A stretch of 50,208 nucleotides of DNA, taken from assembly GCA_964410425.1 (NCBI GenBank), contig CAYPGT010000003.1:4874-55081 (forward strand), in the 5' to 3' direction. This DNA is from an uncultured Gammaproteobacteria bacterium. Its GTDB lineage: Bacteria; Cyanobacteriota; Vampirovibrionia; LMEP-6097. A model generated the notes under the pieces. The model saw nothing but the letters and a program-made list of their open reading frames with translations. It was not told the origin of the DNA and ran no database searches. Position numbers and translations under genes: made by a program. This document shows positions 1 to 50,208 of this stretch, piece by piece (the first letter of the stretch is position 1; every line of letters starts with the position of its first letter).

Positions 1-37
1 ATTTTAATACAAGATAAGGCAAGGAGCTATTTATTTT

Positions 38-2704
38 ATGGATATGAAAACAATGATGTTGATGGGCAAGGTAGGACAAGCTGCTACTACAAAGAGTTCT
101 AAGACTAATTGGCAGAAGATTAATCAAGCGTATCTTGAAGTACAAGATTTAAGCAAAGTATCTACCAGTAATTCAAATACTGAATTAATATCCCAAGCTG
201 AAACAGATTTCAAATCTTGGTCAGCAATGGCTGTTCAAGATTTGACTGCCGATATAGTATCCAAAGCCGAAGAGTATTTGAATAATATTAGACAAGCAGT
301 TGGTAAAGCAGGCATCACATCAGTAGTCAATGGTGTGAGAATTTTCGTAGATAGTGATCAACATTTGAAAGGCATTGCTGATCAACTATACACAACTCAT
401 GAAACAAGTAGTGCTTCATTAGTATCGTTTAGATCGCGCTGGAGACAGTTACTCTCGCTAGCTGAAAAGACAGTGCCAACATACTCTGACTTGGTCAAAG
501 CAAAAGAATTGAGTGAACAATGTCAAAAATCCCTTAGAGAAATAGTGAGAGAGAAACAGACACTACACCAAACAACACAAAAAAATGGTGAGTTGCAGCA
601 AATAGAGGCATTAGATATTGACATCAGTAAAAGATTAAGTGCTGCGCCAAAACCAGGTGACAGTCACTATCGCAGTACGCAATTCAACACTGCCATAGCA
701 ACTATCAGAGGTGAATTGCAAAAGCTTCCTAAGTCAGAGCAGACTGCATTAGTTACGGCTCAAGCATTACATGCAAGAGCAATAGCCTTGATAGAAATTA
801 GTTCGACAATCAATATAGCGCGAAGTTTTGCTGATACTAAAGGGTGGGATATTAAGGTTGAACCTGATGTTAAAGATCATGAGTATCCAGCTCGTTTTAC
901 TAGAGCTTTGAATGAACTCTTAGGTCTTGAAAAGGCACTAGCTGAATTGGAAAACAGTTCAAGTTTAACTAAAATTCTCAAGGAAGTTAGTTTCACTACT
1001 AGTCTTATTAACTCAATCATTCGTGATAACGGCGGAATGCCAGTTAAGGCTGAGACTACAGAAGCTGATTCAGCTAAACCTGTTTCACGGCAGATAGACG
1101 ATCTTTATGAAGATCTATTGACACAAGCCAAAGCTGGTCCTAAAGAATTCAGAGGTATTCGTTCAGCTGCTTACTTGGCTGTTGCTGATAAAGAAACTCA
1201 ACAAGGGAAGTTTGCTGAATTAATGAGTCAGTTATTAAAACTTAAAGAAACAGCTAAAGTAACTATTGAGCCAGAGGCACAAGCTCCTTTAGTAGCAAGA
1301 GCTGAACTTCATCATGCTGAGGCTTTAGAGATCATCAGTGAGGCAACTAAGCAAGAAATAACCAAAGTTTATGAGTCTGCTTCACAACGTGCTCTATTAG
1401 TGTCGCCACAACTTAGTCTTGATGCGGATCCTCGGCTAGAGGGAGCAGCTTATCAAGGAGTCTATGCTGATCTAGCTAGATTGCAAGCTCTAACTAAGAA
1501 AACTAGTGCTGATTTGAGCGGAGATGACCTGAATCAAGCAACAGAAACTGCTAAACAATTAGAAGCGCAATTGAGTAATGTTGGAAGGGTTGTTAGATTA
1601 AGTCAGTCATACAATGCAGCTCGTGAGAGTGCTCTAGTGGCTTGGCCTGATATTGACACTCCACCAGCAGTGCCTTTAATTAGTGGTCCTCGCGCAGTAA
1701 CACAGGCTACCTTGCAATCACTTCGTGATGTTACTCTTCCAGCTGCATTGAAGGGGCAGGTGAGTAATCAATTGTTAGCGGAGGGCATGGATCAGGTTAA
1801 CAGAATCCAATTAGCAACGACGAATAAAGATATTATTGCTAGTGTCACTGAAACACTTGACGATGCAATAACTAAAGCTAAAGCTCTTTGGGATGATATA
1901 AGCGTTACTAATTCTCATGCCGAGACTAAGAGTGCTAAAGGTGTCATAGAGAGATATTTAGCAAGTTTATACAACCTCAAACAATCTGCATGGAAACCTA
2001 ATCCGAAGGCTAATCTTATAAAAATAGCAGATATAATTTCAAAGCAATTCAACTTTGCTATAGAACAAGCACCACATGTGATTGCAATGGAACAGGCTAG
2101 AGACTCTATTAGGGATCGAATGGCTCAAGTCTATCCAAGAGCAGAAGGGGCGTTGTCAGAAGCTCAATTGAATCTAGACAGTTGCTTGCAAGGTATAGAA
2201 ACATCTATTAATTCTGCTTTACGTTCTATGGCTGAAGGTAGCGTTTCTGAGGGTTCAAGCTCAGCAGAGAAGCTTAATAAAGAAGTTCAATGGGTGTCTT
2301 CAAGAGCAGATCTTTATTTTACGCCAGATGCTATGGCTAGAGAGTTTCAGGCACTCTATATATCAGCGTGGAGCTTGGCGAGACACTACCATCCTAATAT
2401 AGGTACTGGTATTAGAGGCTCTGAGACTCCTGCAGCGCAAGTGGCTCAAGACTTACATGTATTAGATGGGTTGGCTGAGAGGCTTAAGACCGCAATCGCT
2501 GAAGGTGAAGGTCCTGAGTTTAAAGTGCTAGAGCTAATGATCAAAACAGCCCATGAAGCTATAAGCGAGATCCAGAAAGTTTCTGATCCTAATGGTGAAT
2601 TGGATTGGAATAAAGTTTCTCCTGTGGCTGATGAAGTCTTAGTGAATATATTTAATGAGCTTCCTGATGTGCTGAAGCTTCCTGATGCTGATTTAAAATC
2701 TTAA
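38..2704 (+). CDS. hypothetical 888-aa protein, A/E/L/Q/S/T-rich and probably all-helical; no domain recognised
   Basis: Long uninterrupted ORF. AAGGAG at 21-26 lies about 11 nt upstream of the ATG at 38. No signal peptide or catalytic motif seen. Confidence 0.6.
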   Translation: MDMKTMMLMGKVGQAATTKSSKTNWQKINQAYLEVQDLSKVSTSNSNTELISQAETDFKSWSAMAVQDLTADIVSKAEEYLNNIRQAVGKAGITSVVNGVRIFVDSDQHLKGIADQLYTTHETSSASLVSFRSRWRQLLSLAEKTVPTYSDLVKAKELSEQCQKSLREIVREKQTLHQTTQKNGELQQIEALDIDISKRLSAAPKPGDSHYRSTQFNTAIATIRGELQKLPKSEQTALVTAQALHARAIALIEISSTINIARSFADTKGWDIKVEPDVKDHEYPARFTRALNELLGLEKALAELENSSSLTKILKEVSFTTSLINSIIRDNGGMPVKAETTEADSAKPVSRQIDDLYEDLLTQAKAGPKEFRGIRSAAYLAVADKETQQGKFAELMSQLLKLKETAKVTIEPEAQAPLVARAELHHAEALEIISEATKQEITKVYESASQRALLVSPQLSLDADPRLEGAAYQGVYADLARLQALTKKTSADLSGDDLNQATETAKQLEAQLSNVGRVVRLSQSYNAARESALVAWPDIDTPPAVPLISGPRAVTQATLQSLRDVTLPAALKGQVSNQLLAEGMDQVNRIQLATTNKDIIASVTETLDDAITKAKALWDDISVTNSHAETKSAKGVIERYLASLYNLKQSAWKPNPKANLIKIADIISKQFNFAIEQAPHVIAMEQARDSIRDRMAQVYPRAEGALSEAQLNLDSCLQGIETSINSALRSMAEGSVSEGSSSAEKLNKEVQWVSSRADLYFTPDAMAREFQALYISAWSLARHYHPNIGTGIRGSETPAAQVAQDLHVLDGLAERLKTAIAEGEGPEFKVLELMIKTAHEAISEIQKVSDPNGELDWNKVSPVADEVLVNIFNELPDVLKLPDADLKS

Positions 2705-4755
2705 AACCTAGATTTGTAACCCAGTGGGAATGTTAGTGTTCTCTGGTTTGTTCTGGTGTATTGTAGTGCTGCAGGTGCTGCCATTAGTGCCATAACCCCC
2801 ATCAGTTGTTTTAAGCGGCTTGTATATTGTGCTTCTTTAGCATTTGGTCTGGGATAGAATTCAGCTCTTCTTCTTAATTCGTCTGTTAATCCTAGTCTGT
2901 TAGCCGCATATTTACTAGCACCAGGGACTAGCTGTAACCTAATCTTCTTAAGTCTTTCAGCGAAGACTTTACTGATAACTGGGTCGACATGACCTGTGTT
3001 AATAACTACTTTAAGAGCTTTGAGTAAATTCTTATACAGTTGAGTTTTGCTTTCATGTAGTTTGCCATCCTTACTGTATTGTGCCAGAACGGCTCTGTAA
3101 TCGCCATGCTTCAATACAGCATTAATCATATGATTAACATAGTTAGTGTCATTGATGGTTTGTTTACTGCTTTGCGCGGCTGCTTGAGCACGACCAAAAG
3201 TATGCTTTAAGGAAGATACAGGATTAAATCCATTGATAGCACTATTAGCTAAAGCATCTAATAAAACATTAGCGAAGATTTCTTTCTGTGCTGTTGTCGG
3301 TGGCGTAAGAATGATGCCATGCTCATCAAAATTACCTATCCTGACTAACAGCTTACCAGGCTTAGTAGGATGTTTTAGTACTTCTATATTTTGATTGGCT
3401 CCATGTCTATCATGATCAAAGGGTTTGCCTGTGAGCATCATATATAATTCACTAATAAGAATTGCCAGTGCGATTTCTTTTTTAAGTGAAAGTTTAGCTG
3501 GATCGTTCTTGAAAATATCATTGAAATGTTGACCTTTGAGATCTCTGCAGATCCTAAAATTTTTATTGTAATCAAAGAATCCCGGTGTATGAAACTCTAT
3601 TTCTATATTTGGTAATTCTACTCTTAGTCCTTCATAAAGCTTCTCTGCCATTTTAGCTTTCTCTGGTACTAAAGTTAAATCAGTTTCTTCTTGCATTAAG
3701 TGCTGCGTTTCTTTGAATACATCTACTATTCCTGATAAAGATTCCTTAGCATCTTGTTTCTTGCTCATCAATGCTTCCATGGCATCTATGACTAAATTTA
3801 GTGATGCTTGAGATCTTAGTCCAGCTCCAGGTTTCACTAATTGCAACACGAAATTATTTTCTTTATACTCAGGGTGTTGTTGTAAATATTCTGCTTTGAA
3901 TTTGATCGCGTAAGTATCTAAGTAAGTTCCAGCTCCTCGATGACCATCTATGGGGATCTCAATATTAGTGAATAGTTCAGGGGGAAGAGTTTTTCGGGCT
4001 TGTTTAACAAATGCCTCATAACCCATAGGATCTGCTTCTGATTTAGAGTTCTCCAAGGGAACTTTCCAAGCACTTGGAGTGTTATCGAAGCTATGGATGT
4101 TCTGAGCTAATTTGATTGCCCCAGCTTCCAAAAGAAAAGTAGATAGTCTTTTCCCGAAAATGATTTCATTCATTTCATTCGATTGATTAGTATCAATAGG
4201 ATGGTCATGTATCGCTGTTACCATGGCAGAGAGTACATTAGCAAGCATATCTATATGTCCGCCCTTACCTAAAACCGTTGCTATATAATTTGCAAAATTC
4301 ATACCGTTTTCATATGCACTAGTGCCAGGTCTCTTTTTCTCTGCGTCTTGCCTAGCTTGAGTGTTCATTGGTAGAAATTTTGGTAGTAAAGTGCTCTCAA
4401 TAAAAGTTTTATTCCTGAGTAGAAATCCTATTGATGCACCATTCACTGATATGAGATCTTTAAAGAACTCTGTTCGCTCTTCTCTACTCGAGTCCCAAAA
4501 ATCTTCATAAAACTGTCGATTGGTATCAGCTCTAGTTTCGACATCTGATTTACACAGGAAATTTATTTGATCTTCGACCTCTTGACTATTCTTTGGAGTT
4601 GCTAGTTGAGCTGCAGTCATACCAGTTAAGGGGGTTGTTCTTGTGACTTGTGGCGGATCTATTACTCGTGGTGGATCTACTACTACAGTTGCTATGTTTG
4701 CAGCTGAGGTAGTTGAGCGAGGGATAAGAGATGATAACGAGAATCTCATCAACAT
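2701..4755 (-). CDS. hypothetical 684-aa protein with a possible ABC1/UbiB-like atypical kinase fold
   Basis: Long ORF with a low-complexity S/T/P/V N-terminus. Contains FVLQLVKPGAG (compare ABC1 VAVKVQRPG), GKPFDHDRHGANQNI (compare ABC1 GFFHADPHPGN catalytic loop; nt 3385-3420) and LLVRIGNFDEHG (compare the DFG region). Confidence 0.55.
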   Translation of the reverse strand: MLMRFSLSSLIPRSTTSAANIATVVVDPPRVIDPPQVTRTTPLTGMTAAQLATPKNSQEVEDQINFLCKSDVETRADTNRQFYEDFWDSSREERTEFFKDLISVNGASIGFLLRNKTFIESTLLPKFLPMNTQARQDAEKKRPGTSAYENGMNFANYIATVLGKGGHIDMLANVLSAMVTAIHDHPIDTNQSNEMNEIIFGKRLSTFLLEAGAIKLAQNIHSFDNTPSAWKVPLENSKSEADPMGYEAFVKQARKTLPPELFTNIEIPIDGHRGAGTYLDTYAIKFKAEYLQQHPEYKENNFVLQLVKPGAGLRSQASLNLVIDAMEALMSKKQDAKESLSGIVDVFKETQHLMQEETDLTLVPEKAKMAEKLYEGLRVELPNIEIEFHTPGFFDYNKNFRICRDLKGQHFNDIFKNDPAKLSLKKEIALAILISELYMMLTGKPFDHDRHGANQNIEVLKHPTKPGKLLVRIGNFDEHGIILTPPTTAQKEIFANVLLDALANSAINGFNPVSSLKHTFGRAQAAAQSSKQTINDTNYVNHMINAVLKHGDYRAVLAQYSKDGKLHESKTQLYKNLLKALKVVINTGHVDPVISKVFAERLKKIRLQLVPGASKYAANRLGLTDELRRRAEFYPRPNAKEAQYTSRLKQLMGVMALMAAPAALQYTRTNQRTLTFPLGYKSRF

Positions 4756-4821
4756 AAAATTCTACAACAAAATGTATAGCTTTTGCGTGAATAATTTGCA
4801 TATGATCTTATTTTATACGCT

Positions 4822-6216
4822 ATGTTACAATGCTCCACTATGATGAGTTTTGGCAAAACTATTGGAGTTTGGGGGTTACCCTTTGCTATGGCAGCAGCTA
4901 CAACTGCTACGGAACCGGCTCGTGCTGATGAGAAACTTCCAGCAGCTTCTCAAATTCAACAGGCTGTAAATGAAGCTTCAGTAAGAGCACTTGCCGCTCC
5001 TGAGCACGAGCCAGTTATTTCAGATGAAAGAAAACCTATAAGTGTAGAACTTGAACCTGAAGCTGAGTTAGGACCTTTGGCTGAAGCTGATAGTAGTTTC
5101 TCTGAAAATAATATTGATTATAAGGAAACTGATTCTTATAAAAAAATCTTTGAACTTGAGAGCAATGGAGAGCTTAATCCTTTTGCTGCAAACTTTTTGG
5201 GCGAAGAACTAAAGAAATTATTGCTTGAAGGTTTAGATGAAAGTAAGTTTTTAACAGAGGTATTGGGTAAATTGCCCGAAATGGAAGAAAGTCAATCATT
5301 TGGATTGATAGATGAGTTACTGGCAGATGAGACTGTTACTCATCCTCAAGCAGGTTATTTAAGAGCTCAATTCTTTATGAGATGGGTTCGTACTCAATTA
5401 GATGATAATCCTAATAAAGACTTTGATCGAAACTTTATAGCAAATGATTTGTTTATGGATAGTACGCCATTAGATAAAGTTACACCTGTAGATATTCGAG
5501 ATATGGGTTTATTAGCGAAAATGCAATTAATTAATTCTATACATCCTTATTTAAGTGATCAATTGAAAACTCCAGAATTAGCTAGGAGGCTTGCAATAAT
5601 TGAACCTGTACTTAGCCATCCAACTTTTAATAGTTTAGATATGCATGAATTTAGTTCTGCAATTAATTTTGCAAACACAATTATTCAACTTCATAAAAAT
5701 GAGAAAATTTCTGATGAAACCTTATTAGGTTTCTTTGAGTTAGGAAGTTTAGCGCGATTATTGAACCTTAATCAAAACGTACCTAGCTTCTTTGGCGGTC
5801 AAGGGACTTATAGAGCTAAAGCATTTGAACTTTTTAATGGACTATTGCAGACTTCAATAGACAATGGAATCCTTACTAATAACGATTGGGAAGATTTATT
5901 TAGATCAACGGATATCTCTGTAATGTTAAAAAGTTGGAGTAATGGAAGTAATATGGAGCTTTACACTCCTGATAGAGAAAAGGCGTTACTGAAGTTTGCT
6001 CAAGTGCTTATTAATAATGCTCTTGAGAAAGGTGTTATATCAGCAGAAGATGCTGATCGCTACCAAGGAATACTTTCTACTGATGAATTAGATCCATTTG
6101 CTTTTTATCAAGCTTGTAATGGATTATCTCGTGCTATGAAAGAATACGGTGAAGTTCGACAGGCTAAATTTGAAGATGAATTTGAAGCTAGATTTGAAGA
6201 TGAATTTGCTAAATAA
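4822..6216 (+). CDS. hypothetical secreted protein (464 aa)
   Basis: N-terminus MMSFGKTIGVWGLPFAMAAATTATEPARA/DE looks like a Sec signal peptide with an AxA cleavage site. The true start may be the ATG at 4840 or 4843. The C-terminus carries a tandem (K/R)FEDEFEA repeat. Confidence 0.6.
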   Translation: MLQCSTMMSFGKTIGVWGLPFAMAAATTATEPARADEKLPAASQIQQAVNEASVRALAAPEHEPVISDERKPISVELEPEAELGPLAEADSSFSENNIDYKETDSYKKIFELESNGELNPFAANFLGEELKKLLLEGLDESKFLTEVLGKLPEMEESQSFGLIDELLADETVTHPQAGYLRAQFFMRWVRTQLDDNPNKDFDRNFIANDLFMDSTPLDKVTPVDIRDMGLLAKMQLINSIHPYLSDQLKTPELARRLAIIEPVLSHPTFNSLDMHEFSSAINFANTIIQLHKNEKISDETLLGFFELGSLARLLNLNQNVPSFFGGQGTYRAKAFELFNGLLQTSIDNGILTNNDWEDLFRSTDISVMLKSWSNGSNMELYTPDREKALLKFAQVLINNALEKGVISAEDADRYQGILSTDELDPFAFYQACNGLSRAMKEYGEVRQAKFEDEFEARFEDEFAK

Positions 6217-6234
6217 GCTTCAGAGTTTAGTAAT

Positions 6235-7038
6235 TTAAGCTACGAGGCTTGGTAACTGAACCCCAGAGGCGTTCCTAGTTTCACGTAAATGAATTAGAGT
6301 TCGGCTAAGATCCTTAGATGCCGCTTTGGGATCAGTTCTAGCATTCAATAAGTCATCTACATGATCTTCTATAGCTAAACCAGTTAGTTTTCTTACGTGT
6401 TCTCCTACTTTTGTCTTTTGGTCTGGTGCAAGACTATCAACATCGAATGAAGGTTGGGCTAACGTTCTAAGTGTTGTTCTCATTTCATTTTCTGGCATTT
6501 TATCTGGGTCACTCTTTGTAACTTTAGCTAGGATTTCACCAGCTGGTCTGTCGTATGCTGTACCAACATCTCCCGATGCATGTATTACAGCACCTGCTTC
6601 AAAAGTTATTGCTTCAGACTCACTAAGACCTGGATGAAGTTTGGCTTCTATATTTGCAGGGTTAAACGGGTCTCCCTTTTCGCCAACTCCTTTCCACAGA
6701 GCTGTTCCAGGATGTTCTTGAAAAACTGCTAATGCATCTGGATCTAAATGATCTCTTATTGGGTGATGTAATGCAATGGATTGTTCTCTCTGTGTTGCAG
6801 ACCCTCTTTCTCTACTGCGATTCCAATCAGCTAAATCTTGCAACACTTGAGCGTCAAATGCTCTTGAGGACTCACGAGAAATCTGTGACCTCGATCTCCC
6901 GACTTGTCTAGAGTGCGATGGGTTTTTGAGTCTACCATCTCTGCTTATATTATCTGCAGAAGTCCAAAGACCATTGCCGGGGCTCACTTCAACAGGACTC
7001 TTACGGTAGTCATAAGAAAAAAATCCACTTCCACTCAT
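6235..7038 (-). CDS. hypothetical protein (267 aa) with an S/R-rich disordered N-terminus
   Basis: ORF only; no motif recognised. Confidence 0.5.
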   Translation of the reverse strand: MSGSGFFSYDYRKSPVEVSPGNGLWTSADNISRDGRLKNPSHSRQVGRSRSQISRESSRAFDAQVLQDLADWNRSRERGSATQREQSIALHHPIRDHLDPDALAVFQEHPGTALWKGVGEKGDPFNPANIEAKLHPGLSESEAITFEAGAVIHASGDVGTAYDRPAGEILAKVTKSDPDKMPENEMRTTLRTLAQPSFDVDSLAPDQKTKVGEHVRKLTGLAIEDHVDDLLNARTDPKAASKDLSRTLIHLRETRNASGVQLPSLVA

Positions 7039-7127
7039 TCAATTACTCCCTTGTAATATTAAGCATTAAATAATACTTAATTATTAAGAAATTATATGAC
7101 GATTATGAGGTTTTTGTCAAGTTTTAA

Positions 7128-8111
7128 CTATCTATTCGGTCCTGCCCAGATTTGCTTCTGGTTACTGATCTCCAACATACGATCAATAGTGGCTTTGGCA
7201 GGGATAAGTATCTCTTCAGGAATAATTATTTCAGTATATTCTTGATCTATAGCGTCATAAAGATTCTCTAGCGAGTGGTACTTCATATTAGGACAGAGGG
7301 GTAGTGGAAACACCGTCGCGATATCCTTCTCTGGGAAGTCCGCTTGAATCCTAGCCACTAAGCCCTGTTCAGAGAGGATGATGAACTTACGTCCAGCAGA
7401 CTCTTCTACGAACTTATAGATCTCTGAAGTGCTACCCACGAAATCCGCTCTACGCCAGACTTCTGGATCACACTCGGGATGTGCGATGATTACTGCTTCA
7501 GGGTGTACTGTGCGCTGCTTGTCTACTTCAGCAGAGGTAATCTGCCAGTGCGTTGGACAGAAACCATCATAGATATGTAACTTCTTCTCTGGTAATTTAT
7601 ACTGCACCCATTCGCCCAAACCCTTATCAGGAACGAAGATTACCTCGCTACTGCTAAGTGATTTAACGATATCGACAGCATTAGTGGAAGTGCAACATAT
7701 ATCAGACTCCGCCTTAACTGCTGCAGAACTGTTTACATAGCAAACCACAGGCGCGCCTGGGTGATCTTTCTTAAACGCTCTTAAGTCATCGACATTAATC
7801 ATGTCTGCCATCGGGCAGCCTGACTGGATATCAGGGAGTAATACTTTCTTCTCGGGGCTGAGCAGCTTAGCTGTCTCTGCCATAAAATGCACACCACAGA
7901 ATGCAATGATCTCTGCATCGGTCTCCTGGGCTTGCTTTGAGAGCATTAATGAATCACCGACATAGTCCGCAACTCGTTGTACTTCAAGTCTCTGGTAGAT
8001 ATGAGTTAAGATGACAACGTTCTTAGTCCTAGCCAGCTCACGAACCTTCCCAAAAAGCTCAAGCTTATCAGCTGTTCTATCTATTACGGATTGTGCCATT
8101 ATTGGAGACAT
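7128..8111 (-). CDS. nadA: quinolinate synthase A
   Basis: Full-length match to the NadA pattern (VADYVGDSL, GVHFMAETAKLLSP, SGCPMA, CYVNSSA, HPEC). Confidence 0.9.
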   Translation of the reverse strand: MSPIMAQSVIDRTADKLELFGKVRELARTKNVVILTHIYQRLEVQRVADYVGDSLMLSKQAQETDAEIIAFCGVHFMAETAKLLSPEKKVLLPDIQSGCPMADMINVDDLRAFKKDHPGAPVVCYVNSSAAVKAESDICCTSTNAVDIVKSLSSSEVIFVPDKGLGEWVQYKLPEKKLHIYDGFCPTHWQITSAEVDKQRTVHPEAVIIAHPECDPEVWRRADFVGSTSEIYKFVEESAGRKFIILSEQGLVARIQADFPEKDIATVFPLPLCPNMKYHSLENLYDAIDQEYTEIIIPEEILIPAKATIDRMLEISNQKQIWAGPNR

Positions 8112-8173
8112 ATAGATACATAATTATACATGAAAACTAATATAGAGGTTTGTAAGCGTTGAAAGAGAGATCT

Positions 8174-8274
8174 GTCATCCCGAGGAATCTGCCGAAGGCA
8201 GATGACGTCGGGATCCAGTCATAAATATTGTGCATTCGACTGGATTGCTACGTCGCTACGCTCCTCGCAATGAC
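8174..8274 (-). repeat. intergenic repeat family A, copy A1 (full length, inverted relative to A3)
   Basis: Reverse complement aligns with 44469-44567 and 19865-19934. It has imperfect terminal inverted repeats GTCATTGCGAG / GTCATCCCGAG, a conserved central section, and the copy-specific hairpin ATCTGCC-TTC-GGCAGAT. Confidence 0.85.
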
Positions 8275-8354
8275 GGAATTATTAAGTAAATATATACTAG
8301 CTAGGCCGTTCTGGGCAAATGTTGCTAGAATCTTAGCCTTAACGGAGTTAAAAC

Positions 8355-8540
8355 ATGCCAGTACCTAAGAAAAATCATTCGCACCAAAGACAACAACAAA
8401 GAAGAGCTAACTGGAAAGGTACAGTGTTGCAGTTAACTGCCTGTTCTAATTGTGGCGTGCAAAAACGTCCTCACCATGTTTGTGATGCTTGTGGCTTCTA
8501 CAATGGTCGGAAGATCAAAGAAGTTGCAGTAGCAGAGTAG
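8355..8540 (+). CDS. rpmF: 50S ribosomal protein L32
   Basis: MPVPKKNHSH N-terminus and a CxxC...CxxC zinc ribbon (CSNCG...CDACG). GGAG upstream. Confidence 0.85.
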   Translation: MPVPKKNHSHQRQQQRRANWKGTVLQLTACSNCGVQKRPHHVCDACGFYNGRKIKEVAVAE

Positions 8541-8560
8541 CCAGAATCAAGGCAAAGTTC

Positions 8561-8704
8561 TATAGTATTTCACGAAATTAATGTACATCTGAACAAGCGG
8601 AGTAAACGGACGAGAGTTGTCTCTCTTTGTGAACGTAAGTGAGCAAAGAGAGACCTCGAGTCTCACGTAGCTTGCTCGGTACATTAATTTCGTGAAATAC
8701 TATA
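8561..8704 (+). repeat. intergenic repeat family B, copy B1 (nested palindromic element)
   Basis: Perfect 26-bp inverted repeat (8561-8586 / 8679-8704) encloses a ~92-nt core shared with 22974-23101. The core contains the 11-bp inner hairpin GTCTCTCTTTG...CAAAGAGAGAC. Confidence 0.9.
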
Positions 8705-8708
8705 ATAG

Positions 8709-9626
8709 ATGTTCAAATTTTTGACACAAAAATTCGTTGGTATTTTACTTACATTATTCTTGTTGATTACGGCTTCGTTCTTTATGTTACGAGCTTTGCC
8801 TGGTAGTCCTTTCGATCAGGAGCGTATTTTAGCACCTGAGATTATTCTCAAGCTTGAGCGTAAGTATGGTTTAGATCAACCACTTAGATCACAGTATCTA
8901 AGCTATATGAAGGGACTACTAACTAAGTTTGATTTAGGTCCCAGTCTGAAATATCCTAACCGCGATGTTATGGATATACTTGCCGATGCTATTCCCGTGT
9001 CTCTTGAACTTGGGTTCTTGGCGTTTATTCTAGCTGTGATTTCAGGATTAAGCCTTGGGGTGGCTGCGGCGCTCTATCCACATAAGGCTGTCGGTAAGCT
9101 GGCTTCAGCGTTAGCGAGTCTAGGCATGTCTATGCCAAGCTTCGTGTTTGCAGGAATTTTAATCGGCATATTTGGGCTAACGCTTAATTGGTTACCCGTT
9201 GCTCTATGGGAGGGTCCTGAATATATAATTCTGCCAGCACTAACCTTAGCAGTAGCTCCTACTGCCTATATCGCACGCATCACTCGATCTGCGATGTTAG
9301 AAACACTCGGAAAAGAACATATCAAAACTGCTCTAGCTAAGGGTTTAGGTTATTGGACTATAGTGCTGAAGCATGGGTTGAGAAACAGTTTGCTGCCTAT
9401 AGTTACTATACTTGGTCCAATTATGGCGCTCTTGGTTACTGGTTCTTTTGTGGTTGAGTATATTTATGCTTTGCCTGGTATGGGTAAGTACTTTGTTACT
9501 GCATTTATTAACCGTGATTACTTTCTAGTCTCTGGAGTGATTATTGTTTTCTCGATTGTCTTGCTCATTACCAATACTCTTGTAGATATTAGTATTCACA
9601 GGCTTGATCCAAAGTTGAGAACTTAG
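8709..9626 (+). CDS. ABC transporter permease, OppB/DppB (peptide/nickel) family, solitary
   Basis: N-terminus MFKFLTQKFVGILLTLFLLITASFFMLRALPGSPFD and a BPD_transp_1-like EAA region (YIARITRSAMLETLGKEHIKTALAKG). Confidence 0.85.
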   Translation: MFKFLTQKFVGILLTLFLLITASFFMLRALPGSPFDQERILAPEIILKLERKYGLDQPLRSQYLSYMKGLLTKFDLGPSLKYPNRDVMDILADAIPVSLELGFLAFILAVISGLSLGVAAALYPHKAVGKLASALASLGMSMPSFVFAGILIGIFGLTLNWLPVALWEGPEYIILPALTLAVAPTAYIARITRSAMLETLGKEHIKTALAKGLGYWTIVLKHGLRNSLLPIVTILGPIMALLVTGSFVVEYIYALPGMGKYFVTAFINRDYFLVSGVIIVFSIVLLITNTLVDISIHRLDPKLRT

Positions 9627-9637
9627 AATTTTATAAG

Positions 9638-9707
9638 CACTTGAATAATTTGACTGAACAACTCTCGTCTATCGCTCAGCTTGTCCAGGTGTCAAATTAT
9701 TCAAGTG
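9638..9707 (-). repeat. intergenic repeat family B, copy B3 (truncated, inverted)
   Basis: Perfect 17-bp inverted repeat (9638-9654 / 9691-9707). The reverse complement of the interior matches the left ~31 nt of the B core (CTGGACAAGCTGAGCGATAGACGAGAGTTGT). Confidence 0.8.
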
Positions 9708-9724
9708 AAATCAAATTTACAAAC

Positions 9725-10480
9725 TTAGTGCTTTGTCATCTTCAAGACTGCAATTGTCGAAAAATATAATACTAAAAGTGCCATGGCTAGAATGCTCATG
9801 GTGAAAGGGTCCGGTGTCGGTGTGATGATGGCAGAGATGGTGAAAGCGCCGACTATAACATAGCGCCAGGCGGATAATAATTGTGAGCTATGAATGATAT
9901 GAAAACAACTTAGGATAATTAGGATGATTGGTAATTGAAAGGTTATGCCGCAGATGCTTAGAATTGATAACTCTAGATTGATGAAATGCTCTAAGCCATA
10001 GCGAGTCTCTATCACTCCCTGTCCGAAGCCTAATAAGAAACTTAGTAGTGGTGGTAGTACCAGGTAGTAAGCGAAGGCGACTCCAAGCCAGAATAGCAGC
10101 GGAGAGAATCTTAGAATTGGTTTGATGATTCCTAATTCATTATCTTTCAATCCTGGTCGGAGGAACCCTTCTAACTGTCCTAGCCAGACTGGCATAGAGA
10201 TGATTACTCCTAAGAATACTGATACTTTAAGACTGCTAGTGAATAATTCTCCAGGCTTGAGTTGAAAGAAGCTGGAGCCTGCTGGTGCAGCTGCTTCTAA
10301 GAATCTAATAATGGCACTGGAGAAATAAAAGAACGCGATGGTTGCGATGATAAAAGAAACTATGGCGATGATAATTCTGTTGCGTAATTCTGTAATATGT
10401 TCGCTTATGTCCTGTGCATCTATAGTATTAGCCTGCTTGCTTTGTAGATGGTCTTCGCGATTATACTTGGGTTCTGGCAT
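9725..10480 (-). CDS. tatC: twin-arginine translocase subunit TatC
   Basis: EHITELRNRIIIAIVSF motif followed by a six-TM TatC-like profile. Confidence 0.85.
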   Translation of the reverse strand: MPEPKYNREDHLQSKQANTIDAQDISEHITELRNRIIIAIVSFIIATIAFFYFSSAIIRFLEAAAPAGSSFFQLKPGELFTSSLKVSVFLGVIISMPVWLGQLEGFLRPGLKDNELGIIKPILRFSPLLFWLGVAFAYYLVLPPLLSFLLGFGQGVIETRYGLEHFINLELSILSICGITFQLPIILIILSCFHIIHSSQLLSAWRYVIVGAFTISAIITPTPDPFTMSILAMALLVLYFSTIAVLKMTKH

Positions 10481-10773
10481 TAATATACTCTCTTAAATCC
10501 TGAGTGACCACCAATATCTAGAACAAAAATCTCAATCCTCTTGTTGCTATATTGCCATATAATTCTTATATCACTATCAACCCTTGAACTCCAAGCATTA
10601 CCGTAGTTCTTAGAATTAACTTTATGACTTTTTAATGAACTGTCCAGCGGATTCTCTGAGAGCTTCTCTAGTACATCATTTAAGATATTTAGCGTAAGGC
10701 GTTTAGACTTAATGAGCTTTTTGGCGTTTCTGAGATATTCTTCTGAGAATTCAAAATCAAATCTCTTCTTCAT
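10480..10773 (-). CDS. type II toxin, RelE/ParE superfamily (RelE/StbE/YafQ-like mRNA interferase)
   Basis: C-terminal pattern SSRVDSDIRIIWQYSNKRIEIFVLDIGGHSGFKRVY matches RelE-type R(V)GDYR(I)IY...HR..Y. It lies 2 nt downstream of a small antitoxin-like ORF. Confidence 0.7.
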   Translation of the reverse strand: MKKRFDFEFSEEYLRNAKKLIKSKRLTLNILNDVLEKLSENPLDSSLKSHKVNSKNYGNAWSSRVDSDIRIIWQYSNKRIEIFVLDIGGHSGFKRVY

Positions 10774-10775
10774 AA

Positions 10776-11105
10776 TTAATCTTCAAGTAACTTTTCTAAA
10801 CTTTTTCTTGCATTAGGTTTATTCATGTCAAGCTTATACGTTCTGCCGTGTTTCACATCTTCTAAAGCTCTTCCGAAACTTTCTTCTGCTTCTCCTGTGA
10901 GTTGTTCCACATATTCTTGGTCGACAAAATTATTAACGTGATAACTATTTGTTACAACACCAATTTGTCCGGAGATAAAATTTTGCATCAGAAATCTAAC
11001 TACGTCATTACTGGAATAAAAACCCATTGCTTCGCATTTTTTATCAAAATCTCGCTTGAATTTTTTTGTTAGTGGTATTTGTAATTTAGTGTCAGGTTTC
11101 ACCAT
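10776..11105 (-). CDS. putative antitoxin (RelB/DinJ-like)
   Basis: Position immediately upstream of the RelE-like gene. N-terminal pattern LQIPLTKKFKRDFDKKCEAMGFYSSNDVVRFLMQNF resembles DinJ. TATAAT and AAGGAG lie upstream. Confidence 0.6.
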   Translation of the reverse strand: MVKPDTKLQIPLTKKFKRDFDKKCEAMGFYSSNDVVRFLMQNFISGQIGVVTNSYHVNNFVDQEYVEQLTGEAEESFGRALEDVKHGRTYKLDMNKPNARKSLEKLLED

Positions 11106-11195
11106 AAAATAAGCTCCTTTAGTAGTATTATACCAAAATTTGCTATTCTATAACTATTTTATAGTATTATAGGATAAATGTCCGTTATTATATAC

Positions 11196-11495
11196 CTAGC
11201 GTTTCCTGGCAAACCTTACTGTCACTAAATTATCACCATAAAGTAGAGTAACAGAGCTATGGTCAGAACTAAGGCTCTCGGCTTCTTTGGCGTCTATGTA
11301 CATGGATACTTCACCACTGTCACTGGTTAGATTATAAGCGTCGCCGGATTTCTGCAATTTGACTGAATATGATTGACGGAAACCGATGTTAATCCTGGAG
11401 CAGATCTCCACTCTGACTGTTTGTCCCTGCAGGCGTTGCAGGAATCCATGGACTTCGGTTAATTCGTTGTTGTTAAGCATAAAGACTTGCTCCAA
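11196..11495 (-). CDS. hypothetical small protein (99 aa)
   Basis: ORF 18 nt downstream of cimA on the same strand; no motif recognised. Confidence 0.4.
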   Translation of the reverse strand: MEQVFMLNNNELTEVHGFLQRLQGQTVRVEICSRINIGFRQSYSVKLQKSGDAYNLTSDSGEVSMYIDAKEAESLSSDHSSVTLLYGDNLVTVRFARKR

Positions 11496-11512
11496 AATCG
11501 CCCATAACTGCG

Positions 11513-13228
11513 TTACACTCGTCCCTCGCCATCCTCATTTACCACCAGTAAACTCCGGTGGCTCGGGACTCGTAAGCCTTGTTCTGAACGATTTTGAAAC
11601 AAGTCTTGAGATGTTGATTTGATGAGTCCATATTCTATACTATCGACGATTGCATCCCAACTAGCCTTGATGATGTTAGAGCTTACACCGATAGTGTCCC
11701 AATCTTGATCATGCCTGCCAGTATTAATTTGTACTTTAGTGATAGCACCAGTACCTAGATGACTATCTAATATTCTCACCTTGAAATCCTGTAACTGAAA
11801 TTTGTCGACATCTGGATAGTAGTCTCTGAGTGCTTTGCGTAAAGCTTGGTCTAAAGCATTGGCTGGACCGTTACCTAGACTGACCGAATGTTTCTCTGTG
11901 TTCTTAATGCGTATTCTTACTGTAGCTTCAGTTCTCTCACCATTAACGATATGTACATTAGTCTCTATTAATTCAAAAAACTTAGGATATATATCCTCTG
12001 GTGTTTTAGCTGGTTTAAGATCAGCTGCAAAATCTTTAGCAATAATCTTTCTTACTAATAGCTCGAAACTAGCACTGGCATTCTCATAACTGTAACCTTG
12101 ATGCTCCATGTCCTTAATCTTAGCGAGCACTGCTTGTGCAGCGTCTTTAGCTTTAGTTTCATCAGCAAAGTTGAAGCCATTATTATTAAACCAATCGATG
12201 ATATTACTAATGCCTGATTGCTCAGATACTACTATTCTGGTGCTGTTGCCTACTAGAGCTGGATCTATATGTTCGTAGCTAGTCTTGTCCTTAGCTACAG
12301 CGCTGGCATGTAGTCCACCCTTATGAGTAAAAGCTCTGTCTCCCACGAAAGCCTGTGAGTGATTGAGATTCATGTTAGCTATCTCGGCGACTCGGCGAGC
12401 CACGCTGCTGAGGGTGCTGAGATTTTTTTCTGGAACGCAAAGGAGCTGATCATCAGTATATTTGAGCTGCAGGTTAGGAATGATGGAAATTAAATTCGCG
12501 TTACCGCATCTTTCGCCGTAGCCATTGATAGTACCCTGTACTTGAATGGCGCCAGCTCTGACGGCACGAATACTATTAGCTACCGCGAGTTCACCATCAT
12601 TATGCGCATGTATACCAAAACCAATCTTAGAACCAAATTGATTAACCAGCTCCTGGGTAATTTTGTAAATATCTCCAGGAAGAGATCCTCCGTTAGTATC
12701 ACAGAGTACCATGCGCTTAGCACCAGCTTGAATCGCTGTCTCAATGAAGCTTTTAGAGTATTCTGCATTGTTCTTGTAACCATCGAAGAAATGCTCGGCA
12801 TCAACGAAAACTTCACGCCCCTGAGATTTGAGGTAACTAATACTTTCTGCTAACATCTCCAGGTTCTCGGTTAGACTAGCTTTCATGGTGGTCTCTACTT
12901 GCCATGCTGAACTCTTAGCGACAATGCAAATCACCTTGGTATCAGCTCTCAGTAATGCTTTCAATATGGGATCGTCTTCTACTTTAGTGTTAGCTTTGCG
13001 CGTAGAACCAAAAGCAGTTAGAGTGGTATTTTTAAGCTTAAGCTTTTTGGCTTCTTCAAAGAAGTCCACATCTTTAGGATTCGCACCTGGCCAGCCGCCT
13101 TCTACATAGGCTATCCCTAGCTCATCGAGAATAGTTAAGATCTTAAGTTTATCTGCGACACTAAAGGAGATATCGCGCATTTGTGCGCCATCTCTAAGGG
13201 TTGTATCGTAGATCTCTATGTGTTTCAC
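11513..13228 (-). CDS. cimA: (R)-citramalate synthase (2-isopropylmalate synthase family, CimA type)
   Basis: IYDTTLRDGAQ, HAHND and GTINGYGERCGNANL motifs plus a LeuA-dimer-like C-terminal domain. GTG start at 13228. Confidence 0.8.
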   Translation of the reverse strand: MKHIEIYDTTLRDGAQMRDISFSVADKLKILTILDELGIAYVEGGWPGANPKDVDFFEEAKKLKLKNTTLTAFGSTRKANTKVEDDPILKALLRADTKVICIVAKSSAWQVETTMKASLTENLEMLAESISYLKSQGREVFVDAEHFFDGYKNNAEYSKSFIETAIQAGAKRMVLCDTNGGSLPGDIYKITQELVNQFGSKIGFGIHAHNDGELAVANSIRAVRAGAIQVQGTINGYGERCGNANLISIIPNLQLKYTDDQLLCVPEKNLSTLSSVARRVAEIANMNLNHSQAFVGDRAFTHKGGLHASAVAKDKTSYEHIDPALVGNSTRIVVSEQSGISNIIDWFNNNGFNFADETKAKDAAQAVLAKIKDMEHQGYSYENASASFELLVRKIIAKDFAADLKPAKTPEDIYPKFFELIETNVHIVNGERTEATVRIRIKNTEKHSVSLGNGPANALDQALRKALRDYYPDVDKFQLQDFKVRILDSHLGTGAITKVQINTGRHDQDWDTIGVSSNIIKASWDAIVDSIEYGLIKSTSQDLFQNRSEQGLRVPSHRSLLVVNEDGEGRV

Positions 13229-13337
13229 CTTGAGTAAATAAGTATATCACCCAATCTTGTGATTTGTATAGACTTGCAAAATCACTCATCCTTTTGGCTT
13301 AACGAATTACTAATGAACGAAAGTAATTTTTCTGATT

Positions 13338-14462
13338 ATGATTTACTTAGGCATGGAACATTTAATTCAAATTCCAAACTATCAACCAATCGCGTTCCCT
13401 GCACCTCTTTGGCTTCTGCAATTGCTCTTGGTGCTAGGTTTCTTTATTCATCTGATTCCTATGAATGTTTCGCTTGCTGGTGGATTGGTTTCCGCGATCT
13501 TTATTAAATTGGGTAAGGGGAGCGAGGCAAGCTATGCTACTCGCTTAGGCGTAACTCTTGCGCATTCATTACCATTGTTTTTATCGTTTGCTATCACTCA
13601 AGGAATTGTGCCACTCTTGTTCTTGCAGTTAGTTTATGGTCCTCTATACTACAGCTCTTCAATATTGATGGCTGCACCTTGGTTGTCAGTGATATTTATT
13701 CTTCTGACTGGATATTACTTACTTTATATCTATAAATTTAAGAAGAACAAGCAGAACGGTCTCTGGCTTTTATTGCTCTCTACTTTGCTGTTTATGCTTA
13801 TAGGTTTTTTCTTCACCAATAATATGACTTTGATGCTTAACCCTGATAATTGGTTAGCACTAGCGCATAAGCCACATGGCATACATCTTAATCTGGCTGA
13901 TCCTCAAGTGCTACCAAGGTTTCTTCATGTTTTTGTGGGCTCCTTTGCTATCACTGGTATTGCTATCGGTTGTTTTGGGATTTATTACGCTAAGAAAGAT
14001 CCTAAATATTCTGAATGGCTTATCAAGAAAGGCTCTGCGATCTATGCTCTAGTCACTCTATCTCAGTTTCTTATAGGCGCCTGGTTCTTAGTTAAGCTTC
14101 CTAGAGAACAGATGATGAATTTTATGGGACAGGAGCAGATTGGAACAATTTGCTTTATCGCTTCCCTGGTGTTTACGGTGCTTTCTTTGATAGCAGGTTT
14201 TATTAGCTGGAACACTGGTTCTAGATTGGCTTTTAACCTTACTTTGATTACATCTCTGTTGACAGTTTTATTGATGGTGGTGATGAGACATTTACTTAGG
14301 CATTATGCCACGATTGCCTTAATTGATCCAGCAACAGTCCCTGTTAAAATCCAATGGGATCTCTTGATTGCTTTTATTGTTTTTGCGCTGCTATTAATTG
14401 TTTATTTGGTATGGCTTGTAAAGCTTGCTATCAGAGCTTTTGAAGGGAAGAAGGTAAACTAG
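13338..14462 (+). CDS. polytopic membrane protein, distantly CydA-like (first gene of the respiratory operon)
   Basis: About 9-10 hydrophobic segments. TM1 His motif FFIHLIPMNVSLAGG and loop MLNPDNW parallel the motifs in the 16003-17328 product. Its stop lies 2 nt before the Rieske gene start. Confidence 0.6.
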   Translation: MIYLGMEHLIQIPNYQPIAFPAPLWLLQLLLVLGFFIHLIPMNVSLAGGLVSAIFIKLGKGSEASYATRLGVTLAHSLPLFLSFAITQGIVPLLFLQLVYGPLYYSSSILMAAPWLSVIFILLTGYYLLYIYKFKKNKQNGLWLLLLSTLLFMLIGFFFTNNMTLMLNPDNWLALAHKPHGIHLNLADPQVLPRFLHVFVGSFAITGIAIGCFGIYYAKKDPKYSEWLIKKGSAIYALVTLSQFLIGAWFLVKLPREQMMNFMGQEQIGTICFIASLVFTVLSLIAGFISWNTGSRLAFNLTLITSLLTVLLMVVMRHLLRHYATIALIDPATVPVKIQWDLLIAFIVFALLLIVYLVWLVKLAIRAFEGKKVN

Positions 14463-14464
14463 AT

Positions 14465-14911
14465 ATGAATAAATTGACCAGATCAGAGTTTTTAAGAATA
14501 GTATTCGGTATCTTCGCTGCTTTGTGGACGGCAATGACCACATATCCAGTGTTTGCTTACTTAATCTCCGGCGCACGTAAGAAGACAGATGCTGGATCGC
14601 AGATTACTACTCTATCTTTGGGTAAGCTTGATGATTTTATTCCGGGAAGTTCTAAGAATTTTAAGTTTGGTAGTAAGCCAGCTCTAATCATGCGCAGTGA
14701 AACAGGGGAGTTCTATGCTTACGATGCTGTTTGTACACATCTTGGTTGTACAGTGCAATATAGTGATGAGAAGCAAAATATTTGGTGTGCTTGCCATGGT
14801 GGACAGTACGATGCTAAGACGGGCAAGAATATTGGCGGACCACCACCTAAACCACTTACTGCCCTAAAGGTTACTGTTGCAGATGGAGAAATTATAGTTT
14901 CAAAAGTATAA
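14465..14911 (+). CDS. Rieske [2Fe-2S] protein
   Basis: CTHLGCTV...CACHGGQYD cluster-binding boxes and an N-terminal TM anchor with a degenerate Tat-like TRSEFL. Confidence 0.9.
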   Translation: MNKLTRSEFLRIVFGIFAALWTAMTTYPVFAYLISGARKKTDAGSQITTLSLGKLDDFIPGSSKNFKFGSKPALIMRSETGEFYAYDAVCTHLGCTVQYSDEKQNIWCACHGGQYDAKTGKNIGGPPPKPLTALKVTVADGEIIVSKV

Positions 14912-14923
14912 GAGAAATAATTA

Positions 14924-16006
14924 ATGCCTACAGAATCCAATAATAATAAACTATATAACTGGCTTGATGAGAGGCTTTCATTGAGTTCGTGGAAGGATCT
15001 TGCTGAGAAGAAGAAGGTCCCTCTGCACAAAAATACGTTTTGGTATTACATGGGTGGTATTGCTTTGGTTCTCATTGCTATTCAATTTTTTACTGGCATA
15101 TTACTAATGTTCTACTATGTACCAGAGATTAATTCTGCTTATTCATCAGTATTGTTTATTAATTCACAGGTTGAGTTTGGTTGGTTCTTTAGATCTATGC
15201 ATAGTTGGGCTGCCAATATTCTTATATTAGTTTTGTTCTTGCATCTCTTTAGTACTTTTTTTATGAAAGCTTATAGAGCACCACGTGAGCTTACTTGGCT
15301 TAGTGGATTGGGTTTGCTTGTTTTGTGTTTTGGCTTTGGTTTTACTGGATATTTATTGCCCTGGGATGAAGTTGCGTTTTGTGCTACTAAGATAGGTTTG
15401 GATATAGCTAAGCAATTGCCTTTCATCGGTAGTTTGCTTGCGGAGATTCTTCGAGGTGGCGCTGATGTGGGACAGGGGACTATCTCAAGGTTTTTTGCGA
15501 TTCACGTGATTATTCTACCTTTAGCTCTCTTGGGGCTTTTGGGTGTGCATTTACTACTAGTACAGTTGCACGGTATGTCTGAGCCTGATAATTTTACTAA
15601 GCTTAAGTCAACAGAGAAGACTTATGAACCTTTCTTCCCTAACTTTGTGCTTAAGGATTTTATGGTTTGGCTTTTTGTTATTAATGTAGTCGCTACCATA
15701 GTGGTGCTGGCTCCTTGGGGATTGGGTAAGGAAGCGGATCCTTTTGCTCCAGCTCCTGCCGGAATTAAGCCAGAGTGGTACTTCTTAGGAATGTTTCAAT
15801 TCTTGAAACTCTTACCTGCTCATATTGGTCCTTTTGAGGGTGAACCAATTGGTCTTTTGATCTTCCTTGCGATTGGTGGTGTTTTTGCTTTAGCACCTTT
15901 TCTCGATCGATCTAAGCAACCTGAGACAGCTAAACTATTAGAGATTTTTGGCATAGTTATTATGATTGCGTTCGTCATCTTTACTGTTTGGGGGTTCCTA
16001 GTATGA
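14924..16006 (+). CDS. cytochrome b (b6-like N-terminal part fused to a subunit-IV-like C-terminal part)
   Basis: His pairs are spaced 13 residues apart (HSWAANILILVLFLH) and 14 residues apart (HVIILPLALLGLLGVH), as in b6-type proteins. PEWYF motif present. The haem-ci Cys position of b6 (FYCLGG) reads FWYYMGG here. Confidence 0.9.
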   Translation: MPTESNNNKLYNWLDERLSLSSWKDLAEKKKVPLHKNTFWYYMGGIALVLIAIQFFTGILLMFYYVPEINSAYSSVLFINSQVEFGWFFRSMHSWAANILILVLFLHLFSTFFMKAYRAPRELTWLSGLGLLVLCFGFGFTGYLLPWDEVAFCATKIGLDIAKQLPFIGSLLAEILRGGADVGQGTISRFFAIHVIILPLALLGLLGVHLLLVQLHGMSEPDNFTKLKSTEKTYEPFFPNFVLKDFMVWLFVINVVATIVVLAPWGLGKEADPFAPAPAGIKPEWYFLGMFQFLKLLPAHIGPFEGEPIGLLIFLAIGGVFALAPFLDRSKQPETAKLLEIFGIVIMIAFVIFTVWGFLV

Positions 16007-17328
16007 ATTATCCAGTTTGGCAGTTTCCTATCTTAGGTGGTCCTTGGGTTATAGGTTTAATAGCTTGCATTCACATTTTCATTTCACATTTCGCAGTAGG
16101 TGGAGGCATGTTTTTTGCTGTAACTGAAGAGCTTGCTTATCGTCGTAAAGATCAGAAGCTTTATAATTATCTACAATCTCATTCTAAGTTTTTCCTGCTG
16201 CTGACTACTGTTGCAGGTGCTGTTACTGGAGTAGCTATTTGGTGGGCTATTAGTTTATTTAGTCCAGATGGTATTCATTCTTTGATCCAGACTTATACCT
16301 TGGGTTGGGCTTGTGAGTATGTTTTTTTTGTTGCTGAGATTGCTACTATATTTGTTTACTACTACACTTGGAACCGTATCAGTCAGAGAGAGCATTTGCT
16401 GCTCGCTCGTTATTATGCGATTTTCGCCATAATGACTTTGGTCATTATTAATGGCATTTTGACTTATATGCTTACTCCAGGTGGCTGGCTTGAATCTAGG
16501 AATTGGCTTGAGGGATTTTTTAATCCGACTTACTGGCCTTCCTTGATTATTAGATTGTTGATGATGGCTGCAGTTGCAGGTATGTATGCTTTAGTAAGTT
16601 CGGCGCGTATTAAAGGTGATGATGAGTTTCGTACTCGTATGTTGCGTTACGCTGCTAAGTGGTTCTTGCCGATTTTCTTCCTTGGTCCTATCGTAGCTTA
16701 TTGGTTCTATGTCAATATCCCGGCTGATGTCACTAATAGTATTTTTAATGGATTGCAAAGTTCTGGGTCAGGAAATTTTTCGATCATGGCTAGAGCAGTC
16801 TATCTCACCATGCTGCTTTCAGGTACTATCTTGGTGTTCGTGTTTATTGGACCCTACCTTAATCCTAAGGGTTTCTCTTTTCGCAGTGCCATAATGTTTT
16901 TAATCAGTGGCTTGCTTGTCACGAGCATTGGTGAATGGTCACGTGAGATGTTACGTAAGCCTTATGTGATTTTTGATTACATGTATTCTAATGGTTTGCG
17001 TAAGGATCAAATTGCAGAAGTTAACGAGAAGGGTTTTATGGCTAGTTCTAAGTGGGCTGCTCTTACGGCTGCTGAGTCTAATATTAATCCCATCGGCAGG
17101 GCTATGTTTAAGGGTCAATGTATTAGTTGCCATACCATTGATGGTTATCGTAGTATGAGAAAGCTAATCGCTGAGCGTGATTTAGAGGCTATTGAAGGTT
17201 TCTTAGTAACGATACAGGGAACTGATAAGGAGAAAAATCCTTACTTGCATATAATGCCACCTTTAGTTGGAACTAAAGAAGAAGTTCATGCGTTAGCCGA
17301 GTATCTCGCTACATTAAACGCATTGTAA
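16003..17328 (+). CDS. cytochrome bd subunit-I-like (CydA-like) membrane protein with a C-terminal mono-haem cytochrome c domain
   Basis: ATGA stop/start overlap with the cytochrome b gene. IHIFISHFAVGGG (compare CydA YHFLFVPLTLG), GAVTGVAIWW, CEYVFFVAEIATIFVYYYTW (compare CydA IEGLMAFFLESTFVGLFFFGW) and INGILTYMLTPGGW. CXXCH (CISCH) at 17119-17133. Confidence 0.65.
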   Translation: MNYPVWQFPILGGPWVIGLIACIHIFISHFAVGGGMFFAVTEELAYRRKDQKLYNYLQSHSKFFLLLTTVAGAVTGVAIWWAISLFSPDGIHSLIQTYTLGWACEYVFFVAEIATIFVYYYTWNRISQREHLLLARYYAIFAIMTLVIINGILTYMLTPGGWLESRNWLEGFFNPTYWPSLIIRLLMMAAVAGMYALVSSARIKGDDEFRTRMLRYAAKWFLPIFFLGPIVAYWFYVNIPADVTNSIFNGLQSSGSGNFSIMARAVYLTMLLSGTILVFVFIGPYLNPKGFSFRSAIMFLISGLLVTSIGEWSREMLRKPYVIFDYMYSNGLRKDQIAEVNEKGFMASSKWAALTAAESNINPIGRAMFKGQCISCHTIDGYRSMRKLIAERDLEAIEGFLVTIQGTDKEKNPYLHIMPPLVGTKEEVHALAEYLATLNAL

Positions 17329-17351
17329 TCACAATGTATCTTGATAAAACA

Positions 17352-17375
17352 AAAGCCCTCCAAGAGGAGGGCTTT
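17352..17375. terminator. bidirectional intrinsic-terminator-like hairpin between convergent genes
   Basis: AAAGCCCTCC-AAGA-GGAGGGCTTT, a perfect 10-bp stem with A/T runs on both sides. Confidence 0.7.
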
Positions 17376-17409
17376 CAATATTAATTACTCAACTTTGAGT
17401 CTTAATTGT

Positions 17410-17820
17410 TTATAGGTCTTTTACGTTTTCAACGATTTCGTATGGATTATAGTCAATAAAATCTCCATCTAAGCTTGCGCTTTTCGCTGATAGAGGATCA
17501 TTGATACCTTCTACAAAACCATCTACTACGCCTTTGAGTAGACCAGTGACGCCACCAGCAACACCACCAACTACCAGGCCAGTTGGAGTACCGATTAATC
17601 TACCGATAAATCCATCACCCATGCCTTCAGAGAAATCACTAGTGTATGCTACGCCTTTAGAGGTCATGCCACGTACAGTGCCCATTACCGCACCGATCGG
17701 CATTCCTACTATAGGACCAATTATGGAAAGTAAGCCTCTATCTGCTGCCTTAGCAGGTTTGGCGATTACCATGGTCAGTAGAAGAGATATTGCCAGGGGC
17801 AAACTAATTATTTTCTTCAT
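17410..17820 (-). CDS. secreted glycine-zipper protein
   Basis: Start moved to the ATG at 17820, preceded by AAAGGAG. Signal peptide MKKIISLPLAISLLLTMVIAKPAKA, then GxxxG-rich segments (GPIVGMPIGAVMGTVRG, GLVVGGVAGGVTGLLKGVVDG). Confidence 0.65.
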   Translation of the reverse strand: MKKIISLPLAISLLLTMVIAKPAKAADRGLLSIIGPIVGMPIGAVMGTVRGMTSKGVAYTSDFSEGMGDGFIGRLIGTPTGLVVGGVAGGVTGLLKGVVDGFVEGINDPLSAKSASLDGDFIDYNPYEIVENVKDL

Positions 17821-17924
17821 TTCAATCTCCTTTTTCTTCGATGAACCCAAGTCAAGCTAACCCAACTCAAGGGACCATCTGGTATTTACAGACGAAGTGG
17901 AGGGGGATTTGTTCCTCTAAAACA

Positions 17925-17950
17925 AAAGTCCCCGCTTGCGCGAGGACTTT
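17925..17950 (-). terminator. intrinsic terminator downstream of the response regulator gene
   Basis: AAAGTCCCCGC-TTGC-GCGAGGACTTT hairpin with one mismatch, followed on the minus strand by a T-rich tract (TTTTGTTTT). Confidence 0.6.
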
Positions 17951-17981
17951 CTCCCTTAAGTTATTAGTTCATTCAAAAGTT

Positions 17982-18719
17982 CTATACACCTACTGCTTGC
18001 GCGTGTTTCACGAAGCCATCAGGGATAAGTTGGTAACCGCCACCATAGACAGTCTTGATGTACTTCTTATCGCCGCTCTCGATTCTAGATCTGAGGTGAC
18101 GGATATGAACACGAATAGTGTCTACATCATCTTCTGGTGAGTAACCCCAAACTTCTTTAAGTAAAGTTCCTGGGCTTACTGTTTGACCGTGGTTTTGCAT
18201 TAAACAATGAAGTACTTCAAACTCAATTGGTGTGAGTCTTAGAATCTTGTCTTCAATCTTGATCTCACGAGATTCAGGCATAAGCGTTATGTCGCCAGCA
18301 TGAAGTATCTCCGGAATAGATTGGGCTAGGCTAATAGCACCAGATCTGCGAAGTAAAGCTCTAACTCTCACGAATAATTCAGCGAGTTCAAAAGGCTTAG
18401 TTAGGTAGTCGTCTGCTCCTGAGTCAAAACCAGTAACTTTGTCCTCTGTTCTGCTAAGTGCTGTAAGCATAAGCACAGGGACATCCTTAGTTCTGTCGTT
18501 TTGGCGAAGTCTCTGACAAGCAGTGAAACCGTCTAAATTAGGCATCATCAAGTCAAGAATGATGAGTTGAGGCGGGTTTTGTTGGATTAATGCCAGCCCG
18601 TCTATAGCGTTATCACAAGATTCTACTGAGTAGCCTTGCATCTCTAGGTTAGATGTAACCAGCTCTAGGATTGCCGGATCATCATCAATTACAAATATTT
18701 TCTGTTGGTTTTCGTTCAT
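17982..18719 (-). CDS. OmpR/PhoB-family response regulator (no cognate kinase adjacent)
   Basis: Receiver domain ([22 protein letters not shown]) plus a winged-helix trans_reg_C domain ([12 protein letters not shown]...[11 protein letters not shown]...IKTVYGGGY). Confidence 0.9.
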
Positions 18720-18851
18720 AGTAAAAGTTATTTTAGCAAGGAAATATTAAAAATTGCAATACATAATACAGAGATTATTAAAATTTTATCTTTCCTTAAA
18801 CATCGCATTTAGCTAAAATGGCGTCATTATTGAAGAATTGGGTCTTAGCAC

Positions 18852-19742
18852 CTAATGCGCATTCGTTTCAGTGGAGGCTTCGCCCTTGTTTTGTTTATCA
18901 GTTTTAAGAGTTTTAATGCTTGCGATGATTTCGTTGAGGTACTTGCCGACCTTGCTGCTCTTTTTCTCTGTTTTGAGTATTTGAGTATAGAACTCTTGTA
19001 TACGTTTGCGAATAGGCTCTGCAGAGGTATGGCTGGTGAGCCTGCCTTGTTCAGCCATAGATAGTTCACCTGTCTCTTCAGAGACTACTAAGCACAAGGA
19101 CTCCGTTACCTCGGTAAACCCAATAGCTGCGCGGTGTCTAGTGCCGTATTGCCAGTCTAGCTTAGGGTTTTCAGTCATCGGTAATATCACACCTGCAGCG
19201 ATAATAGTGAATCCCTTAATAGTTACAGCTCCATCGTGAAGAGGGGATTTGGGATTCAGTATACAAAGTAGTAATTCTTTACTGAGAGTAGCGTTAATAG
19301 TCTTACCAGGGTTAATGTAGTATCTCTCTACAGCAGCCTTCTCTATAGCAATTAATCCACCGAACTTATTGCGTTGCAGGGTTTCCAGCGCTTCAATGAT
19401 TTCATTGGTAGCTTCATTAATAGTCTTCTTGGATTCAGCAATGTGCAAATAGTCTACTAGAGAGAGATTGCCGCCAAGCTGCATTAGCACTCGTCTAAAC
19501 TCAGGTGCAAAAATTACAATCAAACCAATAAGAATAGTTGGTGAGAATATTTCAATTAACCTAGTAATGATGGAAAGTTTTAGCGTGTAACAAATAAGGA
19601 TTACTGGACTAAGTAAGGTTAAGCCACGAAGTACTCTCTCAGCTTGAGTTCCACGGAAACGTTTATGTACTAAGAAAATAAGCCAAGCGATCAATGCCAG
19701 CTGTAATATCACGCTAGTGATACTTAAAGGATTAAAATCCAA
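18852..19742 (-). CDS. cdaA: diadenylate cyclase CdaA (c-di-AMP synthase)
   Basis: Three N-terminal TM helices and a DisA_N domain with DGA, GTRHRAA and SEETG motifs. The listed start is TTG, so the exact start is uncertain. Confidence 0.85.
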   Translation of the reverse strand: MDFNPLSITSVILQLALIAWLIFLVHKRFRGTQAERVLRGLTLLSPVILICYTLKLSIITRLIEIFSPTILIGLIVIFAPEFRRVLMQLGGNLSLVDYLHIAESKKTINEATNEIIEALETLQRNKFGGLIAIEKAAVERYYINPGKTINATLSKELLLCILNPKSPLHDGAVTIKGFTIIAAGVILPMTENPKLDWQYGTRHRAAIGFTEVTESLCLVVSEETGELSMAEQGRLTSHTSAEPIRKRIQEFYTQILKTEKKSSKVGKYLNEIIASIKTLKTDKQNKGEASTETNAH

Positions 19743-19864
19743 GTTAAAAAACTTATAAAGAAACTCTTTAAGATCAATATAGTTTAGATTAATACTGCTG
19801 TCGTCGATAGCAAGGGCTCCTGCTTATATTATAGTTCAATATTAATTGAAGCAACTGTTAATCC

Positions 19865-19934
19865 GTCATTGCGAGCCGCAAAGCGGCGTAGCAATCCAGT
19901 CGAATGCATAATATTTATGACTGGATCCCGACGT
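19865..19934 (+). repeat. intergenic repeat family A, copy A2 (3'-truncated)
   Basis: Matches the left 70 nt of A3, including hairpin GCCGC-AAA-GCGGC. It ends exactly at the lysA stop codon. Confidence 0.85.
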
Positions 19935-21271
19935 TACTTCAAATATCCTGGTAATCTATCTTGTCTCACTATATCCTCAAGACTCTCACCTTCGATAATG
20001 ACATGCGCTTCACCATTACGCACTAGAACCATCGTGGGTTTAGTAGCACGATTATAGTTGGATGCCATGCTGTAGTTATAAGCACCAGTAGAGTAGACTG
20101 CAAGTAGATCTCCAGTCTTAGCTTTAGGAAGTTTGATGTCCTTAATGAGTACATCTCCAGATTCGCAATATTTACCTGCAACAGTTACTAGCTCTAGATC
20201 AGTTGCGTTGACCTTGCCGTCTAGCTCAGCGGTATAGCGAGCCTGGTACATGATAGGTCTCACGTTGTCAGCCATGCCACCATCTATCGCTAAATATTTA
20301 CGAATACCCGGTATGTCCTTAATATTGCCTATCCTATATATCGTTAGCCCAGCCGGTCCCACCATACTTCTACCCGGTTCTGTAAGAATGCGTGGTAGCT
20401 TTAAGCCAAGTTCTTTACAGTTAGCCTTAACTGCTTCAGTGATGATCTGTACCCAATCTTCTATTTCAGGAGGATCATCGGTCTCAGTGTATTTGATTCC
20501 TAATCCACCACCGACATTGATATCAAGGAATTCCATTCCAAATTTATCTTTGATTTTTTTATAAGCAGTCAGTAAAACTTTGCAAGTATCTTTGTGTGGA
20601 ATCGTTTCAAAGATTTGTGAACCGATATGGGCATGTAATCCGAGAATGTGGATATTCTTGCTAATCGCTAGAACCTTCTCTATGACAGTCTCTACTTCTT
20701 CTAAGTTGAAGCCAAACTTAGAATCAATGCTTCCAGTTTTAATGTAATCGTGAGTGTGACATTCTATGCCAGGGGTGATACGAATAATAATTTCTACTTT
20801 AGCTTGCAAGCTCTTGTTTAAATAGTTTTCAATATTTTGTAGGTCATAGTAATTGTCCAATATTATGGTTACATTGTTTTCTATTGCCATCGCAATCTCT
20901 TGGGGGCTTTTATTATTGCCATGAAATATTATTCTTTCAGTTGGAAATTTGGCTGCAAGAGCGGTGTGTAATTCACCGGCACTGACTACATCTATTCCTA
21001 AACCTTCCTGCTCCATGATCTTGCAGAGAGCCATACAATTCAGAGCCTTGCTGGCATAGATCACCAAGTGATTTGGGTAATGTTTCTGGAAGGCTCGAGT
21101 ATAAGCCTGTGCGCGTTTACGAATAGTCTCTTCGCAGAGTATATATAAAGGTGTACCGAACTTTTGTGCTAAATCTTTAAGCTTAATATTAGCGATAGAA
21201 ATCTCTGCTTTATCATTGATTTGATAAGTGATAGGTCTTATTTGATTTAAGCGGGATTGCGTCATAGGCAT
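19934..21271 (-). CDS. lysA: diaminopimelate decarboxylase
   Basis: PLP-dependent Orn/DAP/Arg decarboxylase pattern (YASKA, HAHIGSQI, GGGLGI, CESGD). Confidence 0.9.
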   Translation of the reverse strand: MPMTQSRLNQIRPITYQINDKAEISIANIKLKDLAQKFGTPLYILCEETIRKRAQAYTRAFQKHYPNHLVIYASKALNCMALCKIMEQEGLGIDVVSAGELHTALAAKFPTERIIFHGNNKSPQEIAMAIENNVTIILDNYYDLQNIENYLNKSLQAKVEIIIRITPGIECHTHDYIKTGSIDSKFGFNLEEVETVIEKVLAISKNIHILGLHAHIGSQIFETIPHKDTCKVLLTAYKKIKDKFGMEFLDINVGGGLGIKYTETDDPPEIEDWVQIITEAVKANCKELGLKLPRILTEPGRSMVGPAGLTIYRIGNIKDIPGIRKYLAIDGGMADNVRPIMYQARYTAELDGKVNATDLELVTVAGKYCESGDVLIKDIKLPKAKTGDLLAVYSTGAYNYSMASNYNRATKPTMVLVRNGEAHVIIEGESLEDIVRQDRLPGYLK

Positions 21272-21335
21272 GGCTGAAATATTAGCATTTAAGCTACCAT
21301 TCGAGCTATAGCTGCTAAAATTCTATTTGATTAAA

Positions 21336-22958
21336 ATGAAAATCGCACTTGCACAAATTAATCCTATAGTCGGAGCCATAGAGCATAACTTTAAGCTTAT
21401 TCTTAAGCAAGTTGAAACTGCTAAAAAAAGCAAAGCTAACTTAATTGTGTTTCCCGAACTTTCTATGCTTGGTTATCCTCCCAAGGATTTGATACTTAAG
21501 CATGGTCTCATAGAATTGCAAGATCATTATATTAAAGAACTCGCTCTATATAGCGACAAGGATTTTGGAATTATTGTTGGAGGTATCTCTCTGAATGGTG
21601 GCTTTGGTAAGAAGTTTCATAATTCACTTTTTTGTTTAGTTGAAGGACAGTTAGCTCAAACTGCTCATAAAACTTTATTACCTAGTTACGATGTCTTTGA
21701 TGAATGGCGTTATTTCGAACCTGCTAAAGAAGTGACGGTCTGGGAGTTTCAGGGTCTGAAGCTTGGGCTTAGTATTTGTGAAGATATTTGGATAGAAGCT
21801 TATCCTAATCTTTATAACCGTAATCCTATAGAAGACCTTATTGCCAAGAAAGCAGACCTGGTGATTAATGCTTCTGCTTCTCCTTATAGCTATGGTAAGG
21901 CTAAGATTCGTGAAACGCTTATGAAGACCTTGATTGCAAGGTATAAGATTCCTGTCGTTTATGTCAATCAAGTTGGTGCTAATGATCAACTGATATTCGA
22001 TGGTGCTTCTATGGTTCTGGATAGTCAAGGAAGTCTAATCGTTAAAGCTAAACAATTCTCCCCAGATCTAATCTATGTTGATAGTGACTTGTTGAATAAT
22101 AAAAATACCGACATAGCTTATCCTGAAGCTAATATTTCTGAAATAGAAGCTGCTCTAGTCCTTGGATTGAAAGACTACGTAGAGAAATGCGGTTTCTCAA
22201 CTGTAGTATTAGGTCTCTCTGGAGGCGTAGATTCGGCTCTGGTAGCGTATTTAGCGAAGGAAGCCCTGGGAGCTAAGAATGTTTATGCCTATATGCTGCC
22301 TTCTGAGTTTACTAGTGAAGAGAGTTTAGCGGATGCTAAGCAGCTGGCTAATAACTTGGGTATCCATTATGAAATTATTGCGATTAAAGATCTGCATCAT
22401 GATATGCGTAAATTGATGCCGAGTCTAACTGCATTAGCTGATGAGAATTTGCAGCCAAGAATTAGAGCTAATATTCTCATGGCAAAAGCTAATTCCTTAA
22501 ACGCTATGTTGCTTGCTACTAGTAATAAGTCGGAGATTGCTGTGGGTTATTCTACGCTTTATGGTGATAGCTGTGGTGCTATTGCTGTGATTGGTGATTT
22601 GCTGAAGACTAGAGTTTATGAGTTGGTAAATTATATCAATAGAGAGCAGAAGATCATCCCGCAGAATATTGTAGACAAGGCTCCTAGCGCTGAATTGAGA
22701 CATGATCAGAAAGATAGTGATTCGCTTCCTGATTATGAAGTCTTGGATCAGATTATTAAGCTCTATGTCGAAGACCTTAAATCGTTGAAGGAGATTATCG
22801 ATCTAGGTTTTGATACTACTTTGGTCAAGAATGTTCTTAATATGATAGATAGAGCAGAATATAAGCGTCAACAATCACCACCAATACTTAAAGTTGCTAC
22901 TAAAGCTTTTGGCGTAGGCAGAAGGATGCCCATGGCGCAAGGTTTTAGACATAAGTAA
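21336..22958 (+). CDS. nadE: glutamine-dependent NAD+ synthetase
   Basis: N-terminal CN-hydrolase domain (FPELSMLGY, CEDIW) and C-terminal NAD synthase domain (SGGVDS P-loop). I prefer the ATG at 21336 (MKIALAQINP) to the TTG at 21327. Confidence 0.9.
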   Translation: MKIALAQINPIVGAIEHNFKLILKQVETAKKSKANLIVFPELSMLGYPPKDLILKHGLIELQDHYIKELALYSDKDFGIIVGGISLNGGFGKKFHNSLFCLVEGQLAQTAHKTLLPSYDVFDEWRYFEPAKEVTVWEFQGLKLGLSICEDIWIEAYPNLYNRNPIEDLIAKKADLVINASASPYSYGKAKIRETLMKTLIARYKIPVVYVNQVGANDQLIFDGASMVLDSQGSLIVKAKQFSPDLIYVDSDLLNNKNTDIAYPEANISEIEAALVLGLKDYVEKCGFSTVVLGLSGGVDSALVAYLAKEALGAKNVYAYMLPSEFTSEESLADAKQLANNLGIHYEIIAIKDLHHDMRKLMPSLTALADENLQPRIRANILMAKANSLNAMLLATSNKSEIAVGYSTLYGDSCGAIAVIGDLLKTRVYELVNYINREQKIIPQNIVDKAPSAELRHDQKDSDSLPDYEVLDQIIKLYVEDLKSLKEIIDLGFDTTLVKNVLNMIDRAEYKRQQSPPILKVATKAFGVGRRMPMAQGFRHK

Positions 22959-22973
22959 ATTTGTCATCATGCT

Positions 22974-23101
22974 GAGCCCAGATTAATTCGACATCTGAAC
23001 AGGCTGAGCAATAGACGAGAGTTGTCTCTCTTTGTGAACGTAAGTGAACAAAGAGAGACCTCGAGTCCTGCGAAGCTTGCTAGTCGAATTAATCTGGGCT
23101 C
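22974..23101 (+). repeat. intergenic repeat family B, copy B2
   Basis: Perfect 19-bp inverted repeat (22974-22992 / 23083-23101) around a core nearly identical to that of B1. Confidence 0.9.
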
Positions 23102-23137
23102 CCTAGTCCAAATGCATAATGCTAAAATTAACTATAC

Positions 23138-24709
23138 ATGCAAAAAGTTTTATTGTTAATTTTAGATGGTTGGGGCTATAGCAGTATAGATAAGGGTAAT
23201 GCTATTAAAGCAGCCAAGCTACCTTTCTACAATAGTCTCATCCAAACATATCCACACACCTTACTTAATGCCAGTGGTGTCTATGTCGGTTTGCCAGAGG
23301 GGATTATGGGTAACTCTGAAGTGGGTCACGAGAATATTGGTGCAGGTAGGATTAATAAACAAAAGCTCACCATGATCTCAGATATGGTGAAGACTGGTGA
23401 GTTCTTTGAGAATCAAGCTTTGAAGGATGCTTTTGATCATGCGATAGAAAACAATTCTAAAGTGCATTTCATGGGATTAATCTCCGAAGGAGATGTGCAT
23501 GCACATTTGGGGCATTTAGATGCTTTGATAGAGTTTGCTAAGCGTAAAGGTCTATCTAGTGATCAAGTTTATCTGCATGCCATTAGTGATGGACGTGATG
23601 ATCCACCTTATGTGGCTGAACATTTAATGCAACGCTATATGCCTAAGATTAATATCGCGACGGTCTGTGGGCGCTATTGGGCAATGGATAGAGACAATAA
23701 TTGGGATAGAGTGGAGAAGTACTTTCAGTGCGTCACTCAAGGTATTGGAGAGCGTGCTCAGACTGCTGCTCAAGCTATAACTCAGGGTTATGCTTATGCT
23801 AAAGCTGGTAAGAATACTACTGGCGACTCAGACGAGTTTATTATGCCGACGCTAATTGATGAGCGTGGTTTGATTAGGGATAATGATTCGGTGATATTTT
23901 TTAATTTTCGTCCAGATCGCGCTAAAGAGATCTCTAAAAGATTAGGTTTAGATAGTGGTTTGAAGAATTTTCATTATACTTGCTTCGCTGAGTATAACCA
24001 TGAATTTGGCTTGCCGATTGCTTTTACGCATGATACCTTACCTAAGCAGGATTATTCTGTGAACCTTGGAGAGCTGGTCTCGTCAGCTGGTATGAATCAA
24101 TTCAGAGTTGCAGAGACTGAGAAATATAATCATGTGACTAATTTCTTTAATTCTAGTCGCAAGGAGCCTTATCCACACGAGGATAGATGTTTGGTGCCAA
24201 GCCCGAAGGTAGCTACTTATGACTTGCAGCCAGAGATGAGTCTCCCCGGTGTTACTGACAAGTTACTAGAAGCTATGGCTAATAGTGAGAAGGATTATAA
24301 ACTAATCGTTTGTAATTTTGCTAACCCAGATATGGTAGGACATACGGGTATTTGGAGTGCTGTGATTACAGCGTTAGAAGCTATCGATAAATCACTTGAA
24401 AGAGTTATTAAGCAAGCTAAGGAGACTGGTTATGTGGTGATGCTTACTGCCGATCATGGTAATGCTGATCAAATGGTAGAAAGCGATGGTAGTGTGAGAA
24501 CTGCTCACAGCTGTAATCCAGTACCCTTCATTATAATTAATTCTCAGACTGATGTTAAGCTACGTGCACCTTGTGCTAATCCTCAAGATCTGGATGCTAG
24601 TCTTAGCCTCGCGAATATAGCGCCTACTGTTTGTCAGTATTTGGGATTAGAACAACCTAAGCAAATGAAATCTAGGAGCTTGCTTGAGTTCGTGAAAGTT
24701 TCTGCTTAA
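23138..24709 (+). CDS. gpmI: 2,3-bisphosphoglycerate-independent phosphoglycerate mutase
   Basis: LLILDGWG, GNSEVGH, SDGRDD, PDMVGHTG and ADHGN motifs along the full length. Confidence 0.9.
   Translation: MQKVLLLILDGWGYSSIDKGNAIKAAKLPFYNSLIQTYPHTLLNASGVYVGLPEGIMGNSEVGHENIGAGRINKQKLTMISDMVKTGEFFENQALKDAFDHAIENNSKVHFMGLISEGDVHAHLGHLDALIEFAKRKGLSSDQVYLHAISDGRDDPPYVAEHLMQRYMPKINIATVCGRYWAMDRDNNWDRVEKYFQCVTQGIGERAQTAAQAITQGYAYAKAGKNTTGDSDEFIMPTLIDERGLIRDNDSVIFFNFRPDRAKEISKRLGLDSGLKNFHYTCFAEYNHEFGLPIAFTHDTLPKQDYSVNLGELVSSAGMNQFRVAETEKYNHVTNFFNSSRKEPYPHEDRCLVPSPKVATYDLQPEMSLPGVTDKLLEAMANSEKDYKLIVCNFANPDMVGHTGIWSAVITALEAIDKSLERVIKQAKETGYVVMLTADHGNADQMVESDGSVRTAHSCNPVPFIIINSQTDVKLRAPCANPQDLDASLSLANIAPTVCQYLGLEQPKQMKSRSLLEFVKVSA
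24660..24709 (+). repeat. direct repeat DR-L (last 50 bp of gpmI)
   Basis: 47 of 50 positions identical to 25754-25803. Confidence 0.9.
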
Positions 24710-24796
24710 TTGATTGAGCTTGATAGTATTGTCTGATAGTATCAAATGATACTATTATTGGCATAAAATTAGGGCTTTTCGGGTATAATTAATTAG

Positions 24797-25762
24797 GTGA
24801 AGCCCCCTTATACTATTAATAATAGAATTGTTTCTTTAGTAGCTCAAATCGAGAATTTATTGGGGCGTATTAGTGGTTTAATAGCAAGCCCTAAACTTAG
24901 CCTTGAGCTTAGACGTCAAAATCGTATACGCAGTATTCAGGCTAGCCTTTCTATTGAGGGAAATAGTTTGGATATAGATACAGTAGCTAATATCATTGAT
25001 GGTAAGAAAGTTCTAGCATCTAAGCAGGAAGTACAGGAAGTTGTTAATGCAATTAAAGCATATGATTCACTGCTGGAGCTTAAATCAGATTCACTAAAAT
25101 CCTTGTTAAAAGCTCATTCGCTAATGATGCATGGATTGATTAATAATTCAGGAAAGTACCGTGATCAAAATATAGGAATCTATAAAGGTACTAAAGCTGT
25201 GCATTTTGCACCTCAGCCCAAGATGCTTCCAAAGTTAATGGAAGGATTGTTTGAATATCTCAAGGTTGATGAAGAGCACCCGTTAATTAAGAGTTCTGTT
25301 TTTCATTATGAGTTTGAATTTATACATCCGTTTAGTGATGGTAATGGTAGGATGGGTAGGCTTTGGCAAACCCTTATATTGACTGAGTTTAATGTGATTT
25401 TTGAATATTTGCCAATAGAATCTCTTATCAAAGTGAAACAAGCTAAATATTATCAAGTACTTGGTGCCTGCGATAAAGCTGGAGATTCTACGCAATTTAT
25501 AGAGTTTATGCTTGGCATAATTTTAGAAGTATTAGAAGATTATTCACGTGAATATAAAGTTACACAGATGGGCTTTGAAGAAAGAATTGCTTATGCTAGA
25601 GAAACTTTCTTGGATATGGAATTTAGTCGTAAACAATATATTGATTTACTTAGAACTATATCTGCAGCAACAGCAAGTAGAGATTTGATGGAAGCCGTGA
25701 AATTAAAGAAACTCAAAAAAATCGGTAAAAATAATCAAAGCAAATATAAATTTAGCAAATGA
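24797..25762 (+). CDS. fic: Fic-family protein (class II autoinhibited AMPylase type)
   Basis: Canonical HPFSDGNGRMGR motif at 25325-25360. N-terminal inhibitory-helix motif SLSIEG fits (S/T)xxxE(G/N). C-terminal wHTH-like tail. GTG start. Confidence 0.85.
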   Translation: MKPPYTINNRIVSLVAQIENLLGRISGLIASPKLSLELRRQNRIRSIQASLSIEGNSLDIDTVANIIDGKKVLASKQEVQEVVNAIKAYDSLLELKSDSLKSLLKAHSLMMHGLINNSGKYRDQNIGIYKGTKAVHFAPQPKMLPKLMEGLFEYLKVDEEHPLIKSSVFHYEFEFIHPFSDGNGRMGRLWQTLILTEFNVIFEYLPIESLIKVKQAKYYQVLGACDKAGDSTQFIEFMLGIILEVLEDYSREYKVTQMGFEERIAYARETFLDMEFSRKQYIDLLRTISAATASRDLMEAVKLKKLKKIGKNNQSKYKFSK

Positions 25763-25803
25763 AATCTAGGAGCTTGCTTGAATCTGTGAAAGTTTCTGCT
25801 TAA
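25754..25803 (+). repeat. direct repeat DR-R (duplicate of the gpmI 3' end)
   Basis: 47 of 50 positions identical to 24660-24709. It contains the fic stop codon. Confidence 0.9.
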
Positions 25804-25804
25804 A

Positions 25805-26338
25805 CTAAGCTGCTTCAGCAGTGGCTTCTGCTCGACTTTGATTCTCGTTAGAGACGAACAATGCTTGAGCTAATTCACCAAGAGTTGTATTTTCGGTTTT
25901 GAGTTTTACTAAAGCTTCTGTTGTTTCAGGTAAGCCAGTTGATTCTGCTATATATCCAATGAATCGATTATTCATTTTTTTGAGAGACCCTTGACTAGAT
26001 ATTCCATTCCAAGTATTTCCTGAAATAGGTCCTACTATGTAACTATCATCTGAAAAGTAAGTTTTCTTTCTTCCTGCGGCTTGAGCTGCAGCTTGAGAAA
26101 TATAATCTCTTATAGTTTCTAATGTTAGTTTTTTTGGAGATGGTGCTTGTGTTGGTTCAGCTTTACACAGAGTTACATGTGACTCTCTACCAAAAGTGGA
26201 TGGATAGAGTTGAGCCGCTGTAAAATCAGTTTCTTGCCTTAAATCTAAAAATTGAGGACCATCAGCTTCTGCAAAGGTTAGGCTTCTAAGAAAAGACGGT
26301 CCGCTTAAAGAATCTCCAATTAATTCTGGCAAGTTCAT
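25805..26338 (-). CDS. hypothetical protein (177 aa)
   Basis: ORF only; no motif recognised. Confidence 0.45.
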   Translation of the reverse strand: MNLPELIGDSLSGPSFLRSLTFAEADGPQFLDLRQETDFTAAQLYPSTFGRESHVTLCKAEPTQAPSPKKLTLETIRDYISQAAAQAAGRKKTYFSDDSYIVGPISGNTWNGISSQGSLKKMNNRFIGYIAESTGLPETTEALVKLKTENTTLGELAQALFVSNENQSRAEATAEAA

Positions 26339-26367
26339 AGATATTATTTATAGCAAATAATACCCTG

Positions 26368-27375
26368 TTAAATCAACCCTTCCTCAGTAAATATCGCTTC
26401 TATAAGCTCTCTAGGTGTCACATCAAATCCAGGATTAACGAAACACACTCCAGTAGCGGCAGTGCAGGATTCTCCATTGATATGTGAGACCTCCGAGCTA
26501 TCACGCTCTTCGATAATGATCTGGTCACCAGACTTAAGTGATCTATCTATAGTGCTCTCTGGAGCTGCGATATAGAAGGGTATATGGTGATATTTCGCTT
26601 GTATCGCTAAACCATAGGTGCCTATCTTGTTTGCTGCATCACCGTTAGCAGTAATGCGATCAGCACCGGTGATGACTAGATCGATTAAGCCTTGCTTCAT
26701 TAAGTGAGCCACCATGTTATCGGTGTTAAGAGTCACAGGGATACCTTCATTAGCGAGTTCCCAAACAGTTAATCTTGCTCCTTGTTGGCGCGGACGAGTT
26801 TCATCTGCGTAAACCATCTCTACTAAACCTTCTTCATGAAGAGTACGAATCACTCCTAGAGCGGTTCCGTAACCTCCAGTAGCTAATGCTCCAGCATTGC
26901 AATGCGTAAGTATTCTGAGCTTCTTCCCTATTCCAAATTTATTTTTTATATAGTCGGCTCCTACTTTAGACATAGCCTTACAGCGAGCTATATCATCTTC
27001 TAGTATCCAATGAGCTTTAACTAAAATTTCTTCGTAGCTTCTTAAGCCTTGAACTTGATCTAAAGCCCACATGAGATTCACAGCAGTTGGTCTAGTGGAT
27101 CTAAGTAGTAAATCTGCCTTCTCTAAGTCGTAACCTTGCTTGGCGGCGAGTGCCATACCGTAAGCAGCAGCGATACCTATCAGAGGCGCGCCTCTCAGCG
27201 TCATATTCTTAATGGCTTCTGCCATAGCTTCAACATTAGTTATTTCTACTAATTTAAGCTGATAGGGTAATAATCTTTGGTCAATTAATTTAACGCTTTC
27301 AGCCAGTTCATCCCAAGCTAAAGGCTTTAACTCAGTACTTGGTGGTGAAACTTTTGCTCTTAGCTGGCTTGTCAT
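26368..27375 (-). CDS. mtnA: S-methyl-5-thioribose-1-phosphate isomerase (eIF-2B alpha/beta/delta family)
   Basis: Full-length pattern LRGAPLIGIAAAYG, THCNAGALAT, ADETRPRQQGARLT, GADRI..NGD.ANKIGTY. Confidence 0.85.
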   Translation of the reverse strand: MTSQLRAKVSPPSTELKPLAWDELAESVKLIDQRLLPYQLKLVEITNVEAMAEAIKNMTLRGAPLIGIAAAYGMALAAKQGYDLEKADLLLRSTRPTAVNLMWALDQVQGLRSYEEILVKAHWILEDDIARCKAMSKVGADYIKNKFGIGKKLRILTHCNAGALATGGYGTALGVIRTLHEEGLVEMVYADETRPRQQGARLTVWELANEGIPVTLNTDNMVAHLMKQGLIDLVITGADRITANGDAANKIGTYGLAIQAKYHHIPFYIAAPESTIDRSLKSGDQIIIEERDSSEVSHINGESCTAATGVCFVNPGFDVTPRELIEAIFTEEGLI

Positions 27376-27461
27376 AAACTAGCTTTACATTATATCAGAT
27401 ACATTCATATTTGCTTAAAAAAACGCATTCGAGTGCTAATAACAGTTAAAATCTTAAAACC

Positions 27462-27950
27462 ATGACTACAGAAAAAACGTTTTTAGCAATTAAACCAGAA
27501 GCATATCAGCGCGGAGATAGCGTTGCCATCATTGAACTACTCTCAACTCTTCTCCCTGACGCTAAATGCGTAGCGATGAAAGTTTATAAACCTACGACAG
27601 AATTAGCTAAGGAGCACTATGCTGCTCTGGCGGATAAACCGTTCTTCCCTGACTTAATTAGTTCGTTTACTTCTGGACCCATACTAGGAATGGTTTGGGA
27701 AGGTCAGAATGTTGTGGCTAAGGCTAGAGATGCTATGGGTGCAACTAACCCTGAGCAGGCGGCAGAGGGTACTATTCGTAAGAAATTTGGCAAGCACATT
27801 GGTGATAATGCCATCCATGGAAGCGATACTGAGCCAGGTTCAGCGACTAGAGAGGTGGGAATTCACTTCCCTGAAGCTAAGTTTGCTACTATAGCTAATC
27901 CTGCAGCTAAGGCAAAAGAGCTTGTAGAAGCTGCTAAAGCGAGTGTTTAA
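27462..27950 (+). CDS. ndk: nucleoside diphosphate kinase
   Basis: TFLAIKPEA, GPILGMVWEG and NAIHGSD active-site His motifs. Confidence 0.9.
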   Translation: MTTEKTFLAIKPEAYQRGDSVAIIELLSTLLPDAKCVAMKVYKPTTELAKEHYAALADKPFFPDLISSFTSGPILGMVWEGQNVVAKARDAMGATNPEQAAEGTIRKKFGKHIGDNAIHGSDTEPGSATREVGIHFPEAKFATIANPAAKAKELVEAAKASV

Positions 27951-28032
27951 GAAAAGCTTAAAGAGATACATATAGGCTGAGATACCTTGTATTTCTATAT
28001 TTAACTAGGCTAGAATAGACCACTACGATATT

Positions 28033-28437
28033 ATGCTAAAAATTAGATTACAGAGATTTGGAAAGAATAAGAGCCCTATGTACAGAGTGGCTGTATTGGA
28101 GCACTCAAGCAAGAGAGATGGTAAGCCGGTAGAAGTGCTTGGTTTCTATAATCCTAAGTCTAAGGAATTAGTTATCAATACAGAGAGAGTTAAGTATTGG
28201 CAATCAGTTGGAGCTCAAGCTTCTGAGACTGTTGCAACTTTGATTAAGAAACAACCTTTACATGATTTGGCTACGGGTGCTTACCAAGCTAAAGCCAAGT
28301 CTAGATCAGAGAAAGAGAAATCTAGAACAGACTTACTTGCGCAAGGCAAGAAAAATACTAAAGCTAAGAAGAAACACGCTGAAGCTGCTGCTAAAGCGAA
28401 AGAAGCTCCAGCTGCTGAAGAAGCTGCTGCGGCTTAA
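28033..28437 (+). CDS. rpsP: 30S ribosomal protein S16 with a K/A/E-rich C-terminal extension
   Basis: MLKIRLQRFGKNKSPMYRVAV...GFYNP...YW..VGAQ. Confidence 0.9.
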   Translation: MLKIRLQRFGKNKSPMYRVAVLEHSSKRDGKPVEVLGFYNPKSKELVINTERVKYWQSVGAQASETVATLIKKQPLHDLATGAYQAKAKSRSEKEKSRTDLLAQGKKNTKAKKKHAEAAAKAKEAPAAEEAAAA

Positions 28438-28453
28438 CGTTGTGAAAATCTAA

Positions 28454-28726
28454 CTATGCGAAACTGAGTCGCTGTAGGTGACTCGCTTGTGTCGTTCGGT
28501 TGGGTCTAAGAGAAGCTACTATTGCACTCGTATTTTTGTTACTTAGGTGAGCTACTGGTTGAGAGCTTGGTGAATGCCATGAATTTATTTCTTGGCGACT
28601 TGCTCTAGCAACAGGAACAGTAGATCCTAAGGTTGATATTGCATTAAAAACGTGACGCGTGACTTTGCCGACAAAGCTGAATGCATCACCCACTGGTCCT
28701 AATAAATTCACTATGCCTACGGCCAA
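28454..28726 (-). CDS. doubtful small ORF (90 aa, TTG start)
   Basis: ORF only. The N-terminus is Gly/hydrophobic-rich and the remainder low-complexity. No clear RBS. Confidence 0.2.
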   Translation of the reverse strand: MAVGIVNLLGPVGDAFSFVGKVTRHVFNAISTLGSTVPVARASRQEINSWHSPSSQPVAHLSNKNTSAIVASLRPNRTTQASHLQRLSFA

Positions 28727-28956
28727 ATTATTTACCCTTTACCCCGATCGAACTAATTTCCTAAGCATTCATTATTTGTTAATGATTGCCAATTTCGATT
28801 CTACCAATTAAGTAAATAGCTGACAATAGATAATTATGAAAATGTTTAGCTGAGCATAAAATTTAGCTAATCTGCAAATTCTCTAGGAACATAAGATACG
28901 ATAACACGTCATAACGTAGACGGGCCATTTTGGGTCTATTTTGAGATGCGTTTCTT

Positions 28957-31900
28957 ATGGTAATTAATCAGGGTTCAATTCAAGTTAAAACCGGCAAGGT
29001 CAAATTACAGTTAGATAACTGGAAGAAACATTTAATTGATTTTAGTAAGAGAAATCAATTGCTTTTTTTTAAGTCTAGACCAAGTTTAACTATAGAGTTT
29101 AAGGAGCAAGCTCAGGATATATTTGAGAAATTAATTTTGGAGGCACGTAGCCTTGGTTTTCAGCATGAGGTAGGTGCTTTTAGTACAGGTGAGTTTGAAG
29201 ATGTCGTTGACACTGATGCTCTAATTCCTGATGATGCAGATGCTTTAGAGCCTGGCTTAAGTTTTGATGAAGTGAGTGAGCCTGAAGATAGTCCAATAGT
29301 CTTAGATCAGGAATTAGATCTTACTAATGCTCTGCAAACTAATAAGGATTCACGATCCTTAGAGCAAGTCTTAGCTAAGCTTAAGACTAGATCTAAAGCT
29401 AGTATTCAAGAGACAGGTGTGAATATTTTATACTTGGCTTTGTATTTTTTAGAATGGCATCCTAAGAGCACTAACAATATTGATGAAGAAGCTAGATCAC
29501 CATTGTTACTGGTTCCTGTAGGTTTAGAGCGTAAGGGATTGAATGGGGCTTTTAAGCTCAATGTTATTGAAGATGAGATTCGTATTAATCCTACCCTGGC
29601 TTATAAGCTTGATAGAGACTATGGTATAGATTTAAGTGACTTAGAAGCTGAACTTGAAGATATTGAGAAGATAGAAGACTTAGAAGATAAGGTTCAGCAA
29701 ATACAAGATCGTATTACTAAAGATCATCGCGAGTGGCAAGTAACAGATGATTCCTGTCTCAGTTTATTTTCGTTTGCTAAGTTGTCTCTTTATCGTGACT
29801 TAGAAGAAAACGAAGATCGTATCCTTGAGCATCCTTTAATTAGACAGATCTCAGGAGAGTTGCCAGAGCAAGTGTTCCCTAATGGAATTGATCCTAATGT
29901 TAAAGCAGAATATATAGTTAAAGCTCACGAGATTGATTCAAGATTAGATGCTAATCTTTCGTTACAGATTCTTGATGCTGATAGTAGCCAAGAAGAAGCT
30001 ATTAATGCCGCTAAAGCTGGTCAAAGCTTTGTCATCCAGGGACCACCAGGTACAGGTAAATCACAAACGATAGCTAATATTATTGCTGAGTCATTAGCTC
30101 AGAATAAAAAAATCCTCTTCGTTAGTGAAAAGAAATCAGCACTTGAAGTGGTGGTGAATAGACTCAAGGACAGTAAACTGGATAAGTTTTGTCTAGAGTT
30201 GCACAATTCTCAAAGAAAAAAATCTGACATCATTAATAATATTAGAATGGCTCTTGAAGAGATTAAGTCACTGGCTGTTGATTCAAGGCGTGAAGAATAT
30301 ATCGAAGATATTAATAAGGTTAAAGCTGCTCTGCATCGTGGTATCAGTGAACTGCATAAGCTTAGAGAACCAATCAATCATTCGCTCTATGAAATATATG
30401 GTGAGTTAAGTAAGCTCAATTTAGAACTTGGAGCACTTAGCTATAATATTGATTTCACTATTCCTAGTATAGAGAAGATAGATCTGAAGAAACTTTCTGA
30501 GTTTGATTATTTATTTAAGCAGCTTGCTAGTAAACAAGAGATATTGGATGACTATCATAATTTTATTTGGCGTAATGCTAACGTGCAAAATTTAAGTTTT
30601 GAGATTGAGAATGACATCAAGTCTAATTTCATTGAGTTCAAAAATATAATTATTAAGTTGGCAGGTTATGCTAATCCAATATCAGAAAAGTATTTTGATA
30701 AAAAAATCAATAATATTAAGGAATTCAAGTGGCTTGCTGAAGCTGCTAAGCTTGTTATCGATTCGCCATTCCCTAAGAAGGATTGGTTTAATCCATCTAA
30801 GTTAGGAGAGGTGCAGACTCTTACTCTTGAAGCGAAGATCGAACATGAAGAGTATGCGGTAAATAAGGAGAAAATACTTTCTCGCTATAGTGAAAACTTC
30901 CTTGAACTTGATCATGATGAGCTTTTAACTAGATTTACTCAAAAGTTCACTGGTATTTTTAGATTCTTAAATTTTGATTATTGGCAGACTGTTAATCAGA
31001 TTAAAAAGCTATCTCTATATAATGAAGTACGTAATTTAGAAACTATTATTGAAGATTTGCAGCAAGCAGCCTTGCTTGATAAGAAATCTCATGAGCTAAA
31101 TCAAGAAAGTACTGAGCTGTCATTGGTGCTTGGTGATTTCTATAAGGAATTTGATACCGATTGGGATGAAACTATTACTGCTATTCGTTGGGTGCAGAAG
31201 GTATTGGGTAAGTTTAATACTAATGCTTTGCCAATGCCATTGGTTGAAGTGATCTCTGAGAGTGGTTCTCAGGATGATTTCAAGGAATTTGAAAAGCAAA
31301 CTAAGGATCTTCTCCAGGCTTATGAATTACTTAAGTTTCATATGAATTTCTATAAGTCAATATTCCCTAATCCGAATGTTGATATGGATAACTTAAGCTT
31401 CTCTGAGCTAGCTCTGCACTTAGAAGATTTGATTTGCCATATTGTTAAAATCGAAGATTGGATTGAGTTTAAGCAGATAGAGTCTCAAGCTAAGAAGCTT
31501 GGTATGGGACAGTACATAGAGACGCTTATTAATTCGCCTATTAAAGGACTTGATGCTGATACTATACGCAATATTTTTATGCGTAAGTTATATCAATTAT
31601 GGATAGATAAGATTGAAATCGAGAATCCAGAAATGCGTAAGTTTAGTGGTGAAGCTCAGCAATTATTGATTGATAAGTTCTGTGACTTGGATCTTAAGCT
31701 CATTAATAAGAACAGAAACCAAATTTGTAAGTCACTAGCTCTTAATTGGATAGAATATGCTTCAAATATAGTTAATAAGCTAGATTTGCAGGTCTTAAAT
31801 CATGAGATTAATAAGAAGAAAAAGCATAAGCCGGTAAGAGTACTTATTCAAGAAGTCCCTGAACTGTTACAAACCCTTAAGCCTTGTTGGATGATGAGTC

Positions 31901-33213
31901 CACTCTCTGTCTCTCAATTAATTGAGACTAATAAGAAAGAAGCTGATAGAAAGTTTGTAGAATTTGATTTGATTATTTTTGATGAAGCGTCACAGATTAG
32001 AACTGAAGATGCGATTTGTTCTATTTATCGTGGTAAGCAGTTAATACTGGCTGGAGATTCTAACCAATTGCCACCGACTAATTTCTTTAACTATATAGAT
32101 AATGATGATGATTACGAGAATAGTAATTTCGAGAGTGTTTTAGATGAGTGTGCTGTGTTTCTTGATAGTAGAACTCTGAATTGGCACTATCGTAGTCGTC
32201 ATGAGGACTTAATTAAGTTCTCTAATTATCATATCTATGATAGTCAGTTAATTACTTTCCCTTCGCCTATCTCTAATTCCGATAGCTTTGGAATTGATTT
32301 TGAATTAATAGATAAGGGTTACTATGAGAAGGGTTCTAGGTTTAATCGTAAAGAAGCTGCCAGGGTAGCTGAAGCTGTTATAGAACATTATCAAGCTAAG
32401 CCTAATCAAAGTCTTGGTGTGATTGCGTTTTCTGAAGCTCAACAGTTTGCTATAGAAAGAGAGTTAGCTAGGCTGATGCGCAGATACCCAGAGTTGGATC
32501 AAAGCTTCCTTGATGAAGAGAGAACAGATTCTCTGTTTATTAAAAACCTAGAGAATGTACAGGGTGATGAACGTGATGTGATTTATTTTAGTATTGGTTA
32601 TGCCCGTGATAAGAAGGGTAATCTTTCGCATAACTTTGGTCCGCTTAATCGCGAAGGTGGTCATAGAAGGCTTAATGTGGCTATCACCCGTGCTCGTGAT
32701 CGCTTGAAAGTATTCTCTTCTATAGTTTCTTCTGATATAGATTTGAGCCGCACTAGTGCTCAGGGAGCCATTCTTCTTAAGAAGTACCTTGGCTTTAGTG
32801 AAGAAGCCTCGCATGCTGCTGTAAATAAACCAGCAGTAGAAGCTAGTACTCAAGATTTGATAACGATTTCTACTGCTAAAGATGAACTCAAGGACAAGTT
32901 ATCTAAGTCTTGTATTGAAGAATCTATTGCTAAGGTTCTTGAAGCTAAGGGTTATATTGTAGAGAGATTCCTTGGTTCTTCTGACTACAGGATCGATATT
33001 GCGATTAGAGATCCTAAGAATTTGGATAACTATGTTCTTGCCATAGAGACGGATGGACAGATATATCGTTCAGCTAAGACTACTCGTGATCGTGAGCGTC
33101 TGCGTCGTCAAGTTCTTAAGTCATTAGGCTGGAATACGCATAAAGTTTGGGCGCGTGATTGGGTGAAGAATGCGGATCTGGAGATTGAGAAGATCCTAGC
33201 GAGGCTTAAATAA
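28957..33213 (+). CDS. DUF4011-type superfamily-1 helicase fused to a C-terminal PD-(D/E)xK / DUF559-like nuclease domain (1418 aa)
   Basis: N-terminal HLIDFSKRNQLLFFKS (DUF4011-like). Walker A GPPGTGKS at 30040-30063 and DEASQ at 31981-31995. Also QGDERDVIYFS and RRLNVAITRAR (AAA_11/AAA_12). C-terminal YRIDIAI...AIETDG...RDRERLRRQVLKSLGWNTHKVWARDW (Vsr/DUF559-like). Confidence 0.85.
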   Translation: MVINQGSIQVKTGKVKLQLDNWKKHLIDFSKRNQLLFFKSRPSLTIEFKEQAQDIFEKLILEARSLGFQHEVGAFSTGEFEDVVDTDALIPDDADALEPGLSFDEVSEPEDSPIVLDQELDLTNALQTNKDSRSLEQVLAKLKTRSKASIQETGVNILYLALYFLEWHPKSTNNIDEEARSPLLLVPVGLERKGLNGAFKLNVIEDEIRINPTLAYKLDRDYGIDLSDLEAELEDIEKIEDLEDKVQQIQDRITKDHREWQVTDDSCLSLFSFAKLSLYRDLEENEDRILEHPLIRQISGELPEQVFPNGIDPNVKAEYIVKAHEIDSRLDANLSLQILDADSSQEEAINAAKAGQSFVIQGPPGTGKSQTIANIIAESLAQNKKILFVSEKKSALEVVVNRLKDSKLDKFCLELHNSQRKKSDIINNIRMALEEIKSLAVDSRREEYIEDINKVKAALHRGISELHKLREPINHSLYEIYGELSKLNLELGALSYNIDFTIPSIEKIDLKKLSEFDYLFKQLASKQEILDDYHNFIWRNANVQNLSFEIENDIKSNFIEFKNIIIKLAGYANPISEKYFDKKINNIKEFKWLAEAAKLVIDSPFPKKDWFNPSKLGEVQTLTLEAKIEHEEYAVNKEKILSRYSENFLELDHDELLTRFTQKFTGIFRFLNFDYWQTVNQIKKLSLYNEVRNLETIIEDLQQAALLDKKSHELNQESTELSLVLGDFYKEFDTDWDETITAIRWVQKVLGKFNTNALPMPLVEVISESGSQDDFKEFEKQTKDLLQAYELLKFHMNFYKSIFPNPNVDMDNLSFSELALHLEDLICHIVKIEDWIEFKQIESQAKKLGMGQYIETLINSPIKGLDADTIRNIFMRKLYQLWIDKIEIENPEMRKFSGEAQQLLIDKFCDLDLKLINKNRNQICKSLALNWIEYASNIVNKLDLQVLNHEINKKKKHKPVRVLIQEVPELLQTLKPCWMMSPLSVSQLIETNKKEADRKFVEFDLIIFDEASQIRTEDAICSIYRGKQLILAGDSNQLPPTNFFNYIDNDDDYENSNFESVLDECAVFLDSRTLNWHYRSRHEDLIKFSNYHIYDSQLITFPSPISNSDSFGIDFELIDKGYYEKGSRFNRKEAARVAEAVIEHYQAKPNQSLGVIAFSEAQQFAIERELARLMRRYPELDQSFLDEERTDSLFIKNLENVQGDERDVIYFSIGYARDKKGNLSHNFGPLNREGGHRRLNVAITRARDRLKVFSSIVSSDIDLSRTSAQGAILLKKYLGFSEEASHAAVNKPAVEASTQDLITISTAKDELKDKLSKSCIEESIAKVLEAKGYIVERFLGSSDYRIDIAIRDPKNLDNYVLAIETDGQIYRSAKTTRDRERLRRQVLKSLGWNTHKVWARDWVKNADLEIEKILARLK

Positions 33214-34000
33214 CCTTCTCTAGTCCATATACCAAACGATCAAGGCTCATAACTTTTTCACTAGCAAGTAAAATACCAGGCATGAAGCTGGATCTATCTA
33301 TAGTATCGTGCCTTAGAGTTAATGTTTGTCCTTGTCCGCCGAAGACTACTTCTTGGCTGGCGACATAACCCTGTAATCTTAAACTATGAATTGGAATGCC
33401 GTAGTGCAACTCTCCGCGAGATATTTCTCCGTGGTGGGGACTTTTGTTCTTTCTACCCTTAGCTGCATCTGACATCATCTTGGCTGTCTTAATCGCTGTG
33501 CCGGATGGGGAGTCAAGCTTTTGATCATGATGTCTCTCTATGATCTCGTATCTATCCATGTGTTTCACTGCTTCTGCTGCAAATTTCATCAGCAGGATCG
33601 CACCAAGTGAAAAGTTAGGAGCAATAATTGCACCCGTAATATGCTTCTGGGCAAGTGCTGAGAGTTCATTGATATCATCATCAGTTAAACCGGTCGCTCC
33701 GATCACAGGTCTGACTCCATTCTTCAAAGCAAGTCTAGAATTATGGAAAACACTATCTGGAGTCGTAAGTTCTACTAAGACATCTACTCCGCCTCTATGT
33801 AATTCTTCTTCAAGGTTGTCGGTAAATTTTACGCCTTGTTTTTTATAATTTTCGATGATGTTTGGGTTGACATTGGCAAGATTCCTTACTACTCCAGCAA
33901 CTAGTTCAAACTTATCTGAGTTAGCAAGAAAGGTCTGCATTGCCGATTCGCCCATCTTACCAAGGGCACCTGCGACTATTACTTTAGGTCTATTAGCCAT
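33206..34000 (-). CDS. dapB: 4-hydroxy-tetrahydrodipicolinate reductase
   Basis: KVIVAGALGKMG NAD-binding motif and ERHHDQKLDSPSGTA. Start moved to the ATG at 34000 (MANRPKVIV). Confidence 0.9.
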   Translation of the reverse strand: MANRPKVIVAGALGKMGESAMQTFLANSDKFELVAGVVRNLANVNPNIIENYKKQGVKFTDNLEEELHRGGVDVLVELTTPDSVFHNSRLALKNGVRPVIGATGLTDDDINELSALAQKHITGAIIAPNFSLGAILLMKFAAEAVKHMDRYEIIERHHDQKLDSPSGTAIKTAKMMSDAAKGRKNKSPHHGEISRGELHYGIPIHSLRLQGYVASQEVVFGGQGQTLTLRHDTIDRSSFMPGILLASEKVMSLDRLVYGLEKVI

Positions 34001-34007
34001 ATTGATC

Positions 34008-34032
34008 ATTATAACGGTAATTTGGCTATAAT
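34008..34032. promoter_or_regulatory. back-to-back -10-like hexamers in the 38-bp dapB/rph divergent spacer
   Basis: TATAAT on the minus strand (34013-34008) lies 7 nt before the dapB ATG. TATAAT on the plus strand (34027-34032) lies 6 nt before the rph ATG. Neither gene has an SD. Confidence 0.35.
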
Positions 34033-34038
34033 AAAACC

Positions 34039-34845
34039 ATGACCACAACTAGTACAGTAGAAAGATTAGACGGCAGGAAAGCAAACGAATTGCGTCCTTA
34101 TAGTTTCGAGAGGAATTTTATTAAAACAGCAGAGGGTTCGTGCTTGGTGACTTGTGGTGAGACGCGAGTGATAGTTACAGCTAAGATAGATCCGAATCTT
34201 CCTCCACATCTTAGAGAGGCTGGTGGTCAGGGTTGGATCACAGCTGAGTATTCTATGCTTCCAGGTTCTTCTCACGAACGTATTGGACGTGAGCGTAATA
34301 AGGCCAATAGTCGATCTTTAGAAATACAGAGACTCATTGGTCGCTCACTTAGAGCGATGGTAGATATGAAAGCCATGCCCCCTATCACTATTAATATAGA
34401 TGCTGATGTAATTCAGGCTGATGGTGGTACGCGTACAGCAAGTATCACTGGAGCTTATGTCGCAGTCTATGATTGTCTTAGACATTTACAGGAGAATGGT
34501 ATTAAGGTCAGAGCTCCACGAGGCAGTCGTGATGCCGATGCTAATGGCATGGTTCATCTAGAGTGTTTTAAGAATGGTTTGCCGATTATGCATCAGATCG
34601 CGGCCATCTCTGTTGGTATTAGAAATAATGCAGCTCTCTTAGATTTGAATTATGAAGAAGATAGTAGTGCTCAAGCTGATGGTAATTTCATCTTAACTAG
34701 TACAGGTGAGATTATAGAGATCCAGACTACTGCTGAAGATGGAGTGATCACTGAGGTTCAGTTTCAGGAGATGCTTAAGCTAGGACAGCAGGGTGTGAAG
34801 CAGCTTTGTGAATTGCAGTCTGAGAGCCTAGTTACTAAGTCTTGA
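34039..34845 (+). CDS. rph: ribonuclease PH
   Basis: RLDGRKANELRP, GSCLVTCGET.V, AEYSMLPGS and DADVIQADGGTRTASITGA. Confidence 0.9.
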   Translation: MTTTSTVERLDGRKANELRPYSFERNFIKTAEGSCLVTCGETRVIVTAKIDPNLPPHLREAGGQGWITAEYSMLPGSSHERIGRERNKANSRSLEIQRLIGRSLRAMVDMKAMPPITINIDADVIQADGGTRTASITGAYVAVYDCLRHLQENGIKVRAPRGSRDADANGMVHLECFKNGLPIMHQIAAISVGIRNNAALLDLNYEEDSSAQADGNFILTSTGEIIEIQTTAEDGVITEVQFQEMLKLGQQGVKQLCELQSESLVTKS

Positions 34846-35859
34846 ATCTTCATCTTGAACTCTCATGCTTCTTTCTATCAAACTATCCCTACTGATAATT
34901 ATTGGGATTAGTAAGCCACCCCCGTTGTCCTGATCGTTAAATTCCTCACATAGTTTTTCAATTAGACCCTGATCACCAAGAAAACGCTCTAAACGAGGAT
35001 TTAAGTTTAATTCAACTAAGTTATTCCAGACCAATTTCAATCCCGATGCTTCTTCAATCTCTACAATTTCAGAATCAGGGACATGAGCTAATTGTGTGGA
35101 TACGGTACTTCGTTCAAATGAATCTCTCTGGATATGGGTTTGGATAGTATATTCATTTGGATTGAAGCTGATTATTATACCGATATGCATGTGGTTGGGT
35201 AATGGACAACCGCTACGAATATTAAGAGGAAAATATTCATTGAAAATGAAATCTCCAATCAAGTCCATCAGCTTATTTCGAAATTCACTTGAAGTTACTA
35301 TCCCTGATATTTCTTTATGATTGTTGAGATTTCCGGTGTTACTGCCATCTATGCCAGGGCCAATTAATCTTGGAGCGATAATACATTTAGTTTGATCATT
35401 CCAAAGATCAGGTCTATATGGAAAGATTCTTCTGACTTGGTTCTCTAAATCAATTAGTTGATCATCCTTGCCAATTTTTAAACCAGGGCTAATGACCTTG
35501 TCCATGAAATTAAAAAAATTAGTGTACGCTTTTTCAAATTCTCCAATGCCATAGTTTTGTTCATTGATTGGTGTTAGGCCATTATAAGAGTATGAGCTTA
35601 GTTGATCCCTTAATCTAAACATTTCTCGATAAAACTTTGTAAGGGATTCTGATTTAAGCTTCTCGGTATTGCGATAAGTTTCTAGAATTGAGAAAACTTT
35701 ATCAAAGTGCAATAGGGTCTGAGAGCAATTATTGTCATGGCTATTAAGAAACATCGATTCTTCTATCGCCGCTAATATTGGTCGAGTTTCATTAGTCCAT
35801 TTAGAACTGAAGCTTGGGAATTCTTGGGCATATCTTCTAGTAATGATTGGAAATGACAT
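34828..35859 (-). CDS. hypothetical protein (343 aa)
   Basis: ORF starting 2 nt after the stop of the upstream 172-aa ORF (operon). AT-rich. No motif recognised. Confidence 0.5.
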   Translation of the reverse strand: MSFPIITRRYAQEFPSFSSKWTNETRPILAAIEESMFLNSHDNNCSQTLLHFDKVFSILETYRNTEKLKSESLTKFYREMFRLRDQLSSYSYNGLTPINEQNYGIGEFEKAYTNFFNFMDKVISPGLKIGKDDQLIDLENQVRRIFPYRPDLWNDQTKCIIAPRLIGPGIDGSNTGNLNNHKEISGIVTSSEFRNKLMDLIGDFIFNEYFPLNIRSGCPLPNHMHIGIIISFNPNEYTIQTHIQRDSFERSTVSTQLAHVPDSEIVEIEEASGLKLVWNNLVELNLNPRLERFLGDQGLIEKLCEEFNDQDNGGGLLIPIIISRDSLIERSMRVQDEDSRLSN

Positions 35860-35861
35860 AT

Positions 35862-36380
35862 CTAAGCTATAATTTCATCTCCTCTGAGTATCACTGGTTG
35901 TAGATTTTCTCTGCGCTTGTTCCTCTCTTGCTCTTCAAATTTGGAGCGAACCCATTTATAGTGAAGAAACTTTTCTGTTAAACTCTGTATCTTTTGTGAT
36001 AATTTAGTTTGAGATCTGTACTCAGAGCTGTTGATCTGAAAATCTTGTAGTTTTAGATTAATGAGATCTTTTACTTTAGGATGATCTTGTTGTAACACAA
36101 AATCGCGATGATCATTAATCCATGAAATGGCATCTACAACTTCGCTGACTCGAATATTTGTATGCGGAAAATGTTCAAGCAGATGTTGAGCGGATTCATA
36201 GTCTCTTTTAACGCGACCAGCTATTAGTAATGTAGTTGCTACAACTGCTGCGTCAATTACAACGGTACGAATAAGATTGGTTGCGACTACAACCGATCCT
36301 GTTGCAATTTTCGTTGCATCTTTGAGAAACTGGCGCCTTTCGGCAATTGACACTGGTTTATTTGTAACTGATTTTCTCAC
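35862..36380 (-). CDS. hypothetical protein (172 aa) with an N-terminal hydrophobic segment
   Basis: GTG start. Hydrophobic stretch ATKIATGSVVVATNLIRTVVIDAAVVATTLLIAG, then a charged helical tail. Confidence 0.45.
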   Translation of the reverse strand: MRKSVTNKPVSIAERRQFLKDATKIATGSVVVATNLIRTVVIDAAVVATTLLIAGRVKRDYESAQHLLEHFPHTNIRVSEVVDAISWINDHRDFVLQQDHPKVKDLINLKLQDFQINSSEYRSQTKLSQKIQSLTEKFLHYKWVRSKFEEQERNKRRENLQPVILRGDEIIA

Positions 36381-36550
36381 TAGTATAGGATCTTATCATA
36401 GGCAAGATAAGAGTGCCAAATTGGGGGTTTTTGCCTATTCTTGGTTAAGTCATAGTTAAAACACCGCATAAATACTCATATTTCTCTATCAAAAACCCTT
36501 AATTCTTAACCTTATATAGGCACGGGCAAGGAAGCTAGTTAAGGTTAAAA

Positions 36551-36763
36551 ATGACAACAGAAACCAAAAAATACAAACTAAGTCAAGAAGAGAAACTAAG
36601 GATGTCTAACCGCATTAACTATTTCAGAACTATGCCTACACAGATTCTTAAAACAGCAGCAAATTTAGAGATTGGTATTCGTAATCTCACTAATGAGATT
36701 GTTAATCATGAGACTAAATCAGTTCTCGTTAACGGACGTATCATGATTCTCAATATGAACTAA
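36551..36763 (+). CDS. hypothetical small protein (70 aa)
   Basis: ORF with AAGGT 6 nt upstream of the ATG, divergent from the 172/343-aa operon. Confidence 0.35.
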   Translation: MTTETKKYKLSQEEKLRMSNRINYFRTMPTQILKTAANLEIGIRNLTNEIVNHETKSVLVNGRIMILNMN

Positions 36764-36850
36764 TTTTATTTCTAATTGATAATATTTCTATTTCTAAAAT
36801 TAATTTGGAAGGGGGTCTAGCCACTGCGCGGAACCACAATTAGATAATGA

Positions 36851-37723
36851 ATGGATTTCTCGAATAATTACTATATCTTAAGCCTAGTGTTAAAATGGCT
36901 CAAGGTGCTTAACGATTTACAAAACAGAATAACAGCAGCCAAAGTCGGTGACTATAAGTTTATCAAGCATCGTTATATCCATCGTGTGATATTTTTTGCT
37001 GTACTTTTATGCTTCTGGGAATTGATTGTAAGGTTAGAACTTTATCCTAGATATCTTTTACCTAGTCCGACGGATGTTGTAGAGTCCTTATACTTTGGGT
37101 TTAAGGAAGCTGATTATTTATTAGCCATATTTGAGTCTCTGCGTAGGCTATGTATTGGTTATGTCGTAGCTGTGATCTTAGGTTCTTTAGCAGGTTTGGC
37201 GATAGCGCGTTATCGTTTTTTGGATAACAGTATCGGTGCATCGTTAACAGCTCTACAGTCTATTCCAAGTGTGGCTTGGGTGCCCTTGGCTCTTCTCTGG
37301 TTTGGTATTTCAGAGTCTGCAGTTCTGTTCATAGTGGTTCTAGAAGCGTTTATACCTTGCGCTCTGGGAGTGCGTACGGGAGTGATGACTATTCCCCGTG
37401 AGATTATTAGAGCTGCTCAAACCTTAGGTTCTAAGAATATAGATCTTTACGTAAGAGTAATTTTCCCGGCGATTATTCCTCAGTTCGTTAGTAGCTTACG
37501 TTTGAGCTGGGCTTTTGCTTGGAGAGCTTTAATAGCTGGAGAGCTTTTTGTATCTGGTTTAGGTATCGGGCAGGTATTAGAATTGGGTAGAAGCCTTGCT
37601 GATATGTCACAGGTTTTGTCTATGATTCTGATTATTGCTGTACTGGGATACTTGAGTGACAATGTGTTCTTTAGAGGAATTGAGAAACGAGTAAATAAGC
37701 TTTGGGGCTTAGAGGTGAACTGA
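36851..37723 (+). CDS. ABC transporter permease, nitrate/sulfonate/taurine (TauC/SsuC) family
   Basis: BPD_transp_1 profile (LQSIPSVAWVPLALLWFG, EAA-like IIRAAQTLGSKNIDLYVRVIFPA). The exact start is uncertain. Confidence 0.8.
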   Translation: MDFSNNYYILSLVLKWLKVLNDLQNRITAAKVGDYKFIKHRYIHRVIFFAVLLCFWELIVRLELYPRYLLPSPTDVVESLYFGFKEADYLLAIFESLRRLCIGYVVAVILGSLAGLAIARYRFLDNSIGASLTALQSIPSVAWVPLALLWFGISESAVLFIVVLEAFIPCALGVRTGVMTIPREIIRAAQTLGSKNIDLYVRVIFPAIIPQFVSSLRLSWAFAWRALIAGELFVSGLGIGQVLELGRSLADMSQVLSMILIIAVLGYLSDNVFFRGIEKRVNKLWGLEVN

Positions 37724-38514
37724 TGACGTTATTAATCCAAAATGCTTCTTTAATTTATCAGGGTGCTAGGCATAAGGGTGATTACATACTCAAGGATATT
37801 AATCTTGAGATTAGAGATGGAGAGTTTACTTGCTTACTTGGACCTAGTGGTTGTGGCAAGAGTTCATTATTAGGTTTAATTGCAGGCTTTGTGAAAACTA
37901 GTTCTGGAGAGATTTTGATGGCAGGTAAGAAGATCACTAGACCTGATATTAATAGAACTTTGATTTTTCAAGAATATGCATTATTTCCTTGGCTCAATGT
38001 TATCGAGAACGTTGCTTTTGGACTAAAGTATCAGATCAAGGATAAAGAAGAAAGATTCGCGCAAGCGTCTAAGTATCTTAAGATGGTGGGATTGATTGAT
38101 CATGCTAAGGATCGTATTTTTCAGCTATCTGGTGGAATGAAGCAGAGAGTGGCTATTGCTCGTGCTTTTGTCGTGAAGCCACAGCTCTTATTATTGGATG
38201 AGCCTTTTGGAGCGCTTGATGATCAATCTCGTTCTAATATGCAGAAGCTTATAATAGAAATATGGTCTGAATTGAAGACTACGATTGTCTTTGTTACACA
38301 TAGTATCGATGAAGCTTTAATGCTTGCAGATAGAATTATTATTATGGGTAAATCTTCTGATGAATTTAACTCAGGAGAAATTAAAGCGGATATCAGTATT
38401 CGTTCATCTAGACCTAGATCACTAAGTGAACTTAGTGCTTATAGAACCCAGATTCTGGATGTACTCTACGCAGATAGAGATCATTTAGATGTTGGTTTCG
38501 ATGCTGCTATCTAA
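37723..38514 (+). CDS. ABC transporter ATP-binding protein (TauB/SsuB family)
   Basis: Walker A GPSGCGKSS, signature LSGGMKQR and Walker B LLLLDEP. I prefer the ATG at 37723, which forms a TGATG overlap with the permease stop and follows AGAGGTGA. Confidence 0.85.
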   Translation: MTLLIQNASLIYQGARHKGDYILKDINLEIRDGEFTCLLGPSGCGKSSLLGLIAGFVKTSSGEILMAGKKITRPDINRTLIFQEYALFPWLNVIENVAFGLKYQIKDKEERFAQASKYLKMVGLIDHAKDRIFQLSGGMKQRVAIARAFVVKPQLLLLDEPFGALDDQSRSNMQKLIIEIWSELKTTIVFVTHSIDEALMLADRIIIMGKSSDEFNSGEIKADISIRSSRPRSLSELSAYRTQILDVLYADRDHLDVGFDAAI

Positions 38515-39908
38515 CTTTTCTTGAGTTCGTTGCCTACACGCCATTTGGTCATTTGATTGATTAACATCTTCATTCCAAAAATTAGTAATGAGTGTAATGT
38601 AAATCCTTGATATAGAACCTTGGCGTGCATATCTCTAGCTTCTTTTTCTAACTTAGGATCATGACGCACTCTATGAAGCACTTGCTGTATCTTAGCTGGC
38701 TCTGCTATAAGTCGATTAACGTCCTGAGGCTCTACTAGAATACCTCTCTCTATGCCATATTTCTTCGCTAATTTAGCATCGTTTTGTTGGGCAAGTGTAC
38801 CGTTGGTAAGATGGTGCCCAAACCACCAGCTCATATTCACCGTGAGCGTTGTTAATAAATTCTCAAAGAACTCATTCCTACCCTGTGAGGAGAATAGCAT
38901 GCCAATTACATTTGGTACTAAAACAAATGAAACCATTAATCCAAGTTTAGGAAATACTCCATGAGTCATATCCCACTGACTCTTAATCATTTGTAGCCAT
39001 GGAGATTGTTTCACAGCTTCTTTGTCCTCTAATTTATTTAGTAGGAAATAATTAATAGTAGGACTTGAGATCATTGCTATCATATTGCCTGCAATTTGCC
39101 ACCATTGTAGTTTACTAGCATCGCCGGTTTTTTTAGCGTCAGCTTTAGTTTGATAATTTATGGTTCCAGTAAAACTATCCTGACCTAAAACATGCTTCCT
39201 GAATAGTCGATTGGTTAGGAACTGAGATCCCCATATGACACCCTCAATCAAGCTCCCACCCTGAATTGTGGCTTTTTTAAGTTTTTTAATGCGCTCTAAT
39301 TTCCCCTCAGTAATTGTGAAACCATCCGCGAAGTTTTTAATAGCTCTAGCTTTGTTTAGGTAATGTGCTTCTTTACTTTTACTATCTTTATATAGTGTTG
39401 CTATAAATCCATTGTCTTCAGGTTCTTCTTCCTTGATCCTCTCAATTCCTTTTATAAGAGTTTCATGATTGTCTAAATCTTTCATTTGAAAGAGCATGTA
39501 ATGATCAATATCTTTAATCTCATCTGCGTTTAATATTGATCTACCAAAAAACTTTCCGAAACATTTTGTAATATAGGGGATGGTTATCATGGCAGATAGT
39601 GAGTAAACTGCCTGATAGACTGCTTCTGCGGTACTGTATACATTGCGTGTCAAAGCTGCAAGTACCATGGGAATTTCCCAACCTGTTAAATCTAAAGCTG
39701 ATCTAAAAATTGATTCTCGTGAGCAAACAATTTCTGCAATGTTGCGAGCCTTGTCCCAAAATTTTGAGTTGGAATTTTTTTCGTTAATGTTTTTTACTTC
39801 GGTTTTATTTTCAGTTAAGATTTTGTTTCCTATATCGTCATACGTAAATCTTTCTCTCGATGACGAGATTGGCTGGCTAATATTTGGTATTTCAGCTGTT
39901 ATTTGCAT
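38511..39908 (-). CDS. hypothetical membrane protein (465 aa)
   Basis: Long AT-rich ORF with several hydrophobic segments; no motif recognised. Confidence 0.5.
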   Translation of the reverse strand: MQITAEIPNISQPISSSRERFTYDDIGNKILTENKTEVKNINEKNSNSKFWDKARNIAEIVCSRESIFRSALDLTGWEIPMVLAALTRNVYSTAEAVYQAVYSLSAMITIPYITKCFGKFFGRSILNADEIKDIDHYMLFQMKDLDNHETLIKGIERIKEEEPEDNGFIATLYKDSKSKEAHYLNKARAIKNFADGFTITEGKLERIKKLKKATIQGGSLIEGVIWGSQFLTNRLFRKHVLGQDSFTGTINYQTKADAKKTGDASKLQWWQIAGNMIAMISSPTINYFLLNKLEDKEAVKQSPWLQMIKSQWDMTHGVFPKLGLMVSFVLVPNVIGMLFSSQGRNEFFENLLTTLTVNMSWWFGHHLTNGTLAQQNDAKLAKKYGIERGILVEPQDVNRLIAEPAKIQQVLHRVRHDPKLEKEARDMHAKVLYQGFTLHSLLIFGMKMLINQMTKWRVGNELKKS

Positions 39909-40135
39909 TTATTGACAAGAGAATATTGGCCCAAGCAATATTATTTTTTAGCTTGAGTTTATTATTCTGAAATATCTGAGCTATACGTATAGATCAGATA
40001 CGTGAAATATTTTAATTTAAATCAAGGCTGAAGAAACATTGAAGGTAACATAATTCCAGAAAATATTTGTGTTCAGCCTCTTCTTAAGAACTCTATCAAG
40101 CATATTATTATGCGGGGGGCTAAAATAGGTTTTTA

Positions 40136-41689
40136 GTGAGTTACCAACCCTTATTTTTAAGATACCGCCCCCAGAAACTAGCTGATGTTTTGGGACAAGA
40201 TTCAGTTAAAGAGACACTGATCAATGCTATTCAGAATAATAAGATAGTCCATGCTTATCTCTTAACTGGTCCGCGGGGCTCTGGTAAGACCAGTACTGCA
40301 AGAATTATAGCCAAGTCGCTTAATTGTACTAATGCAGTAGATGGCAAGTCACCAAGTTCTAATCCTTGTGGTGTTTGTGATAGTTGTGTGAGTATTACTA
40401 ACTCTTCCAGCATAGATGTAACAGAAATGGATGCTGCATCTCATGGGGGTGTAGAAGATGCGCGCCAATTAATAGAGAGAGTTAATTTAGCAAGTGTTGC
40501 TGGTAAGTATAGAATCTACATCATAGATGAAGTGCATATGCTTAGTAAGGATGCTTTCAATGCTTTATTGAAAACTATTGAAGAACCTCCAGCTAATGTA
40601 ATCTTTATACTAGCTACTACTGAAGTAGATAAGGTGCCTAAGACTATTGCCAGTCGCTGTCAGCAATTGAAGTTCAAGCCTATCTCTATCAATGATTCTT
40701 TAGCGCGTCTTAACTACGTTGCGCAGCAGGAAGGTATCAAGATTGATGAAGCAGCCTTGCAATTGATTGCTGAACATTCAGATGGAGCAATGCGTGATGC
40801 TTTAAGCTTGCTTGACCAGCTTAGTGTGTTTTCTGATGAGAGTTCATCTATTGATGAGAACAAAGTTCTGGAGATACTGGGTGCTGTACCTAGTGATGAA
40901 TTAAATGAGATGTCTAGAAATATTCTAGTGAGAAATGTGGAAGGTCTTTGTAATAAATTAGATGAGCTGGTTATTCGTGGTAAAGAACCTATCAGTATTG
41001 TTAAAGAACTCGCTGATCATTTATTAACTCTATTAGAGAAACTTTCTAGTAAGACCTCTGATGCTAAATTTCAAGATCTAGTCAGTTTGTGCCAGGAAAA
41101 CAATATTGAGAATTATGAATTGGTGCAAATCATAGACTCACTCTCTGAGCTTGAAGTTCGCTTGAAACAAAGTACTCAGAATAAAAACATACTCAAAGCT
41201 TGGCTGATTAAAATTGCATATAGAGCTGATATTTTGGTGGTAAAAGATTTGTTGTCTCGTATAGAGAAATTAGAGAGTGGCTCAATGCTCAATGCTCAAC
41301 AGGCAACTCCAGTTTTTTCTAAGCCAGAAAGGATAGTTCATGTGCGACCACTGGTTATTGAAGAAGAAAATATAAGCAGGGATGATAAACCGTTGAGCGT
41401 TGAGCGCTCAGCATTCAGCGAAACCTCTAATGATTTCCTTGATTACCTTTCCCCTGGTTCTAAGGGAATGCTTATAAGCAGCCAGGCACAGTTGATAGAG
41501 ATTAACGATGGTGTTGCTTTGATGAAAATGCCTGATAAGTTTAAGTTTCTTAAGTCTAAATTAGAATCTAGAGCAGATGAGTTGATATCCGCTATTCAAA
41601 AATCATCAGGTAAGGATCTTAAGTCATTAAATATAGAAGTAGTGATGCTTAGTGAAATGCCAACGGTGAGTCCCAGGCAAAGCAACTGA
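40136..41689 (+). CDS. dnaX: DNA polymerase III subunit gamma/tau (0-frame product, 517 aa)
   Basis: YRPQKLADVLGQ, GPRGSGKTS, zinc module CGVCDSC, DEVHMLS and SRCQ. GTG start. Ends at tandem TGA TGA. Confidence 0.9.
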   Translation: MSYQPLFLRYRPQKLADVLGQDSVKETLINAIQNNKIVHAYLLTGPRGSGKTSTARIIAKSLNCTNAVDGKSPSSNPCGVCDSCVSITNSSSIDVTEMDAASHGGVEDARQLIERVNLASVAGKYRIYIIDEVHMLSKDAFNALLKTIEEPPANVIFILATTEVDKVPKTIASRCQQLKFKPISINDSLARLNYVAQQEGIKIDEAALQLIAEHSDGAMRDALSLLDQLSVFSDESSSIDENKVLEILGAVPSDELNEMSRNILVRNVEGLCNKLDELVIRGKEPISIVKELADHLLTLLEKLSSKTSDAKFQDLVSLCQENNIENYELVQIIDSLSELEVRLKQSTQNKNILKAWLIKIAYRADILVVKDLLSRIEKLESGSMLNAQQATPVFSKPERIVHVRPLVIEEENISRDDKPLSVERSAFSETSNDFLDYLSPGSKGMLISSQAQLIEINDGVALMKMPDKFKFLKSKLESRADELISAIQKSSGKDLKSLNIEVVMLSEMPTVSPRQSN

Positions 41690-41909
41690 TGATATAGTCG
41701 TTCAAGCCCCTAAGAATATATCTCTTAAACAAACTAATCCACTAGATGATTTGGTTCCTGGTTCGGCTAAAGTTTTTGAGAAAAATGATGAAGATTTAAT
41801 TAGTTCTAGAGATGCGGAAATTGAGTCTGTTAACAGAGCTACCAGAACTAAGCTTGATGAAGTAGTAGAAGCTGGATTGAATATATTTGGTGGTAGAGTG
41901 CTCAAGTAG
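41670..41909 (+). CDS. dnaX: dnaX 3' segment, open only in the +1 frame (DnaX/tau-like C-terminal tail)
   Basis: No start codon. The +1 frame is open from 41670 and encodes ...DDIVVQAPKNISLKQ...TKLDEVVEAGLNIFGGRVLK*, which ends in the hydrophobic-x-x-F-G-G-x-V tail typical of DnaX C-termini. Confidence 0.5.
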   Translation, partial: VPGKATDDIVVQAPKNISLKQTNPLDDLVPGSAKVFEKNDEDLISSRDAEIESVNRATRTKLDEVVEAGLNIFGGRVLK

Positions 41910-42624
41910 CGACCAGCATTGGACCTTTAACAGAACCTTCTCTAAATTGTGTTGCGTATGGGTTGTTATTCTTTATGTCGAATAGTTCTTCAGGACTACC
42001 TTCCCATACTATCTTAGTATCGTAAAGCATAGCTACTCTATTACAAGCACGTTTGATAGTGGAAGCTTGGTGTGTCACTAAGATACTTGCAGCTTTAGTT
42101 CGGTTTTGTAATGTAGTAATCAAATCTTCAATAATAGTACTTGCCACAGGATCTAGTCCAGCAGTGGGTTCGTCATAAAGAATAATCTCTGGATCATTAA
42201 CAATAGCTCTAGCAAAACTAATTCTCTTTCTCATACCACCTGAGAGTTCACTAGGAAATTTTTCTTCAATGCCTGGTAATCCTACGAGGCTGAGTCTTTC
42301 TGAAATTATCCTGGATATCTCAAACTCCGGTAGCGCTACTTTGATATCCTTACCAACTCTTAAGGGAAAGCTAATATTATCCGCTATGTTCATAGAATCA
42401 AACAAAGCAGAATACTGAAATGCCATACCAACCTTCTCCGAACCTAATTTTATTTCTCCAGAATCTGCAGGCTCAAGACCAGCAACAATTTTAAGAAGTG
42501 TACTTTTACCGCAACCTGAGAAACCTATTAAGGCTAGAACTTCCCCTTTGCGAACCTCAAGACTAATCTTGTCCAATATTTTATTGGAGTTATATGATTT
42601 CGATAAGTTGCTAATTTTGATCAT
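41902..42624 (-). CDS. ABC transporter ATP-binding protein, MlaF-like (solitary)
   Basis: Walker A GFSGCGKST, LSGGMRKR and ILYDEPTAGLDP. The C-terminal GSPEELF...NPYATQFREGSVKGP resembles MlaF. Confidence 0.75.
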   Translation of the reverse strand: MIKISNLSKSYNSNKILDKISLEVRKGEVLALIGFSGCGKSTLLKIVAGLEPADSGEIKLGSEKVGMAFQYSALFDSMNIADNISFPLRVGKDIKVALPEFEISRIISERLSLVGLPGIEEKFPSELSGGMRKRISFARAIVNDPEIILYDEPTAGLDPVASTIIEDLITTLQNRTKAASILVTHQASTIKRACNRVAMLYDTKIVWEGSPEELFDIKNNNPYATQFREGSVKGPMLVAT

Positions 42625-42690
42625 TTGGGGATTAGTAAGTGGCGTCGATACTTGTTGAGTTGATGCTTATAGTATACTGTATTTCGTAAT

Positions 42691-44460
42691 ATGCTAAATA
42701 AAAGCAATATACTCTACTATTTTACCTTCGTTTTACTCGGATTTTTAGGTCTAAGATTATTTCAATTGCAAATTATAGAATATGGCAAGTATAAAACTTT
42801 AGCCAAGAATAATACTACTAGAACAGCTATTACCAGAGCACCTAGAGGCATCATGTACGACCGCCATGGTGAAATACTTGCTACAAGTAAACAATCACTA
42901 AGCGTAATTGTTTTCCCTGCTGTTTTAAGGAAGCATAAGGACAAGGTATTAGTTGCTAGAACCCTATCACACTTTATACCTACTTCTAATGAAGAGTTGC
43001 TGAAACTCTTTGAGGATATGGATCCTACTACTCCATTGCCGATAACTTTGGATAATGATGTTTCTATTGAATCTGCGATTAAGATTTTTGAAAATCAAGA
43101 ATCTTTACCAGGGATTGCTGTTGAGAAGCAGGCTACAAGATACTATCCTCACAATGAAGTTGCAGCGCATGTACTTGGATTCGTGGGGCAGGCGAATAAT
43201 GATGAACTGAAAGAAGGACGTACTCGTGGATTGGGTTTGGGTGATATCGTGGGTAAGGAAGGATTGGAGAAGGTTTATGATGAAATCTTGCAGGGGACTA
43301 AAGGTGAGTCTCGAGTTTCAGTAGATCGTTACGGTCGTGGTCTGAAAGAAGGATCTAATAGTAAAAAAGTTATCAAAGACGCAATTAAAGGTAATGATAT
43401 TCATTTAACGATAGATATCAACTTGCAAAAAGTAGCATATGAAGCTCTTAAAGATATGTCAGGAGCAGCAATTGTTCTTAATCCTAAAAATGGAGAGATC
43501 TATGCTTTGGTCAGTACGCCAAGCTTTGATCCCAATATTTTTACTAAACCTGTTGCACCAGGGGTTTACAATGATTTAATAGCCCGAAAAGTATTTGTTA
43601 ATAGAGCCATTTCTTCGTATCCACCAGGAAGTATTTGGAAGCCTCTTACATCTTTGGCTGCTTTGGAGCATGGTGTTGCCACAGAAGATGAGGTATTGAG
43701 AGTTAGTGGTGGTGTTTATTTCGGTGGCTTTAAGTTTGGTGATTGGACTAATAAAGAAGACTCGATGAATATCGTTGAAGCTTTAGCTTGGTCACGCAAT
43801 ACTTTCTTTTATCAGATAGCTAAACGCATGCAACCAGAATGGATTGCTAATACGGGGCGCAAGTTTGGAGCTGGCTCTAAGACTGGTGTTGAATTGTTTG
43901 GTGAATCTGCTGGTGTCGTGCCTGATCCTGAGTGGAAGAAAAAATATGTCAAAGAACCTTGGTTCCCTGGTAATACTTTACATCTTGCTATTGGACAGAG
44001 TTTCTTGATGCTCACTCCTATACAGGCAGCTAAGATTATTTCAGGAATAGCTAACAAAGGTTATTCACCACAGTTACATTTAATTAAAAATCCAGAGAAG
44101 GAGAAATTGATTCCTATCAAGGGCTTCTCTCAGGGGACTTATGATATTGTGCGTAAGGGTTTGGAGACTTGTATAGATTCGGGGACAGGACAAGCATCTA
44201 AATTTACAGAGTTTAAGGTTGCAGGTAAGACTGGTTCTGCTGAAGTTAAAGGTTATTCACATACTACGCATGGTTGGTTTGCTTCCTATGCACCTGCGGA
44301 TGATCCTGAGATAGTAGTAGCAGTGTTTGCTGAGGGTGCTGGTCACGGTGGAAGTGTTGCTGCTCCTGTTGCTAAGAAAATTTATGAAGCTTGGTATGCA
44401 GAGAAAATGGGCATTAAAAAACCTGAAGTGGAAGAAGAAAGTAAAGAAGTGAAAGAGTAG
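42691..44460 (+). CDS. mrdA: penicillin-binding protein 2 (elongasome transpeptidase)
   Basis: N-terminal TM anchor and PBP dimerisation domain. SxxK (SIWK), SxN (SRN) and KTG (KTGSA) motifs. Confidence 0.85.
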   Translation: MLNKSNILYYFTFVLLGFLGLRLFQLQIIEYGKYKTLAKNNTTRTAITRAPRGIMYDRHGEILATSKQSLSVIVFPAVLRKHKDKVLVARTLSHFIPTSNEELLKLFEDMDPTTPLPITLDNDVSIESAIKIFENQESLPGIAVEKQATRYYPHNEVAAHVLGFVGQANNDELKEGRTRGLGLGDIVGKEGLEKVYDEILQGTKGESRVSVDRYGRGLKEGSNSKKVIKDAIKGNDIHLTIDINLQKVAYEALKDMSGAAIVLNPKNGEIYALVSTPSFDPNIFTKPVAPGVYNDLIARKVFVNRAISSYPPGSIWKPLTSLAALEHGVATEDEVLRVSGGVYFGGFKFGDWTNKEDSMNIVEALAWSRNTFFYQIAKRMQPEWIANTGRKFGAGSKTGVELFGESAGVVPDPEWKKKYVKEPWFPGNTLHLAIGQSFLMLTPIQAAKIISGIANKGYSPQLHLIKNPEKEKLIPIKGFSQGTYDIVRKGLETCIDSGTGQASKFTEFKVAGKTGSAEVKGYSHTTHGWFASYAPADDPEIVVAVFAEGAGHGGSVAAPVAKKIYEAWYAEKMGIKKPEVEEESKEVKE

Positions 44461-44468
44461 TGATGGGC

Positions 44469-44567
44469 GTCATTGCGAGCCCCGTAGGGGCGTAGCAATC
44501 TAGTCGAATGCATAATATTTATGACTGGATCCCGACGTCGTCCACTGCGTGGACTCCTCGGGATGAC
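44469..44567 (+). repeat. intergenic repeat family A, copy A3 (full length)
   Basis: GTCATTGCGAG ... CTCGGGATGAC ends, a conserved centre, and copy-specific hairpins GCCCC-GTA-GGGGC and GTCCAC-TGC-GTGGAC. Confidence 0.85.
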
Positions 44568-44595
44568 GAAACTATGTAGTGTATAATTAAAATAT

Positions 44596-45483
44596 ATGGT
44601 TAATATTTGTTTGTTTAGATTGCTATCTTTGGTTTTGATTCCAGTTCTCATGTTCTCACCTTGTTCTGCCGTGGAGCCTAGTGTGTGTGAGACCAAGGTA
44701 GTAACTAGTCTTAGTCTTGACCGTGTGAAAATTAAGCAGGGTGAGTTTTTTCAAGCTGTGATTAAAAACGCTACTAAGCATCCTCGTATTTGGTTTAATT
44801 CAAGAGAGTTTCCAAGTTATGAGATGACGACTAATCCTAAAACCTATAGAGCACTGATTCCTGTTGAAAATATGACTAAGCCAGGCAAGTATTCGATTCT
44901 GGCTAAGGCTGATGGTTGGGAGGAAAAGATACCCGTTGATGTTACTGATAATGGTAAAGGAGTATCTAAGATTATTCTGGATCCAGATAAAGCTGATCTC
45001 AATCCTACTGAGAAGGAGCTTAACTACGTAGGTCATAATTTACATATAGAGACTCCAAATAAACTTTGGAAAGGTAAGTTTATATATCCTTCTAAAGCAT
45101 TGCGTTCAAGTCCTTTTGGAGTGAAGCGTTCATATAATGGTGGACCGGTAGATAGTTATCATAAGGGTCTAGATTTTGCTGCTGATATGGGTGCGCCTGT
45201 TTATGCACCAGCAGATGGTAAGGTATTGCTTACTGGTTATGAGAAGGATGGTTTTGTGGTTCATGGTAACACTATTATTCTAGATCATGGTCAGAGTGTG
45301 ACTTCTATCTATATGCACTTAAGTAAAATTGACGTGAAGGAAGGTCAAGAAGTTAAACAAGGTGAGAAGATTGGTGAAGTTGGTCATACAGGGATCTCTA
45401 CTGGACCACATTTGCACTGGGGAGTATATCTATCAGGTATAAGTACTGAGCCTGAATTATTTGTGAGTAAGGAGATACTCTAA
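44596..45483 (+). CDS. M23-family metallopeptidase (secreted)
   Basis: Signal peptide. HxxxD (YHKGLDFAA) and HxH (GPHLHWGV) motifs. Confidence 0.85.
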   Translation: MVNICLFRLLSLVLIPVLMFSPCSAVEPSVCETKVVTSLSLDRVKIKQGEFFQAVIKNATKHPRIWFNSREFPSYEMTTNPKTYRALIPVENMTKPGKYSILAKADGWEEKIPVDVTDNGKGVSKIILDPDKADLNPTEKELNYVGHNLHIETPNKLWKGKFIYPSKALRSSPFGVKRSYNGGPVDSYHKGLDFAADMGAPVYAPADGKVLLTGYEKDGFVVHGNTIILDHGQSVTSIYMHLSKIDVKEGQEVKQGEKIGEVGHTGISTGPHLHWGVYLSGISTEPELFVSKEIL

Positions 45484-45484
45484 A

Positions 45485-46843
45485 TTGCAGATCACTTTTC
45501 TAGGAGCTGCTGGCACTGTTACTGGATCTAAGTATTTAATAGAAAGTAGTGATGGTGTTAGGATTCTTGTGGACTGTGGACTGTTCCAAGGATTAAAGGA
45601 CTTAAGATTACGAAATTGGAAAGGCTTACCTGTTAATCCTAAGTCGATATCTGCAATAATTCTGACTCATGCACATTTAGATCATAGTGGTTATATACCT
45701 AAGATTGTTAAGGAAGGATTCTCTGGTCATATATACTGTACTAGTGGGACAAAAGCTCTCTCTGAGATACTTTTAGAAGATAGTGCCTGTATTCAAGAAG
45801 AAAGCGCTGAGTATGCAAATAAAAAGAAGTTTTCCAAACATGATCCAGCCTTACCTTTGTACACCACAAGTGATGTTAAAAGATCGATACCTTTATTTAG
45901 GACTATTAGAATTAATGAAGAGTTGAAGCTAGGTAATTTTTCAATTAAGTTTAGTTATGCTGGTCATATACTTGGAGCGTCTAGTGTAAGAGTGGAAGCA
46001 GATGCTACGTCTGTACTATTCTCTGGTGATTTGGGTCGTGCTAATGATGCACTCATGTTCCCCCCGGCAGCCCCTCAGGCAGCGGATTACATAGTTATGG
46101 AATCTACCTATGGTGATCGGTTGCACGATAATACAGACCCTGTGGATATACTTAAACCGATTTTTGAAGATATTCAAAGAAATAAAGCGGTCTTGCTCAT
46201 ACCATCATTTGCGGTAGGGCGTGCGCAATCGATCCTACTTTGTATTTATAGGCTATTAGAAAAGTACCCTGAATTAAGAATGCCCATATATGTTAATAGC
46301 CCGATGTCTAAGGATGTGACCGAACTTTATAAGAACTTTCATGAAGAACATAAATTAGATCAAAGGGAGACAGAAAGGGCTTTCTCTATAGCTCATTTCG
46401 TAAACAGTCCAGAAGAATCAATTGCTCTCAATAAACAGTCAGGACCGATGGTGATTATTTCTGCTAGTGGTATGCTCACAGGGGGAAGAATCTTACATCA
46501 CCTACAAGCATTTGCAGGTGATGCTAAGAATAAAATTTTACTTGTAGGATTTCAAGCGCCAGGAACCAGAGGAGCTGCTCTAGAACAAGGAGAGCGTTCA
46601 TTGAAGTTTCATGGTTATTATCATCCTATTGAAGCTGATGTTATTAAAATAGAGATATTTTCTGCACATGCAGATCAGGCGGAGTTAATTAATTGGCTTA
46701 AGTCAGCAAAAGCTAAGCCTAGGAAGGTTATACTGACTCATGGTGAACCGCACGCCTCCGATATTCTGAGATCTAAGATCGAAGAGCAATTGAAGCTAAA
46801 CGCACATGTGGCTCTTGATGGAGAGACAATAACGTTGACCTAA
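45485..46843 (+). CDS. MBL-fold metallo-hydrolase of the beta-CASP (RNA-metabolising) type
   Basis: MQITFLGAAGTVTGSKYL, HAHLDHSG, ESTYGDR and a C-terminal beta-CASP/RMMBL-like SAHAD...THGE. TTG start. Confidence 0.75.
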   Translation: MQITFLGAAGTVTGSKYLIESSDGVRILVDCGLFQGLKDLRLRNWKGLPVNPKSISAIILTHAHLDHSGYIPKIVKEGFSGHIYCTSGTKALSEILLEDSACIQEESAEYANKKKFSKHDPALPLYTTSDVKRSIPLFRTIRINEELKLGNFSIKFSYAGHILGASSVRVEADATSVLFSGDLGRANDALMFPPAAPQAADYIVMESTYGDRLHDNTDPVDILKPIFEDIQRNKAVLLIPSFAVGRAQSILLCIYRLLEKYPELRMPIYVNSPMSKDVTELYKNFHEEHKLDQRETERAFSIAHFVNSPEESIALNKQSGPMVIISASGMLTGGRILHHLQAFAGDAKNKILLVGFQAPGTRGAALEQGERSLKFHGYYHPIEADVIKIEIFSAHADQAELINWLKSAKAKPRKVILTHGEPHASDILRSKIEEQLKLNAHVALDGETITLT

Positions 46844-48135
46844 GAATATTTGTAACTATTATAACTTTTAGAACTTTGGGAAGCTTTAACCACTAGTGAT
46901 ACCAGGAATAAATCTACTACTAATGAACTGCCTCCATAACTGAAGAAGGGTAGAGGTACACCTGTAATAGGCATGACGCTAAGGTTCATTCCTATATTAA
47001 CGAAGATGTGGAAAAACAGCATGGAAAACGTACCTATTGCCATTAATGATTTGAATCTATCATCTGCAATCTTGGCTCTGTGAATAATTTTAGTACAGAG
47101 TATTCCATATAGAATTAAAACTAGCGCTGAACCTATGAAGCCAAATTCTTCACCAATCGTAGAGAAAATAAAGTCTGTATGTTGCTCTGGTACGAAGTTT
47201 CCTTGAGTTAGATCGCCGCTCATTAATCCTTGCCCAAACAAACCACCACTGCCAATGGCATAAAGACTTTGAATGATATGATAGCCTGCACCCAAAGGAT
47301 CTACGTAAGGATCTAGAAATATAGTTAGCCTTTTTTGTTGATATTCTTTGAGTAATCCCCAAGCTATAGACTTAAAAGTCATAACTAATAAATTGCAAGT
47401 TAAAAGTCCAAAGATCGCAGAACTAGCTGCAGGAGATCTCCAAGCTTGGTAGTAGATCACGGTAATAAAAAATAGTGCTGTAATGAAAATTAAAAACGGC
47501 ACAGTGATAGCAAAGTTAATATTGCCATGATGATATGCAAATAATTTAAATCCAACTGAGCTTAGAATCGCTGTAATTAAGGGTGATATGAGAATAAAAA
47601 GCTCGATTAACCTAGCACCAGCCCAAAACAACATGCCAAAGCATATTGCAATATAAACTAATGTTGTTCCTAGGTCTGGTTGTATGAGAACTAGCATTGC
47701 TGGTACAGCTACAATAAAAAGAGTTTTCAATATATCCCAGTAATTACGAATAGGATGTTTGGCTAACCATGCAGCCAAATAAATTATCAAGCATATCTTC
47801 GCTATCTCACTGGGCTGAATACTCAGAGGTCCAAGTTTAAGCCAGCGTTGTGAACCTAGTACTGAAGTCCCTGCAATTTTAAGTATGATTAACAAGCCAA
47901 TGTTGAGAAAATAAATCACGGTAGCATAGTTCTGAAAAAAACTTAGATCAAATAGGCGATATGAAAGAGCAACCAACAATACTGCCACCAGGAAAAATAT
48001 TAGTTGTTTGGTAAGAAACGCACCGCTTGCCGCGCTCGATAAAGCTAATAAGCCTATGCAAAAAATAGCAAATACTGTTAGTAATAAATCCTTCTCTGGG
48101 ATGTTCCTTATAAGCTTGTAGAGATAGTCGAGCAT
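46840..48135 (-). CDS. rodA: rod-shape-determining protein RodA (SEDS family)
   Basis: PSEIAKI, QPDLGT, TDFIFSTIGEEFGFIG and TGVPLPFFSYGGSS. Start moved to the ATG at 48135 to avoid overlapping the ispG start. Confidence 0.85.
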   Translation of the reverse strand: MLDYLYKLIRNIPEKDLLLTVFAIFCIGLLALSSAASGAFLTKQLIFFLVAVLLVALSYRLFDLSFFQNYATVIYFLNIGLLIILKIAGTSVLGSQRWLKLGPLSIQPSEIAKICLIIYLAAWLAKHPIRNYWDILKTLFIVAVPAMLVLIQPDLGTTLVYIAICFGMLFWAGARLIELFILISPLITAILSSVGFKLFAYHHGNINFAITVPFLIFITALFFITVIYYQAWRSPAASSAIFGLLTCNLLVMTFKSIAWGLLKEYQQKRLTIFLDPYVDPLGAGYHIIQSLYAIGSGGLFGQGLMSGDLTQGNFVPEQHTDFIFSTIGEEFGFIGSALVLILYGILCTKIIHRAKIADDRFKSLMAIGTFSMLFFHIFVNIGMNLSVMPITGVPLPFFSYGGSSLVVDLFLVSLVVKASQSSKSYNSYKYS

Positions 48136-48141
48136 TACTTT

Positions 48142-48156
48142 ATTATATGCTAATAT
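48142..48156. promoter_or_regulatory. back-to-back -10-like hexamers in the 28-bp rodA/ispG divergent spacer
   Basis: TATAAT on the minus strand (48147-48142) lies 6 nt before the rodA ATG. TAATAT on the plus strand (48151-48156) lies 7 nt before the ispG ATG. Confidence 0.35.
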
Positions 48157-48163
48157 ACCCTCC

Positions 48164-49405
48164 ATGGCCAGTCGCCGCCAAACCAAACAAGTACAGATTA
48201 CAGACCAGCTATGGATTGGTTCAGAGCATCCTATCGTCGTACAGTCGATGACTAATACTGCTACTGATGATGTCAATAAATCAGCGGAGCAGGTTAGGAA
48301 ATTATATCTAGCCGGATCTTCAATGGTAAGGCTTACGGTTAAGGATGAAGCTGGCGCTAGGGCTATACCTGAGATCGCAGCTAAGCTTAAGGCTGAAGGT
48401 TTAGAGGTACCCTTAGTTGGTGATTTTCATTATAATGGTCATCTGCTTCTGGCTAAATATCCGAAATGCGCAGAGACCTTAGCGAAGTACAGAATTAATC
48501 CTGGTAATGTTGGCTACGGCGATAAGCATGATTATAATTTTGAGACTATCATTCAGATTGCTAAGGCTAATAATAAAGCAGTGCGCATTGGCGTGAACTG
48601 GGGCTCTCTTGACCAAGACTTGTTTACAGAGTTTATGGAGCGCAATGCAGCCCAGCAGATTCCACTGAGCTTTAAAGAAGTAATGTACCTCGCAATGAAA
48701 GAAAGCGCTCTTCGTTCTGCTGACTTGGCTATGAAAGCTGGATTAGAAGCTGATCGTATCGTAATCAGCGTTAAGATGTCAGAGGTGCAGGATCTAATTA
48801 ATGTTTATCGTTTGGTTGCTAAGTCCTGTGATTTCCCTCTACATTTAGGTTTAACGGAAGCTGGCACTCCGATACAAGGTATGATCTCTAGTGCAGCTGC
48901 GATGGGGATACTTTTACAAGAAGGTATTGGGGATACTATTCGTATGTCACTTACCCCATCTGCTAGCCCTGGTGAGCTTAGTGATAGGGCTTTAGAAGTA
49001 AGGGCATGCCAAGAATTATTACAAGCGCTTGAGTTGAACTATTTTAAGCCAAGCATTACTAGCTGTCCAGGTTGCGGACGTACGTCCAGTACTTACTTTC
49101 AGCAGCTAGCAGAAGAGATTAATAGTTATATTTCAGAGCAGATGCCCACTTGGAAGCATGTGTATCCCGGTGTAGAGAAACTTAAGATAGCTGTGATGGG
49201 TTGCATAGTAAACGGACCTGGTGAATCTAAGTATGCGGATATTGGAATAAGTTTGCCGGGTGATAATGAAGAACCTTCAGCACCAGTATTTATAGAAGGT
49301 AAGCTGCATAGGACTCTTAAGGGTGATGGGATTAGTAATGAGTTTAAAGAGATGTTAGAAGCTTATATTCAAGCAAGGTTTACTACGCAGCTTGCAGAAG
49401 CTTAA
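48164..49405 (+). CDS. ispG: 4-hydroxy-3-methylbut-2-en-1-yl diphosphate synthase
   Basis: VQSMTNT, VGDFHYNGH, RINPGNVG and the [4Fe-4S] cysteines (SCPGCGRT...MGCIVNGPGE). Confidence 0.9.
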   Translation: MASRRQTKQVQITDQLWIGSEHPIVVQSMTNTATDDVNKSAEQVRKLYLAGSSMVRLTVKDEAGARAIPEIAAKLKAEGLEVPLVGDFHYNGHLLLAKYPKCAETLAKYRINPGNVGYGDKHDYNFETIIQIAKANNKAVRIGVNWGSLDQDLFTEFMERNAAQQIPLSFKEVMYLAMKESALRSADLAMKAGLEADRIVISVKMSEVQDLINVYRLVAKSCDFPLHLGLTEAGTPIQGMISSAAAMGILLQEGIGDTIRMSLTPSASPGELSDRALEVRACQELLQALELNYFKPSITSCPGCGRTSSTYFQQLAEEINSYISEQMPTWKHVYPGVEKLKIAVMGCIVNGPGESKYADIGISLPGDNEEPSAPVFIEGKLHRTLKGDGISNEFKEMLEAYIQARFTTQLAEA

Positions 49406-50048
49406 CTGCATTATTAATCCAGCCGACAAGAGCTTCTTCAGTAGTGAAACGTACACTTCCCGTTCCGCTTTGTACCATTAATCCTTCCCGAATTAAAGAG
49501 TTAACGCTAGAATCGTACCGTTCCCACAATTTGTCTGCATGCTGATTGATCTCCGCACTCAATTGAGCTGAGTGAATTCTTTTTTTCAGCTCCTGACTCT
49601 TTATTACGAGAGGCTTAGGCAGTCCTCCATCAACAGAACTCTCCAATCTATTATTAACTAATACTGCCGCTTTGCTATCAGGATTAAGCCCATCAATCGC
49701 GTGAACATGTCTGTCATGGGTGACGATAACAAATGAAGTGGCGCCGCCTCTTCTTGACAGCTCATTTAATTGAGACCTCATATGGTCACTATCTACAAAT
49801 GATATATCAACCCCTTTTAACTTTTCTTTTAACTTTCCTTGTAAGTTTTTGCCTAACTGTTCTGTAAATTTATCTCGCCACCTTTCACCCTTCGGAATAG
49901 CTATATTAAACAGGGTGATTACTTCGTGATCTTGTAACTTACTTGTTAATTCTGGACATGCCAGTCTTGCAGCTGTCACTAATTCATCTCTAGAATTCGG
50001 TGCACCTAATATAGAGAATTTGTCAACAATAACTTTAACTGGATGCAT
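49383..50048 (-). CDS. hypothetical protein (221 aa)
   Basis: ORF only. Its 3' end overlaps the ispG 3' end by 23 nt (convergent). Confidence 0.45.
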   Translation of the reverse strand: MHPVKVIVDKFSILGAPNSRDELVTAARLACPELTSKLQDHEVITLFNIAIPKGERWRDKFTEQLGKNLQGKLKEKLKGVDISFVDSDHMRSQLNELSRRGGATSFVIVTHDRHVHAIDGLNPDSKAAVLVNNRLESSVDGGLPKPLVIKSQELKKRIHSAQLSAEINQHADKLWERYDSSVNSLIREGLMVQSGTGSVRFTTEEALVGWINNAVKLLQAA

Positions 50049-50119
50049 GTCGAAAGTATATCACATAAGAGTTTTAAGATTCTAGCGTGATCTCGTACTA
50101 TGATGTCTAAAATATCTCC

Positions 50120-50208
50120 TCAACTTACCTCAAAATTACTCACTACATTAATGACATCATCATGATCTTCAAACGCTTCTAGAGTTTTCAGGATGTGGTT
50201 GCTCTCAT
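50120..50208 (-). CDS. YebC/PmpR-family protein, C-terminal fragment (gene continues beyond the window)
   Basis: The minus-strand frame reads ESNHILKTLEAFEDHDDVINVVSNFEVS*. This matches the conserved YebC tail pattern L..LED.DDVQ.VY.N.E. Confidence 0.55.
   Translation of the reverse strand, partial: ESNHILKTLEAFEDHDDVINVVSNFEVS

Follow-up and report, generated by a model that had tools for sequence, protein, structure and literature searches.

A four-gene operon from a non-photosynthetic relative of cyanobacteria sets the genes for a Rieske protein and a b6-like cytochrome b between those for two membrane proteins, P1 and P4, which in structure models both have the fold of CydA, subunit I of the cytochrome bd oxidases, and the second of which ends in a mono-haem cytochrome c domain. 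Judging by the assignment and fold of each protein, the conserved residues and the order of the genes, we consider it rather likely that they constitute a self-contained, hard-wired respiratory module which would oxidise quinol and reduce O2. From the sequences we infer that the Rieske protein passes electrons to the c domain of P4, that O2 is the acceptor, and that the proteins form a physical supercomplex. The structural elements of this idea, first put forward in a preliminary description, all hold: the flanking proteins are kin to CydA and to each other, the window has no cytochrome c1 or f gene, its one haem c site is that of P4, and the four genes travel together across phyla.

Organization of the operon

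Within the window, the whole 50 kb (50,208-nucleotide) stretch of DNA analysed here, four tightly packed open reading frames on the plus strand at 13338-17328 encode, in order, P1, the Rieske protein, cytochrome b and P4, the last spanning 16003-17328 (Table 1). Their products, of 374, 148, 360 and 441 amino acids, have the sizes given by independent gene calls on the same contig in other assemblies. The ORF coordinates bear out the intergenic gaps of 2 nt and 12 nt and the subsequent ATGA overlap of cytochrome b and P4 from which a single operon had been proposed. A second ATG at 13353 is an alternative start for P1 and may be the true one, since the corresponding M6 is nearly invariant among homologues. 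Between the convergent P4 gene and a minus-strand ORF (17410-17850) lies a hairpin that is probably the terminator closing the operon; the T-run follows it on the minus strand, and its action on the plus strand is what we infer. A scan for CxxCH in all open frames of at least 60 codons across the window matched only the CISCH of P4, in keeping with the earlier claim that a c1- or f-like gene is missing, and neither a cydB (PF02322-type) nor a cydX gene was found in the window.

Table 1. Features of the operon and its flank, in window coordinates.
Feature	Position	Strand	Basis or detail
P1, 374-aa 9-helix membrane protein, CydA/CydB fold	13338..14462	+	AlphaFold2, Foldseek, hhalign
P1 TM1 His38 codon	13449-13451	+	Conserved in 76/77 homologues, alignment
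Rieske [2Fe-2S] protein, 148 aa, N-terminal membrane helix	14465..14911	+	PF00355, 4e-15
Rieske cluster box I, CTHLGC	14732-14749	+	
Rieske cluster box II, CACHGG	14786-14803	+	
Cytochrome b, 360 aa, b6-like half fused to subunit-IV-like half	14924..16006	+	Pfam
Cytochrome b PEWY, residues 283-286	15770-15781	+	
Membrane domain of P4, related to bd subunit I (OR-C1a type), 8 helices	16003..17010	+	PF01654, Foldseek
P4 H24 codon	16072-16074	+	
P4 E105 codon	16315-16317	+	
P4 E112 codon	16336-16338	+	
P4 E315 codon	16945-16947	+	
Mono-haem cytochrome c domain at the C terminus of P4, periplasmic	17011..17328	+	PF00034
P4 CISCH, residues 373-377	17119-17133	+	
P4 Met418, probable axial ligand	17254-17256	+	
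Candidate terminator hairpin, 12-bp, GC-rich	17350..17377	.	12 pairs, 6 G-C

The Rieske protein and cytochrome b

The cluster ligands, the four haem b histidines and the Qo-site PEWY motif typical of Rieske/cytochrome b complexes in general are all present. The CxH...CxxH ligands of the Rieske protein, whose best NCBIfam matches are models of the b6f iron-sulfur subunit (with scores under their cut-offs), are kept in 46-47 of 47 homologues. Cytochrome b matches PF00033 (1e-46), PF13631 (5e-44) and PF00032 (4e-9), reaches 248 bits, under the cut-off, with the NCBIfam cytochrome b6 subfamily model, and is 41% identical to an approximate cyanobacterial b6 reference sequence. Its haem ligands are H93/H107, with 13 residues between them, and H194/H209, with 14, and these four histidines and PEWY are invariant in all 47 homologues. 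The b6-type spacing and the fused subunit-IV-like half with PEWY were thus correctly described from the outset. The preliminary reading was also right that the cysteine binding haem ci is missing, as none of the 47 homologues has one, but it took M43 for the equivalent of Cys35, which is Y42. Cytochrome b6f was rejected as an identity on account of the single fused protein, the tyrosine at the Cys35 position, the lack of any other haem-c gene in the window and the NCBIfam scores under cut-offs; cytochrome bc1 was rejected on account of the absence of a c1 gene from the window and the 13/14, rather than 13/13, histidine spacing.

P4, a bd-like protein with a fused cytochrome c

P4 matches only part of PF01654, scoring 51.5 bits where 26.2 is the cut-off (7.9e-14), and the CydA chain 5doq_A in the PDB at 9e-10; its AlphaFold2 model has eight transmembrane helices, with CydA chains as the best Foldseek matches. 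The proposed CydA motifs, GAVTGV and E..VFFVAE...YYYTW, do align with Geobacillus and E. coli CydA. Among 81 homologues, H24, E105, E112, Y119, H131, R184, E315 and R318 are invariant. H24, present in 81/81 homologues, aligns with E. coli H19, and equivalents of E99, E107, H126 and S140 are likewise present in the alignment. Six residues separate E105 from E112, the short (qOR3-like) spacing, for which hhalign against the E. coli protein takes a one-residue gap. E315 and R318 correspond by our alignment to E445 and R448, a mapping based on a motif match and on Pfam profile coordinates from a match of E 0.0016. The position of the haem b558 ligand H186 is occupied by R184 or M187, depending on register, that of M393, another ligand of this haem, is mostly Leu in the homologues, and there is no Q-loop, the TM6-TM7 loop being short in the model. 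Judged from its residues, P4 appears to keep the O2-reduction site and proton channel of the bd oxidases and to dispense with the quinol/haem b558 entry. Without H186, M393 and the Q-loop, and with no cydB in the window, an identification as the canonical quinol bd oxidase CydAB (qOR) was rejected.

The preliminary description gave the exact position of the CISCH motif of the mono-haem c domain. The domain scores barely over the PF00034 cut-off (21.6 against 21.3 bits) and resembles c551-type cytochromes weakly but colinearly, CxxCH and MPP being in register; C373, C376, H377 and M418 are invariant in the 81 homologues, and the eight preceding helices would place the domain on the periplasmic side.

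P1, the partner subunit

P1 has no sequence match in Pfam, NCBIfam or the PDB, none detectable to any bd model, and no CxxCH. Its AlphaFold2 model (pLDDT 93, nine helices) nevertheless finds cytochrome bd subunits as all of its top 20 Foldseek matches in the PDB, the best being the CydA chains 9r2g_A (E 7e-7, TM 0.70) and 5doq_A (TM 0.72). The TM1 histidine and loop motifs noticed in both flanking proteins reflect true homology: hhalign matches the two families along 282 colinear columns at 96% probability (E 3.9e-9), with H38 opposite H24 and MLNPDNW opposite MLTPGGW, so that profile searches and structures together argue for, not against, kinship of P1 and P4 with CydA and with each other. 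Besides H38, three arginines, R194, R317 and R321, never vary among 77 homologues, and H197 hardly does. The P1 family is large and unannotated, with about 2100 representatives, and always accompanies P4; the two genes adjoin wherever those for the Rieske protein and cytochrome b are absent, and a natural 798-aa protein (P0380) has P4 and P1 fused. P1 is probably the partner subunit of P4.

That P1 escapes sequence models and P4 matches PF01654 only in part could mean that both are degenerate scaffolds, P4 being a membrane-anchored cytochrome c substituting for c1, P1 a structural element, and the electrons leaving for an external acceptor or another oxidase. We find this highly improbable: even between distant phyla, P1 and P4 strictly keep their candidate haem ligands and channel residues, both AlphaFold models show a complete CydA fold with high confidence, and a mere anchor would have no need of 17 conserved helices.

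Distribution and synteny

The survey of synteny suggested in the preliminary description covered 80 genome loci, of which 47, spread over at least five phyla, have the order P1-Rieske-cytochrome b-P4. Their hosts are found among Melainabacteria, Verrucomicrobiota, Armatimonadota and Acidobacteriota, the last including the cultured Geothrix rubra. Beside these 47 loci no further neighbouring gene is conserved. P4 and P1 stand on their own in at least 24 loci of other phyla and, after a clean deletion of the genes for the Rieske protein and cytochrome b, in two Caenarcaniphilales MAGs; since the pair does without these genes in so many genomes, the coupling is not intrinsic to it. Such loci are what would be expected of two independent complexes that are merely co-transcribed, the Rieske/cytochrome b unit reducing a cytochrome c that is soluble or has a gene elsewhere and a P4/P1 oxidase drawing on the soluble pool, and the likeness of the P4 c domain to small soluble c551-type cytochromes points the same way. 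Yet no other CxxCH protein exists in the window or is conserved beside the 47 loci, while the invariant gene order, the translational coupling implied by the ATGA and the 2-nt and 12-nt gaps, and the separation of P4 from four-gene loci into clades distinct from P4 of loci lacking Rieske and cytochrome b suggest co-adaptation, and we judge two independent complexes, with no fixed supercomplex, to be quite unlikely.

Relation to the OR-C family and other known systems

The OR-C family of the cytochrome bd superfamily, defined in silico and with no enzyme characterised, is recorded in 41 phyla, including the GTDB phylum Cyanobacteria, in the preprint describing it (Murali, Gennis & Hemp 2021, bioRxiv 10.1101/2021.01.16.426971). 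The preliminary description, which confined bd-like proteins to a few uncultured or nitrifying lineages, thus understated their spread. P4 carries the published OR-C1a signature (H24, E105, E112, Y119, Y121, H131, V77 and W80, with identical numbering) and so, by sequence, belongs to this family. As described there, OR-C1 also resembles P4 in its eight helices, C-terminal CxxCH domain and lack of Q-loop and H186, and resembles the present operon in encoding a second bd-fold subunit alongside. Unlike OR-C1, the two bd-like genes here have Rieske and cytochrome b genes between them, a context that receives no mention in the accessible portions of the text and supplement (Murali et al. 2021). By our alignment P4 has an equivalent of E445/R448, whereas the OR-C1a table gives none for E445. 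P1 is a candidate counterpart of OR-C1b, which is described as an adjacent paralogue with eight helices and, in the first table entries, one or two CxxCH; P1 has nine helices and no haem c, and two genes separate it from P4.

The OR-C hosts listed in the literature include many strict or nominal anaerobes, such as Desulfovibrio, Sulfurospirillum and Thermodesulfovibrio, and because of these the physiological acceptor may be something other than O2, or O2 may be reduced for detoxification alone. The same architecture might then serve another chemistry, P4/P1 being a cytochrome-c-dependent reductase of some small oxidant such as NO or H2O2, or of O2 only for scavenging and detoxification, with the Rieske/cytochrome b unit feeding it from the quinol pool; the purely in silico definition of OR-C and the departure of P4 from canonical bd oxidases, in lacking haem b558 and the quinol site, leave room for this. 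Against it, all residues of the bd O2 site and proton channel stay the same from phylum to phylum, a constancy that has no easy explanation unless a bound ligand is reduced in a proton-coupled reaction, and the four-gene hosts include the Obscuribacter and Vampirovibrio lineages, regarded as respiring Melainabacteria. We therefore hold a chemistry of this kind to be unlikely, if by no means far-fetched, and prefer a quinol:O2 module.

Bd-like proteins adjoining petA/petB/petD have been described for OR-N1 and OR-N5 (Murali et al. 2021). Nitrospira and Ca. Manganitrophus also have what are called "bd-like oxidases". Like P4, OR-N1 and OR-N5a/b (Nitrospirota, Chloroflexota) are reported without a quinol site and co-encoded with a Rieske/cytochrome b unit, a combination that implies quinol as the ultimate donor there and here. 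As tabulated, OR-N proteins differ from P4 in their channel residues and in the number of helices, 10 or 14, and no haem c is fused to them. OR-N5a keeps H183 and OR-N5a/b have ten helices (Table S6 of the preprint), so the eight helices, haem c and missing H183 equivalent of P4 rule out its assignment to OR-N5a/b, and the OR-C signature fits.

The canonical CydAB(X) oxidases (E. coli 6rko/6rx4, Geobacillus 5doq) share the fold of both subunits and the conserved residues aligned above. Unlike them, P4 is truncated to eight helices, has a fused cytochrome c and no haem b558 ligands or Q-loop, and, in view of the missing quinol site, is predicted not to oxidise quinol directly, while P1, as subunit II, retains a TM1 His. 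The cytochrome b6f and Firmicute/heliobacterial b6c-type complexes share the 13/14 spacing, the PEWY subunit-IV module and a b6f-like Rieske protein. As here, the high-potential cytochrome of such complexes is an addition that differs between lineages, Bacillus QcrC being one example. Unlike b6f and b6c, the present unit has b6 and subunit IV fused in 360 aa, no haem ci Cys, no cytochrome f, dihaem c or small Pet subunits, and a cytochrome c that belongs to the oxidase-like P4. In the actinobacterial bcc-aa3 supercomplex, too, a Rieske/cytochrome b unit is tied to one oxidase through a bound cytochrome c and no soluble carrier takes part, as is proposed here. The same applies to an operon of Melainabacteria, the lineage of ours, in which b6-like genes are linked with those of a type C haem-copper oxidase (Matheus Carnevali et al. 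2019, PMC6349859); unlike in both of these systems, the partner here is of the copper-free bd superfamily and not of the haem-copper one. The same study mentions in passing a Melainabacteria genome in which a solitary cydA lies next to cytochrome b6 genes. With OR-C, OR-N next to pet genes and this cydA already on record, the novelty first claimed was overstated: the family of P4 was known, in silico only, and what is new is the operon arrangement. No characterised complex of this composition was found.

Proposed mechanism and implications

In the module we propose, quinol would be oxidised at a Qo site built by the b6-like cytochrome b, with its PEWY motif, and the Rieske protein, one electron passing through haems bL and bH to the Qi site in a Q cycle and the other to the Rieske [2Fe-2S] cluster. 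As there is no c1 or f subunit, the acceptor of the latter would be the mono-haem c domain that P4 carries on the periplasmic side. This domain would replace the haem b558 and Q-loop of ordinary bd oxidases and pass the electron to a haem site in P4 liganded by H24 and E315, the putative equivalents of H19 and E445 in E. coli CydA. The conserved E105, E112, H131 and T145 would form a channel supplying protons from the cytoplasm for the reduction of O2 to water. P1, a divergent nine-helix paralogue of the CydA fold, would pair with P4 as CydB does with CydA, and with its own TM1 His may hold a cofactor. If this is true, the Q cycle and the scalar chemistry of the bd site would together yield about two charges per electron, twice the yield of an ordinary quinol bd oxidase, and copper would not be needed.

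Operon layout and genomic setting

Four consecutive genes encode, in order, a membrane protein (P1), a Rieske protein, a cytochrome b in which b6-type and subunit-IV-type halves are fused, and a protein with a cytochrome bd subunit I-like domain followed by a C-terminal haem c domain (P4). The ORF coordinates tabulated here bear out the intergenic gaps of 2 and 12 nt read earlier from the sequence, and the start of P4 overlaps the cytochrome b stop (ATGA). Independent gene calls in other public assemblies of the contig (ENA ERZ3430525 and ERZ3430528; Logan SRR7369907 and SRR7369913) yield the same four products. A divergent leuA/cimA-like gene lies upstream, and promoter scans did no better than shuffles.

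Coordinates of the four-gene unit and of other features of the window
Feature	Position	Strand	Remarks
P1	13338-14462	+	ORF, 374 aa
Rieske protein	14465-14911	+	ORF, 148 aa
Cytochrome b	14924-16006	+	ORF, 360 aa
P4	16003 (ATG)-17328	+	ORF, 441 aa
12-bp GC-rich hairpin	17350-17377		between P4 and convergent small ORF
Toxin-antitoxin-like gene pair	10480-11105	-	adjoins tatC
Helicase-nuclease-like protein	28957-33213	+	1418 aa

Among all open frames of at least 60 codons in the 50 kb window, the sole CxxCH motif is the CISCH of P4 (17119-17133), and the largest ORFs surveyed (window 38 to 44460) include no cydB, haem-copper oxidase, ccm/ccs or other cytochrome gene. The remaining genes are housekeeping ones (nadA, tatC, a response regulator gene, cdaA, lysA, nadE, gpmI, ndk, rpsP, dapB, rph, dnaX, that for PBP2, and others), and Pfam gives no match at E <= 1e-5 for four large ORFs between 38 and 7038 (888, 684, 464 and 267 aa). 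The gene pair next to tatC resembles a toxin-antitoxin module of type II: precomputed Pfam data list a YafQ toxin family match for its 97-aa product, and the 109-aa ORF upstream probably encodes the antitoxin. The 1418-aa protein contains DUF4011, a superfamily-1 helicase (AAA_11/AAA_12) and, at its C-terminus, a REase_MTES_1575 nuclease domain; as a helicase-nuclease it may act in defence or repair.

A b6-like Rieske/cytochrome b pair

The Rieske protein matches the Pfam Rieske model (4e-15), and the cytochrome b matches PF00033 (1e-46) and the C-terminal/PetD model PF00032 (4e-9). The haem histidine pairs of the latter protein, H93/H107 and H194/H209, enclose 13 and 14 residues, the 14-residue second spacing being that of the b6/Firmicute type, and its PEWY motif occupies residues 283-286. 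Its identity to a sequence taken as cyanobacterial b6 is 41%. Since the pair scores well below the cut-offs of the NCBIfam b6 and b6f Rieske models, it is, as judged by sequence, b6-like and not a b6f orthologue. The preliminary description had taken M43 as the equivalent of Cys35, the haem ci ligand; the residue at that position is in fact Y42, and Cys occurs there in none of 47 homologues. The haem ligands and PEWY are invariant throughout the four-gene loci, and the Rieske cluster ligands are so in 46-47 of 47 homologues. A b6f or bc1 identity for the unit was rejected on the features tested.

The Rieske N-terminus (14465-14530) carries LTRSEFL, a degenerate twin-arginine motif, of which the RR is kept in some homologues (L006, L010) and reduced to a single R in others. 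That tatC is encoded 4 kb upstream of the Rieske gene, on the opposite strand, is probably a coincidence.

P4, an OR-C1a-type protein

P4 matches the Pfam cytochrome bd subunit I model at 51.5 bits (cut-off 26.2; profile positions 5-220) and Geobacillus CydA among PDB sequences (9e-10), with no match in NCBIfam. Its AlphaFold2 model (pLDDT 82) has eight helices and a small helical C-terminal domain, and the best Foldseek match in the PDB is a bd subunit I chain (5doq_A, E 8.5e-5). The haem c domain is only just above the cut-off of the Pfam cytochrome c model and aligns end-to-end, weakly, with c551-type cytochromes, its CxxCH and MPP methionine being matched; M418 is invariant in homologues.

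A published classification of the bd superfamily recognises qOR, which comprises the quinol oxidases, and two further groups, OR-C and OR-N (Murali, Gennis and Hemp, 2021; bioRxiv 10.1101/2021.01.16.426971). In that preprint, OR-C proteins are described as having eight helices and a C-terminal haem c and as lacking the quinol site, an OR-C "a" subunit with E99/E107 adjoins a "b" paralogue, and OR-C is scored as present in the GTDB phylum Cyanobacteria (Murali et al., 2021). Table S6 lists for OR-C1a the residues H24, E105, E112, S145, H131, Y119, Y121, V77 and W80, with F183 replacing H186 (Murali et al., 2021). P4 has the same residues at the same numbers, save T145 for S145, and across 81 homologues they are invariant or nearly so. 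Profile alignment (hhalign) to E. coli CydA pairs H24 with H19, E105 with E99, E112 with E107, H131 with H126 and T145 with S140, the E112/E107 pairing needing a one-residue deletion, as is typical of non-qOR1 enzymes. Because of this alignment and the match to Table S6, P4 is assigned by sequence to the OR-C1a type, a family already known in silico since 2021. Canonical CydAB and OR-N5 identities for the unit were rejected on the features tested.

The haem b558 ligands are gone from P4, which has no His at the H186 position and in whose family the M393 position is mostly Leu. An invariant motif, G-E-W-S-R-E315-M-L-R318-K-P-Y, resembles A-G-W-F-V-A-E445-Y-G-R448-Q-P-W of E. coli CydA; the C-terminal membrane part alone matches PF01654 (profile positions 316-375, E 0.0016), with E315 falling close to the profile position of E445. 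From this motif and these coordinates, the bd dihaem site probably keeps its two ligands, so that P4 appears to retain an equivalent of E445, unlike OR-C1a in the published table. That the bd-like domains serve purely as anchors, in the face of these conserved residues, seems to us very improbable.

P1, a bd-fold partner

P1 as a single sequence has no meaningful match in Pfam, NCBIfam or PDB sequences, nor has its profile in the PDB; BLASTP against P4 is marginal (E 0.02-0.03), and hhalign of the P1 family against the single E. coli CydA or CydB sequence gives no signal. At the family level, a 41-homologue P1 profile aligns with a 40-homologue P4 profile over 282 colinear columns (96% probability, E 3.9e-9), pairing H38 with H24 and the MLNPDNW loop with MLTPGGW. 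The nine-helix AlphaFold2 model of P1 (pLDDT 93) finds bd subunit I chains as its best Foldseek matches in the PDB (9r2g_A, E 7e-7, TM 0.70; 5doq_A, TM 0.72); for both P1 and P4, CydB chains come next and nothing else is comparable. It is thus through the P4 family match and the fold that P1 is linked to bd, and the earlier proposal that the flanking proteins are related to CydA and to each other holds.

An exhaustive profile search recovered 2105 representative clusters of the P1 family (E <= 1e-3), 593 of them at <= 1e-30, with lengths of 350-390 aa for most among the matches listed; the homologues are all "hypothetical" and without a Pfam domain. P1 lacks the channel glutamates. It keeps H38, has R194-F-L-H197, which resembles K-F-V-H186 of CydA, and places H/D318-x-x-R321 at the position of E445-x-x-R448; because these are kept, P1 may bind cofactors. 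CxxCH occurs in none of 77 P1 homologues at the loci examined, whereas the first OR-C1b entries in the published list are annotated as c-type cytochromes with one or two such motifs (Murali et al., 2021).

A natural 798-aa protein recovered by the search for representatives (P0380) joins a P4-like part, bd subunit I plus cytochrome c, to a P1-like domain (residues 453-788) with consistent topology, and this Rosetta-stone evidence argues that P1 and P4 are subunits of one enzyme. Two further proteins carry C-terminal extensions on a P1-like domain: in P0383 (651 aa) a lipoprotein-like signal precedes the copper-chaperone domains CusF and SCO1/SenC, and P0297 (560 aa) has a Tll0287-like domain. 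Each may be a true fusion or a product of merging two gene calls.

Distribution and modularity

A scan restricted to a single genome for each species yielded 576 confirmed relatives, of which the best 80 loci were examined. The order P1-Rieske-cytochrome b-P4 occurs in 47 of these 80, and 37 of the 47 group as Melainabacteria (the named ones being Obscuribacter, Vampirovibrio and Caenarcaniphilales); the others belong to Acidobacteriaceae, the cultured Geothrix rubra Red803 (L042, order confirmed by eye), FCPU426, Armatimonadota, Verrucomicrobiota and a "delta proteobacterium" MAG with two loci. No flanking gene is conserved around the 47, no family being common to more than 5 of them, and the unit therefore consists of exactly these four genes.

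In at least 24 loci, P4 is followed directly by P1 without Rieske and cytochrome b genes (Terriglobia, Kryptonia, Bacteroidota, Ignavibacteriales, Eisenbacteria, Methylomirabilis), and in a neighbour-joining tree P4 from four-gene loci falls in clades separate from these. Two independent Caenarcaniphilales MAGs (L004, 3275-3331; L068, 7948-8003) retain between intact P1 and P4 genes an 18-codon remnant, MLNLTRKDFIKVLWGYLA*, in which the first Rieske codons are joined to the last cytochrome b codons: a clean deletion of both genes, which the nearest relatives (L003, L005) keep along with P1 and P4. As the stand-alone loci and deletion variants show, the bd-like pair can do without the other two genes elsewhere. 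This favours a modular view, with a cytochrome-c-dependent enzyme that existed already and to which a Rieske/cytochrome b unit was added. Another locus, L066 (8001-11726), has two tandem P4-type genes, with one CxxCH each, and then one P1-type gene, and may represent the OR-C1a/OR-C1b pair of the preprint together with an unannotated third subunit.

Proposed electron path

From the observed identities, folds, conserved residues and linkage of the four proteins, together with established knowledge of Rieske/cytochrome b complexes and bd oxidases, an electron path can be proposed. Quinol would be oxidised at Qo, and the Rieske cluster would pass electrons to the periplasmic haem c of P4, the sole encoded candidate for the high-potential acceptor that the cluster needs. 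This haem c would stand in for haem b558 in delivering electrons to the H24/E315 haem site, with protons supplied via E105/E112/H131/T145. Conservation of the whole set of O2-site and channel residues makes O2 the likely acceptor; many OR-C hosts are anaerobes (Murali et al., 2021), which speaks for a different acceptor or a detoxifying role, an option that we regard as unlikely. A Q cycle combined with scalar bd chemistry would move about two charges per electron.

In its strongest form, the proposal is that the four proteins make up an obligate, copper-free quinol:O2 supercomplex, in which the Q cycle of the b6-like unit supplies a bd-type oxidase fused to cytochrome c and P1 is a cofactor-binding CydA paralogue by way of H38, RFLH197 and H/D318-x-x-R321; we advance it tentatively, at somewhat under an even chance. 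That the two complexes are co-transcribed yet physically separate we consider distinctly unlikely; the bd-like pair standing alone elsewhere speaks for this reading, and the haem c of P4 being the only acceptor candidate encoded here speaks against it.

Novelty and significance

In the literature covered, which is incomplete, no characterised complex matches the four-gene unit, and no account was found of an OR-C form with these four genes or of P1 proteins as subunits with a bd fold. Searches for the operon led only to the 2021 classification and to a 2019 supplement (PMC6349859), which for Melainabacteria BJ4A remarks in passing on a "second cydA next to cytochrome b6 genes"; a related MAG (L079) has all four genes. 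The preprint reports OR-N1 and OR-N5a/b as sitting with petA/petB/petD, and for OR-N it thus already contains the notion that pet genes can serve bd-like proteins (Murali et al., 2021). The four-gene form is real, conserved and partly unannotated, and not conceptually unexpected to specialists.

If the proposal in its strongest form is true, it would be a third route coupling the Q cycle to O2 reduction, beside bc1/b6f with haem-copper oxidases and the bcc-aa3 supercomplex. The bd-type oxidases are known solely as quinol oxidases; a cytochrome-c-dependent one wired to Rieske/cytochrome b would give double the energy yield per electron and stay copper-independent, probably with the high O2 affinity of bd chemistry. 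The cultured host Geothrix rubra Red803 makes the question testable. As a consistent partner of these enzymes, the unannotated P1 family deserves a bd-fold subunit label in annotation and metabolic reconstructions, in which Melainabacteria genomes at present appear with a "lone cydA" and a "partial complex III". For the origin of b6f it matters that the sister class of Cyanobacteria has a b6-like cytochrome b lacking haem ci. If the proposal is true, the presence of the module in this non-photosynthetic class also has implications for the assembly of b6-type complexes and aerobic respiration in the phylum.

Follow-up and report, generated by a model that had tools for sequence, protein, structure and literature searches.

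The dnaX gene of this Melainabacteria/Vampirovibrionia bacterium very probably carries a programmed +1 ribosomal frameshift site, CCC_AGG_C, located at 41672-41678 of the window (the whole stretch of 50,208 nucleotides that was analysed, to which all coordinates refer). The frame of the gene is broken, the break is conserved exactly at the CCC codon, the tail encoded beyond it is selected in the +1 frame, and sequence error is absent. From these observations we infer that the shift is ribosomal, as we do its efficiency and the functions of both products. The features of the region are collected in Table 1.

Table 1. Features in and around the dnaX frame break (window coordinates)
Feature	Position	Strand	Description
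dnaX 0-frame ORF	40136..41689	+	GTG start, 517 aa, ends ...PTVSPRQSN then stop; from the ORF list
Folded C-terminal domain	41429..41650	+	aa 432-505, NDFLDYLSPGSKGM...NIEVVML; AlphaFold2
SD-like GGTGAG	41665..41670	+	ends 1 nt before CCC, with the GGTGA core 2 nt before; not conserved
+1-frame TGA stop	41667..41669	+	5' limit of the possible-shift region; counterpart TAA or TGA in L004, L003 and L006
Proposed +1 shift heptamer CCC_AGG_C	41672..41678	+	P site CCC (Pro513), A site AGG, first +1 codon GGC
+1-frame continuation	41676..41909	+	77 codons and TAG; disordered linker, then conserved tail
Tandem 0-frame stops TGA TGA	41687..41692 (TGA 41687-41689, TGA 41690-41692)	+	would end the short product 4 codons past the proposed shift site
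Antisense 67-aa ORF	41702..41905	-	mirror artefact of the tail frame; no support of its own
Conserved C-terminal tail KLDEVVEAGLNIFGGRVLK	41850..41906	+	predicted helical; presumed polymerase-binding end of tau
ABC-type ATPase gene, convergent	41902..42624	-	shares 8 nt at its 3' end with the end of the tail ORF

The dnaX gene and its frame break

In the 0-frame product, clamp-loader domains I-III are followed by a low-complexity linker and a small folded domain at the C-terminus. Its identity as DnaX is given by matches above cut-off to NCBIfam TIGR02397 (dnaX_nterm, E 1.7e-121) and PRK05563 (E 1.7e-130), accompanied by Pfam matches to DNA_pol3_delta2 and DNAX_ATPase_lid. A sequence-only reading of this DNA had proposed that the dnaX frame is broken and that the conserved tail is readable in +1 only, and the positions of the ORFs and stops bear this out, with the +1 frame open from 41670 up to the TAG at 41907-41909. 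Because the +1 frame is closed by the TGA at 41667-41669 and the 0-frame ends with the TGA at 41687-41689, the frame change is confined to the 20 nt from 41670 to 41689, the same interval that the reading had given. Passing through CCC (41672-41674) and continuing from GGC (41676) onward, the fused protein gains 77 further residues ending KLDEVVEAGLNIFGGRVLK; at 590 aa, it is 73 residues longer than the 517-aa 0-frame product.

The CCC AGG at 41672-41677 is the sole in-frame CCC-AGG pair among the 35 long ORFs of the window. The AGG codon, which had been described as often rare, proved to be moderately so, with 5.0 per 1000 codons and 11.5% of Arg codons. Stop-codon reassignment was ruled out on two grounds: the 0-frame contains many stops of all three kinds past 41692, and the dnaX ORFs of relatives end in TGA, TAA or TAG.

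Accuracy of the sequence

A frame break of a single base is the commonest artefact of sequencing or assembly, in which one base is missing and the real gene is continuous, and the low-coverage contigs X5 and X6, from two other samples, happen to miss 41651-41715. However, four per-run assemblies agree exactly at the break and show no indel variants. Contigs X1-X3, assembled per run from the source sample, align to window positions 41300-42000 with 0 mismatches and 0 gaps, and contig X4 differs over the same interval by one base substitution at 41829, with no indel at the site. Depth is about 71-106x in X1-X4, and the total at the site reaches 129-132x when two related co-occurring populations are added. 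These per-run contigs are read-derived and independent, with depths of about 71-130x. Furthermore, a long homopolymer is absent at the site, and nine other loci, with seven unrelated data sources among them, have the break at the same codon. As the cause of the dnaX frame break, an assembly error is effectively refuted, its probability being close to nil.

Conservation of the break in related loci

The same frame break is found at the same codon in nine loci besides the window, each with the tail open in +1 only. CCC AGG C is present in seven loci (window, L004, L003, L006, L008, L010 and L011), CCC TAG C in two (L005 and L009) and CCC TGA T in one (L007). The P-site codon CCC is present in 10/10 loci, and it would re-pair on CCA in the window and on CCU in the stop class. 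The comparison with related genomes thus keeps both the break and the CCC codon across nine loci, with AGG or a stop codon next, and this succession of CCC and then AGG, TAG or TGA supports the earlier placing of a +1 shift at CCC with AGG in the A site.

Seven of the nine further loci come from unrelated sources, namely JGI, ENA, an NCBI assembly and four different SRA runs; L003 and L004 share the window's sample. DNA was read for three stop-class loci, and three more of this class (P0013, P0017 and P0018) are known from protein ends alone. Whole-protein identity among the frame-broken dnaX products descends to about 60%. The CCC codon is all that the possible-shift regions of the ten loci have in common: in the window group, a +1 stop precedes CCC by 2 nt, and in the stop group, a 0-frame stop follows directly after CCC. 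Additionally, the block AGTCCCAGGCAAAGCA is invariant in the window, L004 and L003, whereas neighbouring synonymous sites vary. All 13 frame-broken proteins found (13/13) fall in one clade of a neighbour-joining tree without support values, in which AGG and stop variants are interleaved, and the break is therefore regarded as old and maintained.

Continuous relatives encode the domain, the linker and the same tail in one ORF, and the tail motif stands at the C-terminus of all of them. The view that the tail is the natural continuation of DnaX is supported by this single ORF.

Selection on the +1 tail

Across the tail motif, ten codon differences separate the window from L004, all of them synonymous, and the indels of the tail region relative to L003 and L004 are all multiples of 3. 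For the 15-codon tail core, pS is 0.75 and pN 0.16 (10 loci, 45 pairs). Since the linker is nearly unconstrained, dN/dS over the whole tail is only moderately low (0.32-0.61), and the signal sits in the terminal motif. Read in the +1 frame, the tail shows purifying selection. In the AlphaFold2 model, the linker has pLDDT <50 and the tail helix (141-153) a pLDDT of about 75.

These values bear on the possibility of a genuine frameshift mutation, by which DnaX would be truncated in this lineage and the tail would be a decaying, untranslated remnant. Such a history would be compatible with the poor conservation of the linker past the break and with a 0-frame product in which neither a clamp-loader domain nor the small C-terminal fold is missing. 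However, the tail motif is intact in +1 in ten loci although synonymous sites are saturated, the indels preserve the frame, and each of the 10 broken loci has a +1 frame free of stops over 55-89 codons. Random mutation also leaves unexplained that the break always lies at CCC followed by AGG or a stop. We consider this alternative highly improbable, and the fresh mutation that had been offered as an alternative to recoding is set aside, the break being shared by ten loci with the tail selected in +1.

Because the convergent ABC-type ATPase gene overlaps its end, the tail ORF fills an otherwise empty 212-nt gap past the 0-frame stop. The dnaX/ABC synteny is kept in relatives such as L012, where a continuous dnaX ends at 3288 and the ABC gene occupies 3285-4007. 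The antisense 67-aa ORF exists and mirrors the +1 tail frame, and the strand opposite it is under +1-frame coding constraint, in agreement with its earlier dismissal as an artefact.

Proposed mechanism and alternative routes to the tail

At the proposed site, the ribosome would pause with peptidyl-tRNA-Pro on CCC while the A-site AGG is decoded slowly; in sister lineages, a stop codon, UAG or UGA, would occupy the A site (UAG or UGA in 3 loci, the moderately rare AGG in 7). The peptidyl-tRNA-Pro would re-pair one base downstream on CCA, or on CCU in the stop-codon lineages, after which GGC would be read and +1 translation would proceed via the disordered linker to the conserved tail, yielding the 590-aa protein. 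Ribosomes that do not shift would read AGG CAA AGC AAC and stop at TGA TGA, yielding the 517-aa protein without linker and tail. The junction tryptic peptide predicted for a +1 shift at CCC is SLNIEVVMLSEMPTVSPGK, and the 0-frame peptide predicted for the non-shifted product is SLNIEVVMLSEMPTVSPR, with C-terminal QSN. In E. coli tau, the last ~23 residues bind Pol III alpha; by analogy, tethering of the polymerase would fall to the long form, and the short form, having no tail, would act as a gamma-like subunit of the clamp loader. Shifting by +1 is established for CCC with a stop codon behind it, and the Ty1 site is CUU_AGG_C, whose +1 codon is GGC (PMC5009743).

The two frames could alternatively belong to a split gene, in which the tail ORF is translated separately by internal initiation or termination-reinitiation. 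Gene callers gave separate ORFs of 52-88 aa in some loci, and a TTG is present at 41751 in the window. This TTG, however, is the first start in a +1 frame that opens at 41670 in the window group; it lies 27 codons in and is absent from L003. There is no conserved start codon and, in the window and the stop class, no ATG, GTG or TTG in the +1 frame at the junction, and the linker remains in frame even upstream of such starts. Moreover, tau serves to hold polymerase and clamp loader together, for which a free tail would be of no use, and the conserved CCC is not needed by such a mechanism. A split gene is consequently considered improbable.

Frame restoration could also take place at the RNA level if one base were lost through editing or transcriptional slippage, as happens with the dnaX of Thermus. 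Slippage on runs of A is described for dnaX in other bacteria (PMC3711429, PMC5009743), and in the relative L014 an A10 run stands where its frame breaks. Known transcriptional slippage needs about 7-10 A or T, which counts against this route, the longest identical run at the window site being 3 (CCC, AAA). The alternation of AGG and stop codons after CCC fits an effect in the ribosomal A site and not one of RNA polymerase, and restoration at the RNA level is most unlikely. A search for RNA runs containing this sequence returned none.

Another route to the tail would be quadruplet decoding. Here CCCA or CCCU would be a single codon for a specialised tRNA-Pro whose anticodon loop is enlarged. 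At CCC-N, such decoding is known from tRNA-Pro derivatives, SufB2 among them, and the resulting protein would be identical. However, the lineages do not agree in the fourth base, which is A in some and U in others, and such a tRNA would put all CCC-A and CCC-U sequences of the proteome at risk; 53 in-frame CCC codons, many of them followed by A or T, are present in the window alone. We judge quadruplet decoding very unlikely. No tRNA genes were found in the window.

Candidate stimulatory elements around the site

For the proposed ribosomal +1 shift at CCC, elements on both sides of the site were considered. The sequence-only reading had compared the SD-like GGTGAG with the prfB architecture, and the motif is indeed present at 41665-41670. 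However, it is not conserved: the closest relatives have GGTAAG, GTTAAG and TGTAAG at this position, with no useful anti-SD pairing, and the predicted duplex with a generic anti-SD amounts to -7.6 kcal/mol in the window, -2.9 in L004, +0.1 in L003 and -0.3 in L006. The sole further SD-like sequence among the loci is a different one, GGGAG in L011. No SD enrichment was found before 35 window ORFs relative to random windows (mean -2.2 vs -3.0 kcal/mol), in a rough test with mechanically assigned starts. A conserved stimulator of the prfB type was rejected, GGTGAG being seen in the window and not in L004, L003 or L006; in the window strain itself, GGTGAG may stimulate shifting.

In the three stop-class loci, an 11-bp hairpin ends 2 nt before CCC (z about -4.3), with compensatory changes at five pairs and 0 broken pairs, and L010 and L008 also have 5' hairpins (z -3.0). 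For the window and its three closest relatives, no significant 5' hairpin was detected (z -0.8 to +0.3), and RNAalifold applied to the 5' region of the window group gave a weak 5-bp helix only. Within 70 nt downstream of the site, no conserved or significant stimulatory structure was found in the window group. A 5' hairpin that refolds is reported to stimulate +1 shifting (PMC6321510).

Comparison with known recoding systems

The dnaX gene is the textbook example in bacteria of recoding by which a single gene yields two replisome subunits; the known routes are -1 ribosomal frameshifting, transcriptional slippage and proteolysis. In E. coli dnaX, a -1 programmed frameshift occurs at A_AAA_AAG with a 5' SD and a 3' stem-loop. 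The window resembles it in the gene concerned, in two products that would have a common N-terminal clamp-loader part and different C-termini, and in an alternative frame that ends within a few codons of the site; the differences lie in the direction of the shift (+1 here, -1 there) and in the codons involved (CCC here, a Lys heptamer there). Whereas the E. coli frameshift makes the short gamma, removing domains IV and V, that of the window would make the long form, and its short form would be without the linker and tail only. Neither an A_AAA_AAG heptamer nor a poly-A slippage run of the Thermus/Chlorobi type is present in 41627-41700, and the shift needed is +1. Thermus thermophilus has the same gene with the same two-product outcome, but there RNA polymerase slips on a homopolymer, A9, during transcription, and the window is without such a run.

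Two-ORF dnaX genes in which tau needs recoding are known in Chlorobi and others, via -1 or poly-A signals (Antonov et al. 2013, PMC3711429). As in the window, their 0-frame stops right past the site and the longer subunit arises by recoding alone, but none of them uses +1 at CCC. The literature searched gave no example of a +1 CCC site in dnaX. The novelty claimed earlier holds in part: the +1 CCC site appears new, while recoding-dependent tau was already known through the -1 and poly-A signals.

The prfB gene (RF2) contains a +1 frameshift at CUU_UGA_C with an SD 3 nt upstream. Common to both would be a +1 shift of peptidyl-tRNA on a re-pairable codon, a slow A site and a 5' element near the P site, and the stop-class relatives (CCC_UAG_C, CCC_UGA_U) share the prfB layout exactly. 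Unlike prfB, the P-site codon is CCC and not CUU, a conserved SD is absent, the 5' element, where present, is an mRNA hairpin, and an autoregulatory logic is not evident in the dnaX case. CCC_UGA +1 sites are described in the Listeria phage tsh/cps genes and in E. coli pheL (PMC5009743). L007 shares with these the P-site CCC and a stop in the A site. However, they belong to phage tail/capsid genes or to an incidental leader-peptide event and not to a conserved chromosomal replication gene, and the A site of the window is instead the sense codon AGG. In the seven AGG loci, the AGG_C context and the +1 codon GGC are identical to those of yeast Ty1 / ABP140 (CUU_AGG_C); there, in a eukaryotic system, tRNA-Leu(UAG) slips on CUU before a slow AGG, whereas here a bacterial tRNA-Pro is proposed to slip on CCC.

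If true, a +1 frameshift at CCC that is selected throughout a clade would supply dnaX with one more solution, mechanistically opposite to those known, and would be among very few conserved +1 sites in bacterial chromosomal genes besides prfB. The loci would also form a natural series, with one P-site codon followed by AGG, UAG or UGA, with or without a covarying 5' hairpin, and amount to a comparative experiment on tRNA-Pro +1 slippage. Annotations of metagenome-assembled genomes (MAGs) call these dnaX genes truncated or 'partial', with orphan small ORFs beside them; one recoded gene would be the proper annotation.

A possible two-way switch

Tentatively, and with less than even confidence, the CCC site may be seen as a two-way isoform switch across this Melainabacteria group and not in the broken genes alone. 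Continuous relatives encode the same Ser-Pro-Arg as TC[TC] CCC CGG, and in three loci, with 16-42 Arg codons sampled per locus, no other CGG occurs. In continuous relatives, a ribosome slipping by +1 at CCC_C would meet TAG after one codon (L012, L001) or four (L013). Judged from these reading frames, such a slip would yield the tail-less form and the 0-frame the long form, so that the polarity would be reversed in the window clade. L011 (CCC AGG CAC AGC AGT AAC TAA) and the continuous L013 (CCC CGG CAC ACC AGT ATA GAA) are nearly the same here, with opposite polarity. Other broken-frame tails are accompanied by a -1 heptamer, C_CCA_AAG, then a stop in L015, and by the A10 run in L014. Taken together, CCC CGG with nearby +1 stops, the opposite polarities and the alternatives in L014 and L015 suggest that DnaX with and without the tail may be selected for in a fixed ratio in the phylum, and that this may have been solved in at least 3 different ways.

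The folded C-terminal domain

The frame break lies 7 codons past the end of the folded C-terminal domain, for which AlphaFold2 gave pLDDT 94-97 over residues 1-72. The predicted fold is a KH-like alpha-alpha-beta-beta-alpha-alpha-beta arrangement, like that of DnaA domain I, DciA and tau domain V. Foldseek matched it to DciA (8a3v_D) and to DnaA domain I (4tps_B and 2e0g), and at rank 9 to the E. coli tau C-terminal chain 5fkv_E (prob 0.80), all of these with weak E-values of 0.02-0.06. At the sequence level, the domain and tail gave no meaningful match to solved structures or Pfam. With the C-terminal region as profile, a search of 1.84 billion representatives returned only 18 matches and no new loci, and the domain is, as far as sequence similarity indicates, confined to this lineage. 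The 517-aa 0-frame product keeps this domain V-like fold and is therefore no strict equivalent of E. coli gamma.

Reading frames of dnaX

The gene is dnaX beyond doubt, with matches to TIGR02397 (E 1.7e-121) and PRK05563 (E 1.7e-130) and agreeing Pfam domains. The sequence-only reading had described a dnaX gene whose tail-coding region is open only in the +1 frame, and all the features it described were found in place. As it had also claimed, any shift is confined to 41670-41689, GTCCCAGGCAAAGCAACTGA, since a +1-frame TGA and the 0-frame stop bound this region. Continuing from CCC (41672) to GGC (41676) and onward adds 77 residues with the C-terminus KLDEVVEAGLNIFGGRVLK, so that the fused product has 590 aa, compared with 517 aa for the 0-frame protein. 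When the fused C-terminal region was used as a query, two related proteins (P0001 and P0002) were retrieved in which one uninterrupted ORF encodes the small C-terminal domain, a variable linker and this same tail. Proteins of this family thus normally end in the tail, in line with the earlier claim that it is the natural continuation of DnaX.

The stop of the tail ORF lies within an 8-nt 3' overlap (41902-41909) with a convergent ABC-ATPase gene, and this tail-to-tail arrangement is also kept in relatives.

Features at the dnaX break in the window and in related loci (L) and proteins (P)
Feature	Position or source	Description
dnaX 0-frame ORF	window, start GTG 40136	517 aa, last residues ...EMPTVSPRQSN
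Tandem 0-frame TGA TGA	window, 41687-41692	directly after dnaX 0-frame
+1-frame TGA	window, 41667-41669	5' of open +1 stretch
+1-frame open stretch	window, up to 41907-41909	ends at TAG
ABC-ATPase gene	window, 41902-42624	minus strand
Break	window, L004	GT[GA] AGT CCC AGG CAA AGC AAC TGA
Break	L003	TTA AGT CCC AGG CAA AGC AGC TGA
Break	L006	GTA AGT CCC AGG CAA CGC AAT TAA
Break	L008, L010	[CT]CT AGT CCC AGG CAA AGC TGA
Break	L011	TTA CCC AGG CAC AGC AGT AAC TAA
Break	L005, L009	AAT CCC TAG C
Break	L007	AAT CCC TGA T
Called-protein end	P0003-6, P0008, P0015	...SPRQSN, SPRQSS, SPRQRN, SPRQS
Called-protein end	P0026	...LPRHSSN
Called-protein end	P0007, P0013, P0014, P0017, P0018, P0035	...ASNP or AANP
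Hairpin	L005:1025-1051	11 bp, 5-nt loop, 3' end exactly 2 nt before CCC
Hairpin	L009:3023-3049	11 bp, 5-nt loop, 3' end exactly 2 nt before CCC
Hairpin	L007:3029-3055	11 bp, 5-nt loop, 3' end exactly 2 nt before CCC
Continuous site	L012:3043-3060, L001:419-436, L013:3148-3165	TC[TC] CCC CGG
Break, -1 frame	L015:2995-3030 (P0067)	GCA GCC CCA AAG TAA
Break, A10 run	L014:2050-2080 (P0025)	ATG CCC GAA AAA AAA AAC

Sequence accuracy at the break

The stretch is present in four runs of one freshwater sample, each assembled separately, and the resulting contigs match the window with no gaps and no mismatches except one substitution at 41829 in one run. Word depth was ~71-106x, and the total at the site, including two co-occurring relatives, was 129-132x. 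No indel variant at the break was reported in the source-sample run contigs, and the extra base that would join the frames, a possibility considered in the sequence-only reading, is absent from them. Assembly error is effectively ruled out by the agreement of contigs from the four runs.

Two related, scarcer populations (loci L003 and L004) were observed in the same runs, with contigs spanning the shift site without gaps. Over 41500-41700, in runs X3 and X4 of this sample, the window strain reached ~71-87x, the L004-like population 26-39x and the L003-like population ~19x. The MAGs of L003 and L004 (CAZELI01, CAZKAT01) carry the title "uncultured Gammaproteobacteria bacterium". By DnaX and the adjacent genes they group with proteins that sources label Candidatus Melainabacteria, Vampirovibrionia or Cyanobacteriota, and the title is probably wrong. 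In two drinking-water metagenomes at a depth of 3-4x, near-identical contigs break off to either side of the shift site (X5 covers the sequence up to 41650 and again from 41719; X6 begins at 41716), probably through low-coverage drop-out rather than a local variant.

Recurrence in related genomes

Searching with the 0-frame protein showed that the gene belongs with the DnaX of Melainabacteria/Vampirovibrionia, as named by the sources, and also yielded a set of proteins with window-like ends. DNA was read at ten broken loci, including the window and three loci with a stop after CCC (L005, L009 and L007), and at all ten the tail motif is open in the +1 frame only, for 55-89 codons. Of the nine relatives, L003 and L004 come from the window's own sample, and the other seven were drawn from unrelated data (JGI, ENA, one NCBI assembly and four different SRA runs). 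The break at CCC thus recurs in nine further loci; the CCC AGG context emphasized by the sequence-only reading holds at seven loci including the window, and the other three have CCC TAG (L005, L009) or CCC TGA (L007).

The window group has a +1-frame stop 2 nt 5' of CCC, and the stop group a 0-frame stop immediately 3' of it. The CCC codon is the sole position shared by all ten permitted regions, which would place the shift there provided that the clade shares one homologous event. Additionally, AGTCCCAGGCAAAGCA is identical in the window, L004 and L003, with adjacent synonymous positions varying freely.

The bases 5' of CCC (41665-41671) read GGTGAGT in the window, GGTAAGT in L004, GTTAAGT in L003 and TGTAAGT in L006. 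The conserved [TG][AG]AGT of these four loci sets the +1-frame stop (TGA/TAA) immediately 5' of the shift site, and its likeness to the eukaryotic 5' splice-site consensus is presumably a coincidence.

Selection and age of the break

The tail motifs of the window and L004 differ at ten codons, in each case by a change that is silent in the +1 frame, and every indel in the +1 region has a length divisible by three. In the tail core (15 codons, ten loci, 45 pairs), the synonymous proportion was 0.75 (saturated) and the non-synonymous proportion 0.16. Over the whole tail, dN/dS is 0.32-0.61, because the linker that joins the site to the tail is under little constraint, in agreement with the continuous relatives (dnaX and tail in one ORF), whose linker also differs in length and sequence. 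A truncated DnaX with the tail as a decaying remnant is scarcely credible, being excluded by these selection data.

A neighbour-joining tree built from the N-terminal 395 residues, without support values, unites all 13 main-group frame-broken proteins in one clade, sister to continuous genes, with AGG and stop variants interleaved inside; P0026 is placed elsewhere, beside a continuous gene. Since the broken genes share a single clade, their variants are interleaved and whole-protein identity within it falls as low as ~61%, these comparisons indicate that the break is old and maintained, having arisen once or a few times, long ago.

Proposed frameshift mechanism

Judged by its sequence, the break is built like a +1 ribosomal frameshift site. 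The tRNA on the P-site CCC could re-pair after moving one base forward, to CCA or CCU, with the A site occupied by a codon that is slow to decode (a stop) or presumably so (AGG). CCC_UGA is a known +1 site, employed by Listeria phage tail genes and observed at E. coli pheL, and CUU_AGG_C, with GGC as first +1 codon, is the Ty1 site, which gives ~40% shifting in yeast with no other signals (PMC5009743). The window heptamer CCC_AGG_C combines the CCC of the former with the AGG_C of the latter. Within the window, AGG is moderately rare at 5.0 per 1000 codons, where it makes up 11.5% of Arg codons, and CCC is used at 3.7 per 1000. The 35 long ORFs contain no in-frame CCC-AGG other than the dnaX site, which carries no statistical weight because only 0.26 were expected.

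A dedicated tRNA-Pro reading a quadruplet at this site is very unlikely, as the window, which itself carries no tRNA genes, has 53 ordinary CCC codons. Transcriptional slippage restoring the frame is hardly conceivable at the window site, which has no homopolymer. Translation of the tail as a separate product is highly improbable: no start codon is conserved (the first in the window, a TTG 27 codons in, is absent from L003), the conserved CCC would be left unexplained, and the tail would be uncoupled from the clamp loader.

Candidate stimulatory elements

The prfB-like Shine-Dalgarno (SD) signal proposed in the sequence-only reading did not withstand comparison. The GGTGAG of the window pairs with a generic anti-SD at -7.6 kcal/mol, and the nearest relatives have GGTAAG, GTTAAG or TGTAAG instead (-2.9 to +0.1 kcal/mol). 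No SD enrichment was detected upstream (-20 to -3) of the window's 35 long ORFs with mechanically assigned starts and the generic anti-SD (mean -2.2 versus -3.0 kcal/mol for randomly chosen segments), and strong SD-like motifs precede only 3 of the 35. SD-led initiation is apparently little used by the organism. Replaced as it is in relatives, GGTGAG cannot be a required element.

The three stop-class loci each have a 5' hairpin (z -4.2 to -4.3) whose arm sequences differ, with compensatory changes at five pairs and none broken. L010 has a 12-bp hairpin also 2 nt from CCC (z -3.0), and L008 a hairpin 6 nt from it (z -3.0). When CCC occupies the P site, the hairpin's 3' arm would lie inside the ribosome, and refolding would pull the mRNA toward +1. 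According to PMC6321510, a refolding 5' hairpin stimulates +1 and damps -1 shifting, mimicking an SD duplex. In the window, L004, L003 and L006, 5' hairpins were not significant (z -0.8 to +0.3) and no 3' structure was conserved. The window heptamer may work unaided or together with the SD-like motif that only the window has, and stimulation in the window is the weakest part of the proposed mechanism.

Comparison with known dnaX recoding

The dnaX gene of E. coli shifts -1 at A_AAA_AAG, with gamma as the frameshift product, and that of Thermus undergoes transcriptional slippage on A9. In the two-ORF dnaX of Chlorobi and others, tau requires recoding, -1 at the DNA level and mostly at poly-A (PMC3711429), and a 2016 review points out that one changed base can swap which dnaX product depends on the shift. 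In keeping with the suggestion that a +1 version would be new, the open-access literature searched described neither a +1 site in dnaX nor any dnaX recoding in Melainabacteria.

In the continuous relatives L012, L001 and L013, the homologous Ser-Pro-Arg is encoded by TC[TC] CCC CGG, with the only CGG among 42, 16 and 35 sampled Arg codons, respectively. A +1 slip after CCC_C meets TAG one codon on (L012, L001) or four codons on (L013), so a short form via the same site is possible; judging from these codons, the site may make the short form by a +1 shift and the long form in the 0-frame. The broken L011 and the continuous L013 are nearly identical around the site.

Two further breaks, known from one contig each, could be errors. 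In L015, another Melainabacteria-type dnaX on a Logan contig, the tail (...RLKEIADAAINLFAGKELS) lies in the -1 frame, and C_CCA_AAG is a canonical -1 slippery heptamer with the 0-frame stop directly after. In L014, on a 3-kb contig, the tail is in +1 after an A10 run, where close relatives have EKKT in frame; this break could reflect a homopolymer error, Thermus-like transcriptional slippage or frameshifting.

The two predicted products

The fused C-terminal 159 residues were modelled with AlphaFold2 from a 12-sequence alignment. The model contains a domain at DnaX residues 432-505 (alpha-alpha-beta-beta-alpha-alpha-beta, pLDDT 94-97), followed by a disordered linker and a tail motif predicted as a helix (pLDDT about 75). 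Sequence searches with the C-terminal region for relatives of known structure or family found nothing. The best structural matches of the domain were DciA, DnaA domain I and the C-terminal tau chain of the E. coli polymerase complex (5fkv_E, rank 9, probability 0.80), with weak E-values of 0.02-0.06. The frame break lies seven codons 3' of this domain. By analogy with E. coli tau, only the 590-aa form would tether the polymerase; the 517-aa form, in contrast to E. coli gamma, retains the domain V-like fold.
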